Shown piece after piece: positions 1-64,000 of a stretch of DNA of 64,000 bases. Each line of letters opens with the position of its first letter. Positions within the stretch are counted from its first letter, which is position 1. Both the position numbers and the translations under genes were made by a program. Under the pieces are notes generated by a model. The model searched no databases. It worked only from the letters and a program-made list of their open reading frames with translations, and had not been told where the DNA came from. The stretch comes from a virus, in IMG/VR virus record IMGVR_UViG_3300025705_000581; one strand, written 5' to 3'.

Positions 1-3000
1 CCAATAGTGTCTACCACAGGCCGTGCCATTACTATCACGGTAATAAATTTCACCATGGTCGTCGTTGTTAGAACGGATGTTGAACGTGTCGCCATCATCG
101 TCATAAAGATCCCAACCGTCATTAAACTCAAGGAAGTTAATTAGGATTGAGTTGAAACGTGAAGTTGATGCAAAGTCTCCGTAATAAGCACTGTCGTTTG
201 AGTCGTAATAACGGCCTGCATACATTGATCCGCCGTTTGTACTGTTTTCATCAAGTACAGGAATTGTTCTCCAAGATCTAAACGAACTACCCCAAGTTGA
301 GCGGAACCGAAGGTTTGTAATCGGACCACCGACCATTTGCCAACCATAACGGTTGCTACCGTTTGAGTAGTGGTATGCTTGAACACCAACCCAGTGAGAT
401 GTACCTGAAGGCTGGTTACCAGGGTTTGACCATGAGTCAATAAATCCTGAACCCCAGTCAGCAACAGCGGTGGTCATATCCTGGGTGCCCCAACCCATGG
501 CGCCTGTCCAATAGTCGGAGTTACTTGTAATACGAATACGAGCACGATAGTATTCACCACTATCACGAGTATGCCCAGGCATTGATAGGTAAGACATTGT
601 TTGGTAGTCTACACCACGGAAACGAGTAGAGTTTGTTGAACCGCCGTTAAACATACCAAAGGTATCATTTGAGTCATACCATAATTGGCCGCGTGCCGAT
701 GAACCTTCAAACAGACCGTAGTCAGCGCTAACAATTCTAAATCTCCAACTTCCACCGTTATTAAGGAAACCAATGTTGTTGCCATTATTGGCATACACAT
801 AGCCACGAGTGGTACCACCATACTCATCTCTAAACCTAATACCGTTTGCGGCTGAGCCGCCACCGATGTTCCAATAATCGTCATCATCAGAATAAAAATG
901 CTGTCCTGTGGCTTGGTTATAAAGGCCTTCGCCAGAGTTATCATTACGGAACCAATTACGAGCATAGAATTCGTTGGCACGAACACCTGTGTTAAAGTTA
1001 GAGAAGTCTGATGGATCACAATAATAACCAGTGTTGTTACTATCATAAAAGATTGGTGCTCGGAGTGATCCTGATGCTTGCGTTACACCGTCATTTCTTG
1101 CTTGGAATACCCAAGTGTTTGTAATAGCGCCTGCCCCGGCACCGTGTTGACCGAGGTATATACCAGCTTCGTTTCCGTTATTATTATTTGAGTCGGCGTT
1201 AAAATAGAAGTTGTGATACGAGTTAAATCTCAAATCATCAGATATCCCTCCGCTACTATCACGCGATGTAATTGAATGGTTATCTGAATCATTACCATAG
1301 AATGTGATAAAGTCTCCACGGTCACGCATATCAAGCCTATCAGCACGAATTGTAACCATTTCGGATGTGGCATTTGGATTTACAAAGTAGCCTGTGTTAT
1401 TACTATCATAAAAGATTGGTGCTCTTAGTGATGAGCCAGCTTGTAAGCTATTATTAACATAGACGTTATTTCCACCTAAAGGATCAGAACCGTTATTGAC
1501 TGACATAACCTGAGTAGCCATTGTATAGTCATCGTAGAAACGCATACCTTGATACCCAGAGTTTGCACCAAACTTAATACCAGTATGGAAAGCAATTCTT
1601 ACATCAGGGTATGGGTTAGACCAACCACCAGCTTCACGGTAAATTGCGTATGCGGTAGATCTTCCTGAATCCCAATACATACCAAACCCATCATCTGAAG
1701 TTACTGAACCGTCATTGGTAAAGTAATTGCCTCGGACGACGTTCATTCTAGTGGTTGAGGCTGGGTCTACATAATAACCGGTGTCATTTCGGTCATACAT
1801 AATCGGTGTATCAATTCTTGAATTGAACAACGTCTGACCGTCGCCACGCATAATAACATTCCATGCACCACCTACACCGCCATCGCGGAATGAGATATCC
1901 TCACCACCTGATGTTGCAATAATTAAGTGAGCGTCATTTGTTTCTGTGGCTTGGATATAACCACGGGTGGATCCTGTTGATGTTTGGAAATGAGCAATAC
2001 CACCACTAACATGGTATGTGGTATTAACATTAATTTGGTTCATACGTGAAGTTGATGCAAAGTTACCATAATAACCTGTATTATCTAGGTCATAGAATAT
2101 CGGTGCACGGAACGAACCGTTTTGTGATACATATCCATCTGAGTTATAAAGACGGTGACCGTATGTTAGTTTCCAATGTTTTGTTGGATAAGAGTCATTA
2201 CCACCTAATGCAACATACATCCCGGTATCATTATCACCCCAACCACTTGCTCTTTTATAAAGACCCACGTTCATATGAGTTCTATAACCTGAGTTATACA
2301 AAGCAGTTGTATGTATAAGTGGTAAGAACGTATCTGTTGTTCCTACATTTGTATCACGGTTTCTTGTTGAAATAGGAGCATTTGTTAAGCTTGTAACGAC
2401 GGTTGCATCATAATCTAATACGTTATCAATATACATAATACCGTTGAATGTCGCTGTACTTGCAGTACTTAGTGCACCATTCAGCGTTAAGTTATTAAAT
2501 ACTGAGGTACTCGCCATGTTTGCGTAGTAGCCTGTATTATCTTGGTCATAGAAAATTGGTGCTCGGTAAGAACCGCGAGCTAGCATATAACCGCTTGCTG
2601 ATTGTTCTTCCCACTGACCATTATAATACAATTCAGTACGGCCATTGTCAAACCATCTTGTCATCCATTCGTTGCGTGTATCGTTATAGATACCTGCTTC
2701 TCCTGAACCATTTGACATAAAGACCCAGTCATCACGGATTGCGTAACCAGCCCAAGTACTTGTTTTATCACCTTCAACTCTAATTGAACCGTACTCACCT
2801 GACGGTGAGTCAATTATGTATTCCGAACCATCAAGCTGAATTTGATTAACACGAATAACATTCATACGTGAGGTTGATGCAAAGTCACCATAGTAATCGG
2901 TGTTGTCTGAGTCATAGAAAATTGGTGAACGGAATTGAGTAGGAGCGATAGCATAACCTGCTCTTGTTTCCAATTGTACTACGTTATGCGCATATAGTTT

Positions 3001-6000
3001 AATCTTGTTGGTGTTACCATTTGATCCATCGTTCTGCGCAACAATAATATTATGAGAACCGCTAGAACCACCTCTAAGGTGAAGACCGCGATAAGTATTC
3101 CAATACATACCATCAAAGCCAGTTGCAGCTGCGCCACGGGCACCAGGTCCACCATAATAATCGTTCCATAGAACGTGGTTTGAATCAGTACCGCCATTAA
3201 ACCATATGCTGTTATGTGTATAAGCACGATTTAATTTTAAACCATAATTTCTTATTTCTACATTATGTAAAACTGATGAGCTATTAGGATCAACATAATA
3301 GTTGCCATCGTCTGCATCAACAAATCTCTGAGCATGGGAATAACGGCCAGTGAATGTATCACCGTCAGACTCAATACGGAAACGCGATGTTCCTGCACCT
3401 GTTCCTGTTGTGAAGTGGAGATTACCACCGGTGTTGGTTGTCAAATCATTTGGAGATTCATAAATCTTCCAATCATTGCCACCTTTCCAACGAATACCTT
3501 CTTGAGGACCTGGATCATTGAATGAAAGATTGTTTAGATTTTCAATTGAACCGTTTGTCCAATCCCAAGAACCTGCAACCTTACCACCCGAGGCAGGGTT
3601 CATAAAGTAAGCAGTATTATCTGTATCTCTAAAGTTACTTGCATCAACTATATTCATTTTAGATGTGCTTGATGGATCAACGTAATAAGAATTATTATCA
3701 GAGTCAATCATACTTGCAGCATAAATGCTATCAGGTGTGCGGATACGGTTTTGAATATTTGAGCGTTTTAGAATTGGTGGACCGTACTCACGAAGAGCAC
3801 CACCTGTGCTGTAATTCATTAATAGACGGATACGAATGTATTTACAACCTGCGCCATCAGAACCATCATAAACTGTATGACTTGTTGGGATTGTTGTATA
3901 TCCACGGTATGTTTGCCACGAAGTAGATGTTTGGTTTTGGTTACTTGCAACAAAGTATGTTGTACCAGTATTACTAGTAATAGGCTTTTTATCTTTATCA
4001 AATCGTTCGATACCATAATATACAACACCGCCTGAGCCAGATATTGTTCTTACTGAAATCTCACCGTAAATTTCTTCACCAGGTTCAACAGGAATATAGT
4101 CAGAATAGAAATCACGGTATCCCGATGTTCTTAGTGCGTAACTTGCAGAGAATGGGCCGTTACCGTTTTTAACGTATTCACTTGTTACAGTAGTCGGTCC
4201 ATTTTCAGCACCTTGCAATGCTTTGATTGCACGCTTTTCCCAATACTCAGTTCCGTCAAATACCATTGTCTCGGCCATACCTGGTCCATAAACTGGGTTC
4301 AATGATATGTTTTCATTACCTGCGTTTAGGTTATAGTTTGAGGCAGCCATTTCACCATCAATGAGCATATCACCGTCTTCATTAATACGTGCTCTATCGC
4401 CAATACCGTTGAAGTGAATAATAAAGGCATCTCTATCGCCTGATCCTGAATTGTAATTATCGTGGACAAGCCATGGGTAATTTCCGTTGTTTGCAAACGA
4501 GAGGGCGCTGTTACGCAAACCTGCAAGATATCTGTTATTGTGCCAAATTCCTAATGGATATGATCCACCGATATAGTCACCTTGGTTACCGAGTGCCAAT
4601 TGGTTCATACGAGATTTTGCATTAAAGTCACCACGATAGGCAGTATCGTCACTATCATAATAAATTGGTGAACGCATTTGAACAGGTGCTAAGGCATAAC
4701 CGACTTCTGCTGAAATTTGGTGAACACCATTTCCATACAAACGAGTCCAACTGTTTCTATCAGCATATAATACCCACTCATTATCAGTATCGTTATAAAG
4801 ACCCATATTGGACAAGCTGTCTGACATAAACACCCAGTCATTTTCAATGGCATAACCTGCGTAACCGCCTTTGCCACCTTGTACCATAATAGTACCGTAC
4901 TCTCCTGATGGTGAGTCAATAATATATGATGTTTGGTCCATTTGAATTTGATTTAGGTGAACAACATTCATACGTGAAGTTGATGCAAAGTCACCAAAGT
5001 AAGAAATATTGTTTGAGTCAACAAATTTTGGTGCACGCATTTCTCCGGTGTGAGAAATCCTGTCCGCATTAATAACTGTATGGTTTGCGCCGTCGGTATA
5101 GAATTTATAACCAACATCAGAGTTGAACCACATATGGTCACTCTCAATACCGATTGAGTAATCTCTACCTGATCCAATAGGATAAAGAATTAATCTTGCA
5201 CCTGTTGTGGCATCGGTAGTCGTTGGAGCTGTTGGTGTTTCGGTATCAAATTCAATCTGATGCATAACAGACTTGCCGGCAAAATCACCATAATAGTCAT
5301 TATCATCATAGTCATAGTATATTGGGAAATAGGCATAAGAAGTTGCGTCAACGGCAAATGCACCACCATCGTGGTAAGTAGGCTTATTAAAAAAGAACCT
5401 AGCACGGTCAGTATCAAAATGCGAATACGTTGCATCCATTGGACCAATATCAACACGACCAGTTGGTGTTGAGAATCTATGAGCAGAGTTAGTATTTGGG
5501 TTCCAACTATAATCTGTATCGGCGCTATCTTTAAAGATTGGCGCACGGATTTCGTGGTCAATTTGAGCATATGTATTATTAATAACAGCACGGCGTGTTC
5601 CACCTGTGTAGAATACTTGCTGATCTGCGGCATCAAAACCAAAATAGTTATTTGTATCACCTTTATGGATAATATAATCATCAAGCTCAATTTGATTCAT
5701 TACTGACGTGCCAGCAAACTCACCTTTATAAGCGGTGTCAGTATAATCGTAATAAATTTCGGCATACATATTACCAGCGGTTGAAATGTTTTTACCGTTA
5801 CGTACTTTAACGTCATTGGCATCGGTCATATAGAAACCGCCGCCTTGACCAAAACCAAGCTCATTATTTTTAAAGAACGAGGCAGTACCGTTACCTACAA
5901 CATAAGCATCATTATCGCTATTTAATTGAACTGATCCGTTGACGTGTAGTTTATTATCTGTATTAGCACCAACAAGCGGTGTCATATCACCTTGAGTATA

Positions 6001-8349
6001 TTGTGCAGTTTGGTCACCGACAATAACATCACCTGTGCTTGTATCGGCACTTAACGTAAAGTTTGCACTTGAGTCAATGATGTAGAAACCTGCATCACCT
6101 TCCATAACATTGTAAATATTTCTAAACTGGTCACCACGAATGGATAGGTCAGTTGTATCACCATCACTGAAATCAACATATCGGTTTGTCGAAGCAAATG
6201 GGTTTGGTCCCATCGTAGAAGTTTGTTTAATACTCAATGGTGATGTTGGAGCAACATTAATACCGAAGCTTACACCTGTCTGTAATGCAGTTGAACTTGA
6301 GTCAAGTGTTTTTACTCCACCTACAACCAATTCAAAATTATCATCGGAGTCATATCCGAAATAAGTATCAGGATCGCCGTTGTGTTTGATATAATCATTT
6401 ATGATTACGTTATTCGTAAATGTGGTTGCAGCATCTGTAATTTCAACTCTAACTGCGCCACCTGTTGATAAATCAATTTGATCCGTACCAAATGATAGTT
6501 TAGTATCGGTATCACCATTATGGAAAAGATCGCTGTCAATTCCAACCGTATTTAATACTGATGTACCTGCAGGATCAACAAGATATGCATTGTTGTCAGA
6601 GTCAACAAATCTTGGTGCCACTACATCAACTGATGCTGTAACTGCGGTATTAGCAATCTCTAATCTTGTTACTCCGCCTGTGTCCAAATTAATTGTGTTA
6701 GTACCGAATGATAGTTTAGTATCGGTATCACCATTATGGAACAAATCATCGTCCAAGCCGATTGAGTGCAAAACAGATTCATCACCAGGATGTAGATAAT
6801 ATGTAATTGCATCTCGGTCATAATAAATTGGTGCATAAACAGGTAATGTAAATTCCGCGTCATTATTTGAAAGTGCAAACCTTGTTGCTCCGCCTGTGTC
6901 AAAACTTACGGTGTTTGATCCAAAGTTCATAAACGTATTAGTGTTGCCGTTGTGGAATATTTTCTGGTCAATACCAACGTCGTGTAGAACCGAGTCACCA
7001 GCAGGATCAACAAAATAGCTGTTGTCATCAGCATCTACAAACCTTGGAGCAATTGCATCGCCTGTGCTTGTGATGGTACCGGTTATTTCTGTTCCTGTTG
7101 TGCTTACATCAATTTGCTTTACACCGTTGAGGTATAGTACCCAACTATCATCGGCATCAAAACCAAAATATGAATTTAAATCACCATTGTGGCTAACGTA
7201 ATCATCAATAGATATTGAGGCAAGTACTGACCCGCTCGCAGGATCGACAAGATAAGTATTATCATCGGCATCTACAAATTGTTTTGCAACTATGTTATTA
7301 TCAACAACCCAATCAAAATTTGTATTTAATTGAGCACCATAGTTTTGGTCAGGCTTTAAGAAACCAACCACGCCATTGTTTGAATAAAGTACACCGTTTG
7401 TACCTGTACCGTCAAGGTTAATTCTTGCCCCACCGACATTATCACCAATAGTTAAGCTGCCTTCAATAGTGATATTACCTGTTGCGGTATCATCAGCATC
7501 TGAACGAAGAAACTGTTCCGCTTCTAAACCATCAACAGTATCAGCGTCAAATCCATTATTCGCACCTTCGTCTGCTGTAGTGATAATTCGTCCAAGGTCT
7601 GTTCCATCTGAAATAAGTTTAAAATAATCATTTGTTTCGTCCCATTGTAAAGATGAAGTTGATTCATCACCACGAAGAACTTCCCAACCAGCATTTTCTG
7701 ATGGCGTACCTGTTGTAAAATTAGAATTAAGAGTAAGAATATTATCAGCAATTAAAACGGTTTCAGTATTTACAGTAGTCGTTGTACCATTAATTGTTAG
7801 GTTACCGGTGATGATATAGTCACCATCCAAAGTATCGTCAGTGTCTGAACGCACAAATTGCGTTGAATCTAAGCCATCAAGTAAGTCGGCATCAAGGCCT
7901 GATCCTGTACCGTCGTTTCCTGCGTTCCAAAATACGTTACCCAGGTATGTTGGTTCACGTTTGAAATCAATACCGCCGCTATCAAACTCCAGATCAACAA
8001 TATCATTATAAAGAATTTGAATACCAGGTGTTCCATCATAAAATATGATAGAGTTATCTTGACCTGTGTTTGTAAGTTTATAGTCGCCTGCGGAAATATA
8101 TTGAATTTCCATTGCGTCTTGTGCTTCACCACGGAACCTTGCAACAATAGGGTTATTGAGAAGTCCTGCATCATTGAAAATATCAATAGATGGTGTAGAA
8201 CCAGTCGATTGCTGAACCGTTAATTGTCCTGAAAGTTTACTTGGTCCTGTGACCTGAAGTTTATTTGTACCATCATCGGTAGTGGTACCTACAACAACAT
8301 TATTTTGGGTCTGCAGACCATTCTTTACTATAAATTTCTTATCGGCCAC
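1..8349 (-). CDS. Giant repeat-built tail fibre protein, at least 2783 aa, 3' end outside the window (not in ORF track)
   Basis: GTG at 8349-8347 preceded by GGGGAG SD. Hand translation gives MADKKFIVKNGLQTQNN...GSGLDADLLDG... Frame spot-checked open near 8349-7450, 4380-3780 and 180-1 (...DHGEIYYRDSNGTACGRHYW). The track lists no stop-terminated ORF in this frame. About 19 copies of an R(A/S)PIFYDSDNTGYYxD(P/F)ASTS-type repeat. Confidence 0.9.
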   Translation of the reverse strand, partial: MADKKFIVKNGLQTQNNVVVGTTTDDGTNKLQVTGPSKLSGQLTVQQSTGSTPSIDIFNDAGLLNNPIVARFRGEAQDAMEIQYISAGDYKLTNTGQDNSIIFYDGTPGIQILYNDIVDLEFDSGGIDFKREPTYLGNVFWNAGNDGTGSGLDADLLDGLDSTQFVRSDTDDTLDGDYIITGNLTINGTTTTVNTETVLIADNILTLNSNFTTGTPSENAGWEVLRGDESTSSLQWDETNDYFKLISDGTDLGRIITTADEGANNGFDADTVDGLEAEQFLRSDADDTATGNITIEGSLTIGDNVGGARINLDGTGTNGVLYSNNGVVGFLKPDQNYGAQLNTNFDWVVDNNIVAKQFVDADDNTYLVDPASGSVLASISIDDYVSHNGDLNSYFGFDADDSWVLYLNGVKQIDVSTTGTEITGTITSTGDAIAPRFVDADDNSYFVDPAGDSVLHDVGIDQKIFHNGNTNTFMNFGSNTVSFDTGGATRFALSNNDAEFTLPVYAPIYYDRDAITYYLHPGDESVLHSIGLDDDLFHNGDTDTKLSFGTNTINLDTGGVTRLEIANTAVTASVDVVAPRFVDSDNNAYLVDPAGTSVLNTVGIDSDLFHNGDTDTKLSFGTDQIDLSTGGAVRVEITDAATTFTNNVIINDYIKHNGDPDTYFGYDSDDNFELVVGGVKTLDSSSTALQTGVSFGINVAPTSPLSIKQTSTMGPNPFASTNRYVDFSDGDTTDLSIRGDQFRNIYNVMEGDAGFYIIDSSANFTLSADTSTGDVIVGDQTAQYTQGDMTPLVGANTDNKLHVNGSVQLNSDNDAYVVGNGTASFFKNNELGFGQGGGFYMTDANDVKVRNGKNISTAGNMYAEIYYDYTDTAYKGEFAGTSVMNQIELDDYIIHKGDTNNYFGFDAADQQVFYTGGTRRAVINNTYAQIDHEIRAPIFKDSADTDYSWNPNTNSAHRFSTPTGRVDIGPMDATYSHFDTDRARFFFNKPTYHDGGAFAVDATSYAYFPIYYDYDDNDYYGDFAGKSVMHQIEFDTETPTAPTTTDATTGARLILYPIGSGRDYSIGIESDHMWFNSDVGYKFYTDGANHTVINADRISHTGEMRAPKFVDSNNISYFGDFASTSRMNVVHLNQIQMDQTSYIIDSPSGEYGTIMVQGGKGGYAGYAIENDWVFMSDSLSNMGLYNDTDNEWVLYADRNSWTRLYGNGVHQISAEVGYALAPVQMRSPIYYDSDDTAYRGDFNAKSRMNQLALGNQGDYIGGSYPLGIWHNNRYLAGLRNSALSFANNGNYPWLVHDNYNSGSGDRDAFIIHFNGIGDRARINEDGDMLIDGEMAASNYNLNAGNENISLNPVYGPGMAETMVFDGTEYWEKRAIKALQGAENGPTTVTSEYVKNGNGPFSASYALRTSGYRDFYSDYIPVEPGEEIYGEISVRTISGSGGVVYYGIERFDKDKKPITSNTGTTYFVASNQNQTSTSWQTYRGYTTIPTSHTVYDGSDGAGCKYIRIRLLMNYSTGGALREYGPPILKRSNIQNRIRTPDSIYAASMIDSDNNSYYVDPSSTSKMNIVDASNFRDTDNTAYFMNPASGGKVAGSWDWTNGSIENLNNLSFNDPGPQEGIRWKGGNDWKIYESPNDLTTNTGGNLHFTTGTGAGTSRFRIESDGDTFTGRYSHAQRFVDADDGNYYVDPNSSSVLHNVEIRNYGLKLNRAYTHNSIWFNGGTDSNHVLWNDYYGGPGARGAAATGFDGMYWNTYRGLHLRGGSSGSHNIIVAQNDGSNGNTNKIKLYAHNVVQLETRAGYAIAPTQFRSPIFYDSDNTDYYGDFASTSRMNVIRVNQIQLDGSEYIIDSPSGEYGSIRVEGDKTSTWAGYAIRDDWVFMSNGSGEAGIYNDTRNEWMTRWFDNGRTELYYNGQWEEQSASGYMLARGSYRAPIFYDQDNTGYYANMASTSVFNNLTLNGALSTASTATFNGIMYIDNVLDYDATVVTSLTNAPISTRNRDTNVGTTDTFLPLIHTTALYNSGYRTHMNVGLYKRASGWGDNDTGMYVALGGNDSYPTKHWKLTYGHRLYNSDGYVSQNGSFRAPIFYDLDNTGYYGNFASTSRMNQINVNTTYHVSGGIAHFQTSTGSTRGYIQATETNDAHLIIATSGGEDISFRDGGVGGAWNVIMRGDGQTLFNSRIDTPIMYDRNDTGYYVDPASTTRMNVVRGNYFTNDGSVTSDDGFGMYWDSGRSTAYAIYREAGGWSNPYPDVRIAFHTGIKFGANSGYQGMRFYDDYTMATQVMSVNNGSDPLGGNNVYVNNSLQAGSSLRAPIFYDSNNTGYFVNPNATSEMVTIRADRLDMRDRGDFITFYGNDSDNHSITSRDSSGGISDDLRFNSYHNFYFNADSNNNNGNEAGIYLGQHGAGAGAITNTWVFQARNDGVTQASGSLRAPIFYDSNNTGYYCDPSDFSNFNTGVRANEFYARNWFRNDNSGEGLYNQATGQHFYSDDDDYWNIGGGSAANGIRFRDEYGGTTRGYVYANNGNNIGFLNNGGSWRFRIVSADYGLFEGSSARGQLWYDSNDTFGMFNGGSTNSTRFRGVDYQTMSYLSMPGHTRDSGEYYRARIRITSNSDYWTGAMGWGTQDMTTAVADWGSGFIDSWSNPGNQPSGTSHWVGVQAYHYSNGSNRYGWQMVGGPITNLRFRSTWGSSFRSWRTIPVLDENSTNGGSMYAGRYYDSNDSAYYGDFASTSRFNSILINFLEFNDGWDLYDDDGDTFNIRSNNDDHGEIYYRDSNGTACGRHYW

Positions 8350-8382
8350 GGTTCACTCTCCCCAGTTGGCGTTATTTTTATC

Positions 8383-8390
8383 TATTTATA
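8383..8390 (-). promoter_or_regulatory. T4-type late promoter TATAAATA
   Basis: Exact consensus about 35 nt upstream of the giant fibre GTG; overlaps the stop codon of the 807-aa gene. Confidence 0.75.
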
Positions 8391-10809
8391 CGTCAATCAG
8401 TGTTGCCACTATTTTGTATGTTGTACTATTACTACTTGCTGGTGTTCCAACAATTTTAACGTCACCGCCACTTAAACTTACATCATATTCTGCAAGTTCA
8501 GAACTTGTTGTAATAGTAGCAAACTCTGTTGCGTGTGCGGTTGATCCGTTATGCGTTACCAATATTTTTGTTGTATGTCTTTCAGCACCATCTTTCGCGG
8601 TAATAACAATTTCAGCACTGCCGTAAGTAGAGGCATCAAATGTATAGAGATCCTGAGGGAAAATGGTTGATGTTGTAACCTCGGTAGAAACAGATCTTGA
8701 CTCATCTTGAATAATATCATCATTGACAGTCAAGGAACCAGACATCGTATCGCCTGTTACATTAACGTATCTTAAATCACCTTGTGCTTCTGTGATAAAA
8801 TTTCTTGTTTCTTTTGTTGCTGTCTGTACGTGACCATGAGTATCAAACGTAATGCCTGTTAAGAATTCAAGTGTACCAAATGTCTCATCGGCAACAGAAG
8901 AAGTATCGCCGTGGTCAATTGTAACATTGGCGGTTAAGGCACCACCACCTGTCAGTGCAGTACCTGCAATTACTTGTACTGTATTATCAACCTTATCACC
9001 TAAGAAGGTATCTACCTCTGTTTCAGTATAATAACGACCATCTAAATCTGTAGACGTTGTGGTTTGAGTATGACCATAAGTATCAAAGGTTAAACCAGTA
9101 ATTACATTACCATCTGCTAATGAAACATCTGTAACTGATGATGTATCGGCGTGGTCCAAAGTTATAACAATGTCGGAAGCATCATTTAAATTAAATGTGC
9201 CTGATCCGTCTATTCCTGCACCGCCAATTACTTGAACTTCACCATTACCAATTTGTCCTGCCGCAGAGTTAGCGGCTTGTGATAAAATATCAGATGCGTG
9301 TAGACCATCAAGTTTATCGGCATCAAGGTTTGATCCTGTTCCATCGTTTGACGTATCATAAAATCCAAGAGCACGAATATCAGCAGCGGTTTGGTCGGCA
9401 GTTGCACCGTCCTCAATTAAATCAAGTTTAGCACCGTCAACCGAAACGTCACGGCCATCAACAGTACCTGTAATAATTATATTTCCATTAACTGTGATTT
9501 CATCAAACTCATCAACAGTAACATAATAACTACTTCCGTCACCAGTTTCTAAAACCAATGTGCTGTTAGCGGAAACCCAACTAAAGTCATCAACGCCGGC
9601 AACAGCGGTTGTTGAGGCAGCAGTAATACGACCATCTTCATCAACGGTTATAACAGGAATAGCGGATGCAGTACCATATTGCCCAGCAGTCACACCAGTA
9701 TTTGCTAATTCGGTTACAAAAGAAATAGTACCAGAACTGTTTGTACCTGTACCTTCAATATCACCTGTAAGTACAACTGTTAATCCATCGAGTTGTGCAC
9801 CATCTGCTGAAACATCTCGGCCATCAACAGTACCGGCACCCACCATTGTGATTTCATCAAACTCACTAATTTCTGTTGAATAAACGGAACCGTCGGATGT
9901 AGCAATATTAAATGTTGAGTTAGCACTTGTCCAAGATGTTGCTGAAACACCAGCAACAGCAGCAGTTGTGGCGGCAGTAATACGTCCATCTTCATCAACT
10001 GTAATTACGGGCACCAATGAAGATGAACCGTAAGATCCTGCAGTTACACCAGTATTTGCTAATTCGGTTACAATATTAAGGATTGATGTATTGGATGTGG
10101 CAGTACCTTCAATATCACCAGTTAAGTTAACGGTAATATCAGTTTCTAATGTATCTAATCTTGCACCGTCTGCAGCTATGTCACGGCCGTCTACAAGACC
10201 TGTGACAGCAATGTCACCGTTAACTGTAATGCCTGTAAACTCATTTATAACCGCGTCATAGTTGGTTCCATCGGATGTAGCAATCCTTAGAGTGTTGTTT
10301 GCAATGGTCCATGTGAAGTCATCAACACCGCCAACAGAAGTTTCGGATGCCGCTGTAATTCTTCCGTCTTCATCAACTGTAATAACTGGTATTTGTGAGG
10401 ATGAACCATATTGTGCAGCAGTAACACCGGTATTTGCTAACTCGGTGATGAGTTCCATAACACCTGTGTTTGAAAAGGCAGTACCTGTTACTTTACCTGA
10501 TAATGTTAAATCAAAGGTAGCGGGTGGTACGTTTGTAAAATTATTGTAATCAAGATAATACGTACCTTCTTGTCCATCAAGGAGATCAGCATCTAAACCT
10601 GATGTTGCACCGTCAACGGTTTTAATAAGTGTAAGTAAATCTGCGGCGTGTGGTGATAGTTCTTCTACAAAACTAACACTTGAATTACCCGACTTAAAGT
10701 AAACTTTACCGTCCGCGGTGTTAATAGCGATTTCGCCGAATTCTAATTGTGCTGTATTCGGTACTCGACCGGGAATACTACTCCTACGGAGCTTAATTGT
10801 TGTTGACAT
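8386..10809 (-). CDS. Tail fibre/virion structural protein, 807 aa, with Mtd_N-like N-terminus and triplicated internal modules
   Basis: N-terminal IKLRRSSIPGRVPNTAQLEFGEIAINTADGKVYFK; LDADLLDG motifs; three TELANTGVTAxxYGxxxxxPVITVDEDGRITAA repeats; C-terminal beta domain typical of marine T4-like virion proteins. Confidence 0.8.
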   Translation of the reverse strand: MSTTIKLRRSSIPGRVPNTAQLEFGEIAINTADGKVYFKSGNSSVSFVEELSPHAADLLTLIKTVDGATSGLDADLLDGQEGTYYLDYNNFTNVPPATFDLTLSGKVTGTAFSNTGVMELITELANTGVTAAQYGSSSQIPVITVDEDGRITAASETSVGGVDDFTWTIANNTLRIATSDGTNYDAVINEFTGITVNGDIAVTGLVDGRDIAADGARLDTLETDITVNLTGDIEGTATSNTSILNIVTELANTGVTAGSYGSSSLVPVITVDEDGRITAATTAAVAGVSATSWTSANSTFNIATSDGSVYSTEISEFDEITMVGAGTVDGRDVSADGAQLDGLTVVLTGDIEGTGTNSSGTISFVTELANTGVTAGQYGTASAIPVITVDEDGRITAASTTAVAGVDDFSWVSANSTLVLETGDGSSYYVTVDEFDEITVNGNIIITGTVDGRDVSVDGAKLDLIEDGATADQTAADIRALGFYDTSNDGTGSNLDADKLDGLHASDILSQAANSAAGQIGNGEVQVIGGAGIDGSGTFNLNDASDIVITLDHADTSSVTDVSLADGNVITGLTFDTYGHTQTTTSTDLDGRYYTETEVDTFLGDKVDNTVQVIAGTALTGGGALTANVTIDHGDTSSVADETFGTLEFLTGITFDTHGHVQTATKETRNFITEAQGDLRYVNVTGDTMSGSLTVNDDIIQDESRSVSTEVTTSTIFPQDLYTFDASTYGSAEIVITAKDGAERHTTKILVTHNGSTAHATEFATITTSSELAEYDVSLSGGDVKIVGTPASSNSTTYKIVATLIDV

Positions 10810-10871
10810 ATCTATGCCTCTTTGTTATAATAGGTATATACCTTAAATGATAATCTATATGGTTTGTCTAA

Positions 10872-13800
10872 TTAAAATGATCCACCGTCAATCTCATTAA
10901 CAGCAATTGAAACAGTTCCCGAAGTGACAGTTGTATCTACACCATCAACACCAATGAACTGTAATGTTTCACCTAAAGTGATTGCTGTATTAGCATCGGT
11001 TTCATCAGAAACAGTAAATGTCGGGTTTGCCATTTTAGCATTAGTAACACCGCCATCTTTTAATTGTAACGTATCAGCAACAATCTCAATTCCAGTGTTA
11101 TCAACATTAACTGAGAAATCTGTTCCCGTTAATGTTAAACCTTCACCACCTGAATATGTGCCAGCACCAGAGAACTGATACCAGATCACATCACCAACAC
11201 CTAGAACAAATCCTTCAGCATCGGCAACTGTTGCCACATAACCTGTATTTTTATTTTGAGTACCATCAGTTACGAATTGAAATGCACCAGGAATTTCTGA
11301 TGTTTCATTAAAGTATTCACCACGAGTAAGTACCCATGCTGTTGTACCATCGCCAACAGTTGTTACTTCGTATGAACCATTTTCAATTTCATCAGTCTGA
11401 TCTTTAACAAGTACTCTATCACCAACTTCCCACTCCGTTACGCCATCCAATTCAAATGCAGCAAGTGTACCGTTATTTGTGAGTGTCCCATCAGTGTTAT
11501 TATATGTCGCATTTAAATCAGCAGTTGTTGCAGCAAGCGCCGATGGAATAACTCTTAAACCTTGAGCAACACTATCAACATAAACCTTTGTAGCTGCATC
11601 CTGGTCATTTGTAGGATCAAGCAGGTTTAGTAATCTGTTGCTACTAAAATCAATTGTATTCGTTGATGAGTCAATTGTGTTATTATTAAATGTAAGATCG
11701 GCAACATCTAATTGAGTTTCAATATTAACTTGTTTTAAATTTGAATCTGTGCCACCTGGGTGTAAGAAATATGATGTGGATTCAGTATCAACAAATCTTT
11801 CGGCAATTACATCACCGCTTTCCACATAGAAATCTGATGTATCTTTACGGCCATAGAACACATAATTAAATGCGTCATTGAGCTGACCGATTTTTGTACC
11901 ATCAGAATAGAGTGTTGCGGTTCCTGTAGAACCTTCCATTTTAATTTGAGCAGCGTTTTGTAAATAACCAACACGGATTGTGTTCAAACGAGATTCAGAT
12001 GCAAAATCACCATAGAACCTAACATCAGAACTATCACGGAACCGAGGTGCATCAAGGTTACCGGTCATTGTATCACCAGTTACGTTGATATATCTTGCAT
12101 CAATTGTACCGACATTAAGTGCAACATTTTGAGCATATCCTGGTGCAGGTGTGCCTGTTGTTGTGATACCAAATCCTGCCGTAACAGAACCGACATAATT
12201 AGCGGTAAGTTCAACATTTAATTTATCGGTTGGGTCATCGTATGTAATAGAAACTCCGTCTTCGGTATTGTTTCTAAACATTTCACCGATAAGATCGTGT
12301 ACCGTTTCTGTAAAGTCAGGAATAGCGTTTGCTTGAAGTTCAACAGGAATTTCTGTAGCGAATGTAACTTGACCTTGTTCGTTAAGAACAACACGAGCGG
12401 TAAAACCATCGTTACCATATGAGCCTGGTGTAACACCTGTATCCTGAATACCAATACTGATTGCGTTATTACCAGCATCTTCATTAAAAGCAATAAGACC
12501 ATTACCAAGTGTAAGTGTCGGGTTTTGGATAAGGTTAACTGAGTTAAACGTGTTTGCTTCATCAATGACTGTTAACTGTGAAGTAAATGCGTTAGCGAGG
12601 TAACCTAATGGCACAGCATCAGTATTTGCTACAGGTGTACCAAGGTTTGAAATAATATGGCCACTTACGTCAATTTTATCTGAGGCTGTATTAGCGCCAA
12701 GTACAAGATCGCCGTTTGCGGATGCAATACTATTTACATCTAAAATAATATCATCAACCACCATTTTTCCATTGACAGAAAATAATCCTGTGTTATAATC
12801 AATTATGACTTTTGATAATCCACTACCAAATTTTAATGATCCATCAGAATCAATCTGCATGGCAATCTGATTATTTGCAAAGAAATCTAATTGGTTATTA
12901 TCAGCACCTGGTGAAGACTCGGCACGTATAAAGGTATTTTGGTCAACATCAATAACACCACCAAGGCCAGTCCATGCTGTGCCATTGTATGCTTCAAATC
13001 TAGCATCCTGTGTGTTATAACGGATCATACCTTGTTCGGCTGTAGGTCTTTCCGACACATTCCCAACTGGAATTATGAAACCACCTGTAGAATTAACTTT
13101 TACAACATCGGCGGTAAGTTTAATAAAGTCAGCAGCATTTCTTATTTCAGCAACATATGCCGCTAACCAATCTTTAGTCGCAGATCCCAATGTATAAGTA
13201 TCAGTTACATCAGGGATCAGGTTACTTTCAAAATCAGCACTAACTGTAATTGCGTCTGTATCGGCATCACCGATTTGAATATTACCGCCAATAGTTACAT
13301 TACCTGTTACACCAAGGTCACCGCTGATTTGCGTATCACCTGTTAAGTAATCAATTGTAAACTTATTTAATCCATCACCAAATTTAAACAAACCAACTTC
13401 AGATAGTTGTAATCTTTCGGTACCTGCTGTAAAGAATTGTATCTGGTCATTATCGGCACCGCTTGATGATTCGGCAACAATTTTTGTATCTCGGTCAAGG
13501 TCAATAACTGAACCTGCAATTGAACTCCATGAACCTGTATTATCAAATCCTTCAAACCTTTGGTCATCTGTATTATAACGGATCATCCCAGTTTGAGGTG
13601 AAGGTCTTTCGAGTGTTGTACCTTTCGGGAATTGAATTGCACCAGTCAGATTAAACTCTGCAACTTCACTATGACCTAGTTGAATATTATCGTTAATGGT
13701 AATAGAGCTATTTGCTTCAATACTGCCATTCGTATTAATAATAAGTTGCTGTGTTCCACCAACAAAGAATTTTAATTCATCGTTGTCGGCATTTGGTGTT

Positions 13801-15239
13801 GTTTCCGCCTGAACAAATGTATCTTGGTCGGTGTCAATTGTACCGCCTAGACCTGCCCAAGCTATACCATTATAACCTTCAAACCTTGTCTGATCGGTAT
13901 TGAAACGTACCATACCTGCAGCAGGCTGTGTTCTTTCTGCCTGTGTTCCAACAGGTAATACCAAACCACCATTCCCAACAATTGTCAGAACATTATCAGG
14001 TGTAGTAATGGTATCAAGAATTTGCTGTTCGTTTACACTAAACTCAGTTCCTGTTAATGTTAAACCTTCACCAGCAGTGAATGTGCCCACACCTTGGAAT
14101 TGAACCCAACTAATCGAATGAACGTCAATCTCAAAAGTTTCGGCATCGGCAACAGTTGCAACAAAACCTTTATTCTTGTTTACAATACCGTCGGTTACAA
14201 ACTCAAAAGTACCTGGTATTTCAACACTTTCATTATTGAAATCTGATCTTGCAAAAATCCATTCCAAATTAGCAGTTGGATCACCAACTTGTACAAGGTC
14301 ATAAGAACCGTTTTCAACAGGGTTTGCCTGATCTTTAACAAGAAGTTGTGATCCTACAGTCCAATTTGAAACACCATCAATTTCAATTGTAAAGGCTTCA
14401 GGTAATGTGATTGTGGTATCTATCGCCGAGTTACCAGCTTCAAATACAGCACCTGGGAATGTAACACCAAGATCTTCGGTTGTTGCTGCAAGTGATGATG
14501 GGCGAACCGAAATACCTTGGGCAACATTATCAACATATCTTTTATTTGTTGCGTCAGTTGGTTTAACGGGATCTGAGATAATCAAAAGACTTAATTCAAG
14601 TGCTTCGAGTGTATCACCAAGATAGTTATTTGTAACAACGTCATACGGATCAATAGGATCACGGACATTAACAATTCTATGGTTTGTCATATCAATGACG
14701 TTATCAACAGGCGGCGTTAAGGTAATATTACCTGATCCTGAAATCCCAGAACCTGTAATTGTTAGGTCGCCAACCTGTATAAGGTTTAGCCCTAAGAATT
14801 GGTCAGTTGTTCCACCTAATGTAATTGCAGTATTACCAAACGTAATATCGTTTGAACTGATTATATTATTAGCTGCTGTAAAGTTTGTAGGATTTAATTC
14901 TGTGTTTGTTAAATCAGTCAAATGCCCAAATTGGTCAAGTGAAATATTTTTAACAAAACCTAATGGAGAGTTTGCGGTGTTTGCTTGGTCTGATGTATTA
15001 ACGTGGGTAATAGTTACATTAGCGGACTCGCCGCCATCACCGCCAAGTGTTTGGACCGTAATACCGTCGCCTGCAAAAATCTCTCTTGTATATGGACCAA
15101 TCGTATCAACACCAAGTACAACAGAATCAGGTACAATAACGGGTTTCTTTTCACCCTGGGCAATAATCGGTCTTAATGTGTCTTGCTTTGGTACCGAACG
15201 TATTGAACGTGAACCGCCGACTTTTACTTTAATGGCCAC
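10872..15239 (-). CDS. Tail fibre-like virion structural protein, 1455 aa
   Basis: Long ORF; duplicated ~160-aa domain (VAQG...NGSY...FVTDG...GEGLTLTGTxFSVN); three GMxRxNTxxxRFEGxxGxxW...DxDxxT modules; two copies of the fibre repeat seen in the giant ORF. Confidence 0.8.
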   Translation of the reverse strand: MAIKVKVGGSRSIRSVPKQDTLRPIIAQGEKKPVIVPDSVVLGVDTIGPYTREIFAGDGITVQTLGGDGGESANVTITHVNTSDQANTANSPLGFVKNISLDQFGHLTDLTNTELNPTNFTAANNIISSNDITFGNTAITLGGTTDQFLGLNLIQVGDLTITGSGISGSGNITLTPPVDNVIDMTNHRIVNVRDPIDPYDVVTNNYLGDTLEALELSLLIISDPVKPTDATNKRYVDNVAQGISVRPSSLAATTEDLGVTFPGAVFEAGNSAIDTTITLPEAFTIEIDGVSNWTVGSQLLVKDQANPVENGSYDLVQVGDPTANLEWIFARSDFNNESVEIPGTFEFVTDGIVNKNKGFVATVADAETFEIDVHSISWVQFQGVGTFTAGEGLTLTGTEFSVNEQQILDTITTPDNVLTIVGNGGLVLPVGTQAERTQPAAGMVRFNTDQTRFEGYNGIAWAGLGGTIDTDQDTFVQAETTPNADNDELKFFVGGTQQLIINTNGSIEANSSITINDNIQLGHSEVAEFNLTGAIQFPKGTTLERPSPQTGMIRYNTDDQRFEGFDNTGSWSSIAGSVIDLDRDTKIVAESSSGADNDQIQFFTAGTERLQLSEVGLFKFGDGLNKFTIDYLTGDTQISGDLGVTGNVTIGGNIQIGDADTDAITVSADFESNLIPDVTDTYTLGSATKDWLAAYVAEIRNAADFIKLTADVVKVNSTGGFIIPVGNVSERPTAEQGMIRYNTQDARFEAYNGTAWTGLGGVIDVDQNTFIRAESSPGADNNQLDFFANNQIAMQIDSDGSLKFGSGLSKVIIDYNTGLFSVNGKMVVDDIILDVNSIASANGDLVLGANTASDKIDVSGHIISNLGTPVANTDAVPLGYLANAFTSQLTVIDEANTFNSVNLIQNPTLTLGNGLIAFNEDAGNNAISIGIQDTGVTPGSYGNDGFTARVVLNEQGQVTFATEIPVELQANAIPDFTETVHDLIGEMFRNNTEDGVSITYDDPTDKLNVELTANYVGSVTAGFGITTTGTPAPGYAQNVALNVGTIDARYINVTGDTMTGNLDAPRFRDSSDVRFYGDFASESRLNTIRVGYLQNAAQIKMEGSTGTATLYSDGTKIGQLNDAFNYVFYGRKDTSDFYVESGDVIAERFVDTESTSYFLHPGGTDSNLKQVNIETQLDVADLTFNNNTIDSSTNTIDFSSNRLLNLLDPTNDQDAATKVYVDSVAQGLRVIPSALAATTADLNATYNNTDGTLTNNGTLAAFELDGVTEWEVGDRVLVKDQTDEIENGSYEVTTVGDGTTAWVLTRGEYFNETSEIPGAFQFVTDGTQNKNTGYVATVADAEGFVLGVGDVIWYQFSGAGTYSGGEGLTLTGTDFSVNVDNTGIEIVADTLQLKDGGVTNAKMANPTFTVSDETDANTAITLGETLQFIGVDGVDTTVTSGTVSIAVNEIDGGSF

Positions 15240-15242
15240 GTG

Positions 15243-15569
15243 TTAAACCTCCGTGATTGTTGAGACGACAAATGCCAGTCCTTCAACAATTTTAGACATC
15301 TCCCCGGTAGTCTTTTTCATTAAAACATCGTATTGGTATTTACCAGGCTTCAAAGTGCGGGTAACATCATCTGTTAAGACAAGTGTAATATCGTTATTAG
15401 CTTTTTCAATATCAAAGTCCGCGACCGTTAAAGTCGAGTACATTTTCTTCATACTTGAATAAAAATTATAAGTCGCTATGCCAAGCTCAGCATTTTCATC
15501 ATCATAAAGATCAAAACTAATACGAAAGTCTGAACCTTGGTCAATGTATATGTTTGCTCTTGATGCCAT
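15243..15569 (-). CDS. Small beta-sandwich virion protein, 108 aa (conserved in marine T4-like fibre loci)
   Basis: MASRANIYIDQGSDFRISFDL...LKPGKYQYDVLM...KIVEGLAFV; GAGA SD and late promoter upstream. Confidence 0.75.
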   Translation of the reverse strand: MASRANIYIDQGSDFRISFDLYDDENAELGIATYNFYSSMKKMYSTLTVADFDIEKANNDITLVLTDDVTRTLKPGKYQYDVLMKKTTGEMSKIVEGLAFVVSTITEV

Positions 15570-15599
15570 ATCTCAATTCTCTTTTTATGCTATTTACTT

Positions 15600-15607
15600 T
15601 ATTTATA
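15600..15607 (-). promoter_or_regulatory. T4-type late promoter TATAAATA
   Basis: Exact consensus ~30 nt upstream of the 108-aa gene, just downstream of a terminator. Confidence 0.75.
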
Positions 15608-15625
15608 ATATTCTCATCTATATTT

Positions 15626-15654
15626 AAAAAAAGGGAGCACAAAGCCCCCTTTTT
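15626..15654 (-). terminator. Rho-independent terminator after the collagen gene
   Basis: Minus strand AAAAA-GGGGGC-TTTGT-GCTCCC-TTTTTTT: 6-bp stem with one G-U pair plus T-tract; A-tract on the other side suggests bidirectional action. Confidence 0.75.
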
Positions 15655-15676
15655 AACTTGTGCTATGGGAATATTA

Positions 15677-18600
15677 TTATTGATTTAAATTATCAACTTC
15701 CTCTTTGAGATCCTTAATTGCTTCGATAAGTAATCCGACAATGTTACCGTAAGCAACAGCTTTCATTCCATCATCTGTTGTGTTAATAACTTCTGGTAAG
15801 ATTTCTTCAACCTCTTGGGCAATAACACCTAGTTTTACTTTACCTAAAGCAGCTTTTCTCTCATATGTAACACCGCGCATACTTAACACTTTATTAAGCG
15901 CATTGGTAATAGTTTCAATATTAGTTTTTGTTCTTACATCAGATTGTGCGTTAATATCACCTGTTGATGTAAAGTTACCAGTTCCCATTGCAAACGTAAA
16001 TCTCAATGTACCGTTATCTCTAATAGTATAATCAATACCTGTATCCATGTTTAATGTAACCTCGGCATCCGCAGATGCATATGCAAATGCACCACCAATT
16101 GAGCTACCAAATGCAAGCTGAAGGTCATTTTGGAACCTTAATTCACCGCCTGTTTTTACATCTGATACCGAAGCTTCGAGGAAGTCACCTGATCCACCGT
16201 TAAGTGTACCTGTTACAACCAAGTTACCATCAACATTCAAATTCTCAACAGTTAATTCGTCATTAGTACCTGTATAGAAGAAGTTTGAATCACCACCTGG
16301 GTTAGGTGATAGTGTTGCATATAATGGTTGTGCTCCGCCGCCTGCTTGTGTCATAGTAAGGAACAATGGTGAACCTTGTAATGCTGTTCCATATAGATCG
16401 TTTGTTTCAATTGCTTGGGCATCGGCATCACCTTGAATACCTTGCATACCCTGAACACCATCTGCACCAATAATACCTTGTGGGCCTTGCGGACCTTGGT
16501 TACCTTGAATACCATCTTGCCCAACACCTTGAATACCTTGTGGACCCGGCCCACCTTGGAAACCTTGAACGCCTTGAACGCCTTGGGTACCTGCACCTGT
16601 GAAACCTTGAAGACCATCATCACCCGGTCCACCTTGAACACCTTGCATACCCTGAGTACCGCCACCACCGCTAAGACCTTGTGGACCTTGTACGGACTGA
16701 ATACCTTGATAACCTTGGATACCTTGAGAACCGCCTCCGCCGCCCTCACCTTGAATACCTGGCCCACCTTGGATACCTTGAATACCTTGGTTGCCTTCAC
16801 CACCAGGACCTTGAATACCATCGTCACCGATAATACCTTGAGTACCTTGAAGACCGCCTTGACCTTCTTCACCTGAAATACCTTGAACACCTTGATAACC
16901 TTGAGCACCTTGTGTACCATCAGCACCTTGGCCATCTACACCTTGGAAACCTTGTGTACCTTGAATACCAAATCCTTGGTTACCTTGAACACCTTGGATA
17001 CCTTGTGGTCCATCACCACCGAATGTACCTTGAGCACCAATACCTTGGATACCTTGCGTACCCTGAATACCTGTTCCTGTTTCACCTTGAGCACCAGTAA
17101 ATCCTTGTGTACCTTGAATACCTTGAGCACCAAATCCTGCGGGACCTACCTCACCTTGAACACCTTGGTCACCTTGTAAACCTTGAGCGCCTTGTGTACC
17201 TTGCGAACCTGCTGAACCAACACCGCCTGCACCTTGGAAACCTTGGAAACCAAGATCACCTTGGAAACCTTGTGTACCCTGCAAACCTTGCGTACCTTGG
17301 AAACCGTCACCACCTGTAGCACCGTCTTGGCCTGTAGTACCTTGCGGGCCTTGTGGACCTTGGGCACCTTGATTACCATCACCTGCAGTACCTTGAGCAC
17401 CTTCTTCACCGGCATCACCTTGTAGGCCTTGAGGACCTTGAATACCTTGAAGACCAACAGCACCGGTAAAACCCTGTGTTCCTTGAGGACCTTGGGTACC
17501 TTGAGCACCCTGAAGACCTTGTTCACCTTGGTCACCTGTTCTTGCAAACGTAATTCTAACATCAGAATTATTTCCAAATGATGTAACGGAACCTGTTAAG
17601 AAAGTACAGTCATATTCAAAATAGCCTGATCTTTCAATAACGTCATTAATTCTAAATGCAACATAGTTACTTGTTGTTGTACCATCAATAACTCTAAAGA
17701 AACCTTTTACAGCGCTTGTCGGTTCATCTGTTGTTCTTAAGAATGCTTGAACATCGGTAAACGTGTCATCTCGGTCGTCAATACGCATTTCAGTTGCAGC
17801 AGCAATATTTGCCGCATTGAATTTAAGTAAACCAACACCTGGATCTGAAGTATCTGTTGCGGTACTAAATGTATAATCAAGAGTCATACCACCAAATTCA
17901 CCGGCAGGACCTAAGTCACCTTGAATACCTGTTGTACCTTGGATAGATTGTGGACCTTGTGTACCTTGGTTACCTAAGTCACCTTGAGTACCTTGCCAGC
18001 CCTGAGTACCTTGCCAGCCCTGAGTACCTTGCGGACCCTGAACTCCTTGTAATCCTTGCGGACCTTGGACGCCTTGGTCACCTTGTAATCCTTGAGTACC
18101 TTGCGGACCAACTTCGGATGTAAAGATATTCCCAATCATTCCTGAGTGAATAGAACATTGATAAACTAAAGTAGCAGGAGCATTAAACGGCACCCTGAAT
18201 ATCAATCTACCAGTTTCATCATTACCGACAATTGTTATGCCGTTGGTGTAATCTGATCCACCTGCGCCTGTTCTAATTTTAAATGGGTGGCCTGATACAT
18301 TCAAATCAAATGTATAAGTAAATCCTCTCAACAGATGTAGGTTAGGTTGTGTTACGCCGTCAACTTCATATGAAGTAGAACCCGTATTTGTTACAACAAA
18401 TTCTCTGCCGCCTTCCATACCTTGAACACCTTGGAAACCCTGGAAGCCTTGTGTTCCTTGATCTCCTTGGAAACCCTGAGTACCTTGTGCTCCTTGGAAG
18501 CCTTGAGTACCTTGTGAGCCTTCATCACCTTGAATACCGAGTGTACCTTGGAAACCCTGAGTACCTTGCCAACCTTGCGTTCCTTGAATACCCTGCGTAC

Positions 18601-20422
18601 CTTGAGCGCCTTGAAAACCTTGAGTACCTTGGAAACCGGTAAATCCTTGAATACCAATAGTACCTTGTGGACCTTGAACACCTTGGTTACCTTTATCACC
18701 GTATGGGATAAAATCAATAATTGCAGTATCACCAAATGATGCTACCGCACCTGTATTCCAACTTGTACCTGGTGAAATATCAGTTCCACCCAAAGTACTT
18801 CGGTCAACATAGGTAATATCAAAGTGTCCCCAGTCAGTTGGACCTGAGTCCCAAGTCCAATTCGTGAAGTTATAGATTAGGAATTCGTAATTACCGTTTC
18901 CTACATTCTTTGGTGTTCTAATAAAGATAGAACCTTTTGGAACACTTGTAAGTGTTTGAAGGAAATCAAACAATCCATCTACTCGGCGACCTGTATGCGT
19001 GAGGTCATCAATATACAACTTATCAGCTTGAGTAACATCAGCGTTATTAAGTAACCAACCGTTTAATCCCGGAAAACCTTCAGTTGTTGATGAATTGAAA
19101 TCCCACTCAAATGTTAGACCACCACTATAACCGATTTCACCTTGTGCTCCATATCTACCTTGAACACCTTGGTAACCTTGTGTACCCTGCATCCCTTGCG
19201 GACCTTGTAAACCTTGTGCTCCTTGAAACCCGGTAAATCCTTGAAACCCAGTTGTACCTTGGAAACCTTGAACACCTCGGTCACCTGATTGACTAAATGC
19301 TACAACACAAGGATCAGAAATATAAGTTCCTGGGTTACCTGAGTCTTCATAAACGAAATCTTCTTTGTCACCATTACCACTTACGTAAGAAGCAGTAAGT
19401 GTCCAATAAGAACCAACCTCAGTCATACCTGTGATTGCAAATATAGCATATGTAGATGGAGTGTCACGCAAAGTAACTTTCATATACGCCTTAGTAGCTG
19501 AGGAAGCTTGATTAATTGCAGTAAACAATGCTTCTAGGCTAATATTAAATGAGTCATTTTCACTCATCCAAATTGTACTTACACCAGTAAGAGCACCTGT
19601 ATCACCAGCTGGGCTATTGAATACCATAAATCCACTTGCTGGCGCAGGCGAGTTTGACGTTAGATGCGAAACATTATATTGAACAATATTTCCCGAGTCG
19701 GTACCGTTAAAGCCTTGAGTACCTTGGAAACCAAGATCACCTTGGATACCTGTTGTACCTTGAATTGACTGCGGTCCTTGAACACCTTGTGGACCTTGGA
19801 CTCCTTGTAATCCTTGCGGACCTTGAACGCCTTGGTCACCTTGCAACCCTTGTGGTCCTTGAACACCTTGCAATCCTTGGACGCCTTGTGTGCCTTGATA
19901 ACCTTGTGCACCTTGGAAACCACGATAACCGCGTGATCCTTGAATACCTTCTTGTCCTTGGTCGCCTTGTAAACCTTGGTCACCTTGAACACCTTGGAAA
20001 CCCTGAACACCACGGAATGAGCCAATGTTAACCCAATTCGTTCCGTCCCAAATCCAAAGTTCATCATCTGCTTCGTCAATTACACCTTCACCGATATTTG
20101 GTGTTGGGAATGCTGTAGTAAGTGTTAGTTGTGGATTACCGCCTGCATCTACATCAGCAACTGATCCTAAGATTGTAAACCCTGGACCGTAATCACCTTG
20201 AATACCTACGTCACCTTGAATACCAGTAAATCCTGTAGTACCTTGTGGTCCTGTACCCATATCTTGCCATACAGTACCATTTGAATACTTCATTGTGCCG
20301 TTGTCGGCATATACAATAGATCCTTCAAACGGTGCTGGATCTAACCCTATCGGAAATGCTTGTGGAATACCATGACCGAGGGTAACGGTCCTAGCTCGCA
20401 TTGACTTGAACCTAGTCGACAT
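15677..20422 (-). CDS. Collagen-like tail fibre, 1581 aa, with Gly-X-Gln helices, globular inserts (one cupredoxin-like) and C-terminal peptidase S74 chaperone
   Basis: Long G-X-Q triplet runs; GHPF...YQCSIHSGM motif; C-terminal QSDVRTKTNIETITNALNKVLSMRGVTY...GVIAQEVEEILPEVI...VAYGNIVGLLIEAIKDL. Confidence 0.9.
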   Translation of the reverse strand: MSTRFKSMRARTVTLGHGIPQAFPIGLDPAPFEGSIVYADNGTMKYSNGTVWQDMGTGPQGTTGFTGIQGDVGIQGDYGPGFTILGSVADVDAGGNPQLTLTTAFPTPNIGEGVIDEADDELWIWDGTNWVNIGSFRGVQGFQGVQGDQGLQGDQGQEGIQGSRGYRGFQGAQGYQGTQGVQGLQGVQGPQGLQGDQGVQGPQGLQGVQGPQGVQGPQSIQGTTGIQGDLGFQGTQGFNGTDSGNIVQYNVSHLTSNSPAPASGFMVFNSPAGDTGALTGVSTIWMSENDSFNISLEALFTAINQASSATKAYMKVTLRDTPSTYAIFAITGMTEVGSYWTLTASYVSGNGDKEDFVYEDSGNPGTYISDPCVVAFSQSGDRGVQGFQGTTGFQGFTGFQGAQGLQGPQGMQGTQGYQGVQGRYGAQGEIGYSGGLTFEWDFNSSTTEGFPGLNGWLLNNADVTQADKLYIDDLTHTGRRVDGLFDFLQTLTSVPKGSIFIRTPKNVGNGNYEFLIYNFTNWTWDSGPTDWGHFDITYVDRSTLGGTDISPGTSWNTGAVASFGDTAIIDFIPYGDKGNQGVQGPQGTIGIQGFTGFQGTQGFQGAQGTQGIQGTQGWQGTQGFQGTLGIQGDEGSQGTQGFQGAQGTQGFQGDQGTQGFQGFQGVQGMEGGREFVVTNTGSTSYEVDGVTQPNLHLLRGFTYTFDLNVSGHPFKIRTGAGGSDYTNGITIVGNDETGRLIFRVPFNAPATLVYQCSIHSGMIGNIFTSEVGPQGTQGLQGDQGVQGPQGLQGVQGPQGTQGWQGTQGWQGTQGDLGNQGTQGPQSIQGTTGIQGDLGPAGEFGGMTLDYTFSTATDTSDPGVGLLKFNAANIAAATEMRIDDRDDTFTDVQAFLRTTDEPTSAVKGFFRVIDGTTTSNYVAFRINDVIERSGYFEYDCTFLTGSVTSFGNNSDVRITFARTGDQGEQGLQGAQGTQGPQGTQGFTGAVGLQGIQGPQGLQGDAGEEGAQGTAGDGNQGAQGPQGPQGTTGQDGATGGDGFQGTQGLQGTQGFQGDLGFQGFQGAGGVGSAGSQGTQGAQGLQGDQGVQGEVGPAGFGAQGIQGTQGFTGAQGETGTGIQGTQGIQGIGAQGTFGGDGPQGIQGVQGNQGFGIQGTQGFQGVDGQGADGTQGAQGYQGVQGISGEEGQGGLQGTQGIIGDDGIQGPGGEGNQGIQGIQGGPGIQGEGGGGGSQGIQGYQGIQSVQGPQGLSGGGGTQGMQGVQGGPGDDGLQGFTGAGTQGVQGVQGFQGGPGPQGIQGVGQDGIQGNQGPQGPQGIIGADGVQGMQGIQGDADAQAIETNDLYGTALQGSPLFLTMTQAGGGAQPLYATLSPNPGGDSNFFYTGTNDELTVENLNVDGNLVVTGTLNGGSGDFLEASVSDVKTGGELRFQNDLQLAFGSSIGGAFAYASADAEVTLNMDTGIDYTIRDNGTLRFTFAMGTGNFTSTGDINAQSDVRTKTNIETITNALNKVLSMRGVTYERKAALGKVKLGVIAQEVEEILPEVINTTDDGMKAVAYGNIVGLLIEAIKDLKEEVDNLNQ
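16430..17535 (-). repeat. 9-bp-period coding repeat (longest collagen segment)
   Basis: Tandem (a)ccttg-nnn units on the + strand encoding G-X-Q; shorter runs at about 17905-18110, 18415-18700, 19130-19290, 19700-20010 and 20190-20260. Confidence 0.9.
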
Positions 20423-20867
20423 CGTATTCCTCCGCTTGGCCTAACGTGAATGATAGGGTTGCATCTAATGTTGTGTTAGCACTTGATTTAACTTCTAACG
20501 TATCACCCGAGGCAAAGAATTGACCATTAAGTGGTATTGGTATTGTATCGTATCCAGGTACAGGCATTTGTCGCACGAGATAATATTCTGCGTTTTCAAC
20601 AAAACGATAAACTTTAACATCAACACTTGCTGTTGTATTAGTTTTGTTGGCAATAATGAGTGGGGAAATAACCTCACCTACTCCTGGCTCAATTGTTGTT
20701 GAACCACCAAATACAAGTTCAGGTACTTTAAATTGAGGTACCGTAATAACTTCTTGCCAATTCGTAGATAGTTCTAAATTTTTACCGACGGGCAATGCGT
20801 CAGGTGCTTGAGTAGTCACAACAATTGTGATACCAGTGTTTGAGTCGACGTATGATTCTACTGCCAT
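20412..20867 (-). CDS. Small virion protein, 151 aa, function unknown
   Basis: ORF with AGGA SD, overlaps the collagen start; beta-rich (IIANKTNTTASVDVKV...GDTLEVKSS...LDATLSF). Confidence 0.75.
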   Translation of the reverse strand: MAVESYVDSNTGITIVVTTQAPDALPVGKNLELSTNWQEVITVPQFKVPELVFGGSTTIEPGVGEVISPLIIANKTNTTASVDVKVYRFVENAEYYLVRQMPVPGYDTIPIPLNGQFFASGDTLEVKSSANTTLDATLSFTLGQAEEYDVD

Positions 20868-20880
20868 TTTTATATTTCCT

Positions 20881-23800
20881 TTATACTACAGCTCGGCTGT
20901 TAGATGCTCGTCTTGCAAGTTTACGAACCGATGATGTAAACGGACGGCCTTCAATTCGACCTGTTCTACCGTTAATTCTCAATCCTCTTGCAAAGTATTG
21001 GTTGTTAAGTTCGTCTGCACCTGACCAACGAACCCTGCCGCCATCTTCTGACAGTACAGATGCAATAGCAGAGATCGGCAAGCCGAGGTTTCTAAAGTTA
21101 ATTGGAAGCGCATTTCTGTTAACACCTGCCGAAGCACCATTAAACTGGTGAGCAATTGATTCAACAAGTGAACCAAAGGTCAATACACTCGGTCTTAGGA
21201 CAGACGCACGAAGAACATCATCAAACAAACCATCAATCATTGCGTCGTGGTTTATATCAGGTGTGTAATTCGTTTTAATAAATGTTTTCATTCTTGTCCA
21301 TGCCTGATAGAATGATACAAGTAGATCCACGTTATTTGCTCCATCTGTTTGCCATGCTGTTCCGTCCCAATAGTAAATAGTACCGTCATACCTATTTCCG
21401 GCATAATCCGTTGATACTATATATGCGTGATTTGGTTTTTGTCCAGTGACATTACCAAGTGCGCCCAATCCGTTCAGTGTACCTTGGAAACTTAATCCTG
21501 GTGTTGTTGGATTGAATACTGGGAACACGTGCTTACCATTGTAATCGAAGAATGCTGCTGCATATGTTCTCGTGGATGTTTGACTTCCATCTTGATTTGT
21601 GACAACATTTTGGAATTTAAAGTCATTTGCCAATGATTGTAACAAGTTAGTTGCGTCACGGCGAGTCAAGTTAATGTCGAAGAATTTATAATTCTGTCCA
21701 ACAAATCTTACAGTCTCAACAGACAATTTCTTTCTGTTGGCTTTAAGGATTTCTCGAGCAAATTTAAACACTTTATTATCTTCCCATTCAAAGTCAGGTA
21801 GGATTGTTGGTCCAAAGTCTTTTTCATCTTTGTTTAGGAACGAGCGATAATAGATATCGGCAAGGTCATAAACGTGTTGTGCTTCAACTGCTGTTGTTGA
21901 CTCACCTTTAATAGAAACACCTGGTAGTGTTTCAAGAAGTGCGTCACGAGCAATCTCACCTAATTTACGGTATGCTTTTGCAGTTGGCACACGTTGATCT
22001 TCTGGGATACGATATACGTTGTTCCAGAAGTAGAATGCCGCATTCCATTTAGAAGCAGATGTTCCACCGTAGTTTAGGTCATATGCAAATGCGTCAACAA
22101 GATATCCTGCATCTCGGCGACACTTAACTTTGTTATAATCCAATACATTATAAGTAGTATTTATCCAATTTGTTACATCGTCTGCGAGGATATCCAAATT
22201 ATCATCAATTTCTTTACCCGCCCAAACAAGGCTGTTATCAATCCATGAAGTATCAGGTTCAATGATTTCAGGTATACCGTCAATGCTATCACGGCGGATT
22301 GCATCTTCAATAATACGGATCATATCGGCAACATATTCACCTTCAACCGCAGTTGCTGGTGCACCTGATATATCTTGTGCTTGTCTTGTAACAATTGCTT
22401 TTCTGATTGCACCTTCTGTTGCTGATACAAATGTATGAGCTTTATCAACACCTGCCGGTCCGGCATTCATTGTAATTGTGGTACCGTCAACAAATTCAAC
22501 TCTACATGGTTTACCATCTGCCCATTCATCACCGCCAACACGTGGGTGTGAAATATTAATTGGTGTAGGATCAACGTCTGATGTTGGGCAAGAGAATGTA
22601 ATGCCCAAGTTATCAAATGTTACGAAGTCACCTGCTTCAATGTTATGAGAACCGATTGTTGCTGTCATCATACCAGTAAGTGGATCATAATCTACACCTG
22701 TTGGAGTGTAACCGTAATTGGTTGGTGTTTGCTCCTGAACAACTGCTGATACTAAATCTGCCATTACAGTATATAGATCTGCGGTTTGCTGACGTTGGTC
22801 ATATGGCAGTACGCTTGTTGCATTTCTAAAGTAGAACTGTGCAGATTGTACCGATGCAAAGTTGGTTGTGTAGTTAACGTCATGCGATATAGCATCTACA
22901 AGGATACCAATGTCACGGCGACATTTCTGTTTCGGATAACTAATACCATTCCAATTGTTTGTGATATAATTAATAACCGATGTTGCAAGAGCAGGAATTG
23001 AATCTTCAATTGCTTCTTTTGCTGTGATAAGATCAGATTGGATCCAATTTGTAAATGGTGGAACCTCTAATGGAATACCTTTCTCATCATTATCATCTGC
23101 AATATTTGCAACAATCCATGCCAAGTTTTTAGCTTCGGTTGCAATTGTTCTTCTTGCTGCAAGATGAGATGTATCTTGTTTGATAAGGTTTCCTGTTACT
23201 TGTGAAACCGCATTTGGTAATGCTGATACGAATGTATGAGCACCACCTGCAGCAGGACCAACATTAACAGTAATAGTTGTTGATGATGTTGCAAGTACAG
23301 GAATTGCACGGAGGTATGCAGGATGGTGCGGTTGTGGTGCCGCGTGGTTTGTTGTGTTTCCATCCATGTCACAAGTAAATGTCATACCATCCTCAGTTAG
23401 CATAACATGGTCATTAGTTGTTAACTCATGCTGACCAATTGTGATTACAATTTCACCAGTTACGTTATCGTATGCTGCAGTTGTTGGTGTATATTTTGCA
23501 CCAAATTCAACAGGTACCAATTCATTTCTTGTTACGTGCTCAACGATTTCACCGAGGCGAGTAAATGCCATTCTTGTTGCATCACGTTGATCTGTTGGTA
23601 ATAGGTTAACTGCATTTTTGAAATACAATCCTGCGGCATTTACCATTGCTGAATTACCACCGTATTGAATATCGTGGCAAATTGCATCAAGGATATAACC
23701 TGTATCACGGAAACAACGGTCACGGTCATACTCGAGGTAGTTGAATGTTGTTTTTAGATAATCAGTAATTGTTGATTGTAATGCGTCTTTTCTTGAACCA

Positions 23801-26800
23801 ATCAATGCTGCTTCAGTTTCATAACCGTAAGATGCAGCACCAACTGCTCCTGCGAATACTTCAATATCATCTGGCATATCAACCAATGAGTCGGCAGCAA
23901 TTACAGTTGCAATAATTTCCCAAAGATCTTGCATATCATTTCCGATTGCCGCAGCAACAGGACCGAATACTTTATTTTGGATTACAGTGTTACCTGCTGA
24001 TGGTGTAACATCAATCTTAAGGATCAAGCTGCGAGAAACATCACCGAGGTGTGTATATAATGCAGCAGTAGGTGCACGTTGATCTGCGGACAATGTTGAT
24101 AGTCCGTTTTCAAAGTACAATTTAGCAACATCAAGCATAGCAGTATTAGTTACGTGCTGAATGTCATATGATGCAGCATCAGCCATGATACCGGTATCTC
24201 TTTCACATTTAGCAGTATCGTATACCAATGATGGGTAATTAACTGCAACCCATGCTGTTGCTTCAGCCTGTAAGAATGCGCGGTTCAATTGTAATGCTTG
24301 TCTTGCATTTATATTATTTGACCCACGGTTTCCTGTACCGTAATCATAGTTTGTACCGTCAGGTGTGTAATCGTTTACCATTGCGGTAATAATATTACTG
24401 AAGGAATTCTGAGCTCTTTCTAATGCCACACCAGTCAATCTTGACTCAATGTCTTTTTGTATATATTGAATTCCTTCAATTGTTTCGGCAAGTTGGTCTT
24501 CGATAACCTTATCAGCGCCTACAGTACCAATGCGGTACGATTTGCCTACGTACTTACCATTATAGTTTGAACCTGTTTGAACATCTCTTCTAACTGCGTC
24601 AAGGATAAATCCTGCATCACGAGCGCATTTGTTTTCATCAAATGTATAGAATTCGTCATCAATATAGTTAACGATTTCATTTTGAATAAACTCACGGTTC
24701 ATGGCAAGTGATTGTCTTGCGTATGTTCTTGATGGTTCCATCAATGGTGATGATGTAACCGCAGGTATTTTGCTAGGTGAGAAATCATCAACTGTTTGTG
24801 CGATAATTTCAACAAGATTATGGGCACGAGAACCAGTTGCAACATCCGCCGCTGGGATAGATGTTGTATCTTGTACTCTTACATTACCTGTTGTCGCTGT
24901 TACAGTGATAGCACGAGAAACTTCATCAATAACATCAGCAAGGTGTTGATATGCTAATCTTGTCGGTCCTCTTTGCTCAGGTGGTAATGTATTAACTGCA
25001 CCAAGGAAGTAATAATTTGCAGAATGTACTGTCGCGGCATCTCCGCCGTATTCCAAATCTTCGGTGATTGCGTCAACAATGTAACCAATATCACGGTAAC
25101 ATTTAGCTTCGTTATATGCAAGACCTGAATATGTCACAGCAATCAGATCAATGATTTCTGTTTGATATTTTGGTTTTGATCCACCAATCAATCTTGCTTC
25201 TGATATGATTGTTGTGCCATATGCCGATGTTGGTTTTGGCTCAATAACTGTAGGAACAGTGCCATCGTTATTTCTGATTGTTTGGCCTACACCATCAAAC
25301 AGATTAACTACTGAACTTGATACCGTCGGTGCAAGTGATCTTCTAATACCGTTTGCTGTCGCTGATACAAAAGTATGTACCTTATCAACCTTAGCGTCAC
25401 CGACCTGCATTGTAATAGTTGTTGCAGTTACAGCATCAATTCTAACTGGTTTGTTAAAGATTGGATCAGTTGGGCGTGGGTGTGAGATATTAATTGGTGT
25501 TGCATCAGTTGGTGATGTTGGGCAAGATAGTGTGATTGCGTTCTCATCAAAGATAACATAATCGCCAACACTAAATCTGTGTCTATCACCAAGAGTAACT
25601 TCCATTACACCTGTCATATGAGCATATGCAACATTAGTTGCTGTATATGCCTCGGCAACATTTGCTCGGCGGATACAATCAGCATCAGCAGATACGAATG
25701 TGTGAGCACCAGTATAACCATTTGCTGCACCGGCATTTACAGTAATTGTAGTTGCATCGGCAGCAGTAATGATATATTGTTTACGTAGGTTAGGATCCGC
25801 AGCATTTGGATGTGAGTCTGTTCCACCGCCACCGAAGCCACAGCTGAATGTGATTGATTCAGGATCAATTGTAATTCTATCACCGACAACAAAATTATGA
25901 GTACCAATTGTTGTTACCATGATACCGGTAACAGGATCATAAGTTGCAGTTGTTGGTGTATAAGTATCTTCATCAGTTTTAACTTGTGTAACAACTCCTT
26001 GAAGATTATCAACGTCTTCACCGCGAACAATTTGACCTGCGATTTTAGCAATGTGGTCATATACTTCTGATGTTGGTACGATTTCATCATCTGCCAAAAC
26101 AGGTAATGCATTTTCAAAATACAGTCTTGAATTATTTACAGTTGATGCAGTTGAACCGTGTTGGACATCCCAAGAAACAGTATCAACAAAGATACCAAGG
26201 TCACGCTCACAGGCAACAGCGTCATAAACAAATCCAGGATGGTTTGCTGTGATCCACGCAATTGCTTCTTTTTGGATGAATGATTTATTAAGTTGTAGGA
26301 TATGGCGTGCTGCAAACGCATCTTCTGATATTGATTGAATACCGAAGTCGATTACATCCGCGGCGGCATTACCGTTTGACATAATATCAATGATTTCATC
26401 AAATGCTGCATTAGAGCGAGCAATTGCTGTTGCATCAGTTAATACGTCAGTGTTAATTTTACCTTTGAGCCATGTAATAGCACCAACAGTTTCTGTTAAT
26501 TGGTTATTAACAACATTGTTAGCACCTACAGTACCAATGCGATAACCCATACCTGTGTAAACTGCGTTATTGTTTGAACCTGTCAAAACGTCACGCATTA
26601 CAGCGTTAAGGATATATCCTGTGTCGCGCATACATTTTTCTTTATCATAGATAAAGTAATTATCATTCAACCATGCAGTAATTTCTTCTTGAATAAAGGT
26701 TTTGTTTTTCTGCAATTGTCTTGCGGCATACTTACCTTTTTCAGATGAGCTTACTTTAATAATTGAACCTTCTTCAGCAGATACGAATGTATGAGTACCT

Positions 26801-29800
26801 GTATAACCACCCGCTGAGCCTGCATTGAATGTAATTGTAGTTGCATCCGCGGCGGTTACTTCTTGTGGGTGTTCGTACATCGGCTCACCGATACGTGGGT
26901 GATAGTCTGTTCCACCGCCATTAAATCCACAACTAAATGCGAAACTCAACGGTTTTGTTTGAACATTATCGCCTACTTCAATATCGTGTCCGGGGATTGT
27001 TACAACCATGTCACCTGTGTTAGGATTATATGTTGCGTCGGTTGGTGTGTAAGCTTTAACAAATTTTGCTGGGTCAGTAAAGTACAATGCGTGCCCATCA
27101 ATACAATCTTTTGTTGCCGATACGAATGTGTGCGTATTAGCATGCCCGTTAGCATTACCAACATTAACAGTAAATGTTGTTGAAGTTGTTTCTGTAATTC
27201 TTACAGGCTGATTATATGCTGGGTGACCTGGTAATGGTGCAGGATCTGTTCCTACAACACCGCCAACATCACAACTGAATACGATTGACTCAGGAGCAAT
27301 TGAAATCCATTGTCCTACAGGCAAATCATGCTGACCAATTGTTACAACCATTTCACCGTTTACAGGATCATATGTTGCATCTTGTGGTGTATATTTTCCT
27401 GTCCACATGCCATCTTCACGAATAGCATTTGTTGTTGCTGATACGAATGTATGAGCAGAAGTATCTTGTGATTTACCAACATTAACTGTAATAGTTGTTG
27501 CGGTTCTTGCACTGATTTCAACAGGGTTTTCGTATGCAGGATGCTGGCGTTCTGTTGTCAGACCATCGGCCAATGCTGATACGAATGTATGTACTCCGCC
27601 ACCATCTTCAACTGCACCGACATTCATTTTTAAAACAAAACCGTCAACTTCATCAATTGTTACAGGCTTATTAAAGAATGGGTGATGTGACTCAGGCGCG
27701 GCATGCTCGGTTACGTTATCATCAAGCTCACAAGTAAATGTTACGGCACCTGGTTTGAATGTTACAGTATCGCCTGCTTTCAATTGGTTAGCAGAAATTG
27801 TAACCGTGAACTCACCAGTTGATGGAACGTATGTTGCGGTTGATGGTGTCCATGTTTCAAATGTTGTTGATGGATACGCATGCTGTGAAGTGTTCCCATC
27901 AAGAGCACAGGTAAATACCATGCTGTTCTTTTCAATGCGGATTTTATCACCTACGGCAAAATCGTGAGCACCGATTGTAATTTCAACTACACCGGTTACA
28001 GGATTATACGCTGCATTAGTTGGTGTGTATTTTTTACCATTATTATTCAACAGTGCAACCATTTGGTCAAACGATGTGTTAACTCTATCAACTGCAAGTG
28101 TGTTACCTGTTACTGTGTTTGCAGTTTCAGATTTCATATGGTTGATTGAAGCAACAGTTTGCTCAAGTTGTTTTGTAACACTTACTTCGCCTGATTTAGA
28201 ACGGTAAGCAATACCTGTTTGATATGCGTTAAAGTTTGTACCTAACAACAAATCTCTTTGAACGGCAGGCATGATATATTCTTTAGTATCTCTTTCACAC
28301 TTTTTGCTGTCATAGAAATACCATTGATTTTCTGCCCATCCTTCCATGTAATCCTGGATGAATTCTTTGTTTGCTTGCAATTGCTTACGAGCATTACGTT
28401 TATCAGCAGGGATACCAGCATCATCAGAGAATGTTAATGCTTCACCTAATACGGATACAGATGATGGTTTTGCCGATACGAATGTATGAGCAAAGTTAGC
28501 ACCTGTTGTGCCTGCATTGATTGTAATAGTCTTTGCTGAAACTTCATCAATTGGTATAGCACGGCGGTAGTTAAATGTATCACTCTTACGTGGGTGAGAG
28601 ATTTCTAACTTGTTACCATCACTATCACAAGTGAATGTAAATGCTTCATCAGCAATTGTTACGAACTGACCTTTTTGCAAAGTATGGGCACCGATTGTGA
28701 TAACCATTCTTCCTGTATCAGGTTCGTATGTTGCTTTTGTTGGGTTGAATTTTTCAGTTCTTGTATTATCAAGAATATCAATAATTGTGCTCATTCTATC
28801 GTATGATCTTTCTGCCATGATTGCAGAGTTTGCTTCGACAAGATCATCGGTAATTTTGCGTAATCTTTCAAATGATCCAACAGTTTCTTCACGTTGATTT
28901 TCAACAACTGTTTGACCTTGTTTAGAATAATATGCCTGTCCTGCAACTACTGAGTTGTAGTTTGTATCAAGCAATGAGTCCCACTTAACAGCAGGTAGAA
29001 TATATTCTTGAATATCGCGGCGACATTTAGCACTATCGTATGAGAAGAATTCATCGTTATTATCAATCCATTCAACCATTCCATCAATAATAAGTTCACG
29101 GTTGTCTTGGATGATTTCACGAGCAGCTGTTCTTGCAACATTACCTGTATCTGTAAAGAATAGGTCAGATGCATATGACTCGCCATTCTCAAGAATGTTT
29201 AATGTCTCATCAAGTGAAACATTGGCACGAGTATTAACTGCTGCTTCTGAATTACTAAACAATCTGTTAATTTCTGATTTCAAATGTTCGTTGGCACCGA
29301 GAGTTTCAGTCAACTGCTCATTTTTAACAACATATGAAATTGGGCTTGAATAAGCAATGCCGTTTAATCGACCCCAATAGTTTGTATTGAGTGCAATGTC
29401 ATATCCAACACTATCAATGATAATTCCTGTGTCTCGTTTACATTTTTCAGCGTCATAACCTTGATAACCCAAACCACCTTGTGATATTGGTGTTGTCAAA
29501 TAACCAACCATGTCTTCAATAATGTCTTGCTTATTATCCATAAGGGTATCGGCAAATACAGTGTTAGAGAATAGTAATGTGTCATCCATTTGAGATGGTG
29601 TAAACACTTGAGTTGAACCTTTAGCTCTCATCGAAATGTCACCAAACTGAGTACCTGAGTTGTTGAGGGTCATTTGACCGCCGTTCAGCGCATAGAATGC
29701 TGTACGAACAAAGATTGACAACGAACCAATACCGTTAACACCAGCACCGTCTCTTGCAACATAACCCATACCGTTTTGAGTACGTGGTGTGAAACCAAAA

Positions 29801-31881
29801 CAAAGAACGTATGTAAATAATGAGTCAGGATCAAGTACACGACGGTCCGCGAGCATACACCCACCACCGCGACCAACAAGTCTGTTTGGGAAATCATCAA
29901 TACCAAGTGATGCAACTTGACCTGTACCGCCACTTTCAGAATATAGCATATCACCTGGTTGGACATCACCAACAAGGTTTCTTACATAGATTGCTGAGTC
30001 AGATGTAACACTTGTTGCCCAAGATACATACCCAGATGCACCTGATGAGAAGGTAATACTATCACCTTCGGCAAACAACGATTGAATTGAGTGACCTGCT
30101 TCCATAAAGAATTCTTGGCCAAGGTCAGCAATTGTACCTTTAGAGTTAAACGGATTAAGAGGTGGTTCAACATCCAAACGGTTAAAGTTTGATAGCTGAG
30201 AACTATCTCGAATATATGGCGAACGTCTTAGTTTTGCACCTGGGCGATATGCAACCGCAAATCCGCCTTCAGGATAATCAAAGTTATCAACTTCAAAGTT
30301 CATATATGCGAAACCTTGAACATAACAACCTGATCCAACAAGAACACCGTTAGTTCTTTCAAATCCTGGTTTCTTCTGAATAACTGTTGCGTACTGACCT
30401 GCTGTTGAAGTCATAGAACAATCGTCAGGCAATTCAATTGGGTCATCTACATAATAAGTACCTGGTCCGACCGAAATATGAACCGCATCATTTAACGCGT
30501 TTCTGTTATAAACACCACCTGCTTTTTCAACTGCAAGTTCTGCACCGCGTTTTAGTGTTTGAACAGGTTTAAGAATTGTACCTGGGTTTCTATCATCACC
30601 ATCAATGGCAACGTGTACCTTAAGTGCTTTTTCTGTTGACTTAGAAATTTCCTCAAAGAACTGGCGATAGCTGATCTGTTGTGTTTCATTTGTTTTAACA
30701 TTTTTAATGGCGAAGTAGTTATCTTCATCCATGTTTGGCTGCCACACATTGTGTAGTTCCATGTCAAAGTCAACAAGTGTTGAGCTATCAATTGTTGTAT
30801 TTGAAACTTCTGAGTCCTGAATAGAACCATCAACAAATGATGATTTATCAGAGATTGCCATTCCTTTTGTTTTGGAACTTGTGATGGTCATATTTGACGC
30901 TGTCACATTATCCATAATACCTTGGAACGATGAATTAGTAATTACGTTATTATCAAGAGTACCATCTTGAATTGTTGTATCGGTAAATATATTATTGGCG
31001 CCTGTTCCGTCACTGAAATCAGAGTCAGTAATATTTACTGAATTAATAAACCCGCCTGTGATGGAGGATGAAGTCATCGCAACATTGTTTGCGGTTGAAT
31101 CTATGATCCGACCTTGTAGAATAGTACTAGTAAATACGTTATTATTACCGGTGCCATCACTGAAATCAGTATTCAGGATGGTTGAGTTAGCAATTGCTGT
31201 ATCCCAAATTTGACCGTTTGAAAATCTTGAGTTTGTAATATCAACATCATCAAGATCAACATTGAAGATAGAACTGTTAGAGATTGTACCTTCAGAGAAA
31301 GTAGTCGTAACAATTGATGAATTAGAAATCGTAGCATCTTCGAGAATAAGTTCGTCAATACTAATATTTGTAAGGATCAGGCCGTTTGCAGTACCTTGGT
31401 CAATAGTAACATTATTATATTCGGAATTGTCAATACGAGAATTCGTAAAGACCATATTGTTACCTGTACCATCATTGAATGTTGAATTATCAATTGTTGA
31501 ATAGGTAAATACGTCGTTGTTACCTGTACCATCACTGAAATCGGAGTTCAGAATAGTTGACGAGTTCATCGAGATATTATTTGCGGTTGCAGTCAGAATG
31601 GTGACATTAGATATCACGGTCTGTTGCATTGTTCCGCGGTTTATTGTCGAGTCATTAATTTGTGTAGTATTAATAACTGAGTCAGACATTGTAACACCGG
31701 AGATTGTACCTCCAGTGATTGTAATTCTATCAAAGATTTCATATTGTATAGCTTGAACTAATTCAGCTCTAGTTAGGTTCTTTGTACCGTCATCACCTTG
31801 GATAAGGTTAACTATAACAAAGAGGTCTTCGGTACGTGTATTTGCACCGGTTATAGGACCTAGTTCTGTAATCTTTGACAT
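20881..31881 (-). CDS. Giant virion structural/fibre protein, 3666 aa: beta-solenoid N-terminus, pectin-lyase-like region, then alternating helical and beta repeats
   Basis: Single ORF; 11 YDxxKCxRDxG-type repeats; 9 YTPTxATYDPxTG...FxC...HP...HTFVSA repeats; late promoter upstream. Confidence 0.88.
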   Translation of the reverse strand: MSKITELGPITGANTRTEDLFVIVNLIQGDDGTKNLTRAELVQAIQYEIFDRITITGGTISGVTMSDSVINTTQINDSTINRGTMQQTVISNVTILTATANNISMNSSTILNSDFSDGTGNNDVFTYSTIDNSTFNDGTGNNMVFTNSRIDNSEYNNVTIDQGTANGLILTNISIDELILEDATISNSSIVTTTFSEGTISNSSIFNVDLDDVDITNSRFSNGQIWDTAIANSTILNTDFSDGTGNNNVFTSTILQGRIIDSTANNVAMTSSSITGGFINSVNITDSDFSDGTGANNIFTDTTIQDGTLDNNVITNSSFQGIMDNVTASNMTITSSKTKGMAISDKSSFVDGSIQDSEVSNTTIDSSTLVDFDMELHNVWQPNMDEDNYFAIKNVKTNETQQISYRQFFEEISKSTEKALKVHVAIDGDDRNPGTILKPVQTLKRGAELAVEKAGGVYNRNALNDAVHISVGPGTYYVDDPIELPDDCSMTSTAGQYATVIQKKPGFERTNGVLVGSGCYVQGFAYMNFEVDNFDYPEGGFAVAYRPGAKLRRSPYIRDSSQLSNFNRLDVEPPLNPFNSKGTIADLGQEFFMEAGHSIQSLFAEGDSITFSSGASGYVSWATSVTSDSAIYVRNLVGDVQPGDMLYSESGGTGQVASLGIDDFPNRLVGRGGGCMLADRRVLDPDSLFTYVLCFGFTPRTQNGMGYVARDGAGVNGIGSLSIFVRTAFYALNGGQMTLNNSGTQFGDISMRAKGSTQVFTPSQMDDTLLFSNTVFADTLMDNKQDIIEDMVGYLTTPISQGGLGYQGYDAEKCKRDTGIIIDSVGYDIALNTNYWGRLNGIAYSSPISYVVKNEQLTETLGANEHLKSEINRLFSNSEAAVNTRANVSLDETLNILENGESYASDLFFTDTGNVARTAAREIIQDNRELIIDGMVEWIDNNDEFFSYDSAKCRRDIQEYILPAVKWDSLLDTNYNSVVAGQAYYSKQGQTVVENQREETVGSFERLRKITDDLVEANSAIMAERSYDRMSTIIDILDNTRTEKFNPTKATYEPDTGRMVITIGAHTLQKGQFVTIADEAFTFTCDSDGNKLEISHPRKSDTFNYRRAIPIDEVSAKTITINAGTTGANFAHTFVSAKPSSVSVLGEALTFSDDAGIPADKRNARKQLQANKEFIQDYMEGWAENQWYFYDSKKCERDTKEYIMPAVQRDLLLGTNFNAYQTGIAYRSKSGEVSVTKQLEQTVASINHMKSETANTVTGNTLAVDRVNTSFDQMVALLNNNGKKYTPTNAAYNPVTGVVEITIGAHDFAVGDKIRIEKNSMVFTCALDGNTSQHAYPSTTFETWTPSTATYVPSTGEFTVTISANQLKAGDTVTFKPGAVTFTCELDDNVTEHAAPESHHPFFNKPVTIDEVDGFVLKMNVGAVEDGGGVHTFVSALADGLTTERQHPAYENPVEISARTATTITVNVGKSQDTSAHTFVSATTNAIREDGMWTGKYTPQDATYDPVNGEMVVTIGQHDLPVGQWISIAPESIVFSCDVGGVVGTDPAPLPGHPAYNQPVRITETTSTTFTVNVGNANGHANTHTFVSATKDCIDGHALYFTDPAKFVKAYTPTDATYNPNTGDMVVTIPGHDIEVGDNVQTKPLSFAFSCGFNGGGTDYHPRIGEPMYEHPQEVTAADATTITFNAGSAGGYTGTHTFVSAEEGSIIKVSSSEKGKYAARQLQKNKTFIQEEITAWLNDNYFIYDKEKCMRDTGYILNAVMRDVLTGSNNNAVYTGMGYRIGTVGANNVVNNQLTETVGAITWLKGKINTDVLTDATAIARSNAAFDEIIDIMSNGNAAADVIDFGIQSISEDAFAARHILQLNKSFIQKEAIAWITANHPGFVYDAVACERDLGIFVDTVSWDVQHGSTASTVNNSRLYFENALPVLADDEIVPTSEVYDHIAKIAGQIVRGEDVDNLQGVVTQVKTDEDTYTPTTATYDPVTGIMVTTIGTHNFVVGDRITIDPESITFSCGFGGGGTDSHPNAADPNLRKQYIITAADATTITVNAGAANGYTGAHTFVSADADCIRRANVAEAYTATNVAYAHMTGVMEVTLGDRHRFSVGDYVIFDENAITLSCPTSPTDATPINISHPRPTDPIFNKPVRIDAVTATTITMQVGDAKVDKVHTFVSATANGIRRSLAPTVSSSVVNLFDGVGQTIRNNDGTVPTVIEPKPTSAYGTTIISEARLIGGSKPKYQTEIIDLIAVTYSGLAYNEAKCYRDIGYIVDAITEDLEYGGDAATVHSANYYFLGAVNTLPPEQRGPTRLAYQHLADVIDEVSRAITVTATTGNVRVQDTTSIPAADVATGSRAHNLVEIIAQTVDDFSPSKIPAVTSSPLMEPSRTYARQSLAMNREFIQNEIVNYIDDEFYTFDENKCARDAGFILDAVRRDVQTGSNYNGKYVGKSYRIGTVGADKVIEDQLAETIEGIQYIQKDIESRLTGVALERAQNSFSNIITAMVNDYTPDGTNYDYGTGNRGSNNINARQALQLNRAFLQAEATAWVAVNYPSLVYDTAKCERDTGIMADAASYDIQHVTNTAMLDVAKLYFENGLSTLSADQRAPTAALYTHLGDVSRSLILKIDVTPSAGNTVIQNKVFGPVAAAIGNDMQDLWEIIATVIAADSLVDMPDDIEVFAGAVGAASYGYETEAALIGSRKDALQSTITDYLKTTFNYLEYDRDRCFRDTGYILDAICHDIQYGGNSAMVNAAGLYFKNAVNLLPTDQRDATRMAFTRLGEIVEHVTRNELVPVEFGAKYTPTTAAYDNVTGEIVITIGQHELTTNDHVMLTEDGMTFTCDMDGNTTNHAAPQPHHPAYLRAIPVLATSSTTITVNVGPAAGGAHTFVSALPNAVSQVTGNLIKQDTSHLAARRTIATEAKNLAWIVANIADDNDEKGIPLEVPPFTNWIQSDLITAKEAIEDSIPALATSVINYITNNWNGISYPKQKCRRDIGILVDAISHDVNYTTNFASVQSAQFYFRNATSVLPYDQRQQTADLYTVMADLVSAVVQEQTPTNYGYTPTGVDYDPLTGMMTATIGSHNIEAGDFVTFDNLGITFSCPTSDVDPTPINISHPRVGGDEWADGKPCRVEFVDGTTITMNAGPAGVDKAHTFVSATEGAIRKAIVTRQAQDISGAPATAVEGEYVADMIRIIEDAIRRDSIDGIPEIIEPDTSWIDNSLVWAGKEIDDNLDILADDVTNWINTTYNVLDYNKVKCRRDAGYLVDAFAYDLNYGGTSASKWNAAFYFWNNVYRIPEDQRVPTAKAYRKLGEIARDALLETLPGVSIKGESTTAVEAQHVYDLADIYYRSFLNKDEKDFGPTILPDFEWEDNKVFKFAREILKANRKKLSVETVRFVGQNYKFFDINLTRRDATNLLQSLANDFKFQNVVTNQDGSQTSTRTYAAAFFDYNGKHVFPVFNPTTPGLSFQGTLNGLGALGNVTGQKPNHAYIVSTDYAGNRYDGTIYYWDGTAWQTDGANNVDLLVSFYQAWTRMKTFIKTNYTPDINHDAMIDGLFDDVLRASVLRPSVLTFGSLVESIAHQFNGASAGVNRNALPINFRNLGLPISAIASVLSEDGGRVRWSGADELNNQYFARGLRINGRTGRIEGRPFTSSVRKLARRASNSRAVV

Positions 31882-31906
31882 ACGGTTATCCTGCTTCTTT
31901 TTATTT

Positions 31907-31914
31907 TATTTATA
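31907..31914 (-). promoter_or_regulatory. T4-type late promoter TATAAATA
   Basis: Exact consensus ~26 nt upstream of the 3666-aa gene ATG. Confidence 0.75.
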
Positions 31915-31952
31915 AAGGTATCTTACCGACTATTTATTGTAAAAGGATATTA

Positions 31953-32729
31953 TTATAAATCAGGAAATAAAGATTGGTTTGGTAGTGGTCTGCTAAATAG
32001 CAAGAAACCTATACCGCCTTGTGCTCTGTTATCACGCTCAGTCAATTTAAAGTTTAGGTAATGTTCTCTTCCGTTTCTAATTTCATTCAATTCGTGTGCA
32101 TAATTTAGTTCTGTTGTGAACCTTGAATAAAAATCACTGATGTTATCGAGATCAGTATTCTCATCCACGTTCGTGTGAGTGCAAATTTGCGTATCAACTA
32201 ATGTAAGACTTTCATCATCTTCAACATTAAAAGTTTTGCCATTGCTATCTGTTGTTCCTGGTGCTTGAAAATATATTTTAAAGGTTTCAAATTTTTCTGT
32301 ATTTAGATTATATATGAATTTAAAGCCACCACGAATACAGATATCATTGATATTAGCATATTCAGAGTATGGAAACCTATCTTTAAAAGGTACATCACCG
32401 TCTGATCTAAATGTAGCACCAAAGTTAATAGTTTGTCTATCAATAAATGATGCTGAACCGATTGCAAGTTTACCACCATGGGCAACACCAAGACTAGTAA
32501 TAAAGTTTCTCAATTCGTCATTTACATTTACGTTGTTATCTTGAAGATATTGTAACGCTCTTTCAGATCTGTTTTCTTCTGTGAAAATAAGTGCAAATTC
32601 TTTTGTTGCGTTATCGTCCTCAGTATTACGTTTACGCATAGTCATAAGATACACATCTTCTATAACGCTGTCGCTTACAATAGTTGTAGTGTCCTTACAT
32701 ACATCAGTAATCAATTGTCTTAATATCAT
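31953..32729 (-). CDS. Hypothetical protein, 258 aa
   Basis: ORF starts 1 nt after the stop of the 609-aa gene; AT-rich; no motif recognised. Confidence 0.7.
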   Translation of the reverse strand: MILRQLITDVCKDTTTIVSDSVIEDVYLMTMRKRNTEDDNATKEFALIFTEENRSERALQYLQDNNVNVNDELRNFITSLGVAHGGKLAIGSASFIDRQTINFGATFRSDGDVPFKDRFPYSEYANINDICIRGGFKFIYNLNTEKFETFKIYFQAPGTTDSNGKTFNVEDDESLTLVDTQICTHTNVDENTDLDNISDFYSRFTTELNYAHELNEIRNGREHYLNFKLTERDNRAQGGIGFLLFSRPLPNQSLFPDL

Positions 32730-32730
32730 A

Positions 32731-34560
32731 TTATAATCCCCATCTTCCGCGGGCGTTGTTCCACCGCTCGGTAATTTGTGTATCAGTTAATCCTGTATTA
32801 TGTACTGCCCAATATCCAAGACGTGCATACCAAGAACTATTAATTCCACCATATTCATTACTTGACCCACCTACGTTCATTGGAGTTGAGTTCAATGAAA
32901 TGTTTGCAGCTGCCGCAGTATTTGTTGCGATAATGGTACCGTTTCTAATAATATGTCTACGTGCTGGAGTAGAACGCAATATAATATGTTGATATGCGGT
33001 TTGGTTATTTGCAACATTAAGTCTTTGGCTTCCTGCACAACAACCACCTTGGTCAAAATACCAATTCCCGTTTGTCCATGTTGGGTGAGAGAATATTCCT
33101 CTAGAAAGATAGACACCTCCGTGAAATTTAAACGCAGCATTTTGTGTATAAATTTCAGTTCTACATACCAATTCAATTGTATAACCTGATGTATTGGTGA
33201 TCCCAAAGCTATCTGATGCCGGGCCAGTAAATAGGTTTTGATACATAAAGAAGTTTGGGGCTGAGGAGCTGCTGTCGTGCCAACCTAAACTTGCGTTAGT
33301 GGAATAAGGACCAGGAAATTCATCCGCCTGTAAGTCTCTACCATTACCTGAAATATCAGGCCAAGTACCAGAAGTAGCATTATAGTATTGAGCATCACAT
33401 TCTTGCACCAAATTAGTCCCGCCTGTAACCGAACCAATAACGTGTGTTCCTGTTGTTGAATAGATAAGAGTTAAACCATTATATTCAAATTGAATAACAC
33501 CACTTTTACCATAACCGCCGAGTGTATTTGCTTGTCCTCTTGTACTTGATGCAGTGCCAATAGTATATGTTACTGTTTCACCGACACCGCCCGCGCCATC
33601 AAAAACATTTATCTGCCCGGCACTACCGCCATTACCACCTTTACCTTCAGAATCATTTTTACCTGAGTCTACGTCACCACCACCGCCAGCGCCGCCTGCA
33701 CCAAATCCTGTCGCATTCGCACCGTTTTGCTGTTCGTTTGCTGCTCCGCCGCCACTGCCAAAGTTTGTATTCCCGCCGGCATTTCCAACATAGTTTGATG
33801 AACCTGCACTATTACCACCGGCACCGCCGTTTACATTTACATTAGGAATGCCGGCATCACCGCCATAACTTGAACCGCCACCTGCACCGCCGTTGTTAGC
33901 AATTGCTGCGGTATTTGGCTCATAACGGCCACCACCGCCAGCCCCACCTGCACCGATAATTGTGATTATAACTGCGATACCATTAACAGCACCGTAAAAA
34001 TCGCCTATAGAAATTGTTCCGCTTGTTGGCACATTATTATTAACTGAGAAATCAGGAACACGCCCACCGCCTCTATAATAATCGTTAATTGACCAACTAT
34101 CTGGTAATTGCACCACGTCAGGTACAACATATAATGAAGTTAAATACGCTCGGTCGTCATTAGTATGTACTGATCCGTCTTTTGAGTATCGCCATTCTAC
34201 GGTATCTCCATCTTCAATGGAAGTGGAGCCACTGATGGAGTTAATACCAGATTGTTGCCATAGCGGTTGCCCATTTTTGTAAAGTCTATGAAAGTCGTAA
34301 TTGGTCTCTGAACTAACGTTAGAACTATAATATAAAGTACCTGTTGCAGATACAACAAATCTTTGATACGCAGTAGTGCTGTTTTGGCGCCAGTTATTAG
34401 ACGTACCATAAAATGGATCATCAATAGTTCCTGAACCACCTTCCAAATACGTAAGGCTTGAGCCGTTTCTTGTCATAAAAGGTGGAGAGGGAGCCTGCTG
34501 ATCTTCAAATTCAACTTTAATATCGTCTAATGATATTGGGCCGCTAGTCTGTAGAGCCAT
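32731..34560 (-). CDS. Glycine-rich fibre-tip adhesin (analogous to T-even gp38) with C-terminal LamG/concanavalin-like domain, 609 aa
   Basis: MALQTSGPISLDDIKVEF...INDYYRGG...VPTSGTISIGDFYGA fibre-cap motif; GAGGAGGGG-rich centre; DAQYYNATSGTWPDISGNGRD...YTIELV...MNVGG...LGYWAVHNTGLTDTQI. Confidence 0.75.
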   Translation of the reverse strand: MALQTSGPISLDDIKVEFEDQQAPSPPFMTRNGSSLTYLEGGSGTIDDPFYGTSNNWRQNSTTAYQRFVVSATGTLYYSSNVSSETNYDFHRLYKNGQPLWQQSGINSISGSTSIEDGDTVEWRYSKDGSVHTNDDRAYLTSLYVVPDVVQLPDSWSINDYYRGGGRVPDFSVNNNVPTSGTISIGDFYGAVNGIAVIITIIGAGGAGGGGRYEPNTAAIANNGGAGGGSSYGGDAGIPNVNVNGGAGGNSAGSSNYVGNAGGNTNFGSGGGAANEQQNGANATGFGAGGAGGGGDVDSGKNDSEGKGGNGGSAGQINVFDGAGGVGETVTYTIGTASSTRGQANTLGGYGKSGVIQFEYNGLTLIYSTTGTHVIGSVTGGTNLVQECDAQYYNATSGTWPDISGNGRDLQADEFPGPYSTNASLGWHDSSSSAPNFFMYQNLFTGPASDSFGITNTSGYTIELVCRTEIYTQNAAFKFHGGVYLSRGIFSHPTWTNGNWYFDQGGCCAGSQRLNVANNQTAYQHIILRSTPARRHIIRNGTIIATNTAAAANISLNSTPMNVGGSSNEYGGINSSWYARLGYWAVHNTGLTDTQITERWNNARGRWGL

Positions 34561-35473
34561 TTTTCAAATTATCCACTTCATCTTTGAGCTCTTTAATTGC
34601 TTCAATAAGAAGGCCAACAATGTTTCCATAACGTACTGCTTTGAAATTTCCATTTTCTTCAGAGTGCGTTTCGTATACTACTCCAGGAAGTACTTTTTCA
34701 ATTTCTTGTGCTATAACACCTGTGGCAATTTCTTCTTTGCCAATATAGTTAAACGTATATCCGTTAACTTGTGATACTTTATCGAGAGCGTTATCAATTA
34801 CGTTTATATTTTCTTTTAGTTTTCTATCGGATGCAGCATAAGCTGTTGTAACTTCGCCTGTTGCAAATACATCCTGGGCATATACATCAACAACAGTTAG
34901 ATCACCAGTTAATGTAAGGTCATCCGCTGATAATGTTCCGCCAAATGCTGTGTTACCTGTAACTGTGAGGTCACGGCCAACAGTTACATCTTCTGTTGTT
35001 GTAATGGACTCAATGGTTTCAAGGTTTGGTACTTTCAGTGTACCTGCCGTTGATAATTCAAAACGAGTAGCGCCTACGCCTGTATTAATAATAAAGTTAA
35101 GATTTGTGTTATCCTCAATACCAATATCCCACGAGGACGTACCGTTTGTATATCGAGTTAATGCACCGCTTGCTCCGTATTGGAATGTCGCGGCAATTTC
35201 TGATGCAGAACTTGTAATCTGTAACGGTGAACCTAATACAACAGTGGCACCACCTGTATAAGCAACAATTGAGTCTGTTTTAATTTGTGTATCAGCAAGA
35301 AGGTTTGTAGTTGTTATATCACCAACAAGATTAACATCCCCTGTTGTAATATCCCCAGCAACAGACGCGGTAACCGCAGAAGTTCTAAAGAGATCAACCA
35401 TTTCATTTGTTTTATCAAACCAGTTTTGAAATGATTGTGCAGTTGTAATATTTTGAATATTCGACTTGGCCAT
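34544..35473 (-). CDS. Short tail fibre with C-terminal peptidase S74 chaperone, 309 aa
   Basis: N-terminal TAQSFQNWFDKTNEMV anchor; C-terminal ASDRKLKENINVIDNALDKVSQVNGYTF...GVIAQEIEKVLP...VRYGNIVGLLIEAIKEL. Confidence 0.82.
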   Translation of the reverse strand: MAKSNIQNITTAQSFQNWFDKTNEMVDLFRTSAVTASVAGDITTGDVNLVGDITTTNLLADTQIKTDSIVAYTGGATVVLGSPLQITSSASEIAATFQYGASGALTRYTNGTSSWDIGIEDNTNLNFIINTGVGATRFELSTAGTLKVPNLETIESITTTEDVTVGRDLTVTGNTAFGGTLSADDLTLTGDLTVVDVYAQDVFATGEVTTAYAASDRKLKENINVIDNALDKVSQVNGYTFNYIGKEEIATGVIAQEIEKVLPGVVYETHSEENGNFKAVRYGNIVGLLIEAIKELKDEVDNLKNGSTD

Positions 35474-35474
35474 T

Positions 35475-35654
35475 TTAATTCTTCTCTATTAAATCTAATC
35501 GTTCGCAGATACGTGTGATACAAATTTTTATATCAGAGATCTCTTCAGCTAACGCAGTAACATTGCGGTGTAATGCTCTTTCCTGTTTATATTTATTAAG
35601 AGCAGCGGCGTCATTATTTAGAACGGCATTACTATTTTTATCACGAGTATACAT
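35475..35654 (-). CDS. Small conserved coiled-coil protein, 59 aa (below track cutoff)
   Basis: MYTRDKNSNAVLNNDAAALNKYKQERALHRNVTALAEEISDIKICITRICERLDLIEKN*; TAATG overlap with the VrlC stop; fills the gap to the next gene. Confidence 0.75.
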   Translation of the reverse strand: MYTRDKNSNAVLNNDAAALNKYKQERALHRNVTALAEEISDIKICITRICERLDLIEKN

Positions 35655-38600
35655 TATGTTAAAGCAATCCCTCTATAATCTTTTACGAATGGAACGGAAT
35701 ATTGGTTTGGTGATCTCAATTCAATTTTGATAGCAAACTTTCTATAACCTGTAAATGTTCCTGCGGTGTTTGTGTATTCAAGAACACCTGAACCGTTTTT
35801 CGCTGTTGCAGGTACTCGGTATTTAAACTCACGGAAATCATTCAGATTTGCCGATGATGAGAAAGAACCAATACCTTCAAACAATTCCATCTCAATCCAA
35901 TCAGCATTTTCAAATGATGCAGGATCATATTGGTTTTGTGGTTTAATATAAAGTTTAATTTCTGATCCTGAAGGTCGATATCCAGTTACAAACACTTCCA
36001 TATCTTCGGCATCAAGATCTTCTTTAAGTTCAATTGTTTTTGATACATATTTAGCAGTATCTTCAGTGTTTGTAATCTTATACTGATAAGCAATAACCGA
36101 TGATCCATCAAGGTCAATAAATGGTGACGATGTGGTATTGTTGTTATTAGTCATGCTGATAGTCATATCAAACGGACGAGAATTTGAGGTATCATTTGAC
36201 TTACTGTAAATGATATTACCTTTATTCGTAAAGTGATTTGATGCACCGAACCGCATTGGCAACGTATAGTTATTCAAAGTATTTGTTGCGTCAACAAAAC
36301 TTCCTGAGATTGATGTTGTGGTTTCAGTATCATTGCTACGATAAATCATCGGTTGAACATAACTGACAGTCACGTTATCAACAGTTGAGATCGTTGCTTC
36401 TACACCTGAGTCCAATCCTAGGATTGTTGCACCTGTTCCAAAGATCCTTACACCTGAAGCATTTGAAGATCTCAAATATAACAAGTTTGGCTCAAATGGG
36501 TTATAGTATGAAACAATACCAGTTACAACCGGTTTATGGAAGTGGTTTGTCCGAATGATTGTTGAAGGTTTATTCAGTGTGATTTGAGTATCAGAATCTA
36601 CACTTACAACTTCAAAAATATCAATGTTGCCACCACCTGTATCTGTAACAAGTATAAAGTCACCATTATTATAAGTATCAGTTAATGTAGTACCAGTCAA
36701 GATATTACTTCCGACAGGAATATTAATTTGTGTTCCTGTTGAACCGCTGATAGTCATTTCACGGTAAACTCTTTCACCTTGTTTAAATGCGCCATTCCAT
36801 GTTGTTAAGGTAAAGAATTCATTTGCATCTTGTGTTAATGTAATGGAACCTGTTGCAGCACTAAAGTTATGACGATACAATGTGAATTTCAAATCTTCAT
36901 CTTGATAAGATTGCCATGCTTTATTATTTGTAGAAGTAAATAGAACACCATCACCCCAGTCTTGAACAATTGCTTGGCCGTTTGTGGCACCAGGTGTTAA
37001 ATCAGTTCCACCAACTTTTGATGTAAACAATAAGTAGTTTGGATCACAGCCGTCAGGCATGATAACAACTGCATATTCTTTTTCAACATCAAGTCTTACA
37101 GGTGCGGTAAAATCAATTGTTGTTGCTACACTTGAGTCGTCGGAAATATTTACATCCGCGGGATCTAGGTGTATTTTTGAGAAAGGAATAATTGATGTGG
37201 CGGGATATCCGTTTATAACTTCACGAAGCATTACGGTAACACCTTGAGTTGCTGATTTCTTTTTGAAATACAAATCAATTTTAGATGCAAAAATTGTACC
37301 AGAACCTCGTCCCATACCACCTTTAATAAAGAATGTTTGTGCCAATGGATCCCAATCAACACCACGGATACCTGGAGGTGTTGGCCTTGGATCATCATCA
37401 TCGTTAGGTTGAGGGCGCGGCCTTGGGCGTCTTGCCAAGTTACGTTCAGTCATTGCCGCGGTACCAACGGTTGCAGGAACACGAGTTGATTGTGTCAATG
37501 TTGTTTTCTCAACATTAATATTCCATGCGTGGTATGATAGTGTTCCGATAGATGTTGCACCAGATCCAATTTCCGAATAGGTATCAACGTCACAAACTTC
37601 AAGGTTTCTATCACCGCAATAGAATGTTTCAGCAGGAATAGTAAACACCGCTCTGATAACACCGCTTGCGTCGGATACAACAGGATCACCTTTTGCACCA
37701 TAACGATTAACCGCTCTTGCACTATTATTTGCTGTGCCTGGGTGCACGTGAGCGTTTACATCAACCGCATCAAAGAAGAAATAATGACGAGTATTGGGAC
37801 GAAGACCTGCCATATAAACATTGACATCTCTTGACCGCATAAACGGATTGAACTCAACATTTGATGCAAATTCACCAACGTCTGATTGAACAACTGATTC
37901 TGTTGCTGACAATTCCCAAGTACGAACTTCTGCAACTTGTGTTGGGAACCAATTGTTGTCGCCGCCAAATTCGCGTAAAATTCTACCTGTATCAATTGAT
38001 CCTGTCAATGGAATAAATTGTTGCACGTTTTCAAGGAAATCTGCAAACGGACTTACGAGATTAATATCAATTGAAACTGGGTCAGCAACTGTATCTTGCA
38101 CCGAGTCAAAGGCAGGGAACAAGTCACCTAAACCAACATACTTGTAGAAGTTACTTACAGCATTTCTAAATCCTGATGCGTATGGTTGATTAATGACTGA
38201 AATATGACTATCACGGCTAAGTGTGGCCGCCTCAGGTTCATCAGTATTTGGGAATACCGATGCACTTGATGTAGATTTCAAACGTAGATCTAATGGGAAT
38301 GTTCTTACCGCAGGTTGTAGTTGCTTTTTATCAAAAGGAACAGATGCGTTAAATTCATTGTCTTGTACGTTTGCAAGATCTAGGTTGTTCAATGGATCTA
38401 CTATATAACCATTCTTAAACCTTGTCAATCCATTTTCATCAGTAATTAGCAAGTTTGTTGTTTCGGTTTCCAATTGGTTCAACTGAATATAATATTCCAT
38501 TGCCTCCAATCTTTTCTCAATACCTTTAATATCTCGCATAGTATAATTTTCAACTGTCTTTGAAGACATCTTGATTGCATATTGTTTTTTACCTTCACGA

Positions 38601-41113
38601 GCAGCTTCTTTTGGTGTTAGTGCAGGCAATCCTGGTACAACAACTTTTGAAATTTGTAATTGGTCAGGAGCAATTCTAGGTGGTACAGGGCTTTCTTCTT
38701 CAGTACCTGTAATGTAATCAAATCGCCCAAATGAGTCCACGGCTATAACGTCTATACGTGCCATGTAGTGCTCAATATCGCAGGTGATTGAATTGTCATT
38801 AGATGGAGTAATGAATGTGGATCCAGTGAAGGTTACAGAGGTGTCATCCACTATGCCAGAGATAGTCGGTGCACCGCCTGGTAAAGTCTGAGTATATAGA
38901 GCATTTGGGTTCTTATCAACATAAGGTCTAAAGTCAAAACATTCTCTTAGATTATATACTCTTCCGTTATTTGCGCGGTATACTGGAATTTTATTTGATC
39001 TATATGATGTGGATGGTAAACCAGCGTCAGGAGTTGTATCATCAATTCCACCATAGCTATTAACGGTAAAGTAATATTCACCTGATGCGTTATTTAGTTG
39101 GAATACTTTTAATTTGATTACAATGTCACCTGTTGGCGGTTTTGGACGGCCAGGAATATATTCCATATAAGATATATCATAATAACTATCTTTTTGATTT
39201 GTTTTCAGACGGAAACTGTTTGTGTAATCATCACCGTTTGTTGAGTCGGCAATAGAAACAATTTCATATACGTCAGGAAAACCTAATGTGTATTTTGAAG
39301 TTGATGTAGAATAAGTAACTTTAATATACGGTTCAACTGAAAGCTTTGAGTGATTTCCTGCCAATTGAATTCTTTTATTAAAATAAACAGTACAGTCACC
39401 AGTTGGTGTAGTATTCAAGGCAATTACGAGATTGCTGTCATTAACTGTTGTGGTTGTACCGCCAACAAGAATACGAGTATTTGTGCTATCAACAACTACA
39501 ACGTCATCATTATTACAGTTAAAGTCATCACTAGGACCTGCAGGAATAGTAATTGTTGTTCCTGTTGGTGTAACACTTGATTCTTTAACACGGCGAGGAA
39601 TTGACATATCAGTTATTTCTTTCAAACTGAATGTGCCTGTATCAAAAATCATCGGTGCTTGTTTTTGACCTTTAATTGTTGAACCTGCGGCAATTCCGAT
39701 ATATCCTGTTCCGCTCGAAATTCTTTCAACGTCGGCAAATGTTTTTGCGGCATTTGTAATTCTTACACCGAAGATATATGCGCGGTCAGGTGTTAAGTTA
39801 CGAACAAAACATTCACCGATTGTTAGACCTGTTCCGTCTTGAAGGTTGCTTGTGGTAAAGTCAATATCAAGAACACCGGTGATAGAAGTAACATTAACAT
39901 AGTTACCATAATTCATTCCAACCGGTTCGTTTTGTTGAATTGTTGTCGTAGTGATTGGAGGAATTGTGAATTCTCTTTCACCGGCATTTTCAACTCTAAA
40001 TCCTTTGATGTATGCAACACCTGGGCTAACCAAAGCCTTAAGAATGTTGTTGTTCGCAGTAGCGTCATATCGACGGTCAGGTTTTACGATGAATTTTTCA
40101 GCAACATAGTTACCTGACTCTTCATATGTGCGGCGAGCCATTTCTTCGCCTAATACATTGAACTGAGTTACATCTCTAAGCTCAATTGCGTTACCTGTTT
40201 CATAACGGATCAGTGTGAAAAAGTCAGAGTCAATATCCGCAGTAGTAGTTGCGAGTGCAACCAAATCAGGTACAAGTTTTAATCTATCAGCGCCAGGTGC
40301 GTTTTCATTTCTTGATCCGTTTGCATTATCATATAGCGTAGGATCTTGCAAGAATGAAATAAGTTCTTCATCAACTTTAAAACCAACATTAACATTATTA
40401 GGAAATCTTGAATATTTTTCAACAACTAATGTTTGTTGAGTTGTAAACAAGAAATGACCTTTTTGGAAAATAATACCAGGTGATGCTTTCAAACCAAACG
40501 ATTTACCAACTGGGGTAAATCCTGCGCTAGCCACACTGATTGTATCAACAAGTGTCGGGCCAGGATCAGTTGGGTGAGGTGCACCGCCAACAGTTTTTGA
40601 ACGGTAAATGGTAAGTGTTTCACCGGCATTGAATTGCTTGATAGTATTATCGGAGTTAGCCAAATCTTCCGTTGTGTTTAAGTAATTAACAAAGAAAGTA
40701 TTTAGATCTGGCGGGCGAGTTGTATAACCAATTTGTGCCGAAACAATTTCAGCGCTCAGGTTTGTAGTACCACCTGTTACCGTATATACAACATCAACAA
40801 GTGTTTTAACACCCGAGATTGTTTCTTCTACTGTTCCGCTAATAAAATTTGTTGGAGTAAAACCCGGTTTCTCAACAAGCTTAACAAATTCCAATGCATC
40901 CAATTGTGTAAAGTTACAACCTTTAATGATTGAACCTTCTTTATAAATGTTATCACCAAATTGTTCAATCTGATTTTGCAAGATTGTTTGAAGCTGTATT
41001 AGCTCTCTTGCTTGAACCGCATATGCGGGTTTAAACAAAACTCTATAGAATTGATTCTCCTGGTCGAAGTCATCGAAGTATGGAGAAATGTTTAAATTTG
41101 TATTAATTGGCAT
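35654..41113 (-). CDS. vrlC: VrlC-like/DUF4815 virion (baseplate/fibre-network) protein, 1819 aa
   Basis: N-terminal NLNISPYFDDFD...FYRVLFKP...VQARELIQLQTILQNQIEQFG; ENAPGADRLK; MARRTYEESGNY; RFKNGYIVDP; DPLAQTFFI. Confidence 0.88.
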   Translation of the reverse strand: MPINTNLNISPYFDDFDQENQFYRVLFKPAYAVQARELIQLQTILQNQIEQFGDNIYKEGSIIKGCNFTQLDALEFVKLVEKPGFTPTNFISGTVEETISGVKTLVDVVYTVTGGTTNLSAEIVSAQIGYTTRPPDLNTFFVNYLNTTEDLANSDNTIKQFNAGETLTIYRSKTVGGAPHPTDPGPTLVDTISVASAGFTPVGKSFGLKASPGIIFQKGHFLFTTQQTLVVEKYSRFPNNVNVGFKVDEELISFLQDPTLYDNANGSRNENAPGADRLKLVPDLVALATTTADIDSDFFTLIRYETGNAIELRDVTQFNVLGEEMARRTYEESGNYVAEKFIVKPDRRYDATANNNILKALVSPGVAYIKGFRVENAGEREFTIPPITTTTIQQNEPVGMNYGNYVNVTSITGVLDIDFTTSNLQDGTGLTIGECFVRNLTPDRAYIFGVRITNAAKTFADVERISSGTGYIGIAAGSTIKGQKQAPMIFDTGTFSLKEITDMSIPRRVKESSVTPTGTTITIPAGPSDDFNCNNDDVVVVDSTNTRILVGGTTTTVNDSNLVIALNTTPTGDCTVYFNKRIQLAGNHSKLSVEPYIKVTYSTSTSKYTLGFPDVYEIVSIADSTNGDDYTNSFRLKTNQKDSYYDISYMEYIPGRPKPPTGDIVIKLKVFQLNNASGEYYFTVNSYGGIDDTTPDAGLPSTSYRSNKIPVYRANNGRVYNLRECFDFRPYVDKNPNALYTQTLPGGAPTISGIVDDTSVTFTGSTFITPSNDNSITCDIEHYMARIDVIAVDSFGRFDYITGTEEESPVPPRIAPDQLQISKVVVPGLPALTPKEAAREGKKQYAIKMSSKTVENYTMRDIKGIEKRLEAMEYYIQLNQLETETTNLLITDENGLTRFKNGYIVDPLNNLDLANVQDNEFNASVPFDKKQLQPAVRTFPLDLRLKSTSSASVFPNTDEPEAATLSRDSHISVINQPYASGFRNAVSNFYKYVGLGDLFPAFDSVQDTVADPVSIDINLVSPFADFLENVQQFIPLTGSIDTGRILREFGGDNNWFPTQVAEVRTWELSATESVVQSDVGEFASNVEFNPFMRSRDVNVYMAGLRPNTRHYFFFDAVDVNAHVHPGTANNSARAVNRYGAKGDPVVSDASGVIRAVFTIPAETFYCGDRNLEVCDVDTYSEIGSGATSIGTLSYHAWNINVEKTTLTQSTRVPATVGTAAMTERNLARRPRPRPQPNDDDDPRPTPPGIRGVDWDPLAQTFFIKGGMGRGSGTIFASKIDLYFKKKSATQGVTVMLREVINGYPATSIIPFSKIHLDPADVNISDDSSVATTIDFTAPVRLDVEKEYAVVIMPDGCDPNYLLFTSKVGGTDLTPGATNGQAIVQDWGDGVLFTSTNNKAWQSYQDEDLKFTLYRHNFSAATGSITLTQDANEFFTLTTWNGAFKQGERVYREMTISGSTGTQINIPVGSNILTGTTLTDTYNNGDFILVTDTGGGNIDIFEVVSVDSDTQITLNKPSTIIRTNHFHKPVVTGIVSYYNPFEPNLLYLRSSNASGVRIFGTGATILGLDSGVEATISTVDNVTVSYVQPMIYRSNDTETTTSISGSFVDATNTLNNYTLPMRFGASNHFTNKGNIIYSKSNDTSNSRPFDMTISMTNNNNTTSSPFIDLDGSSVIAYQYKITNTEDTAKYVSKTIELKEDLDAEDMEVFVTGYRPSGSEIKLYIKPQNQYDPASFENADWIEMELFEGIGSFSSSANLNDFREFKYRVPATAKNGSGVLEYTNTAGTFTGYRKFAIKIELRSPNQYSVPFVKDYRGIALT

Positions 41114-41126
41114 ATGTTTATCTCTC

Positions 41127-42761
41127 TTAGAATTGCAAGACCAGTTTATATTCTTCTCTTGAAGCGGCGGATCTATTTAATGGAATGATATCTTCCATAA
41201 AGTATACTTCACCTGATCTTTGAACATAATCGGACGTTATTACATTATCGGCTGTCGGAGTATTTATATTAATTGTCTGACCGGACGAAGTGAACAAAGG
41301 TAATGATGTGTCTAATGATACCGATGTTCCTGGCTGGTTTTGATATGAACCCATATACTCTGAAATGTAAATTGTGTTGGCAGTACTATTAACTTCATGG
41401 ACTTTACCAACGAATACGGTTTCTTGGCTGTTATTAACTTGCGTTAGTGTATCATTAACAACAGCGGCAGCCCATTGGTCAGATATAATAGAAATCCTGT
41501 TATCAAATACCGACGGTGCAGTATATGACGGATCAGTGTTTGCCCACTCAGGGTTTTTAACAACACCAATATATGAATAACTATTTGTTGCACCGATTTG
41601 GGCATTATCTGTTTCTGTGATATATCCGTAAAGTAATACGTGGCGGGAATGCAGTTCGTTAAGAAAGTTTGTTGCGTGCCCATTTGTTGGTGACAAGATA
41701 GGTCTTAGTTCCGCACGAACATCAATAGATAAAGCATCCTCAGGTTCAAAGTCATATAATGGATCAACAACTCTTGCTGATATACTATTATATCCTGTAC
41801 CTGCTTCAATAATATTAATTTTGGTAATTGAGTTATTTACGATTGTTGGGATTGCTGCTGCACCTGTTCCATCACCATTGATTTCAATCTTTGGGAATAT
41901 TTGAAAACTTGCTGAATCAACAACACCGTCAAATTTTGGATCACCTACAACAAAAACTGTTGCTTTTTGTGTTGAAGCATTATATGAATAAGATCCAATA
42001 TCATATAAAAAGCTTTGGCCGTTAATGTTAGTAACGTAAATTGCCATACCCGCATAATAATCTGCGATTTCCTGCAATGTTGAACCTGTTATAATAAGTT
42101 CACCCGCTGATAAAACACCATCTTCAGCAATAACACCATTTTCATATGGATAGCCGTAATTGCCTACAATATTTTCAACAAAGATTTGGTCGACCTTTGA
42201 TCCTGTATCAACATATGACGCATTTGCAGTTGGGTCAACATCAAAGTCACCCATAATAGGAATATAACCGACCGCATTATATGCTTCAAACTCTGATTGT
42301 GTTAGTGCATACATAAATTTCCATACATAACCGTCAGCAGTTTCATAAATTTGATTTGGTGTAGCTGCTGAATAGTTTGGAGGGGTATCAACTTCAGCAA
42401 GTTCGTTATTATATAGGCATTTATAAATTCTATAATCACCTGTATCATTACTTGTCGGACCAACAACGGCATAAAACTTTTCGCCATCAAGGTTAACACG
42501 GTCATCATATTGAATATAAACTTGACCTTTTTGCCAAGGATAATATTTAATTAAATATTTTACGTCATCGTTAGAAATTTCTTTACCGAATAGTGTTTTT
42601 TCAAGAAATAAGTTTTTATTATATTGTGAGTCGACCGCGGACAGCCTATTAAGCCCAGTTGTAACTGAGGAAACAAAAATATAAAAATCATTTGCCTGAA
42701 TGTCGTCTTTAAACAACCTCAGTGTATCGGTATTTAAATTTGATGTAAGTACTTCTGACAT
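41127..42761 (-). CDS. gp8: Baseplate wedge subunit (T4 gp8-like)
   Basis: YYPWQKGQVYIQYDD...YRIYKCLYNN...TADGYVWKFMY...; C-terminal SGEVYFMEDIIPLNRSAASREEYKLVLQF. Confidence 0.85.
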   Translation of the reverse strand: MSEVLTSNLNTDTLRLFKDDIQANDFYIFVSSVTTGLNRLSAVDSQYNKNLFLEKTLFGKEISNDDVKYLIKYYPWQKGQVYIQYDDRVNLDGEKFYAVVGPTSNDTGDYRIYKCLYNNELAEVDTPPNYSAATPNQIYETADGYVWKFMYALTQSEFEAYNAVGYIPIMGDFDVDPTANASYVDTGSKVDQIFVENIVGNYGYPYENGVIAEDGVLSAGELIITGSTLQEIADYYAGMAIYVTNINGQSFLYDIGSYSYNASTQKATVFVVGDPKFDGVVDSASFQIFPKIEINGDGTGAAAIPTIVNNSITKINIIEAGTGYNSISARVVDPLYDFEPEDALSIDVRAELRPILSPTNGHATNFLNELHSRHVLLYGYITETDNAQIGATNSYSYIGVVKNPEWANTDPSYTAPSVFDNRISIISDQWAAAVVNDTLTQVNNSQETVFVGKVHEVNSTANTIYISEYMGSYQNQPGTSVSLDTSLPLFTSSGQTININTPTADNVITSDYVQRSGEVYFMEDIIPLNRSAASREEYKLVLQF

Positions 42762-42782
42762 TTGTTCACTTCCACTTTTTCT

Positions 42783-42790
42783 TATTTATA
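42783..42790 (-). promoter_or_regulatory. T4-type late promoter TATAAATA
   Basis: Exact consensus in the S8-gp8 intergenic gap, ~22 nt upstream of the gp8 ATG. Confidence 0.75.
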
Positions 42791-42800
42791 TACAATTGGC

Positions 42801-44432
42801 TTATCCTCTTTTCCTAACTCGACCACGCGGCCAAACAATGGAGGCCGTCGGTCTTGGTTTGAAATTTACCACCGGGAATGATTTACCAGCTGTAGGTCTT
42901 TGATTAATCCAACGTAAAATTTTATTAGGTGCACCTTGAAGGCTATCGGTATCCATTGGATCATCTGCCTCAGTATCAAACATCTCATCGTATGTTGAAA
43001 CTGTGTCTAACCAAGCTTGTGCTTCTGTTTGTGTCATATTAGGATCTTGTTGAGCAAGTATAGCTAAAACACCTGCAACTTGTGGTCCCGACATACTTGT
43101 CCCTTGATATTTACCAAGCCTATAAGTACTGTTTCTGGCATCAGCACCATAACCACTATGCAATGATGATTGAATAGCTTCACCAGCAGCAAAGATATCA
43201 ACCTGGCTTCCACAGTTTGAAAAGATTGCTTTATCTTCAGCTACGTTATTTGACATTGCGCCTACGTTAATTGCATTAGCAAATCCTGCACCTGATCCTG
43301 TGCCTCGGTGTAGATACCAAAAATAATTAGAGCCATTGTAAGTCATATAATATGAGTTATTATAATCTTGATCTGTAGATTTAACTGTTTTCCATGCATC
43401 ATTACCTGCCGAACAAACAACTATAATTCCATCATCAATTGCGTCTTGTATATCAGCAAACCTTGATGTGAAATAGTTTGGTATAGAAAAACCTGACTGC
43501 GATGAAGCATAAAATCCACGGGCCTGCAATTCCGCAGCAGTTAAATCACGCCCAGGATTAAAATCAACACCACGGAAATTAACACGAGTTACTAAACCTG
43601 TATTATAATCTCCTGAATAACCAACTTCAATTGATGATCCATAACTGTGATTTGATATTGTTGGATTTTTTCTACCTGTTATGGGATTGATTGGTTTTGT
43701 ATTATGCCATTCTCTCATATAATCCCAAATATTTACGCCGCCGTTTGGGTTTGTACCATATGGGCTAATATTATAAACATTAGCATCTCGTGCCCAACCT
43801 TGAGTATTACCTGCAACGGTTCCACCACAATGACATCCATGGTTATTATCATTTCTATCCGCGGCATTTGTATAAGAACCTGAACGATCGTATACATAAG
43901 TTCCTGAACCGCCGTGTGAAAACCAGTTTTCTTGAACAACTCTACTACCGCCAGTACCGTCTGGATTTACTGCAAACTCTGGGTGGGCTGGATCAATATG
44001 ACCGTCTACAATTACAACATCAACATTTTTACCTGAGGAAGTAATTTCTACATTATCAACTACAAGGCTTGTCCCAGGATCACCCCAATTGCTTCTATTC
44101 AATTCTTCAACGTGCCGTAGCAAACCCCAGTTAGTGTCACCACTATCAAGATTAAAGTCCTTGGCAAAATCACCATTAGTAATTTTATATGCTGGTTTTG
44201 TTGTAAAGTCAATCAATTCTTTTAAGTCGAGATCCCAAACTCTTGGATCTTGTCGGATCAAATCAACTTCATCATCTTCAAGCATATAATGAGTGTTCCG
44301 ACTAATTGGTCGTTTATCAGAACATTGGACAGCTCGCCCGGGAATATAAAGTTGACCTCCGGGTGTTTCCATATCTTCATAGAAACTTTCAAGATCATTT
44401 TTATTATGAAGTGTGATAATCCACTCTTTCAT
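42801..44432 (-). CDS. Subtilisin-family (S8) serine protease, 543 aa
   Basis: Catalytic triad motifs VDVVIVDGHID, NNHGCHCGGTVAG, GTSMSGPQVAG; oxyanion SAGND; N-terminal pro-domain-like segment; no signal peptide. Confidence 0.92.
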   Translation of the reverse strand: MKEWIITLHNKNDLESFYEDMETPGGQLYIPGRAVQCSDKRPISRNTHYMLEDDEVDLIRQDPRVWDLDLKELIDFTTKPAYKITNGDFAKDFNLDSGDTNWGLLRHVEELNRSNWGDPGTSLVVDNVEITSSGKNVDVVIVDGHIDPAHPEFAVNPDGTGGSRVVQENWFSHGGSGTYVYDRSGSYTNAADRNDNNHGCHCGGTVAGNTQGWARDANVYNISPYGTNPNGGVNIWDYMREWHNTKPINPITGRKNPTISNHSYGSSIEVGYSGDYNTGLVTRVNFRGVDFNPGRDLTAAELQARGFYASSQSGFSIPNYFTSRFADIQDAIDDGIIVVCSAGNDAWKTVKSTDQDYNNSYYMTYNGSNYFWYLHRGTGSGAGFANAINVGAMSNNVAEDKAIFSNCGSQVDIFAAGEAIQSSLHSGYGADARNSTYRLGKYQGTSMSGPQVAGVLAILAQQDPNMTQTEAQAWLDTVSTYDEMFDTEADDPMDTDSLQGAPNKILRWINQRPTAGKSFPVVNFKPRPTASIVWPRGRVRKRG

Positions 44433-44436
44433 ATTC

Positions 44437-45366
44437 TTAACTCTCCAATTGAAGAACAGTTAATGTAACTGCGACATTTTGAGTACCACCTGATTTGTTT
44501 GTAACCGTGGCATAGATATCTGTACCTGTTGAACAATAACCAATAACTGCAGGACCAAAATCTACTTTCTGTCCCGCGGTTGTAATTACCTCGGCAATAA
44601 CCCCAGCATCTGGTGTAGGATCGGTATTGATAGTTCTAGTTGAATCTGATGAACGTGCAGTCGTGTCGATATATAATCTAACCCATGCCGCGTGAGATGT
44701 TTCAATTGAATATAATGCATAGCCTTTAAATCCACTAATAGTTAAATTTGTTGTTGCTTCATCTGCAAGTGATGATGCCGTCGCAGCTTTTGTTGTTCTT
44801 GTTTGTAGTGAACTACCGCCACCACCACCAAGATCTTCAGCATTTGCGAGTTCAACCCACGCACCGGCATGAGCATAGTATGCTGCGCCCGTTCCGTGTA
44901 CGTGAGCAAACATACCGTGATAACTACTAGCTGCAGGTAAATCACCTATTGCATCATAGACGTTACCAAACAATACTTTTTTCCCGCCCATATCCAAATC
45001 AGCACCAACGACCGCAGTAATTGCATCATTGGCAGTAAAGGTTGAACCGCCGCCTGTTTGGTTAACGAATGTAAATGTTCCGTTACCATCCGTGGAAAGT
45101 ACTTGATTATTTGATCCGTCGGTAATACCTAAACTCAAAAGTCCCAATGTTTGGAACGTGAAATTTGCACCGCCGTTTGTTGTTAATACTTGACCGTTTG
45201 TTCCGTCAGTAATACCCAACCCAGTTAATGATGTTGGAACAACAATTTCATCCAGTCCATCATATAACTCAGTAAAGTTGCTATTAGTTTTTTGGAACGC
45301 GGTCCTTAAAATATCACCTGTTCCGTCATTGGCGCTTGCGCCGACGCCGATAATTTGCTTGACCAT
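44437..45366 (-). CDS. gp9: Baseplate wedge/tail-fibre connector with T4 gp9/gp10-type N-terminus, 309 aa
   Basis: MVKQIIGVGASANDGTGDILRTAFQKTNSNFTELY; position between gp7 and gp8. Confidence 0.7.
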   Translation of the reverse strand: MVKQIIGVGASANDGTGDILRTAFQKTNSNFTELYDGLDEIVVPTSLTGLGITDGTNGQVLTTNGGANFTFQTLGLLSLGITDGSNNQVLSTDGNGTFTFVNQTGGGSTFTANDAITAVVGADLDMGGKKVLFGNVYDAIGDLPAASSYHGMFAHVHGTGAAYYAHAGAWVELANAEDLGGGGGSSLQTRTTKAATASSLADEATTNLTISGFKGYALYSIETSHAAWVRLYIDTTARSSDSTRTINTDPTPDAGVIAEVITTAGQKVDFGPAVIGYCSTGTDIYATVTNKSGGTQNVAVTLTVLQLES

Positions 45367-45392
45367 CTCTATCTCCTATAGCTTTATGCTAT

Positions 45393-47657
45393 TTATCCGT
45401 TAACTATGTCAACTGTTATTACACCATTGTCTGCTGTTAGTACCGCGGTATCAACTCGAATACTTTGATCCCCAACAATTTGACCTGGGCCAACAACAGG
45501 ATCACCACCTGGTATATAATCTTCAGTAATGTTAAACCCAAACCGGTGCGTTACAACTGCACTAAATTCTTTTTGCCATGAAAACTTATCAAACATTTTT
45601 GTCCCGGCAAGGTGGACACTGTTTCTTAGTGGTTCTTCATATGTTTCCCTTGATACAACAGATTGGATCTCATATGAATATTCTTGGTAATAATCTGAAT
45701 CTTGCAAACGCATTGATGCGTCAAAGTATTTTAAAGTACCTGCTTGATTTTGTTCATAACCATTTAAGTGTGAATTCTTTTCAGCCCAGAAACCTGATGT
45801 TGTACCTTGAGTTCTTGCTGATGCTGTACCTTTTGCTTGAATCACGCCGTCATCATCTGTGATAAAGACAGACTCATTATCAACATATCCAAGGCCTGAA
45901 TTATAAACATCAACCGCGGTAATTCTACCTCTTGTGAAAAATGTTTCAGTTTCCATGTCGGCGTTTTCACCGGCTTTTTCTGAATCATAATCACGGTATA
46001 CTACAAGTGGCGTATAGTTGTTACCTTTATGCGTAATAACATTTGTGCTATCAAAACCGTAATACGAATATGCTCTTACATTAAGATATGACTTTTGAGA
46101 ATTAACACCAGTAATAATTCCACTCACGCCTGAAGCTGTTTGTGTAATTGTATCACCGACTGAAAATCCTGAGCCAAATGTAGTAAAAGAAATAATCTGT
46201 TCAAACCTATCAAAGATATTTGTTGTGTAATCTCGAATGATTGCAAATGCATCATTGGTATACTCTTCACCTGGGTTAATGTTGATAAATTCGTTAATCG
46301 TTCCCATTTCAAATGCTTGAAGTGCAAATGCCTGATTAATCGGTGTTGCTAATGTTACGGGATCGGCAGTACCTGACATTGGTTGCAGTGCAGGTGGTAC
46401 GGTATTATAATTTGTACTATTAATTAAAACATTCGTAAAGTCACCAATAATATCAGTAATCAGATTAACTGTTTCTATATTTGACAATGACCCAACTTGA
46501 ACATCGGTTGCAGGTGTATTATTTTCAGGTAGGATTGGTCCAGGGGATGTTGAGTTTTTAGCAGAAACTGTGAGAACACCAGGAAGATTAAAATTAATTG
46601 CTCTATCGTTTGTTCCAATTTCTCTTGATATATCAAAATTGTCACCCGGGTTCATTCTTACACCAACCGCGTTTGCATTTTGACCTGTAACAGTACCAAC
46701 GTTTGATGCAGTATCGGTAAGTGTTTCACCTACAATAAAATCTAAATCTGGGTTTGGTAAAACAATAACTTGATCTGAAACTAACAGGCTCGTACCTGCA
46801 ATTGTATAACCCCAACCGCCGTCAGTTAAGTTATATTGTATTTCACCTTTTCCGATATCAGAAACTTCAGTAACAATAACTTTACCAGCAACACCAAGAT
46901 CACTTTCTACATTATATAACTGTCCGACTAAATTTCCTTCTGTCCCACCGTAAAGAGTATCAATTTCAATATCGGAAAGTGATCCGTTAACACGGCCGAA
47001 TGAAACTTCTTCACCGTTAATTTTAGCAACAATGTCATCGTATTTTTGAAACTGTCCTTTTGGATTATTGATATAAACAATAGGAAGGATTGTTCTGTTT
47101 AATAGAATAAAGTTAATTTTATCAACAACCGCTTTAGCACCTGATACGGCACCACGAATGTTTTTATTAATAACATCAGAATAAGAATATACTAATCCTT
47201 CGGCACTTGTAAAGCTACCATTATTTGGGATCATTTGTAGATAAGTACCATTCTTCCATTGAGAGTCTGATACTTTAAACATATGCTTTGCGGGATATTC
47301 AACCTTTGCATTCTCGGCATAAAATATTCTAAAGAATAACTTAATGCCACCTTCAGTACCTTTTGCTCGGTACAGATCAAGGATATTTTTTACAATAAAC
47401 CGTACCTCGGCATTTGGCATAAGAGGCAGATCTTGTAGGAATGTCTTTTGAAAAAATACCAGCATTTCCTGAATAGTTGTTGTAATATCACGGTATTCAA
47501 ACATACGACGAGAATTATACGTCGCATTATTTGTTTCAGTTTCAAGGAACCTGTAATAATCTTCAACTAATTGAATGAGTTCCTGGCCATCTTCACGATA
47601 AATGCCAGGAAACTGTTCCTTAATTCTAAATGCTATGTTTTTTTCTATTTCAGACAT
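45393..47657 (-). CDS. gp7: Baseplate wedge initiator (gp7-like), 754 aa
   Basis: KEQFPGIYREDG...DYYRFLE; LYRAKGTEGGIKLFFRIFY; LQDSDYYQEYSYEIQS; VHLAGTKMF; follows gp6. Confidence 0.8.
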   Translation of the reverse strand: MSEIEKNIAFRIKEQFPGIYREDGQELIQLVEDYYRFLETETNNATYNSRRMFEYRDITTTIQEMLVFFQKTFLQDLPLMPNAEVRFIVKNILDLYRAKGTEGGIKLFFRIFYAENAKVEYPAKHMFKVSDSQWKNGTYLQMIPNNGSFTSAEGLVYSYSDVINKNIRGAVSGAKAVVDKINFILLNRTILPIVYINNPKGQFQKYDDIVAKINGEEVSFGRVNGSLSDIEIDTLYGGTEGNLVGQLYNVESDLGVAGKVIVTEVSDIGKGEIQYNLTDGGWGYTIAGTSLLVSDQVIVLPNPDLDFIVGETLTDTASNVGTVTGQNANAVGVRMNPGDNFDISREIGTNDRAINFNLPGVLTVSAKNSTSPGPILPENNTPATDVQVGSLSNIETVNLITDIIGDFTNVLINSTNYNTVPPALQPMSGTADPVTLATPINQAFALQAFEMGTINEFININPGEEYTNDAFAIIRDYTTNIFDRFEQIISFTTFGSGFSVGDTITQTASGVSGIITGVNSQKSYLNVRAYSYYGFDSTNVITHKGNNYTPLVVYRDYDSEKAGENADMETETFFTRGRITAVDVYNSGLGYVDNESVFITDDDGVIQAKGTASARTQGTTSGFWAEKNSHLNGYEQNQAGTLKYFDASMRLQDSDYYQEYSYEIQSVVSRETYEEPLRNSVHLAGTKMFDKFSWQKEFSAVVTHRFGFNITEDYIPGGDPVVGPGQIVGDQSIRVDTAVLTADNGVITVDIVNG

Positions 47658-49513
47658 TAGTAACCGCTGCTCCCGCTACTCGAGGTTGTTGTTGTTCCTG
47701 TGGCCACAGTTGTTGCGGTTGAGCTCTCATCAATAATATTAACTGTTACGTCAGTGTCACGGATTGTAAACAATCTACCTTTAGGTGCTTTAATATCATT
47801 TCGTTTTGTTTCAGCAATAATTTTAATTGCTGATCCTGTATAACCATCTGTCTTAAAGCCAATTAATTTGATTTCACCTGTTGTATAATTCACTGTACCA
47901 AGGTTTGGGATAACAACTTGCGGGTTATTAACATCAGATGTAATCATTTGAATTTTACCAGCACCGTCATCTTGTAGATAAACATTAACACTATCGTATG
48001 AAAAGGTTCCACTAATAATGGATGGTTTATAATCCGCAAATCCTGTTGTCAATTTAAAAGGATATGGTTTAATGATTTCTGCTTCAAACTTAAACACTGG
48101 GTTTTCTGAAATATTCAACGCTGGCGAATATTCAATATATGGACAAGCAATTACTTTGTTACTCAAAATTGAAATGTCACTTGCATCAATTTCAGATGAT
48201 AGCATTGACAATCTCAACCTTTTATTAAAGTCATCGAGATTAACTGTGACGTGAGATGAAATGACATTACGGATAATAGTTTCAAGTTCACCTACTGACT
48301 TACGAGTAATCTTTGCATTGTAATAAGCATTAATAGTTACATTTGAATATAAGTAATTTGTTGCTACGAATACAGGTTCAACTGCAAGTGGTGTTTTATC
48401 TTTTAAGTAATCAACATATGTGTTAGATAAGGTTGATGATAGCTGATCTTCACCTTGTCCCAGATAAATTGATATTGCAACTCTACCAAACTGTGGAGGA
48501 TTTAATTCATCACCACCATATGCCGCAACTGCTTGGATTTCAGGAAATCTTTGCTTTAACAAAATTTCATAATCCGATGCTGTAATAGCACGTTCTTGAA
48601 TTTGGATTGATTTTGGAGCAAAGTAACGAATGCTTTCAATTGTTTCTTGTTCAGCACCACCTGTTGCCGGCGCTACCGTGGTAACTGTTGTTGTACCAGT
48701 GTTTGTAACATTAATTGAGAACAAACTTGCACCATTTGGTTCTGTTCCTGAACAGATTCTATATTTAACACGGATATCTTGTGTTTCTTCCGGTTGCTTC
48801 CCAAACTTGTTATTACCAAAGTAAATAGTATATCGGCCATCGTAATATGGTTCAACATAAAATACTTCATCAAGTGGTCCTACACCAAAGATATTGTTTT
48901 TACGAATATATTGGTTTGCGTCATCACTTGCTTCGGCATCAACAAACACTGAAAGTGATTCGGTATCGGCATTTTCGTTTGAAAGGATAACTCTTAGTGT
49001 TCCGTCAACATCAACAAAGTAACCTTCTCTTTCAAAGCTTGTTAGCATTTGGCCTTCAAATATTTCTACATTTTCTGCAACAAAAACACCAGGCGCGGTT
49101 TTGCGAGCAACATATGCTTTATCAGAAACGAATTCGTAATTTACACCAAGATAAGATGTTGTAAATGCCGCATTCTCTTCAATTGTAATAGTTTGACCGA
49201 TTACAGTGTTATCATTAATTGTTACGTTTACAATGGCGCGTGCCGATGTTCTTGAACGTGGTAAATAATTCAATTCCTTGGCGTGTGAAATAACTGAGTT
49301 TCTCAATACCGCACTGTCAATAAACATCTCATTCATTGCCATATTGGTATAGAAGTTATTCTGATATGTGTTATATGAAAGCACATCCATTAAGACCGAT
49401 AGGTTTGAACCATCAAAGTCATAATCTTTATATCGAGTTTGACCTTTTAAATAATTTTTAAGCTGTTGTTTTGAATTCTCAAAATCTAATTCCGTAATAT
49501 TTAATTTAGCCAT
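47657..49513 (-). CDS. gp6: Baseplate wedge subunit gp6
   Basis: ELDFENSKQQLKNYLKGQ..YKDYDFDGSNLSVLMDVLSYNTYQNNFY; SHAKELNYLPRS; GGAEQETIESIRYFAP...RAITASDY. Confidence 0.93.
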   Translation of the reverse strand: MAKLNITELDFENSKQQLKNYLKGQTRYKDYDFDGSNLSVLMDVLSYNTYQNNFYTNMAMNEMFIDSAVLRNSVISHAKELNYLPRSRTSARAIVNVTINDNTVIGQTITIEENAAFTTSYLGVNYEFVSDKAYVARKTAPGVFVAENVEIFEGQMLTSFEREGYFVDVDGTLRVILSNENADTESLSVFVDAEASDDANQYIRKNNIFGVGPLDEVFYVEPYYDGRYTIYFGNNKFGKQPEETQDIRVKYRICSGTEPNGASLFSINVTNTGTTTVTTVAPATGGAEQETIESIRYFAPKSIQIQERAITASDYEILLKQRFPEIQAVAAYGGDELNPPQFGRVAISIYLGQGEDQLSSTLSNTYVDYLKDKTPLAVEPVFVATNYLYSNVTINAYYNAKITRKSVGELETIIRNVISSHVTVNLDDFNKRLRLSMLSSEIDASDISILSNKVIACPYIEYSPALNISENPVFKFEAEIIKPYPFKLTTGFADYKPSIISGTFSYDSVNVYLQDDGAGKIQMITSDVNNPQVVIPNLGTVNYTTGEIKLIGFKTDGYTGSAIKIIAETKRNDIKAPKGRLFTIRDTDVTVNIIDESSTATTVATGTTTTSSSGSSGY

Positions 49514-49514
49514 T

Positions 49515-49931
49515 TTATCTTGTCCTCTCTAGAAACACGCTTAGCGATACTGGCTGCTCGTCGTTCGTAACGTAAAATTCTATTGTGATTGCAACCTGAT
49601 TTGAGTCAAGGTTTGCTGAAACAGTAACATCAATGAGTTCTGCCCGCGGTTCGTATAACTCAACAGTTGATCTAACCTGTTCTTCCATTAATCTAACGGT
49701 CGCAGGTGTTAGATTTTCAAAAAGCATTGCTCTTATATTGCCACCAAGGTTCGGTTGCATTAATCTTTCACCACGGTCAGTTAGTATTAAATTCCGTATT
49801 GATTCTTTAACTGCTTCGTCATCTTTGTTTAATGTAATGTCTGAAGATATTGGACTTAGTTCAAGATCCTTTTTAAAATCCTGATAAAGCGATATCTTTT
49901 TTGATTTTGCGGTTATTAAATTAACTACCAT
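49515..49931 (-). CDS. gp25: Baseplate wedge/sheath initiator gp25
   Basis: DEAVKESIRNLILTDRGERLMQPNLGGNIRAMLFE...YEPRAEL. Confidence 0.93.
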   Translation of the reverse strand: MVVNLITAKSKKISLYQDFKKDLELSPISSDITLNKDDEAVKESIRNLILTDRGERLMQPNLGGNIRAMLFENLTPATVRLMEEQVRSTVELYEPRAELIDVTVSANLDSNQVAITIEFYVTNDEQPVSLSVFLERTR

Positions 49932-51731
49932 TTATCTGTACCATGTTGATGCCTGATTTCTGTCCCTGTGGTCTATATGCAAAAATGAACTCCCCGGTGG
50001 AGTGTATACTCCTAATCCCCAAAAACCATTTGCTTGCGCAATTCTCATTAATCTACTTCTACCTTCCGGGTAAGTTGGCCAATCTAAATCAAATGCAATC
50101 CCTGTGGTGTGCAATGAATTTATTGCTACGTTTTGTATCCCCACCACGTCTCTTAAATATCTGTTATATGCCGGTGACCTATATCCGCTTACTAATTGTA
50201 CTTTTGGACCATCCCATTCAATAAGTGTTCTCATTAATGCTACACGCTCGTTAAACTCCGTCATTGTCCAAAATGTATCATAATGTGGTTCTACACCATT
50301 TTCTCTCATTGATGCATTACCATAAAGTGCTCTTGCACTATAAACAGGATCAATCCAAATATAACGATTTCTATTATTAATCAAATCATCAAACGTTGGA
50401 AAAACATCCAATACATCGTCAGGAGCAATTTGCCGGTCACCATAATTTCTTGGTCTTGATACGGGCCTTACGGATCCATCAACATTATTTGGGTCTGCTG
50501 GTGGCAAAGTTGATGTTTCAATTGCACCTTCCGGTACTGAACCTTGAGGCGGTTGCCATGGTTCCGTAGAGTCGTTTATAGATTGTTCTACCCTTTCTCT
50601 GTGTAACTGTTGTTGATTATTTATTCTTTCTTCAAGGACCTCGGGTGGTGTTCTAGTGCCATTAGCTGCAATTACTTGAGCGGTTGCAGCATTTCCTTGA
50701 ACTGTTAATGCTTCTTCGGCTGCTCTAAGATCATCGGCAAATGTTGTAAGCGGTTGTTTAACTTGAGTAACCTGTTCTTCAACACCTGTTAGCAATCCGC
50801 AGAAACGTGAGATGAGAAATTGAATTTCACCAATGCCAGGATTGGCAAACAATCCAACCGCATAATCAAACAACGCAGTCAACTTATCTTTAATAGATTG
50901 AATATTAGTTTTTTCAAAGAAAGCCAACGCTTTATCTCTGATTTTAATAAATGCTCTTGTGATACCTTTTAAAGAAGGTCCTACAATACCTTCAATTAAT
51001 GAACCTAAATCAAAGTTCTTAATTGCTGCTTCTACTTGTTTTACAACAGCTTCAAACATACCAATAAGTTTATCTTTAATAGCTTCAATTAATGCTTTTA
51101 CTTTAATTCTTTCAAACAATGCCTCTAATGGATTTTCAATGTTTTTAAGTTTTGATAAAAATGATAAAGCATCATTAAGAAGGGTACCTACTTGACCGAT
51201 CTTATCAAAGAATGAATTAATAGCACCAAAGATGTTTGGCAATGTGCCACACAATCCACCTGCGATTGCTAATGCAAAACCACCGGAAAAGAAACCGTCA
51301 AGTTGTTCTAAAAGGCTTGTAGAATTATTTGCAGTTGCAACACCAAAACTAAATGGCGTATAACCTTGACTTTCAAGGAAAGATGCAAATTCAATATCAG
51401 TTAGTGGACCTTTTTGTAACCGCGGTCCGAGGTATTCAAATTTTGGCAATTCTTTAACAATGTAATCTTCTTTAATAAATGTGTTATTAAAATTATTAAG
51501 TTGCGTATATAATTGTTCACCGTATTTTTCAACGGCTTTTGCAACCACATTGATAGGCTTATTAGAAGCACCAAAACCGGCAATATCAAATGCCATTTGA
51601 TTAATTGCTTGTTTAGTATAATTACCATTACTGTCAACAAACAATTGTACCGAAGCACCACGTGGCGTTAAAACGGTTGAAGCTTTTAGAGCCGATGGAA
51701 TAAACGGATCTGGATCTTTACAAGCTGTCAC
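49932..51731 (-). CDS. 599-aa protein with long helical N-terminus and C-terminal peptidase M15 (Zn D-Ala-D-Ala peptidase-like) domain
   Basis: LVSGYRSPAYN...SLHTTGIAFDL...GLGVY...FLHIDHR gives the Arg and His/Asp/His ligands of M15. Confidence 0.82.
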   Translation of the reverse strand: MTACKDPDPFIPSALKASTVLTPRGASVQLFVDSNGNYTKQAINQMAFDIAGFGASNKPINVVAKAVEKYGEQLYTQLNNFNNTFIKEDYIVKELPKFEYLGPRLQKGPLTDIEFASFLESQGYTPFSFGVATANNSTSLLEQLDGFFSGGFALAIAGGLCGTLPNIFGAINSFFDKIGQVGTLLNDALSFLSKLKNIENPLEALFERIKVKALIEAIKDKLIGMFEAVVKQVEAAIKNFDLGSLIEGIVGPSLKGITRAFIKIRDKALAFFEKTNIQSIKDKLTALFDYAVGLFANPGIGEIQFLISRFCGLLTGVEEQVTQVKQPLTTFADDLRAAEEALTVQGNAATAQVIAANGTRTPPEVLEERINNQQQLHRERVEQSINDSTEPWQPPQGSVPEGAIETSTLPPADPNNVDGSVRPVSRPRNYGDRQIAPDDVLDVFPTFDDLINNRNRYIWIDPVYSARALYGNASMRENGVEPHYDTFWTMTEFNERVALMRTLIEWDGPKVQLVSGYRSPAYNRYLRDVVGIQNVAINSLHTTGIAFDLDWPTYPEGRSRLMRIAQANGFWGLGVYTPPGSSFLHIDHRDRNQASTWYR

Positions 51732-51752
51732 AACTATTCTCCTTAAGTTTCA

Positions 51753-53141
51753 TTATGCTGTTTCCCCATCATCTGATTGGAAAACAGAAGCAGTATTGCG
51801 CACTCCATATTGATTTGCTGCGGCTGCTTTAACGGAAGTTGATTTTGTTGGTGGCTCAGGCATTTCTGGTGTAACTGCGCCAATAGCATCTTCAGCAAAT
51901 ACTGCTTCTGTTGCCGCGGCGTTTCCACCTTCTGCCATACTCACATAATCATTAATATAAACAGTACTACTTGCGGTAACACTAATGTTACCTCCTGACT
52001 CTACCTGAAGGTTTGTACCTGACAGTACACTAACATCAGATTCACCGAATATATTTAAAACACCTTGATTAGCTTTAATATTCATATCAGTGATGGCAGT
52101 CATATTCAAATTGTTTGCTTTAATATTCATATTAGATGTAGCTTGATCCCACATAAATGGTGCCTTGCGATACATCCCAATGCCTGCTTCAATTTGCATT
52201 TCTTTTTCGGCACGTATTGATAATGTACCAGCATTTGCTTCCATTCTTATATCACCGGCACGCATTTGAATTTGCTCGCTGACATTATAATTTGATTGTC
52301 CGCCAACTGAATGACTGTGATTTCCGTGTACTATTGTTTTAAGGTCACCTGTAATTTCTTCAGTTTTGTTTCCGTCAACATATACAGTTGCATCACCGTC
52401 AATTGATACATAAGATCTGCCGCCAATATGAACGTATTGATTTTCGTCCGTAACATCAAACCTTGCTCCTGTTGCCTTTGTTACAATATTACCGCCACTC
52501 CCAATCTGAACATAAGATTGAGTTTCAGTATTAGTAATCGTAATTCTTTCAGAACCTGGTGTATCGTCAAGTTCAACTATATGGCGTGCTGATTGGATAA
52601 CACGGTTATATGGATATGCTGCTTGATACCCGGGATCTGGTTCATCCCAGCTTTGTCCACCTTCAGGATCATCCGCAACAGTAACTTTGGTAACACGAGC
52701 CATTTTCTGTCCATGAAGGTGTGTTTTCTGTAGCTCTTCACCACGTTCTAATCTAGAAAGATGTGGTTGCCCTAAGTTTTCTGGTTGTGTTGCCCTAGAG
52801 TTCAATTCAGGTTGTTCTGTTATTACACCCCAACCTTTTGTTTCAGGATTAATTGCTTCATTATATTGAGTAGGAACAGTTCCGATAATAATTGGTTGCT
52901 GCGCATCTCTACCATCAATAAACAAACCAAAAACAAAATCATTTTCATCAGGGATTTGATTAAATAAGTCATTGACAAGACAGGTTGCCCATGGTAATGC
53001 TTGAGTCGGAACTTTATCATTCAGACCATGTACTCCAAATGCTCTTACTTGAACTCGTCCTTGTCTTTGTGGATCATCTCTATTTTCAATAACACCAATA
53101 AAGAATAAAGGTTCTCTTATGCCTACACCGTATGGAAACAT
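51753..53141 (-). CDS. gp5: Baseplate central spike gp5 (OB-fold plus beta-helix, no lysozyme domain)
   Basis: FIGVIENRDDPQRQGRVQVRAFGVH...LPWA...FVFGLFIDGRDAQQPIIIG; YPYNRVIQSARHIVELDDTPGSERI; VxG repeats. Confidence 0.92.
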   Translation of the reverse strand: MFPYGVGIREPLFFIGVIENRDDPQRQGRVQVRAFGVHGLNDKVPTQALPWATCLVNDLFNQIPDENDFVFGLFIDGRDAQQPIIIGTVPTQYNEAINPETKGWGVITEQPELNSRATQPENLGQPHLSRLERGEELQKTHLHGQKMARVTKVTVADDPEGGQSWDEPDPGYQAAYPYNRVIQSARHIVELDDTPGSERITITNTETQSYVQIGSGGNIVTKATGARFDVTDENQYVHIGGRSYVSIDGDATVYVDGNKTEEITGDLKTIVHGNHSHSVGGQSNYNVSEQIQMRAGDIRMEANAGTLSIRAEKEMQIEAGIGMYRKAPFMWDQATSNMNIKANNLNMTAITDMNIKANQGVLNIFGESDVSVLSGTNLQVESGGNISVTASSTVYINDYVSMAEGGNAAATEAVFAEDAIGAVTPEMPEPPTKSTSVKAAAANQYGVRNTASVFQSDDGETA

Positions 53142-54514
53142 TAATCACTACTCCAATCATATTTAACAAGCTCAAAGTTGGTTCTTACTCTGTCGTTTTC
53201 CAACGTATGCTTGGTTGTAAACACAAGATACCTACCTGATAGTTGTTGATGGTTATCAGAAGTACCTAAAGCATCAAATCCTTGAACTGTAAGATCAATT
53301 AATTGACCCGGCATAATATCCATTCGGCCTGTTAATGATGCCGATACTTTAGTGTTGTATAAATGGTGCCTATATGCTATTCGATTTGAAACCATATCAT
53401 CAAGTCTTTGGTCAGATGCCAATTCACGCGGAGTATTATAAGGTCCGGTAAAATCACGGAATGCAAGAAACCGTGGACCGTTGTCAAACCTGAATGTTTC
53501 TTCAGCATATTCTCTGGTATGCGGGAATTCAATTTGACCTCTTCGTGCCTGGACTCCTGACATATCAACAAATTCAGCTTCTTCGGTATACTTATATGTT
53601 GATTCAGAATATTCATGGTTTAATATATCAACTACACAAACCGTACTTGTATATCCACCCGATTTTATATCTTTACCAATATCACTACCTCTTGAACCAA
53701 TAGTGATATATTCAATACGATTAAGTTGCTTTTCAGGTTCTCTAGGATCATATGATGCATTAGGTGAATAAAAGAATTTTTGTATTTCGCCTTCTGCTTC
53801 AACTGATTCTTTAATTAAATATTCATCAGTCACAAAAAAGTAATCAGTTAAATTTTCAAAGAAACGATAAGTCTGTGAATTTGCTTCACCATAAGCACGT
53901 CGAGCAAGGAATAACATTGTTTCCGAGGCAGTGTAATGCGGGATAGCTAAATTGTTTAAACCGATTGTAGGTTGTACTGTAAACTTTCGGCTTTCATTTG
54001 TTACAAAATTAATCAATGGATATTTAGCAGTAGCATATGGGAATGTTCTATTTCCATCAGTATAAACAGCAGCACCAAGTGATGTAAAATAATTCCTAAA
54101 CGTATATTCAGCAATTTGGTTTATTGATTTATCGGTAAACCCTTCTTCAACGTCGGGTGCAACGGCTGCCGCATATGTAACTGCTGATATAAAATGAATA
54201 TTATACCGAACACCATTCATACTTTCAGTAGGTACTAAATTATCAATACGAATAACCTGGCATGCCAAATCATATTCAGTATCAAGGTCGTGGGACACAA
54301 TTTTTAAAATCAATTGTTCTTCGCCAAGTAACGGTGTGTTGTCAAGGAAACCAACAGTGTCCAGGACAGCGGCTACACCACTCCATGAAGTCATACCCAT
54401 CGACTGATTGATTTCAATACCATCAATCATCCCGGCGATATTTTCATCAAGGTTTGTGTATCTGTTTCTTAACGTAAATGAAACAATTGTATATGATGAT
54501 GGATTAAATGCCAT
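53141..54514 (-). CDS. Baseplate hub protein (gp27/late-control-D-like), 457 aa
   Basis: IEINQSMGMTSWSGVAAVLD...PLLGEEQLILKI; LARRAY...YRFFE; C-terminal GRMDIMPGQLIDL...SGRYLVFTTKH; lies directly upstream of gp5. Confidence 0.7.
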   Translation of the reverse strand: MAFNPSSYTIVSFTLRNRYTNLDENIAGMIDGIEINQSMGMTSWSGVAAVLDTVGFLDNTPLLGEEQLILKIVSHDLDTEYDLACQVIRIDNLVPTESMNGVRYNIHFISAVTYAAAVAPDVEEGFTDKSINQIAEYTFRNYFTSLGAAVYTDGNRTFPYATAKYPLINFVTNESRKFTVQPTIGLNNLAIPHYTASETMLFLARRAYGEANSQTYRFFENLTDYFFVTDEYLIKESVEAEGEIQKFFYSPNASYDPREPEKQLNRIEYITIGSRGSDIGKDIKSGGYTSTVCVVDILNHEYSESTYKYTEEAEFVDMSGVQARRGQIEFPHTREYAEETFRFDNGPRFLAFRDFTGPYNTPRELASDQRLDDMVSNRIAYRHHLYNTKVSASLTGRMDIMPGQLIDLTVQGFDALGTSDNHQQLSGRYLVFTTKHTLENDRVRTNFELVKYDWSSD

Positions 54515-54769
54515 TTATAGTTTTATGCTTTTTACAAATTCTTTAGTTACTTGTGGTAAATACTTTTTATCAATTAAAAAGATCTCACGCTTGTTTTCGT
54601 TTATTGCTCGCTCGTTATCCCAGATACGCCAAGGTTTCCATTCTTCAGGAATAATACGTTTAATAATAATTTTACGACCTTGTTCTGTTCTGATAATAAC
54701 TCGGTCTTCCTTACGAAGATAAATTGTTTCAAAACTTTCAGGTGTTAATTTGACTAGATCAACTGCCAT
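54515..54769 (-). CDS. 84-aa protein resembling the C-terminal part of gp53
   Basis: WDNERAINENKREIFLIDKKYLPQVTKEF; strong AGGGAGG SD 8 nt before ATG; same frame as the upstream gp53 ORF. Confidence 0.7.
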   Translation of the reverse strand: MAVDLVKLTPESFETIYLRKEDRVIIRTEQGRKIIIKRIIPEEWKPWRIWDNERAINENKREIFLIDKKYLPQVTKEFVKSIKL

Positions 54770-54772
54770 TTA

Positions 54773-55147
54773 TTAAACCTCCCTATACCAATAGATGATG
54801 TTCTCATCATTATCTTCTTGTGTCCAATCAACAACATCATCACCAATTCTACCTGATACATTACCGTATTTGTCAATTAGAAAATCTTTAAATTCTGCTT
54901 CCGACAAAGGCCACTCATGGTAAGGATCCATTATATTGTTTGCCATATAAACGAGCCAACTATAATCAACTGAACCGTAATAGAAATTAGCAATATCCTC
55001 GGCTCTTTCACCTTCACTAATTGTATATGGTAAATAAAGTAAAGGGTTTGTACTTACGTTACGAACGAATTGATTTCTTCGTGTAATATCACGTACCTGT
55101 TTACCTTCGTATGTTATAATTGGAAAATTTTCAAAATACTTTGCCAT
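54773..55147 (-). CDS. gp53: Baseplate wedge gp53 (N-terminal LysM-like part)
   Basis: MAKYFENFPIITY...YTISEGERAEDIANFYYGSVDYSWLVYMANNIMDPYHEWPLS. Confidence 0.85.
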   Translation of the reverse strand: MAKYFENFPIITYEGKQVRDITRRNQFVRNVSTNPLLYLPYTISEGERAEDIANFYYGSVDYSWLVYMANNIMDPYHEWPLSEAEFKDFLIDKYGNVSGRIGDDVVDWTQEDNDENIIYWYREV

Positions 55148-56127
55148 TAAGCTTCTCCTACTGCATTAGCTTCACCGCCGCTAATACCATAATCATTCGC
55201 AGTTTGAATTTCGAGTTCTTGAAAGGTTAATGCTATTTGAACTGCTGAAGGTTTACCACCTTTCATAACACTTGTTAATCCACCAACTTGATAATTAACA
55301 GTGAACTGTGTAACCATTGAAGTTTTATATTGCATCCAATGAGTAGGATCAATTCCTAATAAAAAGATATCTACGGTTGAAGGATATGACAAGAATGCCT
55401 GTGTAAGACCGGCAAAATCTCGTGCTACAGGTAATGTCTTTTGCTTGAACCTTTCAACAATCTTTTTAATCAAAATTGAGTCAGATTTATTTGTTGGATA
55501 TAAATCAAATGTCATATTATGAGTTCTTAAATCAACACCTTCAAACGATAGTGTTTCTCTTGGGTTAACAGTATTCCCTTGTACCGTATCAAGTGTTCTA
55601 CCAATGTCGCCTGGTAATTTACTACGCAAAAGGTATTGTGCTGACTTAGCGGTATCAGCAAGGCTTGATCCCATAATCGCCGATCCTGCTGCACTAATAG
55701 ACATATCCGCAGGTGCACTCCTACCCATGCCCGCTCCTAATGACGTTAATAGCTGTGGTAGTTCTGAAACTTTTGAATTACCAAAATCACTAGATGCAGC
55801 AAATTCTCTAGCAGCATTAGCAAGGTATTCTGTTGTTTTATTTCTTTCAAACCCGTTAATTCTAAGGTTCGTATCATCCTGTAGATTTGTAGGAAAAGGT
55901 AGTTCAATAGAATTAATTGATCTTAATTCACTGCCCACAGCTCTTTGCCCAACACTTACACTAGATGCGTTTAATCCACCGCCTAATGCAGTTTTAAAAT
56001 CATAATCTTTGAAAACGAACAGAACCGAATGTGGTACAGGCGATGTTGGAAAAGACAAGTTACCTTGAGTGTTCTTATTGCGCCATGCATTTTTGTCATG
56101 CTCTGGGCGAGTTGATATGTTCGCCAT
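55147..56127 (-). CDS. gp48: Baseplate tail-tube cap gp48
   Basis: IELPFPTNLQD; NPRETLSFEGVDLRTHNMTFDLYP...IVERFKQ; YPSTVDI; LTFQELEI. Confidence 0.85.
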   Translation of the reverse strand: MANISTRPEHDKNAWRNKNTQGNLSFPTSPVPHSVLFVFKDYDFKTALGGGLNASSVSVGQRAVGSELRSINSIELPFPTNLQDDTNLRINGFERNKTTEYLANAAREFAASSDFGNSKVSELPQLLTSLGAGMGRSAPADMSISAAGSAIMGSSLADTAKSAQYLLRSKLPGDIGRTLDTVQGNTVNPRETLSFEGVDLRTHNMTFDLYPTNKSDSILIKKIVERFKQKTLPVARDFAGLTQAFLSYPSTVDIFLLGIDPTHWMQYKTSMVTQFTVNYQVGGLTSVMKGGKPSAVQIALTFQELEIQTANDYGISGGEANAVGEA

Positions 56128-56145
56128 TTGATTCGGTCCTTTTCT

Positions 56146-56153
56146 TATAAATA
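56146..56153 (+). promoter_or_regulatory. T4-type late promoter TATAAATA (rightward, gp4 operon)
   Basis: Exact consensus in the divergence gap. Confidence 0.8.
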
Positions 56154-56164
56154 GTTTATGTTCT

Positions 56165-56172
56165 TATTTATA
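56165..56172 (-). promoter_or_regulatory. T4-type late promoter TATAAATA (leftward, gp48 operon)
   Basis: tatttata on the + strand in the divergence gap. Confidence 0.8.
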
Positions 56173-56179
56173 TGGAAGT

Positions 56180-56644
56180 GTGAGCAGGATATTGGCGTAT
56201 AGTGGTAGGTTTCGGCCGAAAAACCCGCAGAAATATAAAGGTGACCCTACAAAGATTATTTATCGTTCGTTGTGGGAGTTTAAATTCTTTAGACACGTGG
56301 ATAAACATCCTGATGTGATTTGGTGGCAAAGTGAAGAGGTTATTGTACCTTATAGATCACCAATTGATGGGCGGTTACATCGGTATTTTCCTGATGTGAT
56401 TGTTCGGCAGAAAAAGCCTGACGGTAAGACCGAAACATTAATGATTGAAATTAAACCAAAGGCACAGACAAGGCCGCCTGATATTCGTAATAAAAGTACA
56501 CTCAAAGGTCGTGTGTCAAAACGCTATTTGAATGAGGTTAAAACCTGGGGTGTTAATGAGGCAAAGTGGAAAGCAGCACAGAAATTTTGTGCTGACCGCG
56601 GGTGGAAATTTTTGATATATACTGAAGATCATTTAGGAGTTTAA
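56180..56644 (+). CDS. gp4: Head completion protein gp4 (TnsA-like nuclease fold); start may be TTG at 56192
   Basis: AYSGRFRPKNPQKYKGDPTKIIYRSLWE...WWQSEEVIVPYRSPIDGRLHRYFPD...IEIKP...NEAKWKAA. Confidence 0.92.
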   Translation: MSRILAYSGRFRPKNPQKYKGDPTKIIYRSLWEFKFFRHVDKHPDVIWWQSEEVIVPYRSPIDGRLHRYFPDVIVRQKKPDGKTETLMIEIKPKAQTRPPDIRNKSTLKGRVSKRYLNEVKTWGVNEAKWKAAQKFCADRGWKFLIYTEDHLGV

Positions 56645-56646
56645 AA

Positions 56647-57255
56647 ATGGTAGCACAATTATTTGACGATATACTATTAAGAGGTGTCCGTGAAGGGCAA
56701 ATCCCTGCACGTACTGCAGGTGCCAGAGATTGGTATCGTCAGCAAGCCGCTACAGTTGGAAAAGGTGAAGCAAAAGGTGAAAAACTTATTCGTGAAGCCG
56801 GTAAAGAAAGATACGAAAACAGATTTAGATTAGGCCATATGTATATGTTTGCATATGATCCGAAGCACAAAAAGACATTACCATACTATGATAGGTTTCC
56901 ACTTATATTTCCGATAAATAGAGCACAAGGTGGTTTTCTTGGTATCAATATGCATTATTTGCCACCCACCTTAAGAGCAAAATTAATGGACCAACTATAT
57001 ACCGTTGCCTCCAATAAAAAATATGATGAGAGTACTAAATTGAGGATTAGTTATGATGTATTAAACGGAGCATCTAAGTTTAAGTTATTTGCACCTACGG
57101 TGAAACATTATTTAACAAAACAGGTAAGAACAAGATTAGTGTATATTAATCCTTCAGAATGGGACATTGCATTATTCTTACCGACACAAAAATTCGTTGG
57201 AGCAAAACAATCAAAAGTTTGGTCTGACTCAAGAAAAGCCGTAAGAGGAAGATAA
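56647..57255 (+). CDS. gp2: DNA end protector protein gp2
   Basis: GHMYMFAYDPKHKKTLPYYDRFPLIFP...GFLGINMHYLPPTLRAKL...VKHYL...EWDIALFLPTQKF. Confidence 0.92.
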   Translation: MVAQLFDDILLRGVREGQIPARTAGARDWYRQQAATVGKGEAKGEKLIREAGKERYENRFRLGHMYMFAYDPKHKKTLPYYDRFPLIFPINRAQGGFLGINMHYLPPTLRAKLMDQLYTVASNKKYDESTKLRISYDVLNGASKFKLFAPTVKHYLTKQVRTRLVYINPSEWDIALFLPTQKFVGAKQSKVWSDSRKAVRGR

Positions 57256-58023
57256 ATGTCTTTTAACATATCAAAATTCAAATCAAATATGGACCGTTAC
57301 GGTGGACCTGCCCATACCTCATTATTTGAAGTTCAAATCATTCCACCCGGTGTTAGAATTGAATCAGGATTAACACCAAGGGAACTTACATTCTTTTGTA
57401 AAACCGCGGCAGTACCAGGTTTAACCGTAAGAACAGAAACACTTGAACAAGTTGGCCAATTGCCAAAACAGTTTCCTGTAGGAATGGATAACCAACAATT
57501 TAATACAATCTTTATGCTTGACTCCGACCACGCCGTTGTGAGTTATTTCCACTCATGGATACAGTCAGTTGTAAATTATGGTTCAAAAGGTGGATCCTTT
57601 GCTGAGGTTGATGGGCAACTGCCATATGAGGTGGGATATAAAGATGAGTATTCATGCCGAATGATTATCAAATATTATTCAACACGCGGTAACATTGAAA
57701 CTTATTATGAGACAATTCTTGACGGATGTTATCCAACAGTTATTGGTGATATTGATTTGGCATGGGAAAACAATGACAGCTTTGGCACATTACCTGTTGC
57801 GTTTGCATACGATCGCATTGCGTTTAGTGGAGAAAAGGTCGGTTTGGTTGGAACACTTGAACGGTTTGGACGAGGCGCAGGATTGTTATCATTACTCGAA
57901 TCAGTAGGCAGCATTGGCCAAACAATTCAACAAGGTATAAGACCTGTTGGCATTCAAGATGCAATTAATAGGTTTACTAAAGTAAGAAGCGATTTCGATA
58001 ATATATCAAAAATATTTAGATAA
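57256..58023 (+). CDS. gp54: Baseplate tail-tube initiator (gp54, gp19-fold)
   Basis: FNISKFKS...GGPAHTSLFEV...LTFFCKTAAVPG...CYPTVIGDIDLAWENND...LPVAFAY. Confidence 0.75.
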   Translation: MSFNISKFKSNMDRYGGPAHTSLFEVQIIPPGVRIESGLTPRELTFFCKTAAVPGLTVRTETLEQVGQLPKQFPVGMDNQQFNTIFMLDSDHAVVSYFHSWIQSVVNYGSKGGSFAEVDGQLPYEVGYKDEYSCRMIIKYYSTRGNIETYYETILDGCYPTVIGDIDLAWENNDSFGTLPVAFAYDRIAFSGEKVGLVGTLERFGRGAGLLSLLESVGSIGQTIQQGIRPVGIQDAINRFTKVRSDFDNISKIFR

Positions 58024-58040
58024 TAAGAGGACAATAAATT

Positions 58041-58742
58041 ATGACACTACCAAAAATTGATTTACCGATTTATGAGATGGAATTGCCATCAACCGGTGAA
58101 ACTGTTAAGTACCGTCCCTTCACGGTTAAAGAAGAAAAGATTCTATTAGTTGCTCAAGCATCTAAAGATAGTACACAAGAAATGGTTGCATCAAAGCAAA
58201 TCGTAAATAACTGTTTGATTGACTATGATGTTATGAAATTAGCAATGTTTGATCTTGAGCTCATTCTATTGACGTTGAGATCAAAATCTGTTGATAACTT
58301 AATTGAAATGCAGATCACTGATCCTGATACAGACGAAACTGTTGATATTTCAATTGATTTGATGGACACTGAAGTTATTAAAAATGATAAGCATAGTAAC
58401 CAAGTTAAGATCAATGATGATTACACATTAATTCTAAAGTATCCTTCGATTGATGAGTATATTAGAATTACTGAAATGGATGAAGATGATCCATTGGTAT
58501 CATATCAAATTATGGTTTCCTGTTTGGATAAAGTTGCATCGGAAGATGAAGTTTATGAGTTCAAAAAGTATTCGCAAAAAGAAATAGATCAATTCATGGA
58601 AGATGTGACAACCCCGGTAGTTGATGGTATTAGATTATTTTTTGAAACAATGCCAAAGATAAGACACACTAAAACATACAAGAATAAAAACGGCGACACT
58701 AAAAACTTTGTAATAGAAGGAATGCGAAGTTTTTTTACATAA
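58041..58742 (+). CDS. gp26: Baseplate hub assembly protein gp26
   Basis: MTLPKIDLPIYEMELPSTGETVKYRPFTVKEEKILL...DLELILLTLRSKSV...FFETMPKI. Confidence 0.92.
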   Translation: MTLPKIDLPIYEMELPSTGETVKYRPFTVKEEKILLVAQASKDSTQEMVASKQIVNNCLIDYDVMKLAMFDLELILLTLRSKSVDNLIEMQITDPDTDETVDISIDLMDTEVIKNDKHSNQVKINDDYTLILKYPSIDEYIRITEMDEDDPLVSYQIMVSCLDKVASEDEVYEFKKYSQKEIDQFMEDVTTPVVDGIRLFFETMPKIRHTKTYKNKNGDTKNFVIEGMRSFFT

Positions 58743-58906
58743 TGTTGTGCCATTCATCACTGAGCGAATATTACCAAACGATGTTTGCTCTGGTTCAACA
58801 TCATAAGTATTCTATATCAGATATTGAAAGTTTGGTACCGTATGAAAAAGAATTATATTTTACAATGTTAATTGAGTTCATGGAAAAGCAAAACGAGAAT
58901 AGGTAA
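58742..58906 (+). CDS. gp51: Baseplate hub assembly catalyst gp51, 54 aa (below track cutoff)
   Basis: MLCHSSLSEYYQTMFALVQHHKYSISDIESLVPYEKELYFTMLIEFMEKQNENR*; TAATG overlap with the gp26 stop. Confidence 0.88.
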   Translation: MLCHSSLSEYYQTMFALVQHHKYSISDIESLVPYEKELYFTMLIEFMEKQNENR

Positions 58907-58911
58907 GAAAC

Positions 58912-61011
58912 ATGGCTAGAGAATATTCCAAAGATACAGAAGCAATCATCCAAAGGCTTAGGGATGAAGGTGACCTGATCCGTGATAGTGGAACAAATTC
59001 ATTAAAAACAGTCGGTTCAAAACTCGACAAGTTTGGTGATGTTTTCAAATCAATTAATAATGGAATACAAGCTCAAAGCGTAATGCTAAAGCAAGCACAA
59101 GGTATAGCGGAAGAACAATACGAGTATACAAAAAGACAACGGGATTTTGATGATTTAAAATCAGAAAAGATTGCTACTGATACTCGTAAGAATGCCGAAG
59201 ACCGTGACGCAAAATTAATTGACGGTGTTACAAAGGCATTTAACTTAGGTAACCTTACCAAATTACTTGTAGGTGGTGCAGGACTTGCTGCCGCAGGCCT
59301 TATAGGTAAAGGGTTTATAGATGAAAAATTTCCTAATGCATTTGACGGTATGGGCGATATAGTCACGGAATTAAAAACTTCTGTTGAAGGTTTGAATACA
59401 GCAGCATCTGAGTTGTCACGAACTGTTAATGAAGTAAAAAATGATATTGAATCATTTAAAAATAGTATAGCCGTGCAGCTTGCCATCGCATTGGCCAGTA
59501 TTCCCTTAGGATTTGCTGTTACCAGAGGTCTTGCTAAAGGTATACCAGCAGGTGTAACGGCATATCGTGGTGCAAGGCAAGGTGATGCTGGTTTAGCACA
59601 AGCGAAGGCAATTAAAGAAGCACAAGAGCGAGCAGCGAAAGAAGCAGCAGAAGCAGCGGCAAAACAAGCAGCAGAAGTTGCAGCAAGAGAAGCAGCAGAA
59701 GCAGCAGCTAAGAGAGCAGCTCAATCTGCTGCATCTGATGATAGGTTAATAGCAATCGCGGCACAGCAGGCAGCAGACGTAGCGGCAAGAGAAGCAGCAG
59801 AAGCAGCAGCCCGTAAAACGGCGGCAATCACAGCATCAGTCGCAGCACAAGAAGCAGCATATGCTGCTGCCGCTGGTCCTAATAGAATTCAACCACCGCT
59901 ATTAAATAAAAGCCCGACCGGAATGTTTAATTCACCAGACGCATTGCCCAATATTAGGGTTGAAGAGATGGGTAATGGAACCATTAGATATCGAGATATG
60001 GGTAAAAATGGAACATTTATGCGAAGGGATGTGGCAGTCCAACGACTAGCAGCTGCAGGACTTGGACCTGACGGTTTACCAGATTATAGCAGAACATCTC
60101 GGCCTCCACGTGTTGGCCCAAGAACAGGTGATGCTGGTTTGACAGAGACAAGAAGAATGTTAGCCCAAGGAGCACGGGACGGTGCAGATCTTTTAGCAAA
60201 TGCCGACAAAGGTTTGATACGAAAAATGGTTGGAACTGAAACCAAGAAAATTGCGTTAAAATGGATTCCTGCTGTCGGTGCAGTTGTAGGTATTGGGTTT
60301 GCAGCATATAGTCTTTTCATAGGAGATTATACATCCGCCGGTTTAGAAACAGTCGGTGTAGCATTCCCTAGTATTACTGGTATTGCTGCTGATGTAGCCG
60401 CAGCTACTACTTCAATCTTTTTCCATGTTGGCGGAGTAGGTCCTTATAACCAATTCAACCCAGCACACCGTGCACTATATATGGAAATTGCTAGGCAGTT
60501 GCGAGATTCAATTGATAAGTACATGGAAGAAAGAGCAAGGGCAAAAGCACAACGAGCATCGGAACCTTCACCTGCTGAGCGTTTGGCAATGGAAGCACAA
60601 ATTCAGTATAGCAATATGGCTCATGAAAGACAAGATACTTATTATGAAAGAAATGAAAGCGGAGGATTTTTAGGAATGCGCCGTTACTCGATATATAATT
60701 CTTCAGGACAATTTCTTCGTTATTCACGCTCAAAACCTGATGGTACTACATCTATGGATGGTTTCCGTATTAATCAAGCAAGGAATAATTATTACCCATC
60801 AGCACAGCGCCAAATGGCACGAGCACAAATGGTTGCAGCAGGTGCAATAGGCTCAGGCGGACAAGTTAATGTTCATATGGGTGATACCGTAAACGCGCCA
60901 ATGTCTTATACCGAAGGTGCAAGTTCCATGGCAAATGTTAGAGTGAACGGTGGTGGCGGAGGCGGTGCTACCGATGATCCGTTTAGTAATTTGCCACCAG
61001 GTATTAATTAA
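58912..61011 (+). CDS. Baseplate hub/tail-length determinant (gp29-like tape measure), 699 aa
   Basis: Follows gp26-gp51; long helical Ala-rich protein; KWIPAVGAVVGIGFAAYSLFIGDYTSAGLE segment typical of marine T4-like gp29. Confidence 0.6.
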   Translation: MAREYSKDTEAIIQRLRDEGDLIRDSGTNSLKTVGSKLDKFGDVFKSINNGIQAQSVMLKQAQGIAEEQYEYTKRQRDFDDLKSEKIATDTRKNAEDRDAKLIDGVTKAFNLGNLTKLLVGGAGLAAAGLIGKGFIDEKFPNAFDGMGDIVTELKTSVEGLNTAASELSRTVNEVKNDIESFKNSIAVQLAIALASIPLGFAVTRGLAKGIPAGVTAYRGARQGDAGLAQAKAIKEAQERAAKEAAEAAAKQAAEVAAREAAEAAAKRAAQSAASDDRLIAIAAQQAADVAAREAAEAAARKTAAITASVAAQEAAYAAAAGPNRIQPPLLNKSPTGMFNSPDALPNIRVEEMGNGTIRYRDMGKNGTFMRRDVAVQRLAAAGLGPDGLPDYSRTSRPPRVGPRTGDAGLTETRRMLAQGARDGADLLANADKGLIRKMVGTETKKIALKWIPAVGAVVGIGFAAYSLFIGDYTSAGLETVGVAFPSITGIAADVAAATTSIFFHVGGVGPYNQFNPAHRALYMEIARQLRDSIDKYMEERARAKAQRASEPSPAERLAMEAQIQYSNMAHERQDTYYERNESGGFLGMRRYSIYNSSGQFLRYSRSKPDGTTSMDGFRINQARNNYYPSAQRQMARAQMVAAGAIGSGGQVNVHMGDTVNAPMSYTEGASSMANVRVNGGGGGGATDDPFSNLPPGIN

Positions 61012-62401
61012 ATATCTTTTTAATTTGATTATCAATTGCAGTTTGCGGATCATTAATATATTGGTTTATATTAAATAGATCTTTGAGCTCATTCAGGATT
61101 TCAATCCTTACTGAATCATTATCGTTAAAGTATTTAATTCTTTCATCAATATCCCACGCATTAGCGACTAACAGTTTTTCTTGAATATGTTTAGGTATTT
61201 GTAAACAATCAGGATCATATTGTGTATCAAGAAATGGTATAATATCGGAATAGGCATATAGTACAGGTCTAAAGTTTAGTGAGTCATTAATTGACACGCA
61301 TCTAAAAATCATTCCATACTTATATCTTTTTGTTTTATCATTGACCTCGGACGGAAGCAATGCTTCTTTATAATTTTTATGTTCTATAACATTATTATAT
61401 AGTTCTGTAAATGCAGCAGTTTCTTTAAGAGTTGTTTCCGCTCGTTCTGATCTACCGTCCTTTGATTTATTAATACCATTCTTTCTTAATGGAATATAAT
61501 AAGAACAATCATCGGATTTGACATCCTTTAGAAACTTATCCCAAATAAATCTCCTACTGCCTTTGTCCTGAAATAACGTACCAGCAAAAAACATATTATG
61601 AGTTTTCTTAACTTCATCATCAAAGAAACTATCGAGTGTTTTTGGTTTAAATTTTTCATCATAGATAATATGCTGTAATTGTGATATATCAAGTTGTTGA
61701 AAGTTTCTTGTACCACGTGTATCATCGGCAAAATAAAACAGTTTCGTTTTAATTCCCATTTTATCAAAGTACGGTGTATAGATTGCAGGATCAATTGAAA
61801 AGGCAATCAATTCTTTATTCAATTTATTTACTTTATTGATATATCCAATACACTCCATAAACCAAAAGTAATCTTTTGTACTAAACGCATATGGTGATAC
61901 ACGCTTATCCCAATTAGAAGTCATATCGGTATTCATTTCATCAATTTTTTGCATTATATCAGAATCAGTACCAATATAATCAAAGAATTCGTTTTGCATA
62001 TTATACAGGAATTCAGAATATTCTTTACCGCAAAACCTTTGTAATGGCAGCCTGAAGAAATCATCAGTACCTAAAATGATATGGTCAACAACAGGTAAAT
62101 CAACAAAACTATCATCCAACCAAGAACGCATTGTAATTGCATTCTTTTCCTTATAGTCAGGTCCGTTACCTTCTTTTCTTAAAAGGCTATCGGTAGCACC
62201 ACGTTGGAGTTCATAGTAATTATCAGTGAGGCCGCAACCTGCACCGATTGTAATAATATTATATTTGTCTTTAATGTTTTCTTTTACAATACGAGCTGGA
62301 CCGTAGATGTGCGTATAGGAATTATGATTTCCTTTATCCATAAAAATAACAGTTGGTTTACTCTCATCAATAATAAGATTACCCATCAATTTAAAAATCA
62401 T
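61004..62401 (-). CDS. GT-B glycosyltransferase-like protein, 465 aa, resembling T4 DNA beta-glucosyltransferase
   Basis: GAGGTG SD; C-terminal half KKTHNMFFAGTLFQDKGSRR...NDSLNFRP...IPFLDTQYD...LLVANAWDIDERIKYF matches my recollection of T4 BGT; CDS certain, function inferred. Confidence 0.55.
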   Translation of the reverse strand: MIFKLMGNLIIDESKPTVIFMDKGNHNSYTHIYGPARIVKENIKDKYNIITIGAGCGLTDNYYELQRGATDSLLRKEGNGPDYKEKNAITMRSWLDDSFVDLPVVDHIILGTDDFFRLPLQRFCGKEYSEFLYNMQNEFFDYIGTDSDIMQKIDEMNTDMTSNWDKRVSPYAFSTKDYFWFMECIGYINKVNKLNKELIAFSIDPAIYTPYFDKMGIKTKLFYFADDTRGTRNFQQLDISQLQHIIYDEKFKPKTLDSFFDDEVKKTHNMFFAGTLFQDKGSRRFIWDKFLKDVKSDDCSYYIPLRKNGINKSKDGRSERAETTLKETAAFTELYNNVIEHKNYKEALLPSEVNDKTKRYKYGMIFRCVSINDSLNFRPVLYAYSDIIPFLDTQYDPDCLQIPKHIQEKLLVANAWDIDERIKYFNDNDSVRIEILNELKDLFNINQYINDPQTAIDNQIKKIFN

Positions 62402-62418
62402 TTATCACCTCACATAGT

Positions 62419-62442
62419 AAAAGAAAAGGGCCGTAGCCCTTC
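62419..62442 (-). terminator. Rho-independent terminator with UACG tetraloop
   Basis: Minus strand AAGGGC-TACG-GCCCTT-TTCTTTT directly after the 72-aa gene stop. Confidence 0.8.
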
Positions 62443-62446
62443 TCAG

Positions 62447-62665
62447 TTATTCCTTATTTGAAACAAACGAATACATCTCTGTAGCTTTTTTCGTGAGCTC
62501 CTCGACTGAATATAGTTCAGTCATCTTTTGATATTCTTCAAATTGAATTTGACCTAATTCCATCATTTTGGCTGCATAGATATGGTTAGTTTCATGGATT
62601 TGATCCATATACTCTTTAGCCATCTGCAACATATCAGCACGAATTTCAAAAGGATTTTTACTCAT
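62447..62665 (-). CDS. Conserved phage hypothetical protein, 72 aa
   Basis: MSKNPFEIRADMLQMAKEYM...EELTKKATEMYSFVS; TAATG-coupled to the upstream gene. Confidence 0.8.
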   Translation of the reverse strand: MSKNPFEIRADMLQMAKEYMDQIHETNHIYAAKMMELGQIQFEEYQKMTELYSVEELTKKATEMYSFVSNKE

Positions 62666-62874
62666 TATTTTACTACCTTTGCAAAAGTTTCACCTGACGC
62701 ATTAGCAAATTCGCTCATTGATTTAACAGCGGTTTTGGTAAAAGCTGTTTGAGCTTCAATAAAGGCATGCAAAGGTGCAGACAGTTTCTCGTCTTTTACC
62801 AATGTGTCAACCATTGTTTTCTTTGTAGACTGGACATGGTCAATCCAATAATTAGTTGTAAAATCATTTAGCAT
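62665..62874 (-). CDS. Small amphipathic helical protein, possibly phasin-like, 69 aa
   Basis: AGGAG SD; IDHVQSTKKTMVDTLV...FIEAQTAFTKTAVKSM; phasin similarity is recollection only. Confidence 0.6.
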   Translation of the reverse strand: MLNDFTTNYWIDHVQSTKKTMVDTLVKDEKLSAPLHAFIEAQTAFTKTAVKSMSEFANASGETFAKVVK

Positions 62875-62893
62875 TTTAGTTCTCCTGTGTGTG

Positions 62894-63088
62894 TTATCCG
62901 CCTCCTGCGAAGCGGTCTTTTGGTTTATACCAATTCTTTTGATGAAAGATTTTAGCTCTAAGATTTGTAATATCTTCTATTTCAAATCCTATTGTACCAG
63001 TGCGTTGCATTTGCAATAGCAATAGTGCTTCATCAATAATATTTATATCGTCAACATCTAAGTTAAAACTTGTATTAGGTTTTACCAT
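62894..63088 (-). CDS. Small hypothetical protein, 64 aa, resembling an alphaproteobacterial family
   Basis: NTSFNLDVDDINIIDEAL...KIFHQKNWYKPK...GG; TAATG-coupled to pseudoazurin. Confidence 0.7.
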   Translation of the reverse strand: MVKPNTSFNLDVDDINIIDEALLLLQMQRTGTIGFEIEDITNLRAKIFHQKNWYKPKDRFAGGG

Positions 63089-63519
63089 TACAGATCAGCC
63101 AATAGCTCCTCGAGTTTTTTCTTTGATTTACCTTTTACTTTGACACCTTTTAGACGATCCTTTACTACTTCAGGATCTGTGCCGCCTACGATAACAATAG
63201 CAATCATCCCCATTGTTTTGTGTGGTGAACATTGGTACAAGTAAACACCTGGTGTATTAAACGTCATTTCAACTTCTTCGTTGAGTTTTGATTTCTTTGG
63301 TGCTTTCCAACCATCTGGTCCTGCAACAAATTCTACATTGTGACCTTTTGATGTTGGTACCCAGGTAATTGTATCACCTACATCAATACGAGAAATGTCT
63401 TCGCTATACACCATTTTTGCGCCATCGTCACGTTTATTCAACATTTCAATAGTCATATCTTCAGCATATGCCGTTGTTGCGAAAAGAGCCATAAGGCTAG
63501 CAGTAATTAGATTTTTCAT
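63088..63519 (-). CDS. paz: Pseudoazurin (periplasmic type-1 blue copper electron carrier) with Sec signal peptide
   Basis: Signal MKNLITASLMALFATTAYA; mature EDMTIEMLNK...MVY...GDTITWVP..KGHNVE...TPGVYLYQCSPHKTMGMIAIVIVG (His, Cys-x2-His-x4-Met), plus the C-terminal helices of pseudoazurins. Confidence 0.93.
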   Translation of the reverse strand: MKNLITASLMALFATTAYAEDMTIEMLNKRDDGAKMVYSEDISRIDVGDTITWVPTSKGHNVEFVAGPDGWKAPKKSKLNEEVEMTFNTPGVYLYQCSPHKTMGMIAIVIVGGTDPEVVKDRLKGVKVKGKSKKKLEELLADL

Positions 63520-63546
63520 TTTTTTCCTATCTTTACTTCTTTACAT

Positions 63547-63726
63547 TCATAGTGATCTTGTTCCATAATAGGAACGGTAAACTTCAGCAAGTTCTTGTTG
63601 GTTAGTCGACTCCTGAACAACATAGTCAGTCTTATCAACTTGTGTTCCATCAGCAATTGCAATAGCATCTTCTTTGCGTGATGCTATAGCAATAATTTCA
63701 CCGTCTTTTTTCCTAACGATATGCAT
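63547..63726 (-). CDS. Small hypothetical protein, 59 aa (start MHIVRKK)
   Basis: ATG at 63726 overlaps the upstream stop (TAATG); the track's MFWSEL extension lies inside the upstream gene. Confidence 0.7.
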   Translation of the reverse strand: MHIVRKKDGEIIAIASRKEDAIAIADGTQVDKTDYVVQESTNQQELAEVYRSYYGTRSL

Positions 63727-63899
63727 TAATTCAGACCAAAACAAGGCAAATGGATTGCCATATTACAATACTTAGCATAGTCTTCAACACCAACCATTGC
63801 TAATGTTATTAACACAGGCAAAGCAGTTAGCATAAGCACGATAATCAATAATGCCCAACCAAGTCCTTTAGTTGTGCAATAGTTTGTTTGTTCACTCAT
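63726..63899 (-). CDS. Small membrane protein, 57 aa, three Cys (below track cutoff)
   Basis: GGAGA SD; MSEQTNYCTTKGLGWALLIIVLMLTALPVLITLAMVGVEDYAKYCNMAIHLPCFGLN*; one long hydrophobic span. Confidence 0.75.
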   Translation of the reverse strand: MSEQTNYCTTKGLGWALLIIVLMLTALPVLITLAMVGVEDYAKYCNMAIHLPCFGLN

Positions 63900-64000
63900 C
63901 GTCTATCTCCCAATAACGAACATAAAAATGATCCCCACATGCGTCAATCTCTGCCTGTGGATAACCTTCGCTCAACAACCATTCTAATGTATTGTTTTTC
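63892..64000 (-). CDS. C-terminal part of a small phage hypothetical protein (5' end outside the window)
   Basis: ...KNNTLEWLLSEGYPQAEIDACGDHFYVRYWEIDDE*; stop overlaps the next start. Confidence 0.65.
   Translation of the reverse strand, partial: KNNTLEWLLSEGYPQAEIDACGDHFYVRYWEIDDE

Follow-up and report, generated by a model that had tools for sequence, protein, structure and literature searches.

The window analysed here, the 64,000-nt stretch of virus record IMGVR_UViG_3300025705_000581, encodes a pseudoazurin with an intact predicted type-1 copper site, and the gene lies in a bona fide phage genome. In this phage it stands alone, as both membrane genes that usually flank it in related viruses are missing. 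With moderate confidence, we interpret it as a phage auxiliary gene, the product of which would act as a periplasmic electron shuttle in aerobic respiration of the host and so sustain the energy supply during infection. The features of the region are listed in Table 1.

Table 1. Features of the pseudoazurin region, in the order of transcription
Feature	Position	Strand	Details
Sigma-70-like promoter match (candidate early promoter)	63919..63947	(-)	TTGACG-17-TATGTT, 9/12; upstream of g57TM
g57TM	63726..63899	(-)	single-pass membrane peptide, 57 aa; invariant YCTTK...YC...PC cysteines
g65	63547..63744	(-)	small conserved phage gene, 59-65 aa, no family match; directly upstream of pseudoazurin gene
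Deletion scar	63533..63550	(-)	six codons, ATG AAT GTA AAG AAG TAA (MNVKK, stop); from DNA alignment with L007, L002 and L010
Shine-Dalgarno-like AGGA	63525..63528	(-)	5 nt before pseudoazurin ATG; conserved with relatives (AAGATAGGAAA)
Pseudoazurin gene	63088..63519	(-)	143 aa; ATG start, TAA stop; ligand codons read directly on the sequence
Predicted Sec signal peptide	63463-63519		residues 1-19
Codon of predicted copper ligand H60	63340-63342	(-)
Codon of predicted copper ligand C97	63229-63231	(-)
Codon of predicted copper ligand H100	63220-63222	(-)
Codon of predicted copper ligand M105	63205-63207	(-)
Stop/start overlap	63086-63090		TAATG
T4 late promoter motif TATAAATA	63040-63047	(-)	sole nearby copy; inside g64
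g64	62894..63088	(-)	small gene, 64 aa, no family match; ATG overlaps pseudoazurin stop
g69	62665-62874	(-)	small conserved phage gene in the same-direction string
g72	62447-62665	(-)	small conserved phage gene, last of the co-directional string
Intrinsic-terminator-like hairpin	62423..62444	(-)	9 pairs, 5 GC, then T run; directly after g72; transcription unit probably ends here

Copper site, fold and signal peptide

The open reading frame matched Pfam PF00127 (E=1.4e-15) and the NCBIfam pseudoazurin model TIGR02375, the latter over positions 1-115 of 116 (102.4 bits, E=1.2e-29) but 7 bits below the curated cut-off of 109.85 bits. Scores in the marine subfamily to which it belongs were 100-105 bits for cellular members and 106-109 for other viral copies, compared with 164.7 for the Sinorhizobium protein. 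As the shortfall is shared by the whole subfamily, cellular members included, it is a feature of the subfamily and not of the window gene. PDB pseudoazurins were matched with E values from 4e-26 to 2e-18, and H60, C97, H100 and M105, the last three spaced C-x2-H-x4-M, align with their copper ligands. The ligand motif was present in all 154 viral and cellular relatives. The first-pass annotation had described a complete pseudoazurin with a Sec signal and all four ligands, and the limits of the reading frame, the family matches and the ligand codons agree with this. Pseudoazurins as a family bind copper, have a blue spectrum and show redox potentials of about +250 to +300 mV.

The AlphaFold model (pLDDT 89.7) contains eight strands and two C-terminal helices (residues 116-123 and 131-142), giving the predicted cupredoxin beta-sandwich the two-helix extension that separates pseudoazurin from plastocyanin and amicyanin. 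When the PDB was searched with Foldseek, the best 27 matches were all pseudoazurins, matched over their full length with a target-normalised TM-score (TMt) of 0.83-0.88, whereas plastocyanins reached 0.67-0.78. Residues 1-19 (MKNLITASLMALFATTAYA, followed by ED) have the build of a Sec-type signal peptide: the N-terminal region is charged, the core is hydrophobic (mean Kyte-Doolittle 1.78), and an A-x-A site (AYA before E) follows. Residues 1-20 have a pLDDT of only 50-59 in the model, and the predicted mature protein begins where the crystallised mature pseudoazurins do, in alignment with their residues 1-2. These features point to a periplasmic location reached via a cleavable signal peptide.

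The predicted mature protein (124 aa, 13.8 kDa, pI 6.2) has the same length as the crystallised pseudoazurins of Sinorhizobium meliloti (3TU6), Achromobacter cycloclastes (1BQK/1ZIA), Alcaligenes faecalis (1PAZ) and Paracoccus pantotrophus (1ADW). The His-Cys-His-Met site with its C-x2-H-x4-M spacing, the beta-sandwich with two C-terminal helices and the Sec signal are also shared with this set, at an rmsd of about 2 A and 35-44% identity. Unlike these proteins, the window protein is virus-encoded and falls into a distinct subfamily from marine Alphaproteobacteria (support 99-100), which scores 100-109 bits on TIGR02375 versus 165 for the Sinorhizobium pseudoazurin. The loop after its first His ligand is two residues shorter than in the crystallised set, and the residue before the Cys ligand is Gln, not Lys, as is also the case in 3TU6.

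The only PHROG match was phrog_515 (PetE, E=1.8e-8), consistent with the suggestion in the first-pass annotation that cyanophage PetE is the nearest known analogue. However, its score on the plastocyanin model TIGR02656 was 36.5 bits, where the cut-off is 87.85, which places the window protein in another cupredoxin family. It is not PetE, though by analogy it may act like PetE, likewise an exported type-1 copper protein of small size that carries electrons and is encoded by T4-like marine phages with no partner enzyme alongside; for the window protein these properties are predicted from sequence. A literature search found no published, characterised phage pseudoazurin, and the first-pass annotation had known of none.

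The giant open reading frame at 20881-31881 was considered as a possible cupredoxin-repeat protein and rejected, as BLASTP detected no significant similarity to P0200 or to pseudoazurin. P0200 is a protein of 3670 aa with 12 pseudoazurin-like stretches.

Phage residence and origin of the gene

The window includes homologues of gp2, gp48/54, gp5, gp26 and gp6. A contig from another metagenome (L001) is 100% identical to it over 5.9 kb and runs on into gp44, gp62, RegA and dUTPase. The genome is that of a T4-like myovirus, in which replication genes (gp44/gp62/regA) lie on one side of pseudoazurin and baseplate genes on the other. The GC content of the pseudoazurin gene is 38.4%, compared with 38.8% for the window. 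Relatives of the gene were found at 280 IMG/VR loci, with the exact window protein on 21 contigs and variants that are 93-99% identical on many more. That independent assemblies, such as L001, show the gene among the same phage neighbours indicates that its presence here is due neither to chance nor to a chimera. The initial claim that the gene is phage-encoded and not host contamination was upheld by the T4-like genes on both sides, the matching GC content and this recurrence, and an assembly chimera, raised then as a possibility to be checked, is contradicted by the same junctions in many independent assemblies.

The carrier is a marine T4-like myovirus, uncultured and about 215-220 kb in size. 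A tblastn search of 50,697 phage records for cultured carriers matched only petE of P-RSM6, at 28% identity, and megablast with the 51-64 kb part of the window returned no match. Among 5746 homologues, the best 120 (76-100% identity) are for the most part metagenome proteins without a name. The pseudoazurin gene is absent altogether from the nearest complete relative (G001, 221 kb, 92% nucleotide identity), one of the relatives in which it is missing at the same slot (L177, L178, L180 and L182, with baseplate-hub identity of 94-95%), and is therefore dispensable. G001 encodes a permuted tmRNA (tag ANDNYKPSGFALAA) of a type typical of Alphaproteobacteria. The host is probably an alphaproteobacterium, and the window phage is probably not a cyanophage. 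An alphaproteobacterial host is indicated both by the tmRNA type of G001 and by the nearest cultured kin, so the electron chain implied would be respiratory, not photosynthetic. No cytochrome c domain was detected in five phage records with PF13442, the sole cytochrome c model searched.

In the phylogeny, the viral pseudoazurins form one clade (support 97/94) nested in marine alphaproteobacterial pseudoazurins, which shows a single viral origin. The sister group (98/90) is made up of sequences from Ascidiaceihabitans, Planktomarina and Hellea and two from Rhodospirillales. This comparison with host pseudoazurins, proposed in the first-pass annotation, thus places the viral clade beside pelagic Rhodobacteraceae and a few other Alphaproteobacteria. 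The closest cellular relatives, from Rhodobacteraceae of the Ascidiaceihabitans group (L083, L085, L087 and L088), are 60-70% identical to the window protein, and those of Planktomarina, Hellea and Rhodospirillales about 52-56%. These closest cellular proteins have the same signal peptide and ligand loop as the window protein, but unlike the viral copy their genes lie among housekeeping genes (PGI, acyl-CoA ligase, malonyl-CoA decarboxylase, LysR, GST) at 45-50% GC. The subfamily as a whole is widespread in pelagic Alphaproteobacteria, including SAR11, OCS116/PS1 and pelagic roseobacters. The viral gene is derived from a gene of cellular metabolism. Pairwise dN/dS had a median of 0.105 over 1246 viral pairs and was 0.09-0.20 between the window copy and other viral copies, values that indicate strong purifying selection on the viral pseudoazurin.

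ALA synthase adjoins pseudoazurin in four cellular loci and is found no more than 3 kb away in three viral loci. Co-acquisition of the two genes was not supported, as the cellular pseudoazurins beside ALA synthase belong to a distant, long-branched clade.

Local gene string and missing partner genes

The pseudoazurin gene is part of a string of small genes in the same orientation. The most frequent neighbour of viral pseudoazurin is g57TM (49 of 80 loci), and g65 adjoins it in 37 of 80 related loci and is also kept in a relative without pseudoazurin. In most relatives the position of g64 is taken by a DoxX-family gene or by a gene for a 96-aa membrane protein with the motif MCPACY. Terminator-like sites were more numerous in the region than expected (4 found versus 0.8), and the hairpin directly after g72 is the probable end of the pseudoazurin transcription unit. 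The sigma-70-like sequence upstream of g57TM is a candidate early promoter with a weak consensus, and such matches were no more frequent in the region than expected from shuffling. No T4 late promoter motif was found upstream of pseudoazurin, and the motif was not enriched in the window.

A small peptide resembling subunit IV of aa3 cytochrome oxidase (COX4_pro_2-like) is encoded 14-16 nt upstream of pseudoazurin in 59 of the 80 viral loci. PF07835 matched all ten members of this family examined, though the COX4_pro_2 match is short, covering 27 positions of the transmembrane helix at 24-26 bits. A DoxX-family protein is encoded beside pseudoazurin, usually directly downstream, in 60 of the 80 viral loci. 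Neither gene was found beside pseudoazurin in any of 80 cellular loci. The possibility that g57TM is itself a subunit-IV-like peptide was rejected, as neither PF07835, even at E values up to 10, nor any PDB entry matched it; it represents a separate family with three invariant cysteines.

In the window, a clean deletion has removed 189 nt (63 codons) from the subunit-IV-like gene, which is otherwise 68-69 aa long, leaving only the six-codon scar. The ATG of this remnant still overlaps the stop codon of the gene upstream (ATGA). DoxX was not detected in the window by tblastn with three representatives, the MCPACY gene is also absent, and g64 follows pseudoazurin directly. The first-pass annotation had described the gene as translationally coupled to its neighbours. 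This is supported on the downstream side, where stop and start codons overlap, but not upstream, where a 27-nt spacer, the scar of the deleted gene, intervenes without overlap. Related cassette-bearing contigs (L002, L004, L012, L018 and L020) carry a pseudoazurin of the same clade with g57TM and g65 upstream and g64, g69 and g72 downstream, and the window differs from them in the loss of the subunit-IV-like gene and the lack of DoxX and MCPACY. Pseudoazurin was found without either partner in 7 of 80 viral loci, indicating that the solo form recurs.

Proposed role and alternatives

We infer the course of export, copper loading, expression timing, redox partners and benefit to the phage as follows. 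Pseudoazurin would be transcribed together with the small early or middle genes that follow gp44/gp62/regA in a string. The host Sec system would export the product, the 19-residue signal peptide would be removed, and copper would be loaded in the periplasm. The resulting 124-residue blue-copper protein could then pass single electrons within the aerobic respiratory chain of the host, the likeliest route being from cytochrome bc1 (or periplasmic dehydrogenases) via pseudoazurin to the terminal cytochrome c oxidase. By supplementing or replacing host cytochrome c, it may allow the proton-motive force and ATP supply to persist throughout infection, and the use of copper in place of haem iron could be an added benefit. 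The first-pass annotation had offered respiration or denitrification. Aerobic respiration is the best fit among the roles it named, because an aa3 subunit-IV-like peptide is coupled to pseudoazurin in 59 of 80 loci, although both suggestive companion genes are missing from the window phage itself.

It is unlikely that the protein instead serves as electron acceptor of a periplasmic SorT-type sulfite dehydrogenase, with oxidation of organosulfur-derived sulfite feeding the respiratory chain during infection. A SorT-SorU-pseudoazurin system is known in Sinorhizobium meliloti, and two SAR11 single-cell genomes (L106 and L096) bear out the link made in the first-pass annotation, with moaA, sorT (PF00174 and PF03404), a cytochrome c gene (PF13442) and pseudoazurin in one contiguous string. 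However, these are the only 2 of 80 cellular loci with this arrangement, their pseudoazurins belong to a clade other than the viral one, and none of the 80 viral loci has sorT close to pseudoazurin. Oxidored_molyb proteins are present in all five of the closest cellular genomes, but such matches are unspecific, since PF00174 also covers MsrP-type enzymes.

The deletion scar raises the question of whether the lone gene, its partners gone, is a passenger that brings little benefit in the window lineage and persists only for now. The gene is also absent from the four nearest relatives with coverage, and the window copy has a longer terminal branch (0.11-0.12) and two charge changes of its own, K81E and K137E, at lysines invariant in the other viral copies; its mature pI is 6.2 compared with a viral median of 8.05. 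We nevertheless consider ongoing loss distinctly unlikely, as the reading frame, ligands and signal peptide are intact, the low dN/dS extends to the window copy, the exact protein and its close variants occur on many contigs, and solo pseudoazurins recur.

Donation of electrons to nitrite, nitric-oxide or nitrous-oxide reductases, which would keep up denitrification in low-oxygen water, is very unlikely, though pseudoazurin is well established in this role in Achromobacter, Alcaligenes and Paracoccus. Of the four lysines assigned to the docking ring in the pseudoazurin literature, three are kept (K29, K58 and K76, by alignment to PDB pseudoazurins). However, the subfamily is spread over SAR11, OCS116/PS1 and pelagic roseobacters, which are aerobes, and viral relatives couple pseudoazurin to a peptide of the aa3 oxidase type. 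In a search that covered NirK among the denitrification reductases, no match exceeded the family cut-off in the five closest cellular carriers, several of which are MAGs or a single-cell assembly and may be incomplete. Contamination or an assembly chimera from a bacterial genome such as a Hellea sp. MAG is so improbable that it can be set aside: NCBI lists the 99% identical protein P0002 as 'MAG: pseudoazurin [Hellea sp.]' and L091 sits in a Rhodobacteraceae bin, but T4-like genes lie to either side of pseudoazurin, in L001 as well as in the window, the junctions are identical across many independent assemblies at a GC content equal to that of the phage, and L091 itself has phage neighbours, so that the bacterial labels fit phage contigs swept into bins.

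Returning to the role in aerobic respiration, a more tentative extension is that in marine T4-like phages of heterotrophic Alphaproteobacteria, pseudoazurin, the aa3 subunit-IV-like peptide and the quinone-associated DoxX make up a virus-specific respiratory module that would redirect host electron flow to the terminal oxidase while infection lasts, with the window phage carrying its minimal working form, for which the copper protein would be enough by itself; we regard this as possible but doubtful. Electron-transport auxiliary genes of cyanophages that serve photosynthesis (psbA, petE, petF, PTOX) are well described. To our knowledge, respiratory counterparts have hardly been described in phages of the heterotrophic bacteria behind most carbon turnover in the ocean. 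The pseudoazurin family is common in marine viral sequence, and if the module exists, viruses that steer respiration and move it from haem iron towards copper would provide a counterpart of the cyanophage photosynthesis genes that is widespread but as yet undescribed. Were pseudoazurin to sustain host respiration, infected cells would respire partly via a viral copper protein, which would bear on how infection alters oxygen use and the demand for iron and copper in trace-metal-limited seawater. As close relatives carry the full cassette, the lone gene (the window phage) or no gene at all, the contributions of the parts can be compared without engineering.

A complete pseudoazurin gene among phage genes

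The product of the gene studied was matched by Pfam PF00127 (E=1.4e-15) and by the NCBIfam model TIGR02375, 'pseudoazurin', over 115 of 116 positions (102.4 bits, E=1.2e-29). This score is 7 bits under the curated cut-off, as is typical of the whole marine subfamily, with marine cellular members at 100–105 bits and other viral copies at 106–109, whereas a classical Sinorhizobium pseudoazurin scores 164.7 bits. A PDB search retrieved all crystallised pseudoazurins, including those of Sinorhizobium (3TU6, E=4e-26) and Achromobacter (1BQK, E=1e-24). The copper ligands are H60, C97, H100 and M105, with codons checked on the raw sequence. Residues 1–19 (MKNLITASLMALFATTAYA) are laid out like a Sec signal peptide, and the predicted cut after AYA would leave a mature protein of 124 residues whose N-terminus aligns with residues 1–2 of the crystallised mature proteins. 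The family matches, the codon check and the signal layout bear out the first-pass annotation of a complete pseudoazurin with a Sec signal and four copper ligands. An AlphaFold model (18-sequence alignment, mean pLDDT 89.7) has eight strands and the two C-terminal helices that set pseudoazurins apart from plastocyanin and amicyanin. When it was compared with the PDB using Foldseek, the best 27 matches were pseudoazurins only (target-normalised TM-score 0.83–0.88), with plastocyanins ranking after them (0.67–0.78).

The window encodes the T4-type proteins gp2 (DNA end protector), tail-tube cap, gp5-like and gp26-like hubs and gp6 baseplate wedge; by gp6, the closest cultured phages are the Sinorhizobium phages phiM12, phiM7 and phiN3 (40% identity). 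L001, a 5.9-kb IMG/VR contig from a different metagenome, is 100% identical to the window and reaches beyond its end. The GC content of the gene (38.4%) matches that of the window (38.8%), and scanning IMG/VR turned up 280 viral loci encoding relatives. In the 80 loci kept, the neighbours of pseudoazurin are the same small phage genes or others belonging to this phage group, and the gene occupies several different genome positions. An assembly chimera or host fragment can therefore be ruled out in practice, in agreement with the earlier claim that the gene is phage-encoded. The exact pseudoazurin of the window was found on 21 contigs. A 99% identical protein at NCBI is filed under a Hellea sp. 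MAG, which we read as a phage contig swept into the bin.

The local gene order is g57TM, g65, pseudoazurin, g64, g69, g72, preceded in L001 by gp44, gp62, RegA, dUTPase, a small secreted protein, Hsp20 and a membrane protein on one strand. Matches to a sigma-70-like promoter near the gene are no commoner than in shuffled sequence, and the candidate promoter is a weak consensus match. A motif resembling the T4 late promoter lies within g64 and is not enriched across the window (8 found, 6.6 expected). The single-pass membrane peptide g57TM belongs to a family of 52–88 aa with 48 further related loci and the invariant residues Y7-C8-T-T-K, C45 and C53. Family and structure searches gave no match to it. 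Found at 49 of 80 loci, it ranks as the most constant neighbour of viral pseudoazurin, and it is also present in G001, the nearest complete relative, though that phage lacks pseudoazurin. Two L001 products from the same gene string, a protein with a predicted signal peptide (MKYLILLTALLAAPAVAQ) and a multi-pass membrane protein, gave no family matches. Several products of the region appear to be aimed at the host envelope.

Positions of the features discussed
Feature	Record	Position	Strand	Remark
Terminator-like hairpin, strong	window	62444-62423	-	after g72
T4 late-promoter-like TATAAATA	window	63040-63047	-	41 nt past g64 start codon
Pseudoazurin ORF	window	63088-63519	-	143 aa, ATG to TAA
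Remnant MNVKK*	window	63533-63550	-	start codon fused to last four codons and stop
g57TM	window	63726-63899	-	
Sigma-70-like match	window	63947-63919	-	weak; before g57TM
Signal-peptide protein	L001	2782-3102		106 aa, just past window end
Multi-pass membrane protein	L001	3752-4114		120 aa, just past window end
MCPACY protein (example)	L007	3670-3960		96 aa
ORF in pseudoazurin slot	L082	1213-1449	-	G001:72486-72722
Permuted tmRNA	L170	2772-3124		G001:142772-143124
Aminotransferase-fold protein	L171	12945-14141		G001:172945-174141
moaA to pseudoazurin string	L106	3247-6387		SAR11 single-cell genome

An accessory gene and its origin

G001 (221 kb, 92% nucleotide identity across the shared part) has no cupredoxin anywhere, and pseudoazurin is an accessory gene in this phage group. 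Between g65 and a g64-like gene, G001 has an unrelated 78-aa ORF (MKWLIVFTMLEAEPF...) with no Pfam match. Identity is only ~36% in its g64-like gene, compared with 87–98% in the flanking genes, a pattern that suggests a small hypervariable slot. Pseudoazurin is absent from the slot in G001 (as L178) and three other close relatives (L177, L180, L182) with 94–95% baseplate-hub identity. In farther relatives, whose hub identity is about 60%, it occupies precisely this slot, with g69 and g72 up to 100% identical to those of the window, suggesting that recombination has exchanged the small-gene region. An alphaproteobacterial host is independently supported by the permuted, two-piece tmRNA of G001 (tag ANDNYKPSGFALAA). 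G001 also has genes for tRNA-Pro, tRNA-Trp and tRNA-Arg.

A cellular scan of one genome per species yielded 174 pseudoazurin loci, nearly all from marine Alphaproteobacteria (SAR11, OCS116/PS1, low-GC 'Rhodospirillaceae', Hyphomicrobiales and Rhodobacteraceae). Among the 80 kept, only two (L091, L097) had phage-like neighbours, and Pfam scans found housekeeping genes flanking pseudoazurin at L083, L086, L087, L088, L094, L106 and L139. In an IQ-TREE analysis (88 rows, LG+C20, 142 columns) the viral sequences formed one clade (support 97/94), grouping with seven cellular sequences from Rhodobacteraceae/Ascidiaceihabitans, Planktomarina, Hellea and two Rhodospirillales (98/90). This clade was nested in the marine subfamily, which was split from classical pseudoazurins at 100/97, and a quick tree agreed. 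The simplest reading would be a single capture from a pelagic alphaproteobacterium, with later spread between phages. With only 142 columns and a taxonomically mixed sister group, the tree does not assign a host firmly. Across 55 distinct viral coding sequences the median pairwise dN/dS was 0.105, and the ligand motif was kept in all 154 sequences.

L097 (PBPT01000016.1, 335 kb, labelled as a Neomarinimicrobiota MAG) carries a long-branch pseudoazurin and seven flanking ORFs 25–42% identical to G001 phage proteins; it is perhaps a viral contig binned in error, or else a very large phage. Three metagenomic proteins, P0121 (1452 aa), P0122 (1353 aa) and P0200 (3670 aa), contain 8–12 tandem stretches matching the copper-site half of pseudoazurin (28–37% identity). 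A 3666-aa ORF in the window was considered as their kin and rejected as unrelated.

Membrane partners and their absence from the window

In many of the 80 viral loci a single-pass peptide of 68–69 aa lies 14–16 nt upstream of pseudoazurin; all 10 distinct versions tested matched PF07835 (bacterial aa3 cytochrome c oxidase subunit IV) over the cut-off, with a best E of 5e-6, over a 27-position helix part only. A four-helix protein of 133–135 aa usually follows directly with a TAATG overlap, and 12 of 12 versions tested matched DoxX (PF07681, best E=2e-7). The subunit-IV-like peptide was present in 59 viral loci, the DoxX protein in 60, both in 46 and neither in seven; all 80 cellular loci had neither. 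In eight viral loci (L004–L007, L012, L015, L017, L018) a membrane protein that begins MCPACY comes next after pseudoazurin, again with a TAATG overlap, and in seven of these a DoxX gene is found elsewhere in the locus.

Both the window and L001 belong to the seven loci with neither partner. The subunit-IV-like gene is absent from the window because exactly 189 nt (63 codons) are missing in the DNA alignment, leaving a short remnant; beyond the deletion the Shine-Dalgarno region and pseudoazurin gene are intact. Relative to 41 other distinct viral proteins, the window copy has five private substitutions (I65V, K81E, D88N, V110I, K137E) and a five-residue insert before the first C-terminal helix, and the mature protein has a pI of 6.2 (viral median 8.05). 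The solitary gene can be read in two ways: the carrier may work without its two membrane partners, or erosion of the cassette may be under way in this sublineage. We favour the former, as the gene is intact, pairwise dN/dS is 0.09–0.20 and many identical or near-identical copies exist.

Proposed role in host respiration

The best-supported reading is that the phage would place a soluble carrier of single electrons in the host periplasm, to serve the aerobic respiratory chain. It draws on the complete, strongly constrained pseudoazurin with its export signal, on the coupling in most phages to an aa3-oxidase-subunit-like peptide and a DoxX protein, and on the finding that the gene travels without a cytochrome c domain in the five phage records searched (one complete; PF13442 the sole cytochrome c model). 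DoxX proteins are associated with membrane redox complexes linked to quinones.

The link to sulfite dehydrogenase mentioned in the first-pass annotation does exist in cells: two SAR11 (Pelagibacteraceae) single-cell genomes, L106 and L096, have a contiguous string of moaA, a sorT-like molybdoenzyme gene (PF00174 and PF03404), cytochrome c (PF13442) and pseudoazurin, a sulfite oxidation cluster of the SorT-SorU-pseudoazurin type. However, these pseudoazurins sit in another clade than the viral sequences. Donation to nitrite or nitrous-oxide reductases, also suggested, is less likely, as a check limited to NirK gave no match over the cut-off in the five closest cellular carriers, whose genomes may be incomplete, and the subfamily is widespread in marine Alphaproteobacteria known as aerobes.

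A full-text literature search, with supplementary tables and subscription journals outside its scope, found no paper describing a viral pseudoazurin; the papers it returned on cupredoxin auxiliary metabolic genes all concern viruses of nitrifiers. JGI automatic annotation already calls the viral proteins 'pseudoazurin'. Compared with cyanophage PetE, a respiratory carrier would take the same concept into another cupredoxin family and, by inference, into heterotroph respiration.

An iron-sparing benefit would be compatible with the respiratory role and with haem-related genes of the phage group. In G001, a 398-aa protein of the class I/II aminotransferase fold (PF00155, E=5e-65) is probably an ALA synthase. 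Viral AlaS, HemO and PcyX have been described in aquatic phages, with pseudoazurin not mentioned (Nat Commun 2024, PMC11480375). In three viral loci (L023, L077, L080) a homologue of the G001 protein sits no more than about 3 kb from pseudoazurin, and in four alphaproteobacterial loci (L143, L148, L152, L160; 45–50% identity) one directly adjoins it. The pseudoazurins so paired are not closely related, though the pairing recurs.
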